Positions 1 through 64,000 of a stretch of DNA of 64,000 bases are shown piece by piece; the stretch's first letter is position 1, and each line of letters begins with the position of its first letter. The stretch comes from Octopus vulgaris. Taxonomy: Eukaryota. A program made the position numbers and the translations under genes. The stretch lies in the NCBI GenBank assembly GCA_951406725.2, contig OX597824.1, positions 6,944,001 through 7,008,000 of the forward strand. Direction: 5' to 3'. The notes beneath the pieces were generated by a model. The model saw nothing but the letters and a program-made list of their open reading frames with translations. It did not search any database and was not told where the DNA came from.

Positions 1-111
1 CACATATACACACACACACAGACAGACAGATAGATAGATGTACTATTTAAGAATCCAAAGATTAGAAAAGAATGCACTTGTATATTTGTCAGGAGATTGA
101 GTATATTACTT

Positions 112-376
112 AAAGTGTACAGTATTATATATCTGTTACGGCCGAACCTACCAATCAGTTTCACACTAGGGGTTCATCATCTTTTTCACAGAAACCATAC
201 ACCGGATATGTCGGTTCACCTCCAACAATATAGAACAGTCACCATATTTCATTTCATGCCATCTCTGAAGAGTACAGGGTTGCATAATTAGACTGTTACC
301 TAACACCCCATTGAACCCCTAGTGTGAAACCAATGGATAAGATCAGCTGTAATGGATATACATACTCTACACTTTG
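112..376 (+). mobile_element. Penelope-like terminal cassette with inverted repeat and degenerate hammerhead motif
   Basis: 158-176 is the exact reverse complement of 312-330, and the arms extend imperfectly to 112 and 376. Motif at 261-343: ATCT-CTGAAGA-GTACAGGG...CCCTAGTGT-GAAAC-CAATGGATA-AGAT. Confidence 0.6.
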
Positions 377-599
377 ATTAATATATATATATATATAGGC
401 ATATATAGGGAAGGGGGCACATGGTATGATAGTTGAAATTGAATGTCTTCATCGTGTAGATGATGGTGTTCCTTCCCAATCTTCTGTGAAAATATGTGAG
501 GCCATGGAGAAATGATCCCTTATTTAGAAACATTTGAAGTCTAGCAACAAGACTAGCATCTGGTTGTAGAATATCGCCCTCAATGAATCCTGTCAGACT

Positions 600-908
600 C
601 ATAGTGGAGGCACATGGCCTAGTGGTTAGAACAGCAGACTTACAGTCGGGGGATCGCAGGTTCAAATCGCAGACCGGGTGATGTGTGTGTTTATCAGCGA
701 AACACCTAAGCTCCATGCGACTCCGGCAGAAGGTAATGGCGAACTTCTGCTGACTCTTTCACCACAACTTTCTCTCACTCTTTCCTCCTGCATCTTGCAG
801 CTCACCTGTGACGGACCGGCGTCCCATCCTGGTGGGGAACCTATATGCCAAGGAAACCAGGAAACTGGCCCTTATGAGCCAGGCATGACTCGAGAAGGAA
901 CAAACAAA
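600..908 (+). mobile_element. tRNA-derived SINE family B, tail type 1
   Basis: A-box TGGCCTAGTGG and B-box GGTTCAAATC; (AACA)n tail; flanked by CTGTCAGACT direct repeat (590-599, 909-918); homologous to 20130-20436. Confidence 0.85.
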
Positions 909-1627
909 CTGTCAGACTAATGTAAGCACGGAAATGAGGGCGTGAACACAACAACGGCGATGATGATGAAAGAAGAAAATAAACCAATGCATAGCCTTAC
1001 TAACCAAAGAACATTGATTAACCTCTGCTCATTATAGGTTTTCTGGAATCTTCATTTTAACAGTTAATACTTTAAGATCTGAGAAGTAGAATGTTAAGGC
1101 TGTCTTAGGAAAAAAAAAAAAAAAAGAAAAACAGCACAAACGCCAATACAATGTTGGCAATTGTACAAGTAGGTTTAAGAGTCACTTGCAGCCTGTGAGC
1201 TGCAATATGGCCACTGTTATAATACAACAATTAAATTACTGTATCTAATTAGCAGAACAAATTATGATATGGTAAAAGTGACATTTAGATTCCAACGCAA
1301 TGCTTTAGAAAAGGGTTTTCTGAGTGTAAGAACTAAAAAGAAAAAAAAATACCAGAACATATAATTTGAAATTATAATTCATCTTGGATAGAACATTGTC
1401 TTAGATTAATAATCAATTTGTAAGATAATAATTACTTGAACTAGTAATTGAGAGGGAATGATTCTCAAAAATATCTAAGAACGTATGTATGACATTAATT
1501 AGCGTGTTTGAGATAATAGGCGTAATATGTGTGTGTGTGTGAGTGAAAGAGAGGGCCTGTGTATGTGAAGGTTTAATACAAGTGAATAGAAGTATATTTT
1601 CATAGAAAGGCATGAATATACAAATCT

Positions 1628-1629
1628 GA

Positions 1630-1725
<96 letters not shown>

Positions 1726-1735
1726 GCGCGTGTGT
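1628..1735. repeat. Compound (CT)n(TA)n(CA)n microsatellite
   Basis: Direct inspection. Confidence 0.95.
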
Positions 1736-2169
1736 GTTGTATTTACAAAACATCTTACATCCAACTAACATGGGATGAAAACTTCTTATGATAGCATGAA
1801 ATGTTATAACATTATCGCTAACTTCTAAGTAATGATTAGCAAAGGCAAAACCAGTTGTCAATGTAAATATTTCATTTCATAAAATACTAGATTTTGCCCA
1901 ACATAAGATTTCTCTCAGTTTTCCTTTTGTTTCTATATTTTTCAAAAACTACACACACACACATATACATATATGTATATATGTGTGTGTGTATGTGTAT
2001 ACATAATTGTGTGTGTGTGTGTGTGTGTATGTGTATATATATACATATATATTCAAATACGATTAGAGGATGTGTTAACCTCGTGAAGGGATGGTTTCAT
2101 CCAAGGAAATACTGGTTCAATACCTAGTATTTTGAGGGAATGAATTTCCTTAAAATGATAGGTATATAT

Positions 2170-2223
<54 letters not shown>

Positions 2224-4074
2224 TAGCTGAGTATCCCAATTCTGCAAGATAATTTCCACAATAGAAGATGAGGATTTTTCAGATTTGCCTGACACTACAT
2301 CACTAAAAATGATGGGGGGTAGCTCTTTATGAAAAGAGTTTTTGAAAATAAATGAATCCCACTTCTGGACCGATTGTGTCCAATTTTTAGCATTACACAC
2401 TTGCAAAGAATACGAGGCACCTTTTAGATTAAAAAAAGGGTGGGGGGAAACCTTTTTGAAAATTTATGAATCATTTCAAATCTCCCTCCCTGACTCAGTA
2501 CTGATTTGGGCCAATTACATAGACATTACATGCTTGAAGAACATTGGGGAAGCCTTGAAGGTTAAAAAACCCCAACATTTGGGAAATGGTAATCACTATC
2601 ACAATTCACTCCTGTATTTCCAAACACAAATGAAATGCAACTTAAAATAGTGAAATCTTTTTTAATTTTTCCATTAATCCTGTCCCTCCATAAACCCTCA
2701 AATTTTGGCTTTTTATTTCCAAAATTTCTTTAATCAAATTTGTAAGATATGAAACAGTCTGAATCTATAATCTGTTTCTGTTAATAATTTCAAAGTAATC
2801 TTCAGGCGAAAAATGTGTGATTTGAGGTAGATTTAACTGTTGTTTCTAGCACATCCCACAACCATCTGCTACCTTCCGCATTTCTTTGTCACTCTGACAT
2901 GTATTTATGTTTTCCAACATTCCTCTCCCCATAAACACATTAAATGGAATGATTATGTTGATGGGATGCAAGCAACAACAACAACAGGAACAAAAAGTGT
3001 AATTGAAATTTTTATTCCCGAACCCTGTATCAAGCAAGTCCATGCGTGCATAATTGTATGTGTGAGTGCATATGTGTATGCATGTCTCTGTGCCTATGTG
3101 TGTTGTGTGTGTACGTAAGAAAAACCACATTTGCTAACAGAAAAAAATTATGCTATTAAAATAAATTATCATTAACATACCTATTTTAGATCATTATTTT
3201 GCCCTAATGATACTCGTTACACACACACATTGACAAACACGCACACACTCACTCAGCATGAGTAATGGAATTTTATAGAGAGTGAGAGAGAGTTTGGTAA
3301 AAAAAAATTATCAGAAAAGCAAAAAAATGAAAGAGACAGAGAGATCGTTTCTGTTGCTGTGACAGATTTTGAAATGTTCAAATTAATTGAATAGCTTCAA
3401 ATTTGGTATAGTGATGCGTACCTTTTGACGCCGATTCTGAGCTTGCAGTTCATTTATTCCAGAAGAATTTTAGAAAAAATGTTACAGAAGTTTAAAGTTT
3501 GATAAAGTTTTTATCCAATCAAAAAACAGACTTTGTGCATAATAGTTATCACAAAATGAAAATAAACTTTAGAAGATGAGGCTGTAAACAAAATGAAAGC
3601 AATGCCTGAGAATTAATGCATAATCACACAAAAGAGAATAAGTATCGAAAAGTGGGGGAAATATATATTGCAGGATACATTTGCGGAGAAAGACAGGGAG
3701 CAGGAGAATTGTCAATGTAAAAGTTATTTCTCATAGCAAATTATATTTTTCTATTATTATTTATGGACAACCTTTTCTTTGGGACGCAAATTTCACAAAT
3801 CAAATTCATTTTTCTCACGGATGCTCTGTTTCAGAGCGTTTCTGGGCTAAACAGACATACATAACCACATACACCCATATTTCTATAGCAGATATATACA
3901 TGGCTAGGGTGGGGTGGGGATTCATATATATTAACAATACTCTTGAATAAGAGCAATGGAATATGTGCGTCAATTTTACACAATAGGCATTAATATGGGG
4001 ATTGGAAAAATATAACACTAAGATGTTTGAAACTACACAATTTTTGTAATATTTATATTTTATATATATATTTT

Positions 4075-4290
4075 TTCCAAATGCACTTATTTCTTTTTCT
4101 TTTTGCCTCCTTAACCATCAGCCTAAACCTAAATGCATATGAAGTACATGTTCATTTAATATTAATATCCATGCCAAATGCATAAGAATGTATAGGGTGT
4201 GAACAATAACAAGAATGGTTTTTATAAAATGTGTAATAGTTGAATAAGGTAGGACGATACGATACCTTGGTAGAATGTAAAACTCAACAC
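4075..4290 (+). repeat. Old unclassified interspersed repeat
   Basis: Colinear similarity to about 13925-14130 (e.g. ATCCATGCCAAATGCATAAGAATGTATAGGGTGTGAACAATAACAAGAA vs ATTCATGCTAAATACATAAAATGTATTTGGGTATGAATAACAACAAGAA). Confidence 0.65.
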
Positions 4291-4651
4291 TGAAAATTCA
4301 ATACAAAAAAAAACAAAAAAAACAAACAAACCCAAAACAAATGATGAACAGAATATTTGGATGAGAGTGGTTTTTGTGTCTCTTTCAGTTTTTTGGGAGA
4401 GAATCTAAGAGATGGAAATAAATGAATAAATAAATCAAAATTGAAAATGCAGACTCTCTGGGATACCATTTTGGAATTACATAGGACTACAGAAAAAAAA
4501 AAAAGAAAAAAAACAGGCACGTTATAGAGAATCGGTAAAGCTTCAAGGAAGTGATTCATCGTATATTTTTGACAGCAGATATTTTTTTTTAAGTAAAAAT
4601 AAATGTCAAGAAAATCATGTAACATTCTCTCTCCCCACTTTCTCCCCCCCC

Positions 4652-5175
<524 letters not shown>

Positions 5176-5177
<2 letters not shown>

Positions 5178-5247
5178 TGGAGTGGCGCAGTGGAAGTGTG
5201 CTGGGCCCATAACCCAGAGGTCCGTAGATCGAAACTACACTCTGCTA
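5176..5247 (+). pseudogene. Initiator tRNA-Met(CAT)-derived sequence, probably the head of a mini-SINE
   Basis: GAGTGGCGCAGTGGAAGTGTGCTGGGCCCATAACCCAGAGGTCCGTAGATCGAAACTACACTCTGCTA matches eukaryotic tRNAi-Met (GGG-CCCATAA-CCC arm, ATCGAAA T-loop). The 5' acceptor strand is eroded (TATGGAG), there is a T-stem mismatch, and a SINE tail follows. Confidence 0.85.
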
Positions 5248-5327
5248 TGCAGAGGTTTCAACGGTGGTGCCCCAGCATGGCCGTAGCTTTCAGGCTGAAG
5301 CATTTTTAAGGATTTTAAGGATTTTTA

Positions 5328-5358
<31 letters not shown>

Positions 5359-5526
5359 CAATCAACACAGGCACATGTATGCACTCATGTGTACATAGTG
5401 GGTGCAATAAAAATTTTAAAAATCTTCCCAATTCCCTTGTTTTAGTGAATATTAGCTAATGAAGTCAGGCAGGTGGTAACAACGTATCCCTGAAGCTAAA
5501 GTTTCCTTGTTTTCATTCATATTTGC

Positions 5527-5864
5527 TTATTACCTCCACCTTAACGAGGGCAGAGATATTGTTTTCAGTCATATTTGTTTGTTTGTTTGTCCATGGACAA
5601 GATATATCTCAAGAACCACTGGATGGATTCAGATGAAACTTTCAGGGATGTTTGGCCTTGTGACTGGCATCAACTGTTTAAATTTTGAATTATCTTTCCT
5701 GCATTTTAACTTAATTTTTGAGAGCAGTCAGGTTCATTTTTAGTACTCTCGTTTGTGAGATCAGTCGAGTTTATTTCAAAAACTTTTAAAATCATGTCTG
5801 GCTAATTGTTGAGATGACGCTGATGTTGCCTTGACGGAGGTTTGCGCTCTATGAGTGCTCTTGT
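5527..5864 (+). mobile_element. Non-autonomous Helentron/DINE-like element
   Basis: TTATTACCTCCACC start; internal (GTTT)n; subterminal inverted CCTTGACGGAG; 3' hairpin GCGCTC-TAT-GAGTGC; inverted second copy at 31955-32258. Confidence 0.55.
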
Positions 5865-6010
5865 TCTTTTTGATTTTTTTTTTTTTAGTTACTGTTAAGG
5901 TTTGAACCGAAGCAGACTGTGAAATTGGTTTTGAAATGATGGAAAGCTTTGGCTATGCCATATACACACCCACACCTACAAACACACATGCACTCGCATG
6001 CATATATATA

Positions 6011-6425
6011 CTCTTTACTCTCCTTTACGCTTTTACTTGTTTCAGTCAGTTGACTGCGGCCATGCTGGAGCACCGCCTTCAGTCGAGCAACTCGACCCCG
6101 GGACTTATTCTTTGTAAGCCCAGTACTTATTCTATCGGTCTCTTTTGCCGAACCGCTAGGTGACGGGGATGTAAACACACCAGCATCAGTTGTCAAGCAA
6201 TGCTAGGGGGACAAACACACACACACAAACATACACGCACACATATATATATACATATATACGACGGGCTTCTTTCAGTTTCCGTCTACCAAATCTACTC
6301 ACGAGGTTTTGGTCGGCCCGAGACTATAGTGGAAGACACTTGCCCAAGATGCCACGCAGTGGGACTGAACCCGGAACCGTGTGGTTGGTTAGCAAGCTAC
6401 TTACCACACAGCCATTCCTGCACCT
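6011..6425 (-). mobile_element. tRNA-derived SINE family A, full length
   Basis: Minus strand: TGGCTGTGTGGTAAG A-box, GGTTCAGTCCC B-box, internal (TA)/(TG) tract, tail GGCGGTGCTCCAGCATGGCCGCAG...GAAACAAGTAAAAG; near-identical to 38511-38928. Confidence 0.92.
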
Positions 6426-7474
6426 ATATATATATATTAATTATTAATCCAATGGGTTACTCTATACTTTAGTATAGAAACCCTTTCATTATATTAACAT
6501 AACCATGGCTGAATGGTCAAGCTATTTGCTTAACAACTATGTGGTTTCAGGTTTGACCCCCATTATGTGTTACCTTGGTTATGTCACTACTTTCTACCCC
6601 ATGGTCTGGACTCTTGTGCATGAAATTTTATACACTAATATAATCCATTATAGATTTTACAAGTAACAACACTCATCATTAAAACTGTCCTTAAACTATT
6701 ACCACTTCCCACCTAACCACAAGTACCATAAAATTACCAACCAAAATAGCTCGGAAAATATCACATCCACCTAGCAACAGCTGTTCATAAAATCTTAGGA
6801 CATCCAACCAAGAAAGACTAATATGAAAGAGGATAACCAATATACATATACCTAACTGCAGTTTCAATAATAGAATCTTACGCCCATAAAATGAGATATT
6901 ACCTAAATCTGTATTTGACAATAGATAGTGCTCTAAAACTATGCGTTTGTCAGCAAAGCCTGAGAAAAAAGAAAAAAAGTTAGGAATAAATTTCAAGATT
7001 TAAAACAAATTATTAGTTAGCATGTCAGGAAAGGAAATGGTTTTTGTATTTGTATCTGCTTATTATATTACACAATCCAAGTACATATCTTATAAATGGA
7101 TTTCGTATCTGCTAAACTAGAATCCAAATTCTAGAACCAAACTTTGACAGTTAAAATAGAAATAAAGTAATATATGACAATTATTTTTGTAGCTTTAGAA
7201 TCTATATTCATGAATCAAACTTAACATATACATTTAGTTTTCACATTCAATATATTGGCAAGCATATTTATTGAGCTTAGCTTTTTTGCTTTTTATACTG
7301 AAGAGACTGACAAACAGGGAATATGGTTTTGATTAATTTTTCAATGAAAGCCGAAATACTATTCACAGAAATTTGAGCATTGCACAAGCAGATTAAGTAA
7401 CTATGCCAAAGGTTTCTTGTCTAAAAAGAAATATAGACAACCTCAATCACAATTATATCACATTTTTGCATATG

Positions 7475-7662
7475 TCATCATCATCATCGTCGTTGATCAT
7501 TTAACGTCCACTTTCCATGCTGGCATGGGTTGGATGGTTTCATTGAGGACTGGCAAGCCAGGAGGCTGCACCAGGCTCCAGTCTGATCTGGCAAAGCTTC
7601 TACAGCTGGATGCCCTCCCTAAAGCCAACCACTCTCAGAGTGTAGTGGGTGCTTTTACGTGG
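7475..7662 (-). mobile_element. Family C repeat (RTE-type 3' end with (TGA)n tail)
   Basis: CATCATC..TTTAACGTCCACTTTCCATGCTGGCATGGG...CTGGATGCCCTCCCTAAAGCCAACCAC; multiple copies in the window. Confidence 0.75.
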
Positions 7663-8077
7663 GTACTTATACATGCATGTTAGCAGTAGTGTACATACAT
7701 TACATGTTTACTTACACTGAAGCATACATGTGAGTCAGTGGCCCATATCCTTGACATTCTTTAAAAATAACAAAGGTATGAGTTATGGAGATCTGTCTGC
7801 AATATCTAACAGGAAAACTAATGATCTAAGTACTCTTGAGAATAAAAAGGATTGGATGGCCAGGTTTGGAAGGTATTTGATCTTAAGTTAGCTTAGTCAG
7901 AATTGACATGGAATTAAACAACAGTATATAAAACTTTAAATGTTGAACCCACCGAAGGGAAACTAAAAACACAAAGTCCATCACTTATCTACCCCACAAT
8001 AATACCACACTAAGAATTGCCCCGTAAAATATCAGGCATTAGAAGGCTAAAATTCACCCATATATATATATATATAT

Positions 8078-8325
8078 CACTGTGATTACTGTCACTGACC
8101 AGGCTATCAGATGTTGCTACACATCGCTGGTCACAATGCGCTTCACATTGTTTTAGCCTTCAAATGACGCCACCCTGCTGCTTAAGGGAACAGGGGCCAA
8201 CAGAAGAAAGAGTGAGAGAAAGTTGTGGCGAAAGAGTACAGCAGGGATCGCCACCACACCCTGCCGGAGCCTCGTGGAGCTTTTAGGCATTTTCACTCAA
8301 TAAACACTCACAATGCCCAGTCTGC
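8078..8325 (-). mobile_element. SINE family B, tail type 3, 5'-truncated
   Basis: Matches 11378-11630. Confidence 0.8.
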
Positions 8326-8401
8326 ATTTTTTTGGAACTGTTCAATCCTGACAAACCATTCAGTTCATGCCAACATGGTGCACGGATGATAAATGATGAT
8401 A

Positions 8402-8603
8402 GTACAGTTCTATATTTAAGAGATGAGGAATTGTGTACATTATTTACATTTGACGGATATTTGTCCTCATCTTGTTTGTTGTTAACACAATGCTTTGGCT
8501 CATATACCCTCCAGCCTTCATCATATGGCATAGAGGTTAAGAGTGCAGGCTACTAACCCCAAGATTCCGAGTTCGATTCCAGGCAGTGACTTGAATAATA
8601 ATA

Positions 8604-8676
<73 letters not shown>

Positions 8677-8850
8677 TGTTAATAACAACAACAACAACAA
8701 CAACATCAAAAAATAGCTTAAGAATGAGAACCCAGGTTCAAAATTTCCCCAAGGCACCTGATGAAGGCTGGAGGGTATATCAGCTGAAACATTATGTTGG
8801 CAACAAACAAGATGGAGACAAATATTCATGAAATGTAAATAATGTAAATA
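8402..8850 (+). mobile_element. tRNA-headed element with hammerhead-like Penelope-type tail and inverted tail copy
   Basis: A-box-like TGGCATAGAGG (8526), B-box GTTCGATTCC (8571), (AAT)n, then GGCAC-CTGATGA-A-GGCTG...CAGCT-GAAAC-ATT-ATGTT (8753-8798). Most of 8402-8523 is an inverted copy of the tail. Confidence 0.7.
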
Positions 8851-9443
8851 AAGACAAAGCTGTCAGTACTTGTAACTCAGTTAGTTTCTGTGGAATTGCA
8901 TGTGAAATCCCCCAAAGACTTTTAGAGTTAACAGTCATGAGATTATCATTAAAAACAAGAAAAACGAAAAACCCTAAACTTTTTCAAAAAACCTTTTGAT
9001 ACATTTTATCAATTTGTACAATTACTTTTGTATTCTGTGAAAAAGAGTTTGGACAAATATTTGTGGAAGGAGTTGTATCACTGATAAATAGCGATGGAGA
9101 GGATATGCAGATCGTTTTCATAGCCTTTCATCTGCCAAGAACAGAGTCGTTAGACTGGAAATAAAATGCTTGATGAACGATAAGAGTTAGGCAAAGCTGC
9201 TTGGAATTCAATTCAAAATAATGAAGAATCCACGTTCTCTTTAATCGTTACAGGAATACTGTTGAGGCATTAATTCAGCAAATTAGATAACAAGCTGGAT
9301 AATCTGAAGGCATAAGAAAGTGATACGTGTGTGCATGTGTCTGTGTGCACACATGTGTACGTGTGCATTGTACATATGTATCTATGTGTATATATATATG
9401 TGTGTGTGTGTGTTCACACATATCTCTGTACATGTGTATGTGC

Positions 9444-9525
<82 letters not shown>

Positions 9526-10043
9526 TTGTGTGTACCAATATATCTGTTTATGCAGATACGGGTGGGGTGCCGTTCATGCATATAAGTGCAGGTATGGCTT
9601 CATGGTTAAGAATTTCATTCCAGAACCACATGGTGACATGGACAATATGGTTCGGATGCCACTACTCAGACACCGGACAACGAATACCTTGTGGGTGAAA
9701 TACGTAGGGAGAAATTGAAGGAGGTCATCATAAGCCAATATTTACATTTTTTATTAGCCCTCATCTTCATGTGTGATCACTTATCATAAACAAAAGATTC
9801 CTTTTGATGGTGGCATTGTTCCAGTTCTTCACATGGCAATATCTGGGCTGTTCTTTGGTCCAAAGATTGAGAGTTCTGGCAGCTGGCACAAGGAAGGGAT
9901 TCAACCAATGGCAGAGCCAGCAAGTGTACCACTCAGGGCAGCCCTTGTGCTTGCTACCACCTCCACTCTCAAAGCCTATGCAGGTTTATAGAGCAGACCC
10001 AAAAGTGCTACATCCAAAAACGCATCGAAATTCTGAAGTGTGT

Positions 10044-10086
<43 letters not shown>

Positions 10087-10087
10087 T

Positions 10088-10300
10088 CATCATTTAATGT
10101 CCCCTTTCCATGATGGCAAGGTTTGAACGGTTTGACTGAAAACTGGTATGCCAGGAGGCTGCACCAGGTTCTCATCTGGTTTGGCAAAGTTTCTATGGCT
10201 GGATGCCCTTCCCAATGCCAACCACTCCAAGAGTGCAGTGGGAGTTTTCTACATGCCACCGGCATAGGTACCAATGACCTGCCACTGGCATCAGCCACAA
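10088..10300 (-). mobile_element. Family C repeat
   Basis: GCTGGATGCCCTTCCCAATGCCAACCAC motif and (CAT)n end. Confidence 0.7.
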
Positions 10301-10369
10301 CTACAGTCTCACATATGTATGTAATTAAATAAACGACAAAGGAACGGGAGATTATGCTCTGAACTTAAT

Positions 10370-10535
10370 TACTTTATGGCTGTTTCTCTTATAGGATGCA
10401 GTGCACACAAAGCTAAATACATGTGCACTACTCTATAGCTTCATCAGAGCTGCAAAAGAGAAAGCTATTGAGTGATGCATATGCACTCAATTCTGAATGC
10501 ATGAGCACCTTGTAGCAGAAACAGCTGTAAGCTAA
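10370..10535. mobile_element. Inverted pair of degenerate hammerhead-like cassettes
   Basis: Minus 10372-10452: GCT-CTGATGA-AGCTATAG...CTATAAGA-GAAAC. Plus 10463-10533: GCTAT...GTAGC-A-GAAACAGCTGTA-AGCT (palindromic stem III, core lost). Confidence 0.55.
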
Positions 10536-10677
10536 AGCAGTTCATTACATAGTTTACGGTTCCATTGTCATTTATTTAATTTCATATTATGCCCTGTATT
10601 CAATGTATATTGAGTTCTAATGCCAGGTTACCAGTATGGCTAAGCCTAAGCAAAATATTTATATATATATATATATA

Positions 10678-10830
10678 GTTGAAATTTATAGAAAAACAAA
10701 AGACGAAGACAGTTGAGAGAATAACAAGCAGGTGTATTAGTTTCATGCTCAGGAAAATGAAAAAATCTTTTACATTTTGAGCCTATGCTCTTCAACAGAA
10801 AGGAATAAGAGAAAATAAACACAGAGAGAA
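10678..10830 (-). mobile_element. Penelope-like tail fragment between (TA)n tracts
   Basis: Minus 10767-10802: CTTT-CTGTTGA-A-GAGC-ATAG-GCTC-AAAATGTA-AAAG, resembling a decayed minimal hammerhead. Confidence 0.4.
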
Positions 10831-10852
10831 TGAATATATATATATATATATA

Positions 10853-11340
10853 TTGCAGTGTGAATATATTTTTTTTTATATGGCACCGTGATTTAGAATC
10901 CGGTAAATAATAATAATGGTATTTTTATATAAGCTTAAAGCTTATGCGAATCACCCTGCAATGACAAAGGAAAGTAGCCTAATAATCAGGCATATAAACC
11001 CTCGAGAGGAAAAAGAAGGCTAAATCACAGTGCTGTATGAGAAAAAAAACAAACATTCACACTGAAAGCATATAGAAAGTTTGTTTACATAAAAACAAAT
11101 ACAAACTAATACCTAGTTCTTAAATTTGACAGAAACGGGGAAGTTGATTCGCTGGTGTAAAGGTAATACAGTTACTCGCGTTAACAAAGGGATGTGTGTT
11201 CGACTCCCATGCGGACAGGAAAGCCTACTTTTTTTCTGTTGAGGGCCCCTTTATTAGACTATTTTCCTCAGTCATTACACAGTGATCACCATAAGCTTTA
11301 AACTTATAGAAAAATACCATTATTATTATTATTATTATTA
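10853..11340. mobile_element. Nested inverted-repeat element with internal tRNA-like A/B boxes
   Basis: 10853-10896 is inverted at 11020-11067; 10908-10985 is inverted at about 11255-11335; TGGTGTAAAGG...GTTCGACTCCC at about 11153-11208. Confidence 0.5.
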
Positions 11341-11346
11341 TTTACA

Positions 11347-11377
<31 letters not shown>

Positions 11378-11381
<4 letters not shown>

Positions 11382-11695
11382 CGTAATCACTGTGACTGAC
11401 CAGGCTATCAGATGTTACTGCACATCGCTGGTCACAATGCGCTTCGCATTGTTTTAGCCTTCATATGACGCCACCCCGCTGGCTAAGCGAGGAGGCCAAC
11501 AGAAGAAAGAGTGAGAGAAAGTTGTGGCGAAAGAGTACAGCAGGGATCGCCAACACCCCCTGCCGGAGCCTCTTGGAGCTTTAGGTGTTTTCGCTCAATA
11601 AACACTCACAATAAATACACCTGGTCTGGGAATCGAAACCGCGGTCCCACAACCGCGAGTCCGCTACCCTAAGCACTGGGCCATTGCACCTCCAC
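11378..11695 (-). mobile_element. SINE family B, tail type 3, full length
   Basis: Minus head GGAGGTGCAATGGCCCAGTGCTTAGG...GTTTCGATTCCCAGACC; tail ends CACAGTGATTACGGTGA; sits in (TA)n. Confidence 0.88.
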
Positions 11696-11712
11696 ATATA
11701 TATATATGTATG

Positions 11713-11755
<43 letters not shown>

Positions 11756-11857
11756 AATATTAGGGAATAAATCCAAATTTACAGGGAAAAAAATCAGATT
11801 TAGGATTAAATCCAATTTTATATAAAATATTATAAAATATTATTAAGACAATATTTT

Positions 11858-11923
11858 GCAAACAAACAGGAAAGACTTAATCATATATTATTTTATGTAT
11901 TGATTAAGTCTTTCCTTGTTTGC
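11858..11923. repeat. Hairpin-forming inverted repeat
   Basis: GCAAACAAACAGGAAAGACTTAATCA ... TGATTAAGTCTTTCCTTGTTTGC. Confidence 0.8.
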
Positions 11924-12879
11924 ACACACACACGGACACACATTCATTACACTTCAAGTCTAATAGAAGCCAAAAAGAGAGAAAAAAAAAACCATGTTTC
12001 TGTCAATGATTTCACAACCCACTCAGATGTTCCTTCTTCGTCTCATGCTGAGTGGTATAAACAAAAACATGATGTCAACATCGCAGTTTGCTGAGAGTGA
12101 AGACTGTGTCATCCTCCCGGCTGAATGGATGACAGTTGGTAATGTATTGCTTGTACTGTTTGTTTGTGTGTTCCACGTATCGCATACATGTCTGAGATGT
12201 TTTTGCAGTGTAATGACTACCAACAGTCATCGTTTCATTTGCACACGGACGTTTTGCTTGCACAGTGTGTTAATTTGGAAGACAAGATGGTGGGAAATAA
12301 GATGAAGAATTGTTGATGGTTTATATATAAAAAAAAAAAAAAGATTGACTGATGAGAATATAAATAAATTGTAAGAATTGTAACAGCAATAACAACAACA
12401 ACAGACAGAGTTAATTCCACGGAACAGATTTCATTAACGCAACTAATATCAAAGAGAAAATTTTCAGGTAAGATAATAAGATGTAGCTGAATAATAAAAG
12501 TAGAAAAACATAGTCAAGTGTTTTAGGAGCTATTTGAGATTTCAATCAATTAGATGGAGAGAGGGTAAAATTTTAAAGAAGGAAAAGTAAACTGGGGAAA
12601 AAAAAAAAATCAAAGAAAAATCATTTAATTTTAAGAAGTTATTTTTGAAGACATTTTACACTTTAGAAGTGAAACTTTAGATAGTGTTGCCATATGGACA
12701 AATCAAGAAATGTTACAAAGAGGACTACACAAGGTCTACATGCTAAATGGTAACTGGATGATGGCTGGTTTTGATGATAAGATAATTAACCAACCAAATC
12801 ATCAGTTGTGAAGTCAACTGAATCAACTGCTTAATGAATTAACATGTAAGTGGTCGAGTATTCCACAGGTGTGTGTAAT

Positions 12880-13099
12880 TTTTACTCTTTTGATATGAAC
12901 CTGCCTGACAGTGCTCCTAGTTCTGTGATACAAACACCCACTTTTAAAGTGATTCCATCACATCTTCATATTAATTTATTTTCAAAATATTAGCTTGATA
13001 ATGAAAGTGTTATGTTACTGAATTTTTCGTTATTCTAAAAATTAATTGAAACAAAGGCAGTGTAATTTGAAGGGGAAATCTAATAGCAAAAAGGGTTAA
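12880..13099 (+). mobile_element. Degenerate piggyBac-type MITE
   Basis: Ends AAAAGGG-TTAA; internal similarity to the 49751-50394 units (TAGCTTGATAATG...AATTAATTGAAAC). Confidence 0.55.
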
Positions 13100-15324
13100 T
13101 GTAATTATGAAGCAGAATCAGAGAAACAGAGTGGGTTTTGCTCATTTGAAATGGACAATCCATTGGTCAGGCTTCCATACAGTTTTTACCGATTCCATTT
13201 CAATCACAAAACAAGGGTTGACAGGAGGCTGTTTTAAAAGGTACACATTCAAAATATTACAGCATGAGATTGAACACAGTCTTGTTATCATGAAACAAAC
13301 CTCCTAACCATTCTGCTATGCTGTTTTACTATAAATCTTTTAAATTCCAAGATCTGATAACAAGAATCAATTACGATAGGGTAAAAGTGCAATTTAGGTT
13401 GATACAAATGTTTTAACAAAGATTTTTCCAAGTGAAAACTGTATATAAAACACGTAACTGCATAAACAATATATCCTGAATGCTAATTTGCCATATGCTA
13501 ATAATCAATTGGAAAGATCGTAATTAACTGAATTGATTACTGATTGGGAATAATTCATGAAATTATGAAAGAAAGTACGCATGAGTTAATTAGTGAATAA
13601 GCATTAAGTGAAAGAGGAATAAGAATCCTGGTGTCGGTGTTTAATGAAACTTGACTGAGACTATCTTTTAGAGATGCTTGGCTGCATACAAGAGAGGCTA
13701 TACACACTATACACACAAGAGAGGCTATACACACTATACATACATACACACACGTTTATGGCTATCAGCTATATTACTGAATCGTAGCAAGGAAATATAT
13801 GCAACATTTTCACACAATAAGGATTAGGAATAAAAAGATTAGGAAAAAAAAGACACCATAACGTTAAAAAGCTTTAAGCAACATGTAGATTAATATAACT
13901 TGTTTTTCTCCTTTTTTCCCCCCTAAATGCATCTCATTCTTCTTTTTGTAACCAGGAGCCTTGTGCTGAAGGCATCTGAAGCATGTGCTAATTCTATAAT
14001 ATTCATGCTAAATACATAAAATGTATTTGGGTATGAATAACAACAAGAACCATTTTTGTAAAATATAGAATAGACAGGATATAAGGAAAGATAATACAAT
14101 ACTTTGTTGGAATATGAAAGTCAATAACAAAAATTTCATAAGGAGTGCTAAACGGATTTTGGATCATAGCGAATTAATATACCTATCAGATTTTAAGTAG
14201 AACGCTAAAGCTCTTTGGCAAAAGTAATGCTCAGTTATCTTATTCCACAAATCTTAAGCTTGTAGAAGACATCACATGCTTGAAAGTATAGAAAGAGATA
14301 CTTCCATTTCTTTTTCGTATTCTTTTTTGGTGATAAGGAAGCAAACAAATTCATTATCATAATGGTGAAGGAAAAAAGTTTAAAAAAGATGGGTGAACAA
14401 GCAGTAATAATAATACTGGATATTATGATTGTAACTGTAATCAAAACTGTAATCAAAACTGCAATCAATTTAACAGGAAGGCTTGATGCTTAGATAGACA
14501 TTGCCTAGTTAATTACATAATGCACAAGTGTATGGATAAGACATCCATCACTAGTAAAGATTATAAAAGTTTAACAGCCAAAAACTTAAGGTTAGTTATT
14601 ACACATACACTCATTCATTTCGGAATTTGTCTAGTAGGGATTAAACATCACTTTAACCACAGATCTTAGACTTGAAACATAAAGACACAGTATGGAATGC
14701 AAAGGAAGATTCTTTTGATGAAAGGTTTGAAAGATTTAGGTGACTACATCAACTGCTACACTATGATAAAAATACACACACATTGGCAAAACCATCAGGT
14801 TTTTTTTTTCTAACCTTGTCAGGTAGACTGAAGGGATAAAGAGACTATAGAGAATAAAAATTAAGGGTATTTTTTCTTATTAGGAAGCAGAGGAGCAGTC
14901 CTTCACAGTAGCTACAAATTTCCAAATTAATGCAAGGTTGAAGAACACAACTTCATTTGTTTAAGACTAGCAAATGTGGTCTCTATAGAAAAACTTCTAA
15001 AATTTGAAGAGCATCTGTAAAAGAGGAGGGGAGTCTGGCATCTGGCAGGGGAAGAAGAGCCAGTAAGAATATTGGCAGAATAACAAAAACTCAAATTACG
15101 ATACAGTAAAACACAATAGCTAGCTACAAAGACTAGTGAACAGATGCTATACCAAGCAGTACCATATTAGTAAAAGCTGGATTATACTACGCAAGACTTC
15201 TTGACATCGGAGAAAATGCTTTTATACAAAAAAAAAAAAGAAGAAAATAAGAATAAAACTACTATTTTAGTGAGCTGGCTAGCCAAACATAGAATTTGAA
15301 ACAATCAGAATTTTGGATCACTAG

Positions 15325-15358
<34 letters not shown>

Positions 15359-15637
15359 GCTGTTGTTGTTGTTGTTGTTATTAAGCTATTTTTTTTTATT
15401 TAAATACTACTAAAATACAGTAAATGATAATGCTGGCCACCTGTGAAGAATATTACAATTACATTATTTAAAGCTTATGAAACGACAGTTTTTAGATATT
15501 GAATATGGAAGGTTAAATGATGAGATCTCTTGATAAATGTTGAAATTTCACCAGGAAATGAAAAAAAAAACCACATGTACAAATGTAACATAGAAGACAA
15601 ACAGACAAAAAAGGAGAGAAATACATACAAACAAATA

Positions 15638-15651
15638 AATACTACTACTAC

Positions 15652-15723
<72 letters not shown>

Positions 15724-15775
15724 TAATAATAAAAATAATAATAATAAAAATAATAATAATAATGGAAATAATGGA

Positions 15776-15840
<65 letters not shown>

Positions 15841-15905
15841 GTATTAGTAATGCATGATTATTTTCCTTGCCAATATAATAACAAATACAAAACAGAAACA
15901 AGAAA

Positions 15906-15937
<32 letters not shown>

Positions 15938-15945
15938 AAAGAGAA
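15638..15945. repeat. (ACT)n/(AAT)n and (AAAG)n microsatellites
   Basis: Direct inspection. Confidence 0.95.
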
Positions 15946-16065
15946 AAAAGGAGAAAAAAGAACAAAATGGAAACCATCAGGATTGAAGTTCAAAAGATGA
16001 AAGTTTTGATTAATATATTGAACTGAGGTCAGAAGAAATCATTTCAAAATGATGCATAAAAAGAA

Positions 16066-16103
<38 letters not shown>

Positions 16104-16491
16104 CAAAAACGACGGCATTCTACTAAAAATAGGAACCTAGCCAACAAATGCAATATATTATGTCGTCCATTAATGTTGAAGATAATGTAACATTTTGGCA
16201 AAACCAAATTTACATAATCCTAATGGTGAATTGAGAAGGAAAAAGAGTACATCAGAATATCCCCAACATGAATGGAACGGAATCAAACAAGAAGAAAAGC
16301 CATCATGCTTAAGATAATTGCAGAAATGAGAGTTGCTGGTGCAAGAAGACTGTCCATATTTCTTGCATAATTATTTTTGGTTTATTCAGAATGTGCCGGC
16401 TTCCTTCTGTTACGTGTACGACAAGTCTGGCTTTGCTCGTAAACAATAACAACACTGAAAACTGTTCAAACTCTGTATATACTGACAGTGA

Positions 16492-16635
16492 AAATACACT
16501 GCTTAGTGGTTAGAGTGTTGCTGTTAGAAATCATAAGAGTGGTGTTTCAATTCCTAGCTGAGGTGGCACATGGAAACCTTGAGCAACGCACTTCATTTCA
16601 TGTCCTTGCATTCTACTCAGCTGAAAAATGTGTAG
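16492..16635 (+). mobile_element. SINE family E head and body (CORE-like), degenerate
   Basis: TGGCTTAGTGGTTAG...GTTTCAATTCC...CCTTGAGCAACGCACTTCATTTCA...CTCAGCTG. Confidence 0.6.
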
Positions 16636-16879
16636 CAGCCCAGTCTAGCAATCACACTCTGAATGTTTTAGCCGATTCAAAGACAGGAGGGTAGAGAAAG
16701 CTTTTCTGTCTGTTCATAACTGCATGGGCACCTAAACAACATCAGGGAGAAAGCTAGTACAGGTTTCTACCTTATACACACTCACCAATGATGACTGCAA
16801 TAGTTACATAATACTCATGTATACAGCAGTCTCTTAAAAGAATTAGCTGCCATCAACATTTAACATTTCTTTTAAATGC

Positions 16880-17062
16880 TGTGGCACGTAAAAAGCACCC
16901 TCTACACTCTCAGAGTGGTTGGTGTTAGGAAGGGCATCCAGCTATAGAAACTCTGCCAGATCAAAATTGGAGCCTGGTGCGGCCGTCTGGTTCGCCAGCC
17001 CTCAGTCAAAATCGTCCAACCCATGCTAGCATGGAAAGCGAACGTTAAGTGATGAAGATGAT
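16880..17062 (+). mobile_element. Family C repeat
   Basis: TAAAAAGCACC...GTTGGTGTTAGGAAGGGCATCCAGC...CATGGAAAGCGAACGTTAAGTGATGAAGATGA. Confidence 0.8.
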
Positions 17063-17637
17063 AACATGGGCTGGGTGGTAGTTCAACAAGAACTGATGCA
17101 ACAGATGACTGCCCTGAGCACCAATGTCTGCTTTGGGCCAGGGCTCCTAAGGCGGGATGCCCTTCCTAACACCAACCACATTACAGAGTGAACCGGGTGC
17201 TTTTTTTTTTCATGGCGGTGGCACTGGTGAGGTCACCAAGTAACTTGCAAGGCATGGCCACCACATCTGAGGTGGAGTATAGTATTGGTGGAGGCGAGAG
17301 TATGACAGAGACACAGGAAAAGGTTCCTTGCAGTAGAAGAGACGCAAGACGTGCATGGCCCTGAAATTAAGACTTCCACATCTGAACACTGTGGCTCTTG
17401 GACCAAACCCTGTGCACCTTATGGGCCTTGTGAATGAAACTAGATAAGCAGAAATGGTATGGAATTCTATTTGTTGGACTGTCCTTAAACCAGTGATCCA
17501 AAATCATGATTGCTTCATAAATTGGCAGTCACTTCACTGAAGTAGCAAAGTCTATTTTGTAAGTATATTTCCCCCAATGTCGAAAAATGTTATTTCCACT
17601 GTGTGCAGGGTCATTTTTCTCTTGCTAGTTTAAATCA

Positions 17638-17858
17638 TAAGGCGGTGAGCTGGTGGAATAGTTAGCACGCCAGGCAAAATGCGTAGCCGTTTTTCGTCTT
17701 CCATTACGTTCTGAGTTCAAATTCCGCCAAGGTTGACTTTGCCTCTCATCCTTTCGGGGTTGATAAATTAAGTACCAGTTACGCACTGGGGTCGATGTAA
17801 TCATATTAATCCCTGTGTTTGTCCCCTCTGTGTTTAGCCCCTTCTGGGTAGTAAAGAA
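17638..17858 (+). mobile_element. SINE family D, full length
   Basis: AAGGCGGTGAGCTGG...GTTCTGAGTTCAAATTCCGCC...GTACCAGTTACGCACTGGGGTCG...AGCCCCTTCTGGGTAGTAAAGAA. Confidence 0.85.
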
Positions 17859-17931
17859 GTTAGTTTAAATCAGCAGTCATATTTTAAAGTATCCATAGTT
17901 ACATCATTCAGCCTCTATTCTTCCTGACTCT

Positions 17932-18140
17932 AAGGTGCTGAGCTGACAGAACAGTTAGCACACGGGGAAAATTGCTTAACAGCTTTTCATCTGTCTCTAC
18001 ATTCTGAGTTCAAATTCTACCAAGTTCAACCTTGCCTTTCGGGGATCAATAAAACAAGTACCAGTTAAGCAATGGGGTTAATGTAATCAACTTGCACTTC
18101 TCCCGAAATTACTGGCCTAGTGCCAAAAACTGAAATCAAT
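17932..18140 (+). mobile_element. SINE family D, older copy with alternative tail
   Basis: Same head and body; tail ...CCCGAAATTACTGGCCTAGTGCCAAAAACTGAAATC. Confidence 0.75.
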
Positions 18141-18321
18141 ATTGTTACTGACTCTTCTTCCCTGCAAGATGCAAGGAGCCTATCTGGATGTCTTGGAAAT
18201 ACTGAGAAAGTAAACAAAAGACAGAATTAACTTTATTAATATGATGCATCACGGCCAAAGTGGAAGGATGCATGAATTTATTTCTCAGGGGGCAGACCTA
18301 ATTGATCACTGAAAATGCCAC

Positions 18322-18668
18322 AGACACATGGATTAAGTCGGTTACATCGACCCCAGTGCATAACTGGTACTTATTTAATCGACTCGGAAGGATGAAAGGC
18401 AAAGTTGACCTCGGTGGAATTTGAACTCAGAACGTAACGGCAGATGAAATACCGCTCAGCATTCCGCCCTGCGTGCTAACGTTTCTGCCAGCTCACCTGA
18501 AAATGCCACTACCCCAGTGCGTAACTGGTACTTAATTTATCGACCCTGGAAGGATAAAAGGCAAAGTTGACCTCGGCGGAATTTGAACTCAGAACATAGC
18601 GGCAGATGAAATACCGCTCAGCATTACGCCCGGCATGCTAACGCTTCTGCCAGCTCGCCGCCTTTTTT
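18322..18668 (-). mobile_element. Two successive SINE family D copies at one site
   Basis: 18322-18496 and 18514-18668; flanking direct repeats CTGAAAATGCCAC (x3) and a 25-bp repeat at 18489-18513 and 18669-18693. Confidence 0.85.
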
Positions 18669-20033
18669 CAGCTCACCTGAAAATGCCACTACCATGACAT
18701 TTGGTACCCTTAGTAGAGTCCCCACTATTATAGGCATAAGGATTAGGTCACCAATCTGAGGACAGTTGTTTCTTTGCCTCCATCTGTCTTAGACACTATG
18801 TAAAAGATCAAAATCATAATTTTCTATCCCTGGAGAAGTTTTACAAAAATAAATAAATAAATAACGGGATTTTCCTGGAAGCTAGCTCCTAGCTGCAGCA
18901 CAACAGTGATTTTCTTAATTAAACTAGAAATTCTGTATTGAAGACAATTTACACCAAGATCTGTCATTTTCTGAAGTGACACTCCCTCGGCTCTGATGTT
19001 TCTCCAGAGTTTAGCTCTGTTTTTACTGATATATAACAATTACTTCTGAAACATATATGTAGATTTGGGTGCGTGCACATATATATTTATATATACATAC
19101 ACACACACATGTATGTACACATACATACACACATATGTATACATACACATGTGTGTATATATACACACACACATATATATATATATATGTGTGTGTATAT
19201 ATATCTCAGACAGTAACACACAGACAAATGTTTATGCATAAATGTGTCTGTGTGTGTATAAGTGTGTGTTGTAGCGTTTGAGCTTCTGTATCTAAAACTA
19301 TATTACAGACAGTATAAAAATGATTTGTATTAATATCACGATGCGCTACATTAGTAATACAAAAATATACATTCCTACATACATATACACACACGCATGT
19401 GTGTATATGTGTGGTCATGTTCATGTATATATGTATACACATGTGTATCAATATGTATATGTACGTGTGTGTCAGTGTGTATATATACATATACCCCCAC
19501 ATATACATACATATAAATATATATATATATATATATATAGATAGATAGATAATTAAAAGCAGAATGTTACACAAGATGTTGACTTAATAGAATTTATTGT
19601 TGGGTCTGACATAATAGAACAATGCAAAACAAATATTAATAGAAATCTTTCCATAATAAATGGTGTACAACAACAACAACAACAACAGCAGCATGAATGA
19701 TGAGAATAATTTACAAGTACCTGCTGCTGTTGCTGAGACCTAGATAAGCTCTAACCAAGAAGAATTACGATCAAATACATTCCAGCCATGCCCATCCTGT
19801 CATTTTCACAGGCAAAGCGCATCTTAGAAGACACTATTCTCTGGCAGAGTGTGATTTGAAGGAGATTTAGCTGTTGTTTCTTTCAGGAAGAGTAACCACA
19901 TGCTCTGTGAAAGATATGGCTTTCTGATTTCCCAAACAGTCAACAATATTAATTGGTTGTGATATTAATTAAATTTTGTCTATCAACTGTGATTTGATTG
20001 TAAACAGCTGCTGTGTGTGTTGTTGTTTTAACC

Positions 20034-20638
20034 CAGTGATTCCCAAACTTTTTCAAGCTGCCACCCCCTTGACACCCAGGCCACATTCCTAGCACCCCCC
20101 CCCCCACCAACTAACCACCACAAACATAGTTGTTATTGTTCTCTCTCGAGCCATGCCGGGCTCATAAGGGCTGGTTTCCTGGTTTCCTTGGAGTATAGGT
20201 TCCCCACTTGGACGGGATGCCTGTCCATCGCAGGTGAGCTGCAAGATGCAGGAGGAAAGAGTGAGAGAAAGTTGTGGCAAAAGAGTCAGCAGAAGTTTGC
20301 CATTACCTTTTGCTGGAGCCGCGTAAAGCTTAGGTGTTTCGCTCATAAACACACACGTCGACCGGTCTGAGATTCAAACCCACGATTCCTCAACTGCGAG
20401 TCTGCTGCTCTAACCACTAGGCCATGTGCCTCCACACACCACAAACATAGACAGCTTTTCTGAAGCAAATCCAAAGCAACTGTATTTCACAAATAAAACT
20501 TAACCTAATCAACCCATTATTTTGTTGTTTTTACATGAATTGCCATCCCATAATCTCCCCACTTTTCTTCAATGCCCCCTTGGAATTCCCCCCATGCACA
20601 CATCAAGGGGGCAATACTACCCAATTTATGAACCCTTG
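20034..20638. mobile_element. hAT-like MITE interrupted by a SINE
   Basis: CAGTGATTCCCAAAC... / ...AATTTATGAACCCTTG degenerate ends; GC-rich subterminal CCCCC/GGGGG tracts. Confidence 0.5.
20130..20436 (-). mobile_element. SINE family B, tail type 1, with 14-bp TSD
   Basis: CACCACAAACATAG at 20116-20129 and 20437-20450; homologous to 600-908. Confidence 0.9.
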
Positions 20639-20831
20639 TTTTAACTCCAAAGCAACTGCACTTGATCAAACTCACAATCAAAACGATTGCTCCAACAATT
20701 ATCTTGATCTCTTAGGGTGTCCAAGATTACACTGTCCACTGTCCGTGGTGTCTGTCTGTTTTTGCAGGAAGTTGGGTGTGATTTATGGCTTCTATCTTTC
20801 TATGTAGAGGCATTTGCACTAAAGAGTTTCA

Positions 20832-20948
20832 TTCATCATCATCATCATCATCATCATTTAACGTCTGCTTTCCATGCTAGCATGGGTTGGACGATTTTGA
20901 CTGAGGGCTGGCAAACCAGATGGCTGCACCAGGCTCCAATCTTGATCA
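20832..20948 (-). mobile_element. Family C repeat, 3' part
   Basis: (CAT)n-TTAACGTCTGCTTTCCATGCTAGCATGGGTTGGACG. Confidence 0.8.
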
Positions 20949-22502
20949 TTAGAGATAATAAAGCAAACGAGAGGGAAGGTTAGATAAAACATCAAACAAA
21001 ACACTTCGCTTGCAATATTTTTTTCAGATCCTCACCTGCTCAGGTGAAATACTGTCAAACTCAATTTTGCCTTTCATCCTTTTGGAGGTTGATAAAAATA
21101 AAAAAAAAAGAACCATTCTAAAAACTGGCAGAACAGGAAGAACATCAGACTCGATGCCCTGCTGTGGCATTTATCAAGACTCCTCATTTTTCGTATCCAA
21201 ATTCCACCATGGCTTACCCGGGTGGCAGACATTATCAGTCACTGTGTTTAACACTACCAAATTCCTTGAGGGCTTTAGTGGCATCTACACAGTTGCAAGT
21301 ATTTAGGTTAAGTTTTCAGTTTAAGGATATGGTTTTCCTTCCCACCAGACTTGAAAGCTCTGTAAAGGGTCACAGATATTGCTTTACCCCATGAGTAAAA
21401 GATATTAAAAACTTTAAAAAAAACATTACTGTAGACACAAAATGCAATACAAAACAGTGCCAATGTACTGTACAAGATCAAAAAGAAATTATCTACTCTT
21501 AAAGAGTAATCAACATTTCTGAGCGAGAACCCTTTCCGTAAGACAGATAAAACCACAGCTGATATCAGATCACTGATGGTAGATATACCACTGAAAATAT
21601 GCTTATACACGGAATGCATCTAACTAAAAAAGATTGGAGATAATGGAGAAAAACCAAAGATAACAAGACAGACAAGAAATGCAGCTTAATTGATGTGATT
21701 ACCTTATGAAAGAATTTGATAAGATAGCCGAAACTGAGAACACAAAAAACACAAAACTATACAAAACTGTGAAAAGAAAGTGGAAAAAAAAAAACACAAT
21801 GTTTTTGTATTGGTTATTAAAATAGGATACTGACTGAAATAGTGACAGGATACTCAAAATATAGAAAGCAGATATTTTGAGGATATATATATATTAAGAA
21901 TAACCTTAAGCTGCAGAGATTATATAAGATTTCTTTACGGGTACTGACACATTCTTTTATATATATATATAATAGTACAGTTAAAAGATTTCTTAACATT
22001 TATTAATACATTCTTGCTAAAGGCCCAAATGCATAATGAAGAACAAGATCATGGTGTACATGCAATACTTTTGTTCAATAGAAGAGAAATAATAGTTGCT
22101 GAAATAGTTGATGGACAACAACTTGAAGAAATGCAGAGGAAGATATCTGAAAGAACTGCAAGAGTTATTGAAAATATACTCTTAAGACGTCAGGCTTTCA
22201 GACTTTGTCTCGTCATATGTTACATAAGTGATGTCCCAAAACCTTAGCACATTGGTTCATAGCTCACTCTGCCTACTCATCATATATATAAATAAATAAA
22301 TAGATTTATTAATCCAATTTACATTGAATATTTTTTTTATCAATTACAATAAGTAAAGATTACAAAAAAAATTATGAAATTGCATCAAAAATCAGGTTCA
22401 GTTCTTTGGCAGTTTGGTTGATTTGTGCAAGTTGGTAGGAGGTCAAAAAATATAAAAATAAATAGACCAGTAATTATGAAAAAAATGAAAAAAAAGAAAA
22501 AA

Positions 22503-22720
22503 TACTCTTATTTTTTCTATTTGTTTCAGTAATTTGACTGCATCCATGCTGGAACACCACCTTTAGTCAAACAAATCAACCCCAGGGCTCATTCTTTGTA
22601 AGCTCAGTACTTATTCTGTCAGTCTCTTTTGCCAAACTGCTATGCTACAGGGACATAAACACACCAACATCGGTTGTCAAGCAATAGTGGGGGGACAAAC
22701 ACAGATACACAAACAAATAC

Positions 22721-22764
<44 letters not shown>

Positions 22765-22958
22765 TAATATTATTAGTGAATTGAAGAAATGGAGTTGAAC
22801 GAAGATTGAACAGAAATCGCTTTATTGCATTCTATGCACGGTTGCAACACCATAGGGTTGTACCTCCAACCGTGCTGTCTTCTGCTGTGATTTTTGCTAC
22901 CAAGGTATCGGTTAAACTTTTGATTAATCTGCAACAAGATTATTCATCTTTCAATTTC

Positions 22959-22996
<38 letters not shown>

Positions 22997-23155
22997 GCTT
23001 CTTTCAGTTACCATCTACCAAATCCATTCACAGGGCTTTGGTCAGCCTTGAAGCTATAGCAGAAGACACTTGCCCAAGGTGCTACGCAGTGGGACTGAAC
23101 CAGGGATCATGTGGTTGGTAAGCAAGCTACTTGCCACACAGCCACTCCTGCACCT
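22503..23155 (-). mobile_element. SINE family A interrupted by about 190 bp inserted in its internal (TA)n
   Basis: 3' half 22503-22720 and 5' half 22990-23155; insert about 22770-22961 contains a CACGGTTG/CAACCGTG hairpin. Confidence 0.85.
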
Positions 23156-23773
23156 ATCCAAATATTTCACACTATTTTTTAAGAGAAATAAATTTGAGAA
23201 GAAACAAAAGCCCTGACCACCATGAATGGGAAATAAGTGAATGACTGAATTAATTTCGGGGCTACTTTCATGATAGAAATGTCAAAACATTTAAAATTTT
23301 CTAAGAGGGTAGAATAATTCAGAGAAGCTAGTTTGGTTTTATGTGGACATCTTCTTCCTTTTATGATTATCTGTCCATCCTTCTAATCACAGATATTTAT
23401 TGATTTACCATCAAATAAGAGATTGCAAGCAACGATTTCAATTACTTTAACTAATATGGAAGGTCAATGTAAGAAAGGCGTCAATCTGAATGATTGAGGA
23501 AATCTTGGGAGAATTGTTGAGACTTCTACGAACAAATGCTCGTATGGAAACGTACACAAAATTAAGATATGATTAGGTTTAGGGCTTAATGCAGGAAATG
23601 ATTCTGAAGAGAAGAGATAAATCTATGCAACTTTATTAAGTATATGTCATCTAGCAAATGGTGGCCACAGCTGGACTGAAGAAGGCAATTATGGCGAACA
23701 TGAAATGAGAATATCCAAGAGATATTTCAAAGCCAATAAGCATTATTATATATAATATATATAATATATATAT

Positions 23774-23863
<90 letters not shown>

Positions 23864-23878
23864 CGGTTTGCTCAGAAA

Positions 23879-24280
23879 ACAGGCATTGCTGTGTGGTAAG
23901 AGATTTGCTTCTCAACCACATGGTGCTGGGTTCAATCCCACAGCATGGCACCTTTGGCAAGTGTCTCCAGATTCACCAAAACCTTGTTAATGGATCTGGT
24001 AGATGAAAGAGGCCTGTTGTATATATTCTCGTGTGTGTGTGTCAGTGTATGTGTGTGTGTGTGTGTCATTTCACCCTGCCACCGGCCACACTGCCTTACA
24101 GCCGGTATTGGTTTGTTTACATCCCTAAAAGATAGCGGTTCAGCAAAAGAGATCCGATAAAATAAGCGCAAGGATTACATAACAAATAAGTATTTTAGTC
24201 AATTCATTAAACTATGCCTTTCAAAGCATTGCTCCAGCATGGTCTCCGACCAACAACATAAACAAGTAAAAGATAAAGAA
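23879..24280 (+). mobile_element. SINE family A, diverged
   Basis: GCTGTGTGGTAAG...GGTTCAATCCC...GCTCCAGCATGG...AAACAAGTAAAAGATAAAG. Confidence 0.8.
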
Positions 24281-24833
24281 ATGAAAACTGAATCACCGTT
24301 CAACACAGTAGGAAAGCAAGTAAAATACCAAGTTTAGGAATCGATTAGAATCCAACACTAGAAATGTGTCTATGGTTTAAAGGTTTGTCCCTGGATTTCT
24401 ACAAAGAAAATTGTTTATTCAAAAGAAAAAAAGAAAATAAATAAAGAAATAAAAACCATCCAGTAAAAGAGTTGGGAAAATATTTGTATTTTAGAATAAG
24501 ATGTTATATTGATGTGTGGTGTGTAAAAGAGAGATATTGGTCCATTTATAGCAGCGGAAGGGAGACTGGGTTAAAAGTGATGGACTGAGGACAAAAGGAA
24601 AAGATTAAAAGGAAAAAGCAAAAAGACGTAATTTCTCTTGTAATATTTTGAAAAGGTTCCCATCTCACTGGCATTCACAAACACATGTGTGTATGTGCAT
24701 GTGTGTGCGTATATATATATATATATATATACATATAGACACACACATATATATATATATATATACACATAGATACATTATATATATTATACATATATAT
24801 GACTGCATGTGTGCACATGTATATATATATACA

Positions 24834-24865
<32 letters not shown>

Positions 24866-25123
24866 CGCACACATGTACACACACACACACGCACACAGTC
24901 TAAGGATATTTCTATAAGTATAAAATTGCTGAATATTAAGTGAAGAAAGCATTTACAATAAGTACAAAGTCAAATATTTCTAATAATTTTACTGATAGTG
25001 ACTTTGAAGTTCCATCAGTAGCTGGCTATATTTAGACACACACACACAAACATATATATATATACATATATACACATGCATACATACATACATATATATG
25101 TATATATATATATGTATATATAT

Positions 25124-25211
<88 letters not shown>

Positions 25212-25497
25212 GTATATATACACATGATTAATTATTGATTTTTATGTGTAGTTATATATTAGGAGACTCAAAGAATTCATTAAAGGATCACAGAAAAACA
25301 TCAAGTGAGCTAACAAGTCTATTTTTACAAGGTGAAGGTTGCAGGGACTCAAAGTTTTCCCGTTCACTGGATTCATTAGATTCCAGACTGTCTGACAAAA
25401 CCAACAAACAACAAAACACATCAAAGTCACTGTCTGACTTTCTTTTGTAAATATATTATGGATGTGTGTGTAAAAGCATATATATACGTATATATGT

Positions 25498-25533
<36 letters not shown>

Positions 25534-25579
25534 GAAGTTATATATAAATACTAGGCAGTAAGTGTCAGTATATTAAATT

Positions 25580-25689
25580 TGACTGAAATTGATAGATGAG
25601 CCTTTCGGTCTATTGGATGTGCGCAGAGCCGTGTAAGTGCTGATATGGGTGTTCGATCCCCGTGTTCAGCTCAAAACGTTTTTCAGTCA
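25580..25689 (+). ncRNA. Hammerhead-like motif, decayed
   Basis: 9-bp helix I TGACTGAAA/TTTCAGTCA; core TTGATAGA; stem II GAGC/GCTC; AAAACGTT in place of GAAACGTT. Confidence 0.45.
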
Positions 25690-25724
25690 TTTGCTTAGGT
25701 TATATGTGTGTGTGTGTGTGTGTA

Positions 25725-26055
25725 TCATCATCATCATCATCATCATCGTTTAACGTCCGCTTTCCATGCTGGCATGGGTTGGACAGTTCAACTGGGGTCT
25801 GGGAAGCCAGAAGGCTGCACCAGGCCCAGTCTCATCTGGCAATGTTTCTACAGCTGGATGCCCTTCCTAACGCCAACCACTCCGTGAGCGTAGTGGGTGC
25901 TTTTTTTTATTTATATGTGTGTGTGTGTGGAGGTGCAATGGCCCAGTGGTTAGGGTAGCGGACTCGCGGTTTTAGGATCGCAGTTTTGATTCCCAGACCC
26001 AGAACCATGTGGTTTGTAAGCAAGCTACTTACCACACAGCCACTTCTATGCCTAC
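25725..26055. mobile_element. Patchwork: family C (minus), family B head (plus), family A head (minus)
   Basis: 25725-25905, 25928-26000 and 26000-26055 match the respective families. Confidence 0.75.
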
Positions 26056-27302
26056 AATGACAGTAAGATGTGATTATAATAGGGAGCAAATTACATTGAG
26101 ATGTGATTATAATAAGGAGCAAAAGAAATATTGATGTGGGATGGGCTTGAACCTGAAACTTCTGTTATATCAAATACCCATAATCAAATAAGTCGTTAAC
26201 AAAGTTAACCAAATTAATATGAAATATCAAACATTTTCAAAACAACTACATTTATTATTTTATCAGGGGAAAAAGAGGGTGAGTGAGAATGAGTGAGTGT
26301 TAGTGTGTGCATACAAGCATATGTGTGTATGTGTGTGTGTGTGTGTAGTTCCGCAATGTCACAAGTGTGGTATTTTAGGAAATGGAGAAGTTAGCCCGGC
26401 ACTTCTAAACACGTGTTTTACAGATGGATAGTTCTGTACAAGAGAAAGAAGCTTAATCGTAAACGAAGAATAATATCTGTATTTCAATTAAGTTGAGTAT
26501 ATAAAGGCAATATTTACTCTGGAGACATCATTAGAAAGAAAGAAAAAAAAAATTAAGCAAGAAAATCGAAGAACAAAAATGAAGTGTTTCCACAGACAGA
26601 TAAAAATAGTAGATATAATATACAAAAAAAAACAAAGAAAATTTTCCAAACAGCCTTGCTAATCAAATAATAACTTTGCTACTTTAAATATTTTTTTTTT
26701 TACATTTAAGAAACTGTCTGCAGCATGTTATGATAGCAATGCCACAGTTTCAATTAGGATGAGCGGTTGTTTTTTTAAAATTATCAATCTATCATCACTG
26801 ACTTCTTATATAATACGAGACTTTATTATGAATCCTCTAAAACAAAAGTTATTTTCGACATTATCACCGCATCTTTGAAATCATTCAATAACTAAAATAA
26901 AAAGAAAAACAAAAAAACAAATCTATATTTATTTATGGTAAATTGCAACAGGAATGGTTTTTAGCTAAAGTTTGTATTCCGATATCATTTCACACACAAA
27001 AAGAAAAAAAGGACAAACAAGCAAACAAAAGAAATAATATTAAATGACAAAAAAATCATAAAATTTAAGAATTAGAAATATGTAATGTAATGTGCCTTGT
27101 ATTACTTCATTATTTATCATAAAACTGTGTTTTATTAATTACCATCTAAGATAGAGTTCAACAACATAAACATTTTTTTTAAATACATAAATTATGTAAC
27201 TATATCATTTGTTTTTCCCACATTTAAATCATAAAAATGAAAATTCCCAATCAGGTTCTTAGTTTTATATATATATATATAAATAGACACACACACACAC
27301 GC

Positions 27303-27335
<33 letters not shown>

Positions 27336-27337
27336 TG

Positions 27338-27714
27338 GCACTCCGTCGGTCACGACGATGAGTGTTCCAGTTGATCCATTCAAGGGAGCAGCCTGCTTGT
27401 GAAATTAACATGCAAGTGGCTGAGCACTCCACAGACATGTGTACCCTTAATGTAGTCCTCAGGGAGATTCAGCATGACACTGAGTGTGACAAGGCTGGCC
27501 CCTTTGAAATACAGGTACAAGAGAAACAGGAAGAAAGAGTGAGAGAAAGTTGTGGTGAAAGAGTACAGCAGGGATCATCACCCCCACCCCCACCTGGCCA
27601 TGTAGAGCTTTAGGTGTTTTCCCTCAATAAACACGCACAACAACCAGTCTGGGAATCGGAACCACGATCCTACGACTGCGAGTCCATTGCCCTAACTACT
27701 TGGCCATTGCACCT

Positions 27715-27716
<2 letters not shown>
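27338..27716 (-). mobile_element. SINE family B, tail type 4
   Basis: Same head and body as 11378-11695 up to CTTTCTCTCACTCTTTCTTC, then an unrelated tail ending GTCGTGACCGACGGAGTGCC; sits in (TA)n. Confidence 0.85.
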
Positions 27717-27760
<44 letters not shown>

Positions 27761-27788
27761 TGAAAATATATGTATATGCACATGCATG

Positions 27789-27823
<35 letters not shown>

Positions 27824-28008
27824 GCACCTATATACATGCATGTATATGTGCATATATATATATATATATAAATATACACGCACACACACACATAATAAAA
27901 TGTAATCTGATAGAGTTATAAGTTTAATATCTATTTCAACGAATACATACCAACAATGCAAAACACTTCCAAAATTTATTTATGCCGTATACATAAACAA
28001 TATACAGC

Positions 28009-28045
<37 letters not shown>

Positions 28046-28344
28046 ATCATGAACAAAATTTAACAAAGTTTGACGACAAATAATTACAATTAACAAAAAA
28101 ACGAAAATCATACAAAATCAACAAAGTTTTGGGTTATTTTTGCCTCATAAGCTACAGATAATAAACCTTGCATAAATTGAACATTTCATTACCTATAAAT
28201 ATTCATATCCACAAACAGAAAGAGAATTCTTCAATGCAAGGATATATTATCATATTTCTCAATTAAGAGTATTAAACCACACTGTATATGCATGATGTGT
28301 ATGCGTGTGTGAGTGTGTGCATGTGTGAGAGTGTATAACTATCC

Positions 28345-28414
28345 ATCTATCTATAGATAGATAGATAGATAGATAGGTAGATAGATAGATAGACAGACAG
28401 ACAGATAGACAGAC

Positions 28415-28461
<47 letters not shown>

Positions 28462-28481
28462 CAGATAGATAGATAGATAGA

Positions 28482-28483
<2 letters not shown>
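28345..28483. repeat. (GATA)n/(GACA)n microsatellite
   Basis: Direct inspection. Confidence 0.95.
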
Positions 28484-29199
<716 letters not shown>

Positions 29200-29702
29200 T
29201 CATTTGCTCACTGTCCAGCATCCGTGTTTATCTAAAAAAGATATATATGTGTATATATATAACATAAACAGGGTCTGAAAGATTGTTTAGATATGCATGG
29301 CGTATTTTATAAACATGCACGGTTAAAGTATGATAAAAGCCTGAAACTATCAATAGCTCTTTTGTTTGTTTATCAAATTGATATAGATGGATATCCATTC
29401 ACCTGATGCTATTTGTTTATCCTTCACCGAACTAAGAACCTGCAATTTATTTGCAACTAGCATCTATAGACAGCAGTGCAATAGGTGCAGTGAGTGAAGC
29501 CATGCGTGACATTGATGAATCGCTGTGCATTCAGTCGGCCATTTGTCGATGTATGCATAACCGAAGTGCAAATCCGTGTTTGCTTTAGTAAGTATGTACT
29601 TGCCCTTAAATATTATTTGTACATGATAATGCAATAACCAATCTAACCATGAGGCTTTCGCTAATTAAATATCAGGTTCTCTTGGACATTTCATATACAT
29701 AT

Positions 29703-29854
29703 AGGCGTAGGCGTGACTGTGCGGTAAGAAGCTTGCTTCCCAACGACATGGTTCTGGGTTCAGTCCCACTGGCACCTTGAGCAAGTGTCTTTTACTAGAA
29801 TCTTGAGTCAACCAAAAGCCTGTGAGTGGGTTTCATAGACGGGAATTGCCCATC

Positions 29855-29890
<36 letters not shown>

Positions 29891-30211
29891 TTATCATCAT
29901 CATCATCCGCTTTCCATGCTAGCATGAGTTGGACGATTTGACCGAGGACTGGTGAACCAGATGACTGCACCAATATATATATATGTATGTATGTATATGT
30001 TTGTGTGTCTGTGTTTGCCCCCCACCCCAACATTACTTGACAACCGATGTTGGTGTGTTTACGTCCCCATAAGTTAGCAATTTGGCAAAAGAGACAGACA
30101 GAATCAGTATTAAGCTTACAAAGAATAAGTCCTGAGGTTGATTTGCTCAACTAAAGACAGTACTCCAGCATGGCCTCAGTCAAATGACTTAAACAAATAA
30201 AAGAATAAAAG

Positions 30212-30213
<2 letters not shown>
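29703..30213 (+). mobile_element. SINE family A containing a family C fragment (29888-29972)
   Basis: Head AGGCGTAGGCGTGACTGTGCGGTAAG; tail ...AAACAAATAAAAGAATAAAAG. Confidence 0.85.
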
Positions 30214-30242
<29 letters not shown>

Positions 30243-30250
30243 GTTGATCA

Positions 30251-30378
30251 ATGACACTGACTGAGTGTTCAACCCTACATTGATGGATAAAATTTCTTTA
30301 TTTGTATATTAAGTCGACAATTGGATATTTTTCTTAACATGAAACTAATGGTAGACGTCATACACAAATAAAGAAATA
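30251..30378 (+). ncRNA. Hammerhead-like motif beside (TA)n
   Basis: ATGACA-CTGACTGA-GTGTT...AACAT-GAAAC-TAATG-GTA-GACGTCAT; also an ATTTCTTTATTTGT/ACAAATAAAGAAAT inverted repeat. Confidence 0.5.
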
Positions 30379-30867
30379 TACACACACATTCACAAACACA
30401 CACACACACACACACAATCGATGTTTCTCAAGCATTTGTTGATTTCCTTGTTAAACTCATCCATCGCCAATGTTAATCTTAAGCAAGGTCCATAAAAAAA
30501 TATTCGATCTGAGATGCAGTTGTTTACGCAAAAGTGCAGCCTTCTGGAACAAGATACTTTCAGATTCAATGGACCAAGAAGCTTATAGATTTAATAAATG
30601 TTTCATTGAATCTTTTGGATAGAAATTCTACTTTGGCATATGCATTAAGTCGCAGCAATGATTGGATTTAATAAAAAAAACACACTGAGCTAATGTTATG
30701 TAATCATGAAGTGAGAGATGTTTTCTTGAGAAGGTACATTTTTTATTAAAGACGAAATGAGAAAGCTGTACCGTAATGAAACATGGTTGAGGAAGATGCT
30801 TCTGTAAAATAGTCCATGGGTTTGTTGTCAGTCGTAATAAACCAAATTAAGCAGGAAATACTAAGAC

Positions 30868-30901
<34 letters not shown>

Positions 30902-30926
30902 CAGCACAAGTTTTAGTGGTTAGTGA

Positions 30927-31395
30927 AGGCATGTGGCTCAGTGGTTACAGCATCAAGCTCAGAATCAAGAGGTAGTGAGTTCAGTTCCTGGACCAGGCTG
31001 TGAGTTGTTTTCTTGAGCGAGACACTTTATTACGTTTCCCCACTTCACTCAGCTGTAGAAATGAACAGTGACATCACTGGTGCCAAGCCGTATCAGCCCC
31101 TTTGCCTTTCCCTTGGCATGGAGAGGGGGAGGCTGGTATGCACTGACAACCGCTGGTCTTCCATAGCAACAACCTATTTCTTTACTGCCCACTAGGGGCT
31201 AAACACAGAGAGGACAAATAAGGACAGACACATGGATTAAGCCAATTAGATCGACCCCAGTGCATAACTGGTACTTAATTTATTGAACCCGAAAGGATGA
31301 AAGGCAAAGTCGACCTCGGCGGAATCTTCCATAACAACAACCTTCTCAGGTTCGTGCCTCAGAGGGTAACTTTCTCAGTGCAAACCCATGGTTAG
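30927..31395 (+). mobile_element. SINE family E with nested family D fragment (31176-31324, minus)
   Basis: tRNA-like head TGGCTCAGTGG/GTTCAGTTCC; nested D copy flanked by 19-bp TSD TCTTCCATARCAACAACCT (31157-31175, 31325-31343). Confidence 0.8.
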
Positions 31396-31725
31396 TGTGT
31401 TTCACATGACTTTAAGGTTGTGGGTTCAATTCCTAGGCTGGGCAGTATGTTATCTCCTTCAGAAAGGTACATTGTTTCATATTTGAGAATGTGAAAAAGC
31501 ATAGCTTAGTGGTTAGGATGTTAAGTTCATCATCAATACACCCTGGGTTCAATTCCTTGTCTAGGCAACACAGTGTGTCCTTCATTAATGCACATTGTTT
31601 TGTTACATGAATGAGGAAAAGCATGACTTAGGGGTTAAGGTGTTCAGGTCATGATCAAGACACTTTGGGTTCAATTCCTGGACCAGGTGGCACACTGTGT
31701 TCTTAAGCAAGTCACACTGTTTTAT
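31385..31725 (+). repeat. Three tandem diverged SINE heads, about 120 bp each
   Basis: GGGTTCAATTCCT repeated at about 31422, 31545 and 31667, with GGTTAG/GGTTAAG A-box remnants. Confidence 0.7.
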
Positions 31726-31900
31726 AAGCAAGTGTGAAATTACATGACCAAGTGGTGTGTGGAGCCTTTGTGTGTGCCCCCCTCTCGACACTGCTTGGCA
31801 ACTGGTGCTGGTTTGTTTATGTCCTTGTAAATAAGTGGTTCAGCAAAAGGGACCAACAGAATAGATACCAGGCTTCAAAAAAAAAAATGAAATGATGATA

Positions 31901-31954
<54 letters not shown>

Positions 31955-31955
<1 letters not shown>

Positions 31956-32258
31956 GAGCACTCACAGAGTGCAAACATCCGCCAAGGTAACACCAACGTC
32001 CTCCCAATGATTAGCTGGGAATGGTTTTTGAAATGAGAATATTTGAAATAAACTCGATTGCTCTCATAAATGAGAATGCTAAAAATGAACCCAATCGCTC
32101 TCAAAAATTAAGTAAAATCCCTGGAAAATAATCCAGAATCCTTGTCTGGTACCAGATCGATCCCAAAATCTAAAGAGTTTGTGCTAGTCAAGAGGCCAAA
32201 CATCCCTGAAAGTTTCATCTGAATCCATCCAGCAGTTCTTGAGATATCTTGTCCACTT
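31955..32258 (-). mobile_element. Helentron/DINE-like element, second copy, splitting a family A SINE
   Basis: Reverse complement of parts of 5527-5864; SINE A fragments at about 31770-31876 and 32265-32330 flank it. Confidence 0.6.
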
Positions 32259-32649
32259 GAGAAAGAAACCTTCCTCAAGGCGGTGCCTCAGCATGGCCAC
32301 AGCCTAATGACTGAAACAAGTAAAAGATAAACGGCTCCAACTGATGGAGTGAGACCGTTTGATGCATTTCAATATTTCCAATAACACCTGGCTGAGATTA
32401 AAAGCAAACCTATTCAGAAACATAATATGTGTTGCGGCTGGTTAATAATTAAACGAAGCTGGACCAATAATTCTTGCAACGAAAGACAAAAGTCAAAGAA
32501 TCTCTGCAGGTGAGATAACTGCCGATGCCTCACAGACACATTTGGTATTTTAATGTCTCTTTGCACAGCGAAGAAAGACGAATTAAAAGAATGTTACCAA
32601 TTGCTTCTTGCATTTTTTTTTTCTTCCCCAACAAACATTAACAGCTAGA

Positions 32650-32758
32650 TTATTGATATCATTATTATTATCATTATTGTTGTTGTTATTATTATTATTA
32701 GCATTGTTATTGTTGTTGTTGTTATTATTATTATTATTATCATTATTATTATTATTAT

Positions 32759-32799
<41 letters not shown>

Positions 32800-33364
32800 T
32801 TGTTGTTGTTGGTGGTGTTATTATTATTAGTATTATTATTGTTGTTGTTATTATTATTAGTATCATTATTGTTGTTGTTGGTGGTGGTGTTATTATTATT
32901 ATTATTGTTGTTATTATTATTATTATTATTAGTAGTAGTAGTAGTAGTAGTAGTAGTATTGTTGTTATTATTATTATTATTATTATCATCATTATTATTA
33001 TTATTATTAGTGTTATTATTTTTGTTATTATTATTGTTATTATTATTATTATTATTAATAATGATGGTGATGATGATAAAATATAATACAATATACATGT
33101 TACACACACACACACACACACACACCTTCAGAAACTGGAATATAATTGTCAAAAGCTAAATAGAAAATTTTATGCAAGTTGAAAGAAAAAAAAAACAGAA
33201 GAAAATGCTGTTTCGGAAGAATTTCTGTGTTTGCGTAGAGGAACGGTAAATAGTTCCACGAAGAGAAAATATAAAAGTGTTTGGAAAGAGAAATGTTAAG
33301 AAATGATTACAAGACAGGAGCAACTACAGAAAGTGCTTCTACTTAAAGATAAATGCAAAGCCAA

Positions 33365-33414
<50 letters not shown>

Positions 33415-33539
33415 TACTACTGCTGGTGCTACTACTAGTGCTGCTACTACTGCTACTACTACTTCTACTGTTACTACTAGTACTGCTACTACTACTATTA
33501 CTGCTACTACTACTACTACTACTACTGCAACTTCTACTG

Positions 33540-33576
<37 letters not shown>

Positions 33577-33657
33577 AACTGCTACTACTACTGCTACTGC
33601 TACTACAACTACGACAACCACTGCTGCTGTTGTTGCTGCTGATGACAAGATGAAGAA

Positions 33658-33690
<33 letters not shown>

Positions 33691-33780
33691 AAGAAAGAAA
33701 GAAGGAAAGAACAAAGGAACAAAAGAAAGAAAGAACAAAGGAAAGAAAGAAAGTTAGAAAGAAGGAAAGAATGAAAGAAA
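32650..33780. repeat. Large trinucleotide (TTA/GTA/GTT, ACT/GCT) and (GA)/(GAAA) simple-repeat blocks
   Basis: Direct inspection; source of the poly-L, poly-N and poly-T ORFs. Confidence 0.95.
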
Positions 33781-33996
33781 TGATGCAGAAGAATTTTATA
33801 AAACCTCTTTATGAATTCATCAGATGAAACATGGAAAATAACAGTGTAAATCTCGAAATTAAAGCCTGGCTTCGTTAAGAGACACATTTGAGTCAGAAGA
33901 TCCTTGTGGATTCTAGAATGATGACAAAACACCCACCCATACACCTCACACGAGGGCCAACCTGAAGCCAATTGGACCGAATGCTCCCAATCAGGT

Positions 33997-34115
33997 CCCA
34001 CGCTCAATGGGGCCCTGCGCTCAAGGGAGCCCCGCACTGAAAGGGGCCCTGTGCTCAAGGGATCCCCGCACTCAAGGGAAACCCGCACTCAAGGGAGCCC
34101 CATGCTCAAGAAGGC
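33997..34115. repeat. GC-rich minisatellite, about 17-bp unit, about 7 copies
   Basis: Consensus approximately CCCCGCACTCAAGGGAG. Confidence 0.85.
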
Positions 34116-35440
34116 CACATCATATACTGCGATATTTCATGAAGGTGGTCTCCTTGAAGTTTAAAAATAAATTTACATAAAAATGCTCCTTAAAAAAAAA
34201 AAAGATACTTTCTACACTTTAGCGACACAAGATACCAAAAGATAAACCCAATTGCTTGGGTCAGCCTTGTTTGTATTTTTAGTGTAAGGGTCAAATGTAT
34301 GTATGCCTGTGTGTATGTAAACGAACCAAAACTGATTGTTCAGTTTTGAGGGGGACAAACACGAAAATGCACAGACAATTAACTTTCATGCATTTTCCGT
34401 CCGCCAACTTCATTGTCAGGACACTGGTCAGCCTGGAGCAATGCAGAGGGTGCTTGCTCAAGGTGCTGCCCAGTAGGACTGAACACATGATCATGGGGTT
34501 ACCAAACAAATTTATTAACCACACAAACACAACCAAGTCTGAGAATATATTATGCATACATAATGTAATTTCCGATACAAAACATTTCTGGATATCAATG
34601 ATTGAAAATGATCCGTTTCTCAGAATGCAAATCTCCCCATATTCAATGAAATATGATGAAGAATTCAAAGCTTACTGAAATATACACACGCACACACATA
34701 TATATATAATATATAAACACACACGTGTATACATACATACATACATATATACATGCACACACAGACACACACACAAACAGATACAAATGGTAATAACAAT
34801 GATTTTGTGTTTTTCTTGAGCAGAATTGAGACTTCACACACAACACTTCGAGCTATCTGAATTTACATAACTTTCCCAGCATAAAATATGAAATATTTTA
34901 GTTATCTGACAGAGACAAAAAAAAAAATAATAATAATAAAATGGTAAGCGGAATCTGAGAAATCAAAATCTAAGCGATTTAACAAAATAACCTCAATGAA
35001 AAGCCTCTGATTAATAAATATCTGGATGCATACCAAAAGTTTAGCTTTCTTCTAAAAGACGGAATGTGGACAGGTTTGAGCAAGATATAAACAGTATAAT
35101 CCGTTTGTCTGTCCTTGTTTGTCCCCGTCTGTGTGTAGCCCCCTGTGGGCAGTAAAGGAATAATAAACAGTTTAAGTCAATCTCCAAATGATTTATTAAA
35201 ATCTTTGTGAAAGAAGCAAACGAGGCAAGATGATGATGTTGGGATGCATTTTATAAGGACAATCATCTCTTTAATAAAGTGGTTTTTGTAGCTTTTTGTA
35301 GCTCTGTCGCGGAATTGAGCTTTATAAACGTTCCCCTACAAATGTTTTGTAAAATAAGCCAAGAGAGAGAGAGGAAAATAAAATAAAAACCATCAGACAG
35401 GATCTTATTACTAGGTATTCACATGGACTAATACCCCCTA

Positions 35441-35742
35441 TAGGCGCAATGGCCCAGTGGTTAGGGCAGCAGACTCGCGGTCGGAGGATCGTGGTTTTGA
35501 TTCCCAGACCGGGCGTTGTTTGTGTTTATTGAGCGAAAACACCTAAAAAGCTCTACGAGGCTCCGGCAGGAGGTGGTGGCGACCTCTGTTGTACTCTTTC
35601 GCCCCAACTTCCTCTCACTCTCTCTTCCTGTTTCTTGAGTAACACTGCGATGGACTGGTGTCCCGTCCAGCTGGGGGAAACACACATGCCACAGAAACCG
35701 GGAAACTGGGCCCATGAGCCTGACTAGACTTGAAAAGGGTGA
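35441..35742 (+). mobile_element. SINE family B, tail type 2
   Basis: AGGCGCAATGGCCCAGTGGTTAGGGCAGC head; tail CTGCGATGGACTGGTGTCCCGTCCAG...GAAACCGGGAAACTGGGCCCATGAGCC. Confidence 0.88.
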
Positions 35743-37639
35743 CAAGTACTGCCTATATTGCCTTATAAGGAAATTACTGAAGAAGCAAAAATGGTCATTC
35801 ATTCGTTTTTACATTTGTTTTTCTATAGTAGTATGAGTCGGAAGAGTTCATATATTGAGGCATGTTTTACAGCCAGATGTCCTTTAACTCACAAAAAAAC
35901 CTACCTGGTTTATGAACTAAGGGATCTTTTGCTCCATAATCATCTTCGAAAGTATGAAACCAGGGGGCAATTAATTGAGAACGAACTGACAATTAACATC
36001 TGGACTTGTAGTTCAGTGCCTTTTCATGCAAACTGCAGAATGGAACCATTCACAGAGAATATACATACATATATACACAGACATACATATAAATGTACAC
36101 CTATATATACATATGACAAGCCTCTTTTTGTTTGGGGATTTGGTTAGTCTGATATAGCCTTCACAGTGGGACAAAATCCAAACCCATGTGACTGAGAAGT
36201 AAATCTCTCAACTACACACACAAACACACACACTCATACTGCTTATGATGAAATTATATCAGACCTTGGTACATCATCAGACATGTTCCTGTTTAGATAA
36301 AAGAATGTTCCTTCTGATAAGACAATGGCAAATTTATATTTTAATTTTGACAAAAAAAAAAGTTCTATTAATTTTTTTTTTTTATATTTAAAATGCATTT
36401 AAAATATAAGTAATATACCAGTTCTAAAATGATTTATTTCTAAGACAAATCCCAACCCATTTAACAACTGGCACCACCACCAAAAGCCCTCTTAATATTT
36501 GCTATCTTCTGTGAGCTTAAGATGTCCCCAGGGAGTTGCTACCAAGAAGGTGCTACCACTTAGCCAAGAGCAATACAAATTCAGCTTCTCTTACTAAAGA
36601 CAAAATCACTTCTGAATAGAGTTTTGATTTAATTATTGATGAAAGCAATGAATGAATAAATTTTCAAAAGAGTTTAATTAATAAATTTAATTAATAAATA
36701 TTGTCATCTTTATGATTGGGGTTGGAGGCCTCACTCACAACCCAGTCATTGTGTCTTCATGCTATCTGCAAAGAGAGTAAGGGCTAGTAAACCCAAGGAT
36801 CTCTTTGGAGCCTACTTTGCAGTTAGGGTTGACTTTCTAGCCCTTCGCCTCTTCACAGTCAGTCACAGACTGAAGATTTATGCTCAGAGCTGTCCCCTTT
36901 CTAGTTTGCCTTGCCTTCGAAGGCTGCCAAACCCAAACCATCAAATCAGTCGCACCACTGATGTAAGAGTGGGCACAGCCATGCCATAATTGAGGAATGG
37001 TATCAAATAATGAGTTTGAGAGAAAGTCTTTGAGACAGTTTGAGACTGGAAGTGAGCTCACAAAATTACTACATACTGTATTCCATAAAGATACATTCTT
37101 ATTTTTTTACCAAAATTCTTACACAGATTAACCATAATTGCACTGTTTAGCAATAACGCTAATTCTTTGTTGAAATTACATACAGATGAATGAAGAAGTT
37201 TTGGTAAAGAAAACTTCCAATATACAACAGCAATGGAAGTTAATGGGAAATGAGAAATCATTAAATTCTGTATTCTGTTAAGAAACTTTGATGAATGACA
37301 ATCTTACAAGAAGAAAAAAAATGGTTTCAAAATGAGTTTTTAAATTTAAATTTAAACAATGTATCATGGGAAATTTCCACAGTAAATGAGCAGCTGTCAT
37401 TTCTATATATATATATGTATATATGTATGTATGTATCTATGTATGTATATATGGATATATATGCAGAGAAAGAGCAATAAAAGAAGGGAAAAATTAAATT
37501 AAAGTTGTGTTAGGTGAATAAAAAAATGTTACAGATCTATAAATATTTACTAATATAGAAACACGAACAAAGCCATTGATGAATTTATATACATATAAAT
37601 ATTAATATCTGGAAGAAAACTCAACACAATGAATGTGTG

Positions 37640-37953
37640 TGCACATGAATACACATACACCCACATACATACATACATACATACAAACATGCATACATAC
37701 ATAAATACATACATACATACATAAATAAATACACACACCCACATACATAAATACATACATACATACATAAATAAATACACACATACATACATACATAAAT
37801 ACATACATACATAAATATATACATACATAAATACATGCATATATACATAAATACATACATAAATACATACATACATACATACATAAATAAATACACACAC
37901 CCACATACATACATACATACATACGTGCACACCAACACACACAGACATACATA

Positions 37954-37993
<40 letters not shown>

Positions 37994-38170
37994 GATATAG
38001 ATATAGATAGATAGATACATACATACATAAATAAATAAATAAATAAATATATACATACATTACAAAAATACATACATACACTGAAATAAAACTGAACAAT
38101 GACATACACACACACACCCACATACATACATGCACACAGACACACAAACATACATACACACATATATTTG
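37640..38170. repeat. (TACA)n-type degenerate microsatellite block
   Basis: Direct inspection. Confidence 0.95.
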
Positions 38171-38510
38171 TGTAGAATATATAGATGTAAAGACAAGTAT
38201 ATAACAAGGTTGCAAAAAAAAAAAACACAAACAAAAACACAACAGAGGTAAACAATCTATTGTGCAGACGTAATATGAGGCAAACATGAACAGGAATAGC
38301 AATTTGAAAATGATGTGGTGGTGGTGGTGGTCATGGTGATTGGGGTGGGATTTTGTCGTTAGAATTATGAAGGTGAGTCAAGAAGCTGAGAAATGGATGG
38401 TGCAAATAATAATGGTTGACTACAGTACAATAATACAATAATAAAAATGGAACATATTGGAAACATCACATGGACAAAAAAAAATATGGCATTATTTCTC
38501 ATATATATAT

Positions 38511-38928
38511 TCTCTTTTTCTCTTTTACTCTTTTACTTGTTTCAGTCATTTGACTGCGGCCATGCTGGAGCACCGCCTTTAGTCGAGCAACTCGACCCCG
38601 GGACTTATTCTTTTTTGTAAGCCCAGTACTTATTCTATCGGTCTCTTTTTGCAAAAACCGCTAAGTGACGGGGACGTAAACACACCAGCATCGGTTGTCA
38701 AGCAATGCTAGGGGGACAAACACAGACACGCAAACACACACACACATACATATATACATATATACGACAGGCTTCTTTCAGTTTCCGTCTACCAAATCCA
38801 CTCACAAGGCATTGGTCGGCCCGGGGCTATAGCAGAAGACACTTGCTCAAGATGCCACGCAGTGGGACTGAACCCGGAACCATGTGGTTGGTTAGCAAGC
38901 TACTTACCACACAGCCACTCCTACGCCT
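38511..38928 (-). mobile_element. SINE family A, full length, young
   Basis: Near-identical to 6011-6425 and 47886-48289. Confidence 0.92.
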
Positions 38929-38955
38929 ATATATATACATATATACATATATAGG

Positions 38956-39661
38956 TTTTATTTGTTTTAGTCATCTGTCTGTGACCAGGCTGGAGCACCA
39001 CCTTAAGTGAAACAAATTGACCCCAGGACTTATTCTTTGTAAGCATTGTTTTTTCCATCTGCCTCTTTTACCGAACCGCTAAGTTACAGGGATCTAAACA
39101 CACCAACATCAGTTGTCAAGCAATGGTGTAGGGGACAGACAGACATACATACATACAGACATACATACATATATATATATATAGCAAAACAGTTAAGATT
39201 CAAATGAATTCAAATGAATATGATACTTAACTTAGATGCACCAGAAATCTTTATGGTATTAACCATAAAATTATGTGGTGTGATTATAACCAAGAAAAAA
39301 GCAGATGCGAACTTAACCGTGGTATGACCAGCATCTTTCCTCATGTCTCTTGGAACTTATATCCACATCTTTATGAGTAGATTTATCTTCTCTGGGATGT
39401 CAATAATTAATTTAAAAACTTTGTATTGTTGGAAAACATATATAGTCTGCTTGGAATCTTACTTCAAATTCATGGAACTCACTCCTATAACTTCATAAGG
39501 ATATTTACACTCTCTAAGATGTTTGGAAAACCTATATGTGATTTAGCTGATGAATACTAGACATTATATTTGCTGTAATATTTGCAGCTTGAAATAAAAT
39601 GTTTATAGTATGAAACAATTGTACTAAACTACCGATCCATTCTTGTTGCTTTTTTCTTTGT

Positions 39662-39693
<32 letters not shown>

Positions 39694-39853
39694 GATGGGC
39701 TTCTTCAGTTTCTGTCTACCAAATCCACTTACAAGGTTTTGATTGATCCAAGGCTGTAATAGAAGACACTTGCCTAATATGCCACGCAGTGGGATTGAAC
39801 CCAAAACCATGTGACTGGTAAGCAAGCTATTACCACACAGCCACTCCTGCACC
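38956..39853 (-). mobile_element. SINE family A split by about 475 bp of Penelope-like sequence (39185-39660)
   Basis: Halves at 38956-39150 and 39690-39853; insert 39205-39292 is a diverged reverse complement of about 54870-54960. Confidence 0.75.
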
Positions 39854-40374
39854 TATATATATATATATATAATGTATAGCACTTTATGATTGAGGCATGT
39901 TTCTGCAGAATTAATTCACCCAAAATGCTTTCATTTGAGAGTCTCACCCTCTCTCGTGCAAATACAGATATCATCATAACCATTGCTTAATAGGCTGGGT
40001 ACATTTCTCATAGCCAGATGCTCTTCCTGTCATCAACACTCACCTCTTTCCATGGTAGATTGCAAAAAAACAACACCTACTGAATGGTATCTGTATAATG
40101 AAATTTGTTCACAGTTAGTCTGCAATGTGTAGAGAAACAAACACAAACACATACACTACCAGCTTCTTTTTCAGTTTTTACCAAATTCCCTCACAAAGTA
40201 CTAGATGGCCTAGGGCTATAAAAGAAGACACTTGCCCAAGGTTCACTGCTATTAGACTCTACTCAAAGCCACATGGCTGTAAAGTAAATCTCATAACCAT
40301 GCAGTAATATACATACAAAATATTTGTATGGACATGTACCTACACACATCTATACACAGACATACATGTGTGTT

Positions 40375-40434
<60 letters not shown>

Positions 40435-40480
40435 TATATATCAGTATGCATACATGCATTTATATGCATATTTATATGCC

Positions 40481-40524
<44 letters not shown>

Positions 40525-41282
40525 ACACACACACATATTTATATATGAGTGTGTGTGAATGTGCATACAGATGTCTACACACATACACACATATCAGTAT
40601 GCATACATGCATATATATGTATATTTATATGCATGTATACATAATGCATATATATGCATGTGTATGTGTGTATATATATATATGAGTGTGTATGTGTGTA
40701 TGTGTGTTGGACAATTGAAAACTGACAATATCACAGATAAGCGGAATTTCAGTTTAAATATAAACACTTTGGTGTGAATGGTTTTGCGTGGGTTGGTCTC
40801 CAATGAATCAAACAAGTGTTAATCTAAGACAAAACCAAGACATCTCTTCAAGACAGCTCATACGGAAGCTGAGACACAAATGATGTACAAAAGTGCATCA
40901 CGAATCAGAAAAAAAAAAAAGTTTCAAAACAACAAATTAGCTTGTAGTGCAAAATAAAATTTATGAAAATCAAGATTAGTAAAAGAAAAAAAGATTTTTC
41001 TTTTTGAATGCAAACATATTTTTGTTTCTTTTAAAAATCAGAAATGTTATTTTTCTCCCTTTGTTTAATATTCCAGTTTAGTAAAAGAACTTGTTGAAGA
41101 AAACCAGTGCTAAATATTTTGCAGAAAGAAAATAAATCCAGAAATCCTTTAGGGAAGGTTTACGAGTAAGAAGGAATCACTTTGACACTTCTGTCAATCC
41201 AATACCTGTATCTGTTAAAAACAGAGGCATTAGATGTTGCTGGATGCTGTGTAATAGGTACCAGGACAGTCTTCATCTAGCA

Positions 41283-41526
41283 CAGTGGTCCTCAACCACT
41301 TGTTGCCTATGGAACCCTTTAATTCTTATTCTCCCAGAGAAGGGGCTCCTCACAGCCATTCAATATCTTAAAACTTGTACTGTATTCTGATGATCAAATA
41401 TTATGAGGAATTGCTTTAAAAATGTTTTAATATTTTGTGCATTGTAGAAATATATCAAGGTTTTTAACACATGAATTTTAAGAACCAAATCCTATGTGGA
41501 CCCACAAGGGCCTTATAAAACCACTG
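41283..41526. mobile_element. hAT-like MITE
   Basis: CAGTGGTCCTCAA ... TATAAAACCACTG terminal inverted repeats. Confidence 0.55.
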
Positions 41527-41547
41527 ATCTTGCAGATCTGTAATATA

Positions 41548-41790
41548 AAAGGTAAAGTTAGCTTCTCAAGTCATGTAGGTTCATAAGGGCCAGTTTCCCT
41601 GTTTCCATGGCATATAAACTCCCTCCCTGGACAGGATGCCAATCCGTCACAGGATTATGCATTTTTGCCAGCCGAGTGGACTGGACCAACATGAAATGAA
41701 GTGTCTTGCTCAAGGACATGATGCATCACCTAGCACAGGAATTGAAACCACAATCTTATGATCATGAATCCAACACTTTAGCCACCTAGC
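41548..41790 (-). mobile_element. SINE family E carrying a family-B type-1-like tail
   Basis: Minus: head...CCTTGAGCAAGACAC...CCTGTGACGGATTGGCATCCTGTCCAG...GGAAACTGGCCCTTATGAACC...AACTTTACCTT. Confidence 0.75.
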
Positions 41791-42626
41791 AGATCTGTCG
41801 CTGAAGACATTCCAGCGGTGCCCTTTCCTCACCACCCCACATTTAGCAGCCATAATGTATCCATAATGTATTTGAAGATTATTGAATACAGTAGGAAATG
41901 TGACTTGAGGAACTAGACTTGACTGCTATGTCTAGCAGGTCAGGTAACCACAATGAAGGCGTCCTCATTTGTTACTGTCGTTAAGTAGTTACTCTGAAAG
42001 TTTCTAAGTTTGGAGTGACTTCATTTTGAATGGTTATGAGTGAAGAGGAAGGAGTGAAGAGGAAGGAGAGAGGAGGAAGGAGTGAATTATTCAGCTAAAA
42101 TTAATTTGGTGAATTCTCAGAGGAAATGTTTGCAAAAGGGAATTTCTTGAAGAGAGAAATGGCATGGCAAATAAGAATATAAATATGCCATTTGGAAATC
42201 TCATTGAAGTATTTAAAGAGAGATAAGTGAGGAGAGTCCGTGGAGCACCAATATGGTGGTGGTGGTCATGGTGGTGGTGGTGGTCATGGTGGTGGTGGTG
42301 GTGTTGGTGTTGGTGAGTGTGCATATATGTGTGTGTGTGTGTGCATGCGTGGTGGTGGTGAAGTGACACCAATGTCAGAACGGAATCATTATAAATGGTT
42401 GGGTGCTCTGTGCATTGTCTTTGATGGAGAAGGAGAGAGAAAGGTGGAGAGACACAAACAACAGAAAGAGAGAAAGAAAGGGAGGGAGGGAGTGTGTGTG
42501 TGTGAGTGTGCATATATGTGTGTGTGTGTTTGTCTGTATGAATGCATGCATGTGCATGTATCTGCATGCATGCACGAATCTGTACGGGTGCACACTTATA
42601 TATATATATGTGTGAGTGTGCGCTTG

Positions 42627-42982
42627 TGCGCAGGAGTGGCTGTGTGGTAAGTAGCTTGCTTACCAACCACAGGTTCCGGGTTCGGTCCCACTGTGTGGTA
42701 GAAGTGTCTTCTGCTATAGCCTCGGGCCAACCAAAGCCTTGTGAAAGTGGATTTGAAAGATGGAAGACAGAGAGAAAGCCGTGTCGTATATATGTATATA
42801 TATATATATCGTGTGTGTGTTTGTGTGTTTATGTCCCCGTTACTTAGCGGTTCGGCATCTATAATGGCCAATGTATGCATGTGCATGTATCTGCATGCAT
42901 GCACGACTCTGTACGGGGTTGCTCGACTAAAGGCGGTGCTCCAGTATGGCCGCAGTCAAATGACTAAAACATGTAAAAGAGT
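42627..42982 (+). mobile_element. SINE family A with an internal segment replaced
   Basis: Normal head and tail; 42858-42917 is not SINE-derived. Confidence 0.8.
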
Positions 42983-43276
42983 GCAGTATGTATTTGTATG
43001 TGTGGATGTGTTTGGTGGAAGCTCACAACAACGAGTATCACTTCCTGCCGTCTGCCTCCCAGAAAACGCCAGGTGAGATCCATCATCCACAGTGACATTG
43101 TACGGCCAAACAGAGGTCAAACAGGCCACCAAGAAAAGAGCCTTGGCCCCAGAGTATTGTTTTCAGACGACACTCCGTACCAAGGAGTAACACAGAGTCA
43201 GGACATGAGTGCCATCGAAATTGCAATTCACTCGCTCGAATACTCATTGAACCCTCTCCAAGAACAACAACGGCAC

Positions 43277-43495
43277 ATTCTTTTATTCTTATATTTGTTT
43301 CAGTCATTTGACTGTGGCCATGCTGGAGCACCACTTTTAGTTGAACAGATTGACCCCAGGACTTATTCTTTATAAGCCTAGAACATATTCTATTGGTTTC
43401 TTTTGCTGAACTGCTAAGTTACAGGGATGTCGTAAACACACCAGCATGGGTGGTCAAGCAATGTCGGGGGGATAAAGACAGACACACAAACATAT
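43277..43495 (-). mobile_element. SINE family A, 3' half
   Basis: TTGTTTCAGTCATTTGACTGTGGCCATGCTGGAGCACC... Confidence 0.8.
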
Positions 43496-43542
43496 ACATA
43501 CTTATATACATATATGTATATATATATATACATATACATACT

Positions 43543-43592
<50 letters not shown>

Positions 43593-43625
43593 CTTACATA
43601 CATATACATACTTACATACATATAC

Positions 43626-43685
<60 letters not shown>

Positions 43686-45422
43686 GCAAGGTGGCAAGGA
43701 TGTCAGAGCATCAGAGAGAATGTTGTGAGGTATTCTTTCTGGTCCTCTGTGCACTGGGTTCAAATCCAGCTAAGACTTATCTGGATAATAGATGGACTTA
43801 ATCCATTACTCAGTTTAATACTACCACATAGTACATCGGGGTCTTTATTGGAATCCACTGTTACAAGCATCCAGGCCATGTGTCTGGAGACCTTCCTTTC
43901 TCCCCATTCTCCTACTACTTTTAGAGGCCCAGGGTAAAAATGATCAAGGCACATATATATCATGGCCATGCCCATAAGGTTAGGAACAGGGGTGCAAGCA
44001 AACCCTCCAAAATTTGGGGGGGGGGGATGCAAACACTTTGAGCGTCCTGGGTCAGGCCTAAGTCTTGCGCCTGCCTAGAGGAATTTCGTTCCTGTGCTTA
44101 AGGCCCTGGGTTTATGATTTGTTCAGGAGCTGGAAGTAGAAATGAATGAAGAGGCTTTTGAAATGCATACTTCTCCATGCCTTTCCACAAATAATTTAGG
44201 TTTTAATTTAAAGGTTTCTATAGAAATTCTAACAATGAATTTAGATGTTAGAATCTCAGCTGAGAAATTGGATATGCAGCCTCAAGCTATGTCCCTTTTT
44301 TTATTAGAAAAAAAAAGGTAAAAATTCAAACTGAATGAATTTTTAATAATTTTCATTTTAAGGTATCAAATATTAACAAAATGAAGATGGCCATTTTTTT
44401 AAAAAAAAATTTGTGTATTTGTGTATTTTTTTCCCCTTTTTGTTAACATATTCGCAAGTAAATATAATTGTGAAGATTTATGCTAGAATAAATATTAAAA
44501 ATATTGATTCCCACACAGGCACATACGCAATGCACTCAAATTACCGTCCTTGAGAATGTGTGTTTCCTGGAGTACATGAATGTGCAGTTGTGACGATGGG
44601 ACAATCTTTCTAAGTGTGTAAAAGTTATTGCTGGTCACTTGTGAATGTCTGCGAGGGATGAACATGTGGCGTTGCCTGATTTATGGAAAGCTATTTTCTT
44701 TCTTCTGAGTCAAAGAGACTGGACAAGTGTAATGCATCAAATTTCTGGAAATTCGTTATGGATACAATGACATTGGGAGGAAAGAAGAGAAAAATAGAAA
44801 TCCTATTATGAGTAGTAACATAAGTAGAGATGGTGGTAGTAGTAGTAGTAGTAGTAGCAGTAGTAGTATGGAAGATAATAATGAGAAATTTGATGATACT
44901 TAAAAACAGAAAAAAAAAGGAGGAAACCAAAAAAAATATAAAATAAACACAAAACGAAAATCGTAAATCAAAGATAAAATTCCAAATATTTTCAGTTCAT
45001 TCAAATTGAAATTACAGCTTTAAATCTTCAGAATTCCACTGAAAACATGATTCATTGCAGAACAAAAGCCAAAAAAAAAAGGGGGGGGTGAGAACGAGGC
45101 TGGCATAACAACAGGGTATGTGGGACAAAATGCCTTTGGCTATTTCTTGTAGTTCGTTATGTTTGGGTTTCAAATCCTGCTGCAGTTACATTTACTTTTC
45201 ATCCCTCAAAGGTCAATAAAATCAAGTACCATCTACTTACCCACAACTCACCCTCCTCTAAATTTCATGCTTTATGCCTTAGCTGCTACTACTGCTACTA
45301 CTAATATTAATAATAATAATCTTCTCTGTTAAAGGCAGAAGGCCTGAATTTTTTTTTTTTTTGCGGTGTTACAGTCAATTGCATGAACCCCAGTGCTCAA
45401 CTGGTATTTATTTCATCGACCC

Positions 45423-46095
45423 CATGCTACGTGGCAGTGAAACATGGGCCGTGACTGCTGAGGACATGCATAAGCTTGCAAGGAATGAAGCCAGTATGAT
45501 CCAATGGATGTGTAATGTCAGTGTGCATACTCAACAGAGTGTAAGTACCTTGAGAGAAAAGTTGGACCTAAGAAGCATCAGATGTGGTGTGCAAAAGAGA
45601 CAACTGCACTGGTATGGTCATGTGGCGAGAATGGATGAGGATAGCTGTGTGAAAAAGTGCCACACCCTAGCGGCTGACGGAATCTGTGGAAGAGGTAGAC
45701 CCAAGAAGGCCTGGGATGAGGTGGTGAAACATGACCTTCAAACATTAGGCCTCACCGAGGCAATGACTAGTGACCGAGAGCTTTGGAAATATGCTGTGCT
45801 TGAGAAGACCCGGCAAGCCAAGTGAGACCATAACCTCGTGGCCTATGCCAGGGGTGTGTAATCAGCCTGCTTATGCGTACCTTTCCTTCATTGGACACTA
45901 AACTCTGCTTGTGAAGACCTGTTGAGGCAAGTGAAATCGAAATCAAATTCGATGACTGGCATCCGTGCCAGTGGAGTTCTACAAGCACCATCTGAGCGTG
46001 ATTGTTGCCAGAGCAGCTGACTGGCTTCCGTGCTGGTGGCATGTAAAAAGCACCATTCGAGCGTGATCATTACCAGCGTTGCTTTACTAGCACGT
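45423..46095 (+). mobile_element. RTE-clade LINE 3' fragment (ORF C-terminus 45423-45825 plus probable 3' UTR)
   Basis: MLRGSETW...RQLHWYGHVARM...GRGRPKKAWDEVVKHDL...DRELW matches the conserved RTE post-RT motifs (YGxETW, RLRWxGHVxRM, GRPxxxW, DRxxW). Confidence 0.88.
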
Positions 46096-46135
46096 GAAAA
46101 AATATTTGTCTTTTGTTTTTTTTGTAAATTCTCAC

Positions 46136-46189
<54 letters not shown>

Positions 46190-46318
46190 AGATTGAATGG
46201 TAGTGCCCAGATGTCAAAACCATAATGATATCTGAGGGGCAGCTGATGATGAGTATGTTGGATTTGTTCATGTGGCTGTTTTTGTATATGAAGAATAGTA
46301 TTATAACACATCCTTTTG

Positions 46319-46361
<43 letters not shown>

Positions 46362-46429
46362 TACACTCACATACATTATACATATATGTACACACACACA
46401 CACACACACATGCATACGTGCATGCGCTA

Positions 46430-46590
46430 CAGGTTTCTTTCAGCTTCTGTCTATCAAATCCACTCAAAAAAGGCTTTGGTTGACCCAGGCTATATTAGAA
46501 GCCACTTGCCCAAGGTGCTGTGCAATGGGACTGAACTGAAGACCACAATGCTTGGGAAGCAAGCTTCTCATGCACACAGCCACACCTGTG
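46430..46590 (-). mobile_element. SINE family A, 5' half, diverged
   Basis: CACTTGCCCAAGGTGC...GGGACTGAAC...CACAGCCACACCTG. Confidence 0.7.
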
Positions 46591-47689
46591 CCATTGGAAA
46601 GGTAATTTTGAAGCCTCTGTTTGCAGGAACAATGCAGGTGTAAGGTGTTGGGATTGTTTGTGGAGGGGTCACAAAAGAGTGGAAAGGAAACGAAGAGGAA
46701 AGATTGTTGTTAAACACCGCAGTAAGTAGGTTATCAATGCACAGTGAATGGATGCGGTCGTTGAAACGACAGTGCAGCCTTATCATCTGTCATGCGTTGC
46801 AAGCGATTAATACCATGGCTTTTTTGTGAAAAAAAAAAAGATATAATCAGCGTTTTTGCAGTGAAAGAGATGTGGAGGAGCAATGGCGTGTCAATGCAGA
46901 GGAACAACAATACCAACAACAAAGCAACCTCTGCCTTCCCCTCAAATGAATGTTCCATGATACGGAAAGAACCAAGGATGAGGAAAAGAAACAAAACAAA
47001 AAATGGATAGCAAATGCATTATTTGGCTGCTTTGTCCAGAATCTGGAGATGAGGATGACTGGACTTTGGAAATGTCCATGGCTTGGTGTATGCACACACA
47101 CACACATGCATATAGCCACACATATAAAGTAACGTATTTGCCCAGGACATGCAAATTAACTCGAAGGCCTTTTTTTTTTCTTTTTTATATTTTTTTTTTT
47201 AGATAAGCAATTAATCTAAAAGCTGAATAACGAGTGCATTTTTAGTTTTGTGATTTCTTTTTTGTTTTTGTTTTTGTAGAATGTCTAACAATGAATGAAG
47301 AAGCAAATACATGAGATGGCTATCTATCTATCTTGACGGACAGACAGACAGACAGAAAGGAAGAAAGAAAGAAGGAAAGGAAGAAATGAAGGAATGAAGA
47401 AAGAAAGAGAGACAGGCAGGAAGAGAGAAAGAAAGAAAGGAAGATGGATAAGTAGACGCATGGTGGGGTGGATAAATGGACAGACAGACAGACATACACG
47501 GTCTGATCAATATGTATCAGGACTGTTGCCATAGTAACAAAGTTAAAGTACGCAGAGTGAAGTCAGTTGGCAAAGATTGACCTTGAACTCTGCTGTTCAT
47601 GCACTCTAAGTTTTAACATTCTAGCTCACTCCCACTGTTTACAGCAGTGCTTCAAAGGAAGGTGTGTAGCGTGTGATTGTCACATTGAC

Positions 47690-48523
47690 CAAAAAAGGGA
47701 AAGTTGTTATGGTGACACTTGCTCAGAGGCCTATGCAAAGTTGCAGAAAGTGTATGGAGAGGAGTGTATGAGCCGCACATGAGTGTATGAGTGGTTCAGA
47801 TGTTTTCAAGATGGCTTAAAAAATGTTGATATTGACGAACTTTCTGGGAGACCCACAACCAGTAGAACTGAGAAAAATATTGCAGAGGAGTGGCTGTATG
47901 GTAAGTAGCTTACTTACCAACCACATGGTTCCGGGTTCAGTCCCACTGCATGGCATCTTGGGCAAGTGTCTTCTACTACAGCCTCGGGCCGACCAAAGCC
48001 TTGTGAGTGGATTTGGTAGACAGAAACTGAAAGAAGCCCGTCGTATATATGTATATATATATATAAATGTGTGTGTGTGTGTGTTTGTGTTTGTCCCCCT
48101 AGCATTGCTTGATAACCGATACTGGTGTGTTTACGTCACTGTCACTTAGCGGTTCGGCAAAAGAGACTGATAGAATAAGTAGTAGGCTTACAAAGAATAA
48201 GTCCTGGGGTCGATTTGCTCACCTAAAGGCGGTGCCCCAGCATGGCCGCAGTCAAATGACTGAAACAAGTAAAAGAGAGAAAAGAGAGTATGTGAATGCA
48301 GCCATGAGGGGAAATCGTTGAATCACCATCCATGAGTTATCAGAAAATGTGTAGATTAGTTATGGTTCAGTTCAGTCCATTATCCCTGAAGATTTGGGTT
48401 TGAGACTCGTGTCTGCCGTGTTTGTGCCAAAAATTGCTTTCAGCTGAGCAAAAAGAAACTTGGGTTTCAGTCGCACAAAATCTACTTGGTTGTGTCAAGA
48501 ATGAAGAAAACTTCTTGAAAACA
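47690..48523 (+). pseudogene. Mariner transposase N-terminal relic split by a SINE
   Basis: GDTCSEAYAKLQKVYGEECMSRT*VYEWFRCFQDGLKNVDIDELSGRPTTSRTEKNIA | VNAAMRGNR*ITIHELSENV*ISYGSVQSIIPEDLGLRLVSAVFVPK(frameshift)LLSAEQK shows both mariner HTH motifs, the GRP linker and a WVPxxL-like motif. Confidence 0.85.
47886..48289 (+). mobile_element. SINE family A, full length, inside the mariner relic
   Basis: Complete head, body and tail. Confidence 0.92.
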
Positions 48524-49746
48524 TTGCGTAGGCATTTGAAAACTACAAGATAATGCATATGTAATTCAAAATGGTGTGAATAAATAACCATTATATTCTA
48601 AGGAATAATCATTACTTTTATAACATTCTGCTGGCTAAAGGATAACTGCTACTTGCATTAAAGAAATATCCATTCTATTGGAATGGTATGATTGTCTTAG
48701 ACATTCCTCTCATTATTTTCTTCCTTTCTTTCTTTGAATACCCTAGTTTTTTTATTTTAAGACATTTGTTCCCAGAACTGTGAATATACGCATCTCTGTC
48801 TGTCTATCAATGCACACACACACACACACACACACAAACAAACATACACAGAAATAAGTAAATAAATAAATGCGAATGTTGATGTTTCCAGAAGCCTAGG
48901 TGTATATTAACTGACGATGTTTTAATTAAAGCTTCATGATATTTCTGACACCAAACTAATTATTTTCTTCCTCTTCTGTTGCGACACAGGAACCAAACCT
49001 ATGATAAATCTTCCCCAAAGTGTGTGCGCGTGCGTGTGTATTTGCATGCAGTTCTGGCTTATACATTAATTACAGTTTTATATCAACAATGTTTAACAGT
49101 GAAGCCCCTGTCTTTAATATTCTACTTTTTCTTTCCCTATTTTTTTTCCCTTTTGCTTTTTGGCTGAACAGATGTTGGCAGACAGTTTCCACTCAAACTT
49201 GCTTACATCAAAGTTGAGAAAACTCTGCAGAATCTCTCCCTTTGCTATAAATCAATGGATCAATAGCATTGTCAGAATAAAATCCCTGGCAGATTTTAAA
49301 CTGAGATAAGACTTGCGTAACTTTTATGGCACCTCATCAAAGTGATGCCTTTGGCTTGATCCATGCTGGAAATAAAAACGACACGATTTAAATGCTCATC
49401 CAGTAAAACAGTGGACATACATATAAATGCCAACCAGAAGTAAAGAACATTGATGTTATTTTATTTTCAAATTGCTGGGCCTAGAAAAAGGGTAGAGCTC
49501 AGGGCCCTCAGAGATTCTCTTTCACTAGTGAATTCAATGTCGTTACTATTCTTCTTGAAACTTTTTGAAGCAACACTTGCAGCAAAGATATGAGTAGGTA
49601 AAGAATTTTGGAAAACCTAGATTCTGGCAAAGAAGGGCTGGGTGAAATTATTAGAGTAGGGCCTGCAGTTGAGCACTCTCTATCTTTAATTATAACTTAA
49701 TCTCACTAATTTCACTACAAATGTCACCAATGGTACAAATTTCTAT

Positions 49747-50398
49747 TTAACCCTTTTATTACCAACCCAGCTGAAACCACCTCTGGCTCTGAGTACAAAT
49801 GTCTTGTTTCCATAAGTTTTGAATGAAACTCTTCACCAAACCTTAGTCACAATTTATGTTCCTAACACTAGCTTAATCATAATTAAGTTATTTTACTAGA
49901 TTCTTAATTGAAAGAAACAAAAGAAATATGGTAACGAAAGAGTTAACCCTTTCATTATCAACCCAGCTGAAACCAGATCTGGCTCTGTAGTACAAATGTC
50001 TTGTTTTCATAAGTTTTCAATAAAAATCTTCCACCAAACCTTAGTCACAATTTAAATTCCTAACACTAGCTTAATGATAACTAAGTTATTTTACTAGATT
50101 CTATGTTATATTCCTAATTAATTGAAAGAAACACAGAGCATCTCAAAATAATTACATTAATGAGAGGGTTAACCCTTTCATTACCAACCCAGTTGAAACC
50201 ACCTCTGGCTCTGTAGTACAACTGTCTTGTTTTCATAAGTTTTGAATTTAAATCTTTCACCAAACCTTCGTCGCAATTTATGTTCCTAATACAAGCTTAA
50301 TGATAACTAAGTTATTTTACTAAATTCTTTGTTATATTTCAAAAAATTGAAAGAAACACAGAGCATCTCAAACAGAAATATGGTAACAAAAGGGTTAA
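49747..50398 (+). mobile_element. Three tandem piggyBac-type MITEs sharing TTAA sites
   Basis: TTAA at 49747, 49943, 50169 and 50395; TIRs CCCTTTCATTACCA / TGGTAACAAAAGGG; units 49751-49942, 49947-50168, 50173-50394. Confidence 0.88.
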
Positions 50399-51332
50399 GT
50401 AAGGTTGTTACACAATGCATGGAAGCTCCTGAGTAAATTGTTCAAAAATGAAGACATCAAAGGGGTGTCTTTTTGTTTTGTGCACACAACCACCAAAATA
50501 CATATGCATCCAAACACAAACACAAGTGCATATATACATACATTAACATGCAATTGCACACCTACATCTAACTGGTCTTCCTTTAGTTACTATCTACCAA
50601 GTTCACTTGCAAGGCTTTTATCAGTGAGGGGCTACAGTTGAAGGTACTTGCCCAAGGTGCAATGCAATGGGATTGAACCACAAACCTTTGAGTTGGGAAG
50701 CAAACTCCTTACCACACACCCATGGATGTTTTTATTGTTAAAGTACCCTGCGCCAATTGGTTCCATCTTTCTGGAACTCCGACCAAGAAATATATTACAA
50801 GTCATTAGAAGACTTCGAAATCGGTCAATGTACAAAATTCTTCAATTCCTAAAATTCTAAAACTATCGGCTGCAAAGGAGATCTGCTTTCACGTATTTAG
50901 AGCGAGCGTTGCCGTTATAATTCCTGTGGCACTCAGTCTATGGAAAGTAGTTAATAACAGAAACATGATCTCTTAGTGTCTTGCACTAGCATGCAAATAT
51001 ACGTACATATACATGTATACACACACACACACACGTAACAATACTGTATTGACCAATGATCACAGCACGTCCATTTGCTAAATTTGTCTACTTATATTCA
51101 ATATACGGATTATATTTGAATATAAAACACCCATCGCACTGTGTGTGTGTAATTGTGTATGCGAATATACATAATATGCATGCGTATATGAATGTCTTTC
51201 AACCTATATACGTATGTGTATGAATGCATGTATTTTGCATATATACACACACATATATATAAACCTGCTCTCAGGTTTGGTCACTCTCTCGCATGCATCC
51301 AATTTATACACAGTTTAAGTAGATACATATAG

Positions 51333-51489
51333 AGAAGTGGCTGTGTGGTAAGTAGATTGCTTACCAACCATATGGTTCTGAGTTCAGTCCTTCTACATGG
51401 CACCTTGGGCAAGTGGCTTCTGCTATAGCCTTGGGCTGACCAAAGGCTTGTGAGTGGATTTGGTAGACGGAAACTGAAAGAAGTCCATC

Positions 51490-51531
<42 letters not shown>

Positions 51532-51718
51532 CTGTGTTTGTCCCCTACAATCACTTGACTGCTGCTGTTGGTGAGCTAACGTCTCCATGACTTAGAAGTT
51601 CAGCAAAAGGCACTGACAGAATACATAGTGGACTTAAAAAGAAAACAAAAGGAAAAAGTCTTTGGGCAGATTTTTGGGGACTAAAAACCTTCAAGGCACT
51701 GCTCCAGCATGGCCACAG
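51333..51718 (+). mobile_element. SINE family A, diverged
   Basis: GTGGCTGTGTGGTAAG...GCTCCAGCATGGCCACAG. Confidence 0.8.
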
Positions 51719-51815
51719 AGAAATGCCCCACATGGGTAAAAGGTAAACAATATATAAACACAAATATCTACATAACTAAGAGTCAGAGAGGGAATTTGGT
51801 GAGAGAGGGAGAGAG

Positions 51816-51872
<57 letters not shown>

Positions 51873-52074
51873 AAGAGAGATACAGACAGACAGGCAGGCC
51901 ACAGACTGTTTAAAGGGAAGAGAGACTTCTCAGCAAAAAGTCAATTAAAACTGATGGCATTTTGAAATGTTTAGCAACATTGAAGCTGTTTTGGGGGAGA
52001 ATGTCTTGCTGTGGAAGGAGACCTTTCAGGATTATTTAGAGCTTTGCCAGAGATGCCAGAGTCAATCATAAATC

Positions 52075-52672
52075 AATGTGGTGTGTGATGGCGATGGTGG
52101 TGGTCGATGCCATGGAGGTGGTGGAGGTGGTGGTGGCGGCAGCAGGTGTGAAAAGTTGTGGTGACTGAAGTTGTGGTGATGATGGTGGTGGTGGTGGTGC
52201 TTTTGAAGAATGATGGTGTTGGTGGCGATGGAGAATAAGGGTGCTGATAGCGACGGAGGTGGAGACGGTGGAGGAAGGGTAGTGGTGGTATAGAGGGATG
52301 GAGGGTGTTGATAAGGGTGGCGCGAGGGGGTGGCAATGGAGATGGTGATAATATGGATGGTGATAAGGAGAAGTGGGGCGATGAGGCGTAGGGGAGTGAT
52401 GGTGAGAGTGATGTTTGGGGGTTGGGGTAAGAGTGATACTGGTGGCGATGGAAACGGTGGTGCTGGTGGTTGTCAGCAGTTGCCATGGCGGTGGCGGTAA
52501 TGGCCACAGTGGTGGCGGCAGTGACATGCTGATGCTGTTGCAGTGGCCATCATCCAGGGGATGCTGAGTCTGTAGTAGTGATGGTGGCAGTAGCAATCAG
52601 GGCGGTCCAGGCAGGAGTGTGGGTGATTGGGGTGGGTTATGGTGGGTAACAGTAGTTTAGGGGTGGGGGCTA
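52075..52672 (+). repeat. G-rich degenerate (GGT/GGC/GAT)n low-complexity block
   Basis: Strong G-over-C strand skew and triplet periodicity. Confidence 0.85.
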
Positions 52673-52757
52673 TAGGAATTCTTCTATTGCACACTTCTGT
52701 TCATCCCAGGATTCCCGAATGGAATCCATCTTCCATTTCAGGTTGTTATGCATTATT

Positions 52758-52935
52758 TTATTCTTTTATTTGTTTCAGTCATTTGACTGTGGCCATGTTG
52801 GAGCACCGCCATTAGTCGAACACCCTTGTAAGCTTAGTACTTATTTTATCGGTTTTTTATACCAAACCGCTAAGTTACAGGGACGTAAAAACACCAACTT
52901 CGTTTGTCAAGCGATGGTCGATACAGACACACAAA
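52758..52935 (-). mobile_element. SINE family A, 3' half
   Basis: GTTTCAGTCATTTGACTGTGGCCATGTTGGAGCACCGCC. Confidence 0.75.
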
Positions 52936-53088
52936 TATGCACGCACGCACGCACGTATGTACGTATGTATGTATGGATATATGTGTGTGTATGTGTGTAA
53001 GTATGTATAGTTATAGGTACAGATAAATAGATAGATGCTAATATACACACACGCATATATAAATGTAAGTATATGTGTGCATATATAC

Positions 53089-53119
<31 letters not shown>

Positions 53120-53849
53120 CGTGAGTATGTAAGTATATTATACGCGTCAATTGCCATAAAATGTATCTATATCGTTTTCGGTCATTTGAAGGCGTGTTAC
53201 GTTTGCTGTCGACAATATTTATTGTATAAAAATGATTTTATTTTTATTTTTTCTAACACAACAAACTTCAAACAACTTTCAGGTTCAAAGGACGCACACG
53301 CCGCGCACGCGTGTGTGTGTGTGTGTAAATCGGCATGTGCCTGAGTGTGTGCGAGTGAGGTGCATATGTGTGTCAGCCTAGATTATCCAATGTGTGTACT
53401 TCGTTCTTAAGATGACAGACCGCGGCCTGAGGGAGAATTAGCCTATTAATTCTAGCAGGGTTAAGCGACCAACTGGTTCTCTCATTACTCTCAGTTTAAA
53501 CAGAGAGGTTGAAACATATTTTATCGAAAACAAAAAACATCAAAGAGCACAGTGGTTGCAGACAGACGCTTGGAGATTGTCATCAATGTTTTCAAAGCTC
53601 TTCCGAATCCGTCGTGATGTCCCCGACGTTGTTGTGTATTCGGAAGAGTTTAGTATAAACGTCAGAGTGACTTCTGCCCGGGGCACAAAGTACCTGCGAT
53701 GTTTATTTTCACACAACGTATTTTAATAAGTCTAGCACCAAAGACAGGCCGTGCGGGGATATTAACTCAACTCGAGAGAGAGGGGGGAGATGGAGAGAGA
53801 CGGAGGGAGATAGATAGAAAGGGAGAGAGAGAGGGGGGGAAGAGACAAA

Positions 53850-54242
53850 TCTCTCTCTATATAAAGCTGAAGTTGTCTGTGTGGCAGGTTTGGTAGCCTT
53901 CAACTAACACTTATCTCCTCCGAGACCCTGCAGCGCAAGTTGACCAAAATTGAGAGTATGATAGAAGAAGACTTGCTCTTCATTCCGTAGAAGATAAAAT
54001 TCAAATCAGACCATGTTAACACCAAAAATTATTTACATCAAAAAGGTGCTTTTTTTCTATGAAAATCCCTATTTTTTTAATGATTTTTTGACTGCTGTGT
54101 CGCCATTTTTCGGTGCATTTCAACCAGAAAAATGTTCACTTAAAGAGAATAACAAGCTACATAATGCAAAATTTTTACTTTTCAAAAATTCCAATTCTAA
54201 AGGGTCGAAACAAACCCGAGCAACGCCGGGTGATACTGCTAG
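53850..54242 (+). mobile_element. Non-autonomous Helitron
   Basis: A|TCTCTCTCTATATAAAG start; 3' hairpin CCCGAGC-AAC-GCCGGG about 8 nt before CTAG|T; sits between A and T with no TSD. Confidence 0.75.
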
Positions 54243-54678
54243 TATAGAATATTTTGGAAAACTTGATTCCGTCCTGTATGATATGAGGTTCTGTAGACGT
54301 TGAATTACATTTGGGAATGTTTATGCCATGCAGGACCGAGACCAACGTAATATCCGCATTCCTTCACATCACCAAATTGAAACTATTTGTTCAGCAATTT
54401 CCCTAATAAAAAAAAAGTTTATTTCCTTATTTTCTTTATTTGCAACTGAACAGTGAAAAATATAGTCGCACATGTTTTCCATGTCCACGAGTGAGTTGAA
54501 CAATGAAACACACATTGGAACACACACTCAGTCGCATGCGCGCACACGTCTTTCTTTTACCATATATATTGCTCTACATTTTAAATTGATGTAATTTTTG
54601 CATTGTTCAGTTAAATGGAGTCGCTTGAAAAGACTATATATATATACTCAAAATAAGCAACAAGGATATCTAGAGGTA

Positions 54679-54768
54679 ATGCAGTACGACCGTTTCATGC
54701 GACTCCATTTAAACTGAACAATGCAAACATTACATCAATTTAAAATGTAGAGCAATCTTCAGCTGCAT
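54679..54768 (-). ncRNA. Type I hammerhead ribozyme candidate with palindromic stem III
   Basis: ATGCAG-CTGAAGA-TTGC...GCAT-GAA-ACGGTCGT-A^CTGCAT: 6-bp helix I, intact CUGANGA and GAAA core, GUA cleavage triplet, self-complementary stem III; U-U at the base of stem II. Confidence 0.65.
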
Positions 54769-55006
54769 AAAAATATAGAATTTAGCTAAATGTTTGCATT
54801 GTTCAGTTTAAATGGAGTCGCATGAAACGGTCGTACTGCATTACCTCTAGATATCCTTGTTGCTTATTTTGATTATAAGCACCCCATTTTGAATTATATG
54901 GATAATACTATACTAAATTCTGGTGCCTTTAACTTAAGTACCATATTCATCTGAATCTAAATTTTACTATATATATTCAAAATAAGCAAAAGGATATCAA
55001 GAGGTG

Positions 55007-55094
55007 ATGCAGTACGACCGTTTCAAGAGACTCCATTAAACAGAACAATGCAATCATTACATCAATTTGAATGCAGGGCTGTCCTCAGTTGCAT
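55007..55094 (-). ncRNA. Hammerhead candidate, diverged second copy
   Basis: ATGCAA-CTGAGGA-CAGC...TCTT-GAAACGGTCGTA-CTGCAT; the core differs from the first copy only at the variable position 7. Confidence 0.5.
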
Positions 55095-55764
55095 AAATAA
55101 ATATATCGTTTTCAATTAGTTGGACACATTAATATAGTTTTACTTAAATTCTCTAATAGAGCAGGAAGATGGAAAAAGTCCATGTTGCTACCAATGTAGC
55201 TCAAAATATACTACACTTCTAAGAACTGTATGAAGTTTGTTAGGGTCATAGCTTGTAACAGATACGCCCGATGATGCTAGTATGGACTTCAGAGTTACAG
55301 AATTTTTTTCCCCGTAAGACAGTTAGAACCCGGAACCATGTGGTTCGTAAGCAAGCTACATACAACACAGCCACGTCTGCGCGTATGTTTAATTAATTAT
55401 ATCATAAAACAGATAGAATCAAGACAGCAGAAGTGTGTGTGTGTGTGAATAACAATTATAGTCTAGCGAATTTCGTGTATGTTATATCAGCGATCTGTAG
55501 AAATTGCATAGTTTTTAAGAAATGAAAATGAATTTACAATTCTGATCAAATTTCACGTTGGGACGTAAGTATATTAAACGTTTTCTTTTTAGTTTTTTTT
55601 TTCTTCTTTTCTACAAAAATATCTGAGATATAATTAAATTCAATTTAGAAAAAGAACCCCCCACCCCCCTACAAAAAAAAAAGAAACAAAACAAACTCAA
55701 ACTTTTTTTAATCACTCAGTAGACGTCTTCGGTTTTCAGCGTGGCTATTATCATTCAGTGACCA

Positions 55765-55771
55765 TTATTAA

Positions 55772-55824
<53 letters not shown>

Positions 55825-56115
55825 GTGTGGTGGTAGTGGTGGTGGTGATGATTGTGGTGGTCATTGTTATTATTGTGGTCGTGTTATTATTGTTGCTGTT
55901 ATTACTATCTATTATCGTCGCTATCATATTATTCTTATCTTCAGTATCATCATCATCATAAACATCGTTATCGTCGCATTATTATTATTATTATTATTAT
56001 TATTATCATTATTATTATTATTATCATCATTATTATTATTATCATTATTATTATTATCATTATTATTATTATTATTATCATTATTATTATTATCATTATT
56101 ATTATCATCATTATT

Positions 56116-56147
<32 letters not shown>

Positions 56148-56470
56148 CATTATTATTATCATTATTATTATCATCATTATTATTATCATAATTATTATTA
56201 TCATAATTATTATTATCATTATTATCATCATTATTATTATCATCATTATTATTATCATCATTATTATTATCATTACTATTATTATCATTATTATTATTAT
56301 TATCATTATTATTATCATTATTATTATCATCATTATTATCATTATTATTATTATTATTATTATTATCATTATTATTATTATCATTATTATTATCATTATT
56401 ATTATTGTCATTACTATTATTTTCATTACTATTATCATTATTATTATTATTATTATCATTATTATTATTA

Positions 56471-56527
<57 letters not shown>

Positions 56528-56650
56528 GTGCGGTGGTGGTGGTTATTGTTATTGTTGTTGCCGTGGTGTTTATTGTTGTTGTTATTACTATTATTCTTAT
56601 CTTCAGTATCGACGTCATCATCATCGCCGTCGTCATTATTATTATTGATT
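55765..56650. repeat. About 880-bp (ATT/ATC)n array with duplicated degenerate block
   Basis: Direct inspection; 55824-55960 resembles 56527-56635. Confidence 0.95.
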
Positions 56651-56688
56651 ATTAAAGCTAAACAAATTGCATTCAATTAAATTCTTAC

Positions 56689-56767
56689 CTTGAATAATGT
56701 CATAGCCTACTAACCACAAAAAATAGCGAATTCTTCGACATTGCTGAGGCAGAGCAAATAACAACAT
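56689..56767 (-). CDS. Speculative first coding exon (MLLFALPQQCRRIRYFLWLVGYDIIQ + 1 nt)
   Basis: ATG at 56767 after an upstream in-frame stop; 26 open codons ending at a consensus donor CAAG|GTAAGA (phase 1); unique CpG-retaining context; no recognised homology. Confidence 0.25.
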
Positions 56768-57059
56768 TGAAATCTATTCTATAACTTCCACTTTTTGTCG
56801 GAGATGGCGAAGACGATGACGACGGCGATGATGGTGTTTTACGAAGCAAGTGGAACCTCTGTGACGCGGCCTTTAAAATGAAAAGCGCTGAAACCCTTCG
56901 CCATGTGCAAAACATTTTCACAAGTTTCTCCTAAAAGGCCGTACACGTTTACAGACTTTTGCTCAGCCCTTGTTTCATAATATTCTGAGTAATATAAAAT
57001 TTTCCTTTCATGAGTCCCAACTGACTCCGGTAAAAAACACTTGGGATTTGTATCATCGA

Positions 57060-57209
57060 AGGCACCTAGCTCAGTGGTTACGGTATTCGGTTCACAACCG
57101 TAAGGTCGGGAGTTCGATTCCCGGCGGCAAGTTGTGTTCTTCAGCAAGACGATTTATTTAATGCTGCTTTCGTCCACTCAATACGTGTATTTCAAAGAGG
57201 TAGCCTTGT

Positions 57210-57212
<3 letters not shown>
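57060..57212 (+). mobile_element. SINE family E-like head
   Basis: TAGCTCAGTGGTTACGG...GAGTTCGATTCCC...TTCAGCAAGACG...TCCACTCAA. Confidence 0.65.
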
Positions 57213-57257
<45 letters not shown>

Positions 57258-57696
57258 CCAAAGTAAGCATATAAATGCGAAACAAGGTAGGAAAATGTAC
57301 TCGAATACCAGAGGTAGAGTAAATTGGTTTACAATAAGACTTATAAAGTTTATAACGAAGGTTCTCATTCTGAGGTCAATTAATTTGCAGGTCAATCAAC
57401 AGTTCATTGCATTTCCCGTCACATGAGAGGCAAGCAAAGATCTATGCAATTTGGGCGGGATAAATACCAAATCGTATTGTTTGCTATTCAACCCATCTGT
57501 TTAATAGTTTTCTCGGCGAAACGCATAACATTTTCGGGGACACATGCATCTAGACAACACACACACACTTCCATGCATGTATTGCAGTTCCACCATCTGC
57601 GCCATAGCTTTAGAGCTGGTACCACTCTACAGATGCCAGGTTTCACAAAATGAAAAAGAACGCAATCCGTGGATCACAGCTACAAGGAGTGTCAAG

Positions 57697-57870
57697 AAGT
57701 CGTGACTGTGTGGTAAGAAGCTAGCTTCCCAACCACATGGTTCCAGGTTCAGTCCCATTGCGTGGCACACCTGGGGCAAGTGACTTCTACTGTAGCCTCG
57801 GACCAACCACAGCCTTGTGAATGGATTTTGGTAGACGGAAACTGAAAGAAGCCCGTCGTATATATGTGTG

Positions 57871-57909
<39 letters not shown>

Positions 57910-58130
57910 TTTGTGTGTGCGTGCGCTCGTTTGTCTCCCACCACGGCTTGACCACCGGTGTTGCTTTGTTAACGTCCCTGTAACTCAGCGGCTCAGTGAA
58001 AGAGCCCACAGAATAAGTACTATGCTTTAAGAAAGTCCTGGGATCGATTCATTCGACGAACGAATTCTTCAAGGCGGTGCCCCAGCATGACCAGAGCCTA
58101 ATGACTGAAACAAGTAAAGACAAAAAAGAA
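57697..58130 (+). mobile_element. SINE family A, full length
   Basis: Head, internal (TG)n and tail AAGGCGGTGCCCCAGCATG...GAAACAAGTAAAG. Confidence 0.88.
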
Positions 58131-58199
58131 CAAAAAAAAAGCAGCATTTGGTGTACTTTTTTAAAAAAACTGTTATATCTGTGTTGAAACCGTATTATA

Positions 58200-58427
58200 C
58201 AGGGTTGGCCCAAAGTCACCTGACAGTAAACCCAAACCATTTAATTCTAAGATTTATTTATGTTTAACAACGGAATGGATTGAATAAAAGCAGCTAAATA
58301 TGAAACCTCAGGTAAATTGTTCACACTGAAGTATTTCTTGAGGGTCACATTTTCCCATTCTAGTCAATATAGAATTACAGAAAGTATTTATGGAATTTTG
58401 ATTTACTGTGACTTTTGGCCAACCCTG
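58200..58427. mobile_element. Tc1/mariner-type MITE
   Basis: TA|CAGGGTTGGCCCAAAGTCAC ... GTGACTTTTGGCCAACCCTG|TA: 20-bp TIRs with one mismatch and a TA TSD. Confidence 0.88.
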
Positions 58428-58847
58428 TATATAAACCTGTAATGGTTTTTTTATTGTTCTTGGACTGATTACAACGTGTGTGGACAATGACCACACTTAA
58501 GCTTGAATAACTTATCAAGTCTTTTATTAACCCCCGCCGTTATATTTACGAATGTACAACCAATAAAATTAACGGAACAATGTTCAATGAACGTAGTAGT
58601 TAAAACCTTCCTGTATATAATATGCTGGATAATACTGTGAAGGAATTTATATAATCGTATATAATTAAAGTGCGTTACCTGACATTACAAGTTAAGGTGG
58701 GTGTCTTGTACCGAGTATGAAATAAGCATGTCACAGAAGTAAAGTGAAAATGAAAGTAGAAGTGAAATAGATAGATAGGGGGAGGGAGGTAGAGAGAGAG
58801 AGAGGGAGAGCAACTCGCAGGAACATGCGACATGGATTCCTCTAGAT

Positions 58848-59044
58848 GAGCGTTTTTCAAACTGTAGATTCCGACCCTTCAGTGGGTCATGAGATAAATA
58901 AGATGGGTCGCGACAAAAAAGAAAAGAGGGAAAGAAAGAAAAAAACGCAGGTGGGTGCAAAGTGCAGAATATAAAGCAGCGCTTTTCAAAGGGTGGGTCC
59001 CGCCCCTTCAGTGGGTCGCGACAAAAGAAGTTTGAAAAACACTG
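58848..59044. mobile_element. hAT-like MITE with duplicated left end
   Basis: AGCGTTTTTCAAAC (58849) and CAGCGCTTTTCAAA (58977) against the right end GTTTGAAAAACACTG; repeated CCCTTCAGTGGGTC and GGGTCGCGAC motifs. Confidence 0.65.
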
Positions 59045-59304
59045 ATCTCGGCAGCACGAATACGATAGACAGACACACAAGGCAAGACAGACGGAGACAG
59101 ACAGACGGACGCCCAATTTGCTAGAAATACCAGTCATACCACCATCGTCATCAAAACACAACGGGAAATTTGAATAACGAAACTACAAACAAATTCAAAG
59201 TGAAAGCACATTGAATAACATAGTCCAAGATACACTTTTCCTGAAAACTCGATCGCCGGTTATGAAACCGATCTATAGGTTTCGTTTGTCTAATCACATA
59301 TTTT

Positions 59305-60357
59305 ACCATTTCCTGTTTCAGCAATTTTACTGCGGCCATGCTGGAGCATCGCCTTAAAGAAGGTACTCGGACAAATGACCCCTAATACTTTTTTTTAAAT
59401 GTTTTATTCAAATTTAGTTTGGTATTTATTATATCGGCCGCTTTGCCGAACCGCTACATTACGAGGACGTAAACAAACCAACAATGGCTGTCAAGCTCAA
59501 AGGAGAAACACACACACACAAATTGTCTTTCTTTGTTTCAGTCATTTGACTGCGGTCATACTGGAGTACCACCTTTAGTCAAACAAATCGAACCCAGGAC
59601 TTATTCTTTGTAAGCCTAGTACTTATTCTATCGGTCACTTTTGCCGAACCGCTAAGTTACGGGGACGTAAACACACCAGCATTGATTGTCAAGCGATGGT
59701 GGGGTGGGGGACAAACATAGGCACACACACACACACATATGTACGACGGGCTTCTTCCAGTTTCCATCTACCAAATCCAATCACAAGGATTTGGTCGGCC
59801 CAAGGCTATATTAAAAGACACTTGCCCAAGGTGCCATGCAGTGGGACTGAACCCGGTGCCGAAGAGTTTCTTTCAGTTTCTGTCTACCAAATCAACGTAC
59901 AAGGCTTTGGCCGGCCCGGGGCTATATTAGAGGACACTTGCCCAAGGGGCCACGATGTGGCTGGGAAGCAGGAAGTAATCTCCGTGCCACGTAGGTATGC
60001 TGGTGCCTATACAATTTTATTTTTTTTCTACTCATCTCTGCGATTGGGCTGCGGCCATGCTGGTGCACCGCCTTAATTCAAACAAATCGGATCAACTACT
60101 GGCATCGTTTTTATTACTTTTTTTTTTTTAAAAGAGGGGAGCTCAGGTGCTCATTCTATCGTTCTTTTGTACCGAACTTTAGGTTACGGGGACGAAAACA
60201 AAGCAACACCGCTACGAGGCGATGGGGTGAGAGTGGCATGGGCTTTCACATATCTTTCGTTTCTCAGGAATTGGGCTGTAGTAGAAAACATTGCTCAGGG
60301 GTGCCGCGCAATGAGACCGAACTCAAGAACACGTGGTTTGCGAAGCGAACGACAGCC
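59305..60357 (-). mobile_element. Cluster of four partial or near-full SINE family A copies
   Basis: About 59305-59510, 59525-59857, 59865-59970 and 60040-60357, all on the minus strand. Confidence 0.8.
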
Positions 60358-60619
60358 TACTTTTATACTTTCGTTTCCTTTAAGAATCTTGGCTGTTCTT
60401 CATATTCTTTCCAAATTTTGTTTTGTTCTTCACGATCTTATTGTCAGTCTTTCCGAGTGCAACACAACCGGCGACACTTCGAAGTCACTGTCAGTCATTA
60501 TCGAGGAGAAAGAAGAAAATTAGTTTAACTATGCTAACAATAATTATCAGTTCGTCGACAAGGTGCGCGCGCACGGGTTGGTTACAGCGTGCGAATGTTT
60601 GTATACATGAGTCTACTGC

Positions 60620-60692
60620 TCTCTCTCTCTTTCTCTTTCTCTCTCTCACTCTTTCTCTCTCTCTCTCTCTCACTCACACACATGTGTGTATA

Positions 60693-60723
<31 letters not shown>

Positions 60724-61185
60724 GTGTGTATGTATGTATGTGTGCATGTATGCATGTGTGTGTGTATGTATGTATGTGTATATGTATGTGGGTATGTATG
60801 TATATATATATATATATATGTGTATGTATGTATGTATGTATGTGTGTGTATGTATGTATGTGTGTGTGTATGTATGTATGTATATGTATGTATGTATGAA
60901 TGTATGTATGTGTGTGTGTATGTATGTATGTATGTATGTGTATGTATCTATGTATTAATGTATGTATGCATATACGCATGTATGTGTGTATGTGCGTATG
61001 TATGTATGTATGTATGTATCTATGTGTGTGTGTATGTATGTATGTGTGTGTATGTACGTATGTATGTGTGTATGTATGTATGTATGTATGTATGTGTATG
61101 TGTGTATGTATGTATGTATGTATGTGTGTATGCATGCATGTATGCGTGTACGTGTGTGTGTTTACGTACGTGTGTGTGTGTGCGT
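60620..61185. repeat. (CT)n and (TATG)n microsatellite block
   Basis: Direct inspection. Confidence 0.95.
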
Positions 61186-61311
61186 GTCACCATCGGAGCA
61201 CCAGCTGTTAACCGAAAGCAAACAACTGTTTCAATATTTAACAACTCACAAGGACTACACACAACAGGCTTCCGTTGCACTGCTCTATGCAAATGCACGA
61301 GCAGCAGCAGT

Positions 61312-61342
<31 letters not shown>

Positions 61343-61477
61343 ATAGTACTAACAGTAGTAGTAGTAGTAGTAATAGTAACAGTTTTAGTGCACTAGGAAA
61401 TGTTTGCTAAATAATCGAATATCCTATTGATCAAGGGTGTCGTTATAACAACAACAACAACAACAACAATACCAATA

Positions 61478-61677
61478 GTTCTAATTTTAGCATAGGGACA
61501 ACAAATTTACGAGGAGGGGGTTTAGTAGATTATATCGAACCCCAGTTTGCAACTGGTACTTATTTTATCGCCCCAACCCAAAAGGATAAAAGGCAGAGTC
61601 GAGCTCGATCAGATTTGAACTCAGAACGTAAGAAGCCAGGTGCCCGGCGCCCTAACGCTTCTGCCTACTCGTCCCCT

Positions 61678-61721
<44 letters not shown>

Positions 61722-61726
61722 TGATG

Positions 61727-61781
<55 letters not shown>

Positions 61782-62468
61782 CGACGATGATCCTTTCTAT
61801 TATAGGCACAAGGCTTGAAATTTTGGGAGAGGGGTGTAAGTCGATTAGATTGACCCCACTACGCAACTGGTACTTAATTTATCGACACCGAAAGGATGAA
61901 AAGCAAAGTCGACCTCGGCGGAATTTGAACTCAGAACGTAAGTCGGAAGAGATACCGCTGAGCCTTTCTTATTTCTTTACTGCCCACTAGGGGTTAAATA
62001 CAGAAGGACCAAACAAGGACAGACAAACGGATTAAGTCGATTATATCAACCCCAGTGCGCAACTGGTACGTATTTAATCGACCCCGAAAGGATGAACGGC
62101 AAAGTCGACCTCGGTTGGAATTTGAACTCAGAACGTAAGTTGGAAGAGATACCTATTTCTTTACTACCCACAAGGGGTTAAACACAGAGGACAAACAAAC
62201 GGATTAACTCGATTACATCGACCCCAGTGCGTAACTGGTACTTAATTTATCGACCCCGAAAGGATGAAAGGCAAAGTCGACTTCGGCGGAATTTGAACTC
62301 AGAACGTAAAGACAGACGAAATTCTTATTTCTTGACTACCCACAAGGGGTTAAACACAGAGAGGACAGACAAACGAACTAAGTCAATTATACCGCCCCCA
62401 GTGCGTAACTGGTATTTATTTAATCGACCCCGAAAGGATGAAAGGCAAAGTCGACCTCGGCGGAATTT
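61478..62468 (-). mobile_element. SINE family D cluster including a head-to-tail array
   Basis: Copy at 61478-61672; array at about 61795-61968, 61969-62153, 62154-62325 and 62326-62468 with recurring AAAGTCGACCTCGGCGGAATTTGAACTCAGAACGTA. Confidence 0.88.
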
Positions 62469-62640
62469 GTTTCGTCCGGCGTGTTTAACGTTTCGAGCCT
62501 TTCTGTCCGACGCAGTTTACGATTCGTCCAGCAAGTTCACCGCGATGACAAATAATGATGATGATGACGACGATGCGAAGAAGAAAGAAAAAAAGAACAG
62601 TAACAACAATATCCAGCAAATGGAAGAAAAAAATAGCAGA

Positions 62641-62684
<44 letters not shown>

Positions 62685-62777
62685 AGAAACAGCTGACGCC
62701 ATTTGCCGACACGAAGTGGAGGGAAACTTGTCCGTTCTGACATGCCGCCAGCCTTCAATTCATTATTCATTCCTGCT

Positions 62778-62811
<34 letters not shown>

Positions 62812-63149
62812 TGTTGTCAAAACCTTTACCTATCGATAACAGCCAACAAACCACTGCCCCATCCCCCCCCCACCGCCCTTTTTCCATTTCACTAACTGAA
62901 AACTTTTAACAGTTTTAATGATTCTGGTCACAGCTGCATTCCATAAAACAACAGTTAAAGCTCGTTGAGAGACAGAAAACAAAAACAAGAACAATAACGG
63001 TAAAATAGGAACGTTGATACAATCGCTTCGCTAAATCGGCCAAGAACACACACACACACACACAAATCCATTCCCCTTTTAATTAACAATTATACGTTAC
63101 GTGATCCGAAATCATCATAATCATTATTTATTATTATTATTATTATTAT

Positions 63150-63480
63150 TGAGTGAGCGAGCAGAGCATGCCATCAAAGTGACACTGGGGTAAAATATAC
63201 GAAGCCCAATATACCCATCATGACTACCCGTCTGATAAGGGTACACCAGGCAAATGCCTCACAACCATATGTGCGCGACATGGTGATATCATATCAAGGT
63301 AAACAGCGCATGACCTTGCAGGTGGGGGCCCAGTTAGAATTTTCTTCAGGTTGAGTAGCCCATCCTGCTCAAAAGGTCCCTGAATAGGGGTTGTTTAAGG
63401 ATGTAAGAACCACCCATGTTTCCAGAGGTGAATTAATCAAACCCCAAAGAATCCCTCTCAACACATGGCTATGATGCTCC
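63150..63480. repeat. Unclassified about 330-bp block embedded in (ATT)n
   Basis: Discrete higher-GC block flanked on both sides by (ATT)n, suggesting an insertion; single copy in the window. Confidence 0.4.
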
Positions 63481-63494
<14 letters not shown>

Positions 63495-63514
<20 letters not shown>

Positions 63515-64000
63515 ACCAGGAACCTTTCGTAACGCCTCCCCCCTTTTGGGAGGTTTTCATTGTTATAATCTTTCGTAGTTAAACTGTTTTTACACGGATT
63601 TTTTTTCACAAACGGACAAAACCCTTTGTAACTTTTCGTCTTGTTTTGTCCCTTTACGTGATAATTGATTTTTGTCAGCCCTTGTGGCCAATAAAAATAA
63701 TTAATTATTATTGTTATTATTATTATTGATGTTGGTGAAAGGTGGGTGAATGTTGGAAAGAATGGCAAGTGCGAAGGGACCAGTTCTGAGCGTGCACCTG
63801 TAAAAAAAAAAAAAGGGGAGGGCGGGCTCTTGCCCCGTTGATCAAGCAACGGGAATTTTGTGGGGGGTTTCCACGAGGACCTGAAAGCGCCCACCCCCCA
63901 TTGGGAGTTTAATTTATTTTTAATTATTTGTATTGTTTACACACTGTAAAACCCTTTGTATCATCCTGTTTTTTTGATTTTGTCTTTTATGTTGTTGCAT
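63495..64000 (+). mobile_element. Two LINE-like 3' ends (possibly L1/Tx1)
   Basis: Shared AAAACCCTTTGTA...TTTTGTC motif; the first ends AGCCCTTGTGGCCAATAAA; the second starts with an ERWVNV-like remnant and, in a shifted frame, a stop near 63801. Confidence 0.4.

Follow-up and report, generated by a model that had tools for sequence, protein, structure and literature searches.

A hammerhead ribozyme motif within an inverted array of probable 5′-truncated Hydra-type Penelope-like element ends in Octopus vulgaris

The window, a 64-kb stretch of Octopus vulgaris DNA, holds four related pieces (A to D) of the 3′ end of a mobile element, lying in TA repeats (Table 1). Very probably these are 5′-truncated 3′ ends of a high-copy Hydra-type Penelope-like element (PLE), B and C likely deriving from one head-to-head insertion and D from an older, independent one; the hammerhead in B is then likely an inert passenger, of a kind predicted to serve the element's source copies as a dimer or with help from protein. 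An earlier note on this DNA had placed a hammerhead array at 54568..55100. Its extent has been enlarged: A is added as a fourth partial copy, C continues to 54968 and D to about 55258.

Table 1 Positions in the window of the four pieces, their TA runs and the parts of the hammerhead in B
Feature	Position	Strand	Description
Copy A	54568-54633	+	short 3′-end fragment between TA runs: stem II region and G12-A15 box only
(TA)n run	54635-54647	.	target at outer (3′) end of B (read from sequence)
Copy B	54643-54791	minus	5′-truncated 3′ end of Hydra-type PLE, short 3′ end, ~40 nt past predicted cut
Helix I of B	54763-54768 with 54679-54684	minus	6 bp, all Watson-Crick
C3-A9 box of B	54756-54762	minus	
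Stem II of B	54697-54755	minus	59 nt
G12-A15 box of B	54693-54696	minus	
Stem III of B	54686-54693	minus	8 nt, self-complementary, two G-U wobbles
Predicted cut of B	54685/54684	minus	after GUA triplet
Copy C	54789-54968	+	inverted partner of B; 3′ half of ribozyme and longer 'tail' end, ~133 nt past cut
(TA)n run	54969-54977	.	common target of 3′ ends of C and D (read from sequence)
Copy D	54969-55258 (end approximate)	minus	sister-subfamily piece; core boxes 55082-55088 and 55021-55024 intact

A complete type I hammerhead motif can be read from the minus strand of B at 54679-54768. The helix I, core and GUA triplet described in the earlier note are all there, and with them the core boxes and NUH triplet of a type I hammerhead. 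A custom descriptor, as the note had proposed, requiring a helix I of at least 6 bp and a fully palindromic stem III, matched once in the 64-kb window and in none of 60 shuffled windows, so the motif is not a chance occurrence. The proposed scan with the Rfam model Hammerhead_1 gave a divided answer: the full model aligned to B, with the long stem II handled as an insertion, at a score of 19.5 bits, below the cut-off of 34, and at that cut-off the model misses the long stem II of this lineage. The hammerhead was absent among the 150 listed of 191 matches from an Rfam scan of the whole window; those listed were only microRNA-hairpin models on repeats, MIR841 at 54648-54871 being the B/C inverted repeat. 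A PDB sequence search returned 0 matches.

The canonical G10.1-C11.1 closing pair of helix II is absent in B; U.U takes its place in 107 of 119 family copies, and the position is paired in some sister families. Stem II had been called a long loop and is instead predicted to be a folded extension (−14.9 kcal/mol). Stem III is self-complementary with G-U wobbles, as had been seen, and this is the minority form: its 18-mer has 621 exact genomic matches, against 2199 for the variant in which A stands for the base at window 54690 and the palindrome is purely Watson-Crick. The motif in B is complete and likely self-cutting.

Judged by comparison of related families, as the earlier note had suggested, the motif in B is real as a hammerhead: its helices co-vary and its core is kept. 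Among 13 family representatives the core is invariant except at N7, both partners vary in 12 of 19 proposed pairs, and 92% of cells are paired. Slid controls gave 26-46% and none of 500 shuffles reached the observed covariation, a result that is not a probability, the 13 representatives sharing ancestry. With RNAalifold, helix I and stem III are found again, as is the hairpin inside stem II; the stem II foot is not. For the single family, 191 profile hits gave 135 full-length copies, of which 119 remained after removal of duplicates. Variants present in at least 4 of these fall in 0 of 12 core columns as against 40 of 77 columns of flank and stem II extension (p = 0.0004), a count in which roughly half of the copies had been chosen by their 3′ half. 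In the 39 chosen independently of the ribozyme the trend is the same (0/12 against 18/77) and is not significant (p = 0.12). Rare substitutions are equal, at 1.6% in the core and 1.9% in flank and extension (p = 0.53). The covariation across families is stronger evidence than the core-column test, and the pattern reads as selection on source elements with neutral decay of inserted copies.

The ribozyme motif sits at the 3′ end of elements with a reverse transcriptase (RT), an N-rich linker, a GIY-YIG endonuclease (EN) and a 3′ UTR of 1.2-2 kb; upstream of the copies are ~2 kb of AT-rich UTR and then a broken endonuclease, the N-rich linker and a broken RT. The linked GIY-YIG and RT ORFs for which a genome-wide search had been proposed were found. 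At locus L137, RT, EN, UTR and ribozyme are collinear on one strand, with a ribozyme 92% identical to B and a broken ORF; at L132, L133 and L134, EN, UTR and ribozyme (92-93% identical to B) lie on one strand. The pieces are 5′-truncated 3′ ends of an element with RT and EN, and the 'non-autonomous cassette' of the earlier note finds no support.

Translations read by eye give the endonuclease a CxCX5C linker, C-terminal CxxC and CxH, and no CCHH. In PMC8557442, the CxCX5C linker with C-terminal CxxC and CxH defines the Hydra clade. Pfam matches to GIY-YIG are weak (E 0.001-0.01). Pfam detected no RT in three intact sister-family ORFs, PF00078 was found in 1 of 120 homologues listed, and the RT was assigned through a motif match to the Hydra-1_Obim alignment rows. 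The sister families (from 150 scored of 9193 candidates) have open ORFs of 842-1091 aa, 68-78% identical to the query RT; three of 984, 1091 and 842 aa carry RT plus GIY-YIG at the C terminus, upstream of the ribozyme. RWK and DKT, read in sister families only, occur together in the ORF of L196, and DKT in L199 and L205. The direct pLTRs of L196 and of L197 are 99% identical and each contains a ribozyme, the unit being ~4.6 kb from pLTR ribozyme to pLTR ribozyme. Among the loci examined (150 of 9193 candidates scored) every ORF seen of the lineage of B was broken, so that a sister family could have mobilized the youngest copies in trans. From its motifs, TA targeting and hammerhead foot, the parent is likely a Hydra-clade PLE, in agreement with the earlier assignment of the array to a Penelope-like element with a type I hammerhead, palindromic stem III and an inverted terminus.

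Several other elements were encountered in these searches. In the Hydra-type sisters L196-L198, L212-L213 and L199-L200 (e.g. L196 2295-5246), many copies hold open ORFs of ~980, 1090 and 842 aa and some have direct pLTRs 99% identical; these families have likely been active recently. At L062 (5806-7560, minus strand) a 5′-truncated 584-aa ORF with RT and GIY-YIG lies beside a family copy. It belongs to another PLE clade (CxxC linker, CCHH-type nuclease), which we take to be Neptune-like, and was rejected as the linked ORF: it has its own ends and its own ribozyme-like motif and is 23% identical to the Hydra-type ORF. That ribozyme-like motif has the U.U foot of stem II found in the Hydra-type family. 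L131 was also rejected as a full element with direct pLTRs, its upstream ribozyme being a separate insertion ending in TA. A long asparagine-rich insert between RT and endonuclease is present in L096-L125 and L196, as has been described in Adineta Penelope families (PMC3846280).

In the 2.8-Gb genome, a search with B gave 3552 first-look candidates; in each of the 40 scored, the best full-length match was 94-100% identical. A survey of 120 loci of 3 kb, 119 with a match, found a single copy in 85. The 119 loci contain 36 neighbouring copy pairs, of which 33 are divergent like B/C, 3 convergent (2 of them in the window) and 0 same-strand, counts slightly inflated by the overlap of L152/L153 and L163/L164 and by near-duplicate loci. 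Two same-strand copies within 3 kb occur at 1 of 119 loci, the window itself. Among 30 loci the 3′ ends were short in 13, long in 11 and other in 6, and a TA run stands at one of two end positions in 24 of the 30. The 5′ ends of family copies are ragged over 15 to >1800 nt, some reaching EN and RT. Near-identity including the flanks on one contig (L068/L069/L070 and L085/L086) marks some copies as segmental duplicates or as copies inside a larger repeat.

Within the array, A is 92% identical to the family copy L007 over 66 nt and 95% to B over 64 nt; too little of the motif is left for a ribozyme. B is 95% identical to L007 over 149 nt, with 3/116 differences from its nearest copies, and C is 94% identical to L007 over 181 nt. 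By eye, the tail of C is similar to the 5′ UTR coming after the upstream pLTR in the intact relative L196. B and C overlap by 3 nt at their junction (54789-54791). The perfect 84-bp inverted partial copy reported earlier stands at 54789-54872, and the arms are complementary at 88 of 89 positions overall. D is 88% identical to L082 over 288 nt and differs by at least 14/116 from any sampled copy. The earlier note had called the cassette recent, which suits B/C (3/116 from nearest copies, arms differing at 1/89) and not D. It had also described D as a second same-strand copy some 330 bp away changed only at N7. The predicted cuts of B and D are indeed 328 nt apart on the same strand, and N7 is the sole change in the core boxes, but 19 of 116 aligned columns differ from B, helix I has an A.C mismatch at its core-proximal pair and the stem II foot is unpaired.

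The hallmarks of PLE insertion, namely 5′ truncation, an adjacent inverted copy, a tail and, in full copies, direct pLTRs, are present, and insertion into (TA)n is seen at the window junctions; within the TA runs a target-site duplication cannot be read. An adjacent inverted 5′-truncated copy, with an optional tail, is the form of PLE insertion given in passages of PMC8557442 and PMC3846280. As B has a short end and C a long one, each at its own TA run, with a 3-nt overlap between them, a single insertion event is probable; D uses the run at 54969-54977 too, from the side opposite to C, and is most similar to another subfamily, which points to an older, independent insertion. A Poseidon protein was found in vitro to nick both strands, to extend them and to begin reverse transcription at two internal positions (PMC11167929). 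By analogy, the protein of the present element would nick both strands of AT-rich DNA and prime reverse transcription at two internal sites of uncleaved RNA, leaving outward-facing 3′ ends, one short (B) and one tailed (C), both stopped early; two such internal start sites would explain the tail. Selection on source elements holds the core constant as helices I-III vary pair by pair, which the covariation shows, and inserted copies would presumably decay neutrally. No promoter belonging to B is in view, and in any read-through RNA C would trap B in a hairpin of 89 bp.

A local inverted duplication of DNA after one insertion, rather than retrotransposition, might have made B/C (and A): the arms are 99% identical, the junction overlaps by 3 nt and A has one minority base in common with B/C. 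However, the 3′ ends of the two arms differ, each being typical of the family and lying in a TA run of its own; the geometry is repeated at some 30 unrelated loci and is the PLE structure described in PMC8557442 and PMC3846280, and in the loci sampled the breakpoints of inverted pairs keep to the two 3′ ends of the element, so that a local origin is highly improbable. Rather less improbable, though still unlikely, is a retrozyme-like but not tandem origin in which a non-autonomous derivative, consisting of the ribozyme-bearing 3′ end and UTR, gave the youngest B-type copies and was moved in trans by an intact sister Hydra family. The ORFs seen in the B lineage are all broken while the sisters have open ORFs of 842-1091 aa and near-identical pLTRs, and an origin of animal retrozymes from PLE pLTRs has been proposed (bioRxiv 10.64898/2026.07.22.740005). 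Against it, the 5′ ends are ragged (15 to >1800 nt) and run into EN and RT, and neither a fixed short unit nor tandem arrays were seen in the fraction of copies sampled.

The earlier note had supposed a non-autonomous cassette whose two same-strand copies, B and D, could act together as a dimeric ribozyme when transcribed jointly, the inverted copy C being able to sequester it. In favour, B and D, 328 nt apart, agree in their 8-nt stem III variant and both keep the core boxes intact, tandem hammerheads with a weak stem III cleave as dimers (PMC4209133), and C is complementary to both. The sequestering half of the proposal holds in prediction, the duplex of C-antisense with B reaching −151 kcal/mol over 89 bp and that of C with D −111 kcal/mol. 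The same trap counts against the dimer: forcing B into the ribozyme fold against C carries a predicted penalty of 36.7 kcal/mol, whereas the self-duplex of stem III in the window form is worth a predicted −5.8 kcal/mol. D moreover belongs to another subfamily, with its core-adjacent mismatch in helix I and no stem II foot; the layout is found at 1 of 119 loci; the stem III variant that they share is a common one, with 621 matches; and no host exon or transcript was found. With B trapped by C and D damaged, a B-D dimer in a window transcript is very unlikely on these models, and we find the cassette proposal as a whole scarcely credible. For the isolated B monomer, a frequency of 0.04% is predicted for the hammerhead fold. 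Within source elements, the ribozyme would naturally dimerize with the other pLTR or with a second molecule. A host exon suspected at 53541-53693 received no support, none of the 149 scanned of 165 candidate ORFs passing the Pfam cut-off; an intron of a large gene is still compatible. Contigs of 4 runs for the window and of 4 presumed RNA runs for L196 contain the families, with neither a spanning contig nor an empty site, and without a poly(A) end or a cut end; ends do not show in contigs, which give evidence neither way.

At ~53860-54245 is the end of a very high-copy repeat with a depth jump at 54200-54245 and a short GC hairpin near its end, presumably Helitron-like. Elsewhere in the window (39542-39628, + strand) there is a second, independent Hydra-type hammerhead with a 5-bp helix I, intact core boxes and palindromic stem III; its 58-nt stem II contains AATAAA and it resembles the sister family of L209/L211. 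Another type I hammerhead family, above the Rfam cut-off, was met in L191, L192 and L195 (~1500-1610); in L191 and L192 its 77-nt stem II has a predicted branched fold, and AATAAA comes just after helix I. Further, unrelated motifs that resemble hammerheads and have a palindromic stem III adjoin family copies in L130 (two inverted copies near one end), L193, L194, L199, L205, L208 and L211, suggesting that TA repeats collect many PLE families.

The extended stem II spans 48-60 nt in all lineage representatives, with a co-varying inner hairpin. In 11 of 13 representatives its 3′ strand has a hexamer, AATAAA or ATTAAA, whose end lies 14-26 nt ahead of the predicted cut; the representatives share ancestry and so are not independent events. 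The spacing of hexamer and cut is compatible with a canonical poly(A) signal. The hexamer is also present in 105 of 119 B/D-type copies, and a U-rich tract comes after it; the background is 1-7% per site. It switches only between AATAAA and ATTAAA, its pairing is not conserved, and it is kept down to families 68% identical in RT; copies B and D of the window have both lost it. These observations raise the possibility, put forward tentatively and more doubtful than not, that in this Hydra PLE lineage the hammerhead has absorbed the element's polyadenylation signal into the extended stem II. Ribozyme cut and host 3′-processing site would then lie at about the same bond, and folding of stem II would choose between polyadenylated mRNA, self-cleaved RNA and the read-through template, the form that in fact becomes inserted. 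If true, a poly(A) signal inside stem II would have a concrete, testable role in 3′-end choice. Long stem II forms may already be on record in the article by Lunse et al. (2017) on PLE hammerhead variants. No report of a poly(A) signal within PLE hammerheads was among the literature listed, the checked passages of PMC6155905 and PMC3846280 included; by eye, several of the published Hydra rows in File S2 of PMC8557442 have a similar hexamer just outside helix I. Ribozyme cleavage was found unnecessary for insertion in vitro (PMC11167929). The window locus itself matters little, being one of thousands of dead ends; the lineage is more useful, as a series of kindred PLE families, of which several have intact ORFs and pLTRs that are nearly identical, with strongly co-varying ribozymes.

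The element is of a known kind and its insertion pattern ordinary; new, as judged from the sequences compared, would be the conserved, structured stem II of 48-60 nt with its predicted poly(A)-signal hexamer. The present array resembles the animal non-LTR retrozymes, in the parts of PMC7229834 and bioRxiv 10.64898/2026.07.22.740005 that concern them, in its type I hammerhead, non-coding nature and dimer logic, but those are head-to-tail tandem monomers whereas this is an inverted, truncated array. The retrozyme arrangement, head-to-tail units each with a complete ribozyme, would place neighbouring copies on one strand, which was found in 0 of 36 pairs. With Poseidon PAc of Anolis (Frangieh et al. 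2024, PMC11167929), whose ribozyme is protein-assisted, it shares two 3′ end positions (the tail), AT-rich targets and inserted copies extending beyond the ribozyme cut. PAc is of another clade, however, and its ORF starts inside the ribozyme rather than >200 nt downstream as here (L196). Cervera and De la Pena (2014, PMC4209133) described minimal PLE hammerheads of metazoans that are alike in type I form, weak palindromic helix III, dispersed single copies from truncated PLEs and pairs 100-700 bp apart on opposite strands; their activity is low even as dimers. Their consensus has the G10.1-C11.1 pair, absent in B and present in some sister families, and their stem II is far shorter.

The closest likeness is to the Hydra-clade PLEs of Craig et al. 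2021 (PMC8557442), in the C-terminal GIY-YIG, CxCX5C linker and terminal CxxC/CxH, in the RWK and DKT motifs (here from the intact relative L196), and in (TA)n targeting, type I hammerhead and palindromic stem III. The rows of Penelope-1..8_HM in its File S2 have the same U.U and short UGC/GCA stem at the foot of stem II. Hydra-1_Obim, so far as its published rows go, is alike by eye in RT and EN motifs, but is a different family whose ribozyme is unrelated in its stems. The published elements are <3 kb, generally so and as a tendency rather than a definition in that source, compared with ~4.6 kb here (L196), a length owed to the N-rich RT-EN linker and the 1.2-2 kb 3′ UTR. In the Hydra rows of File S2 the stem II loops are 3-10 nt, whereas stem II in the octopus lineage is 48-60 nt long and contains the inner hairpin and the hexamer.
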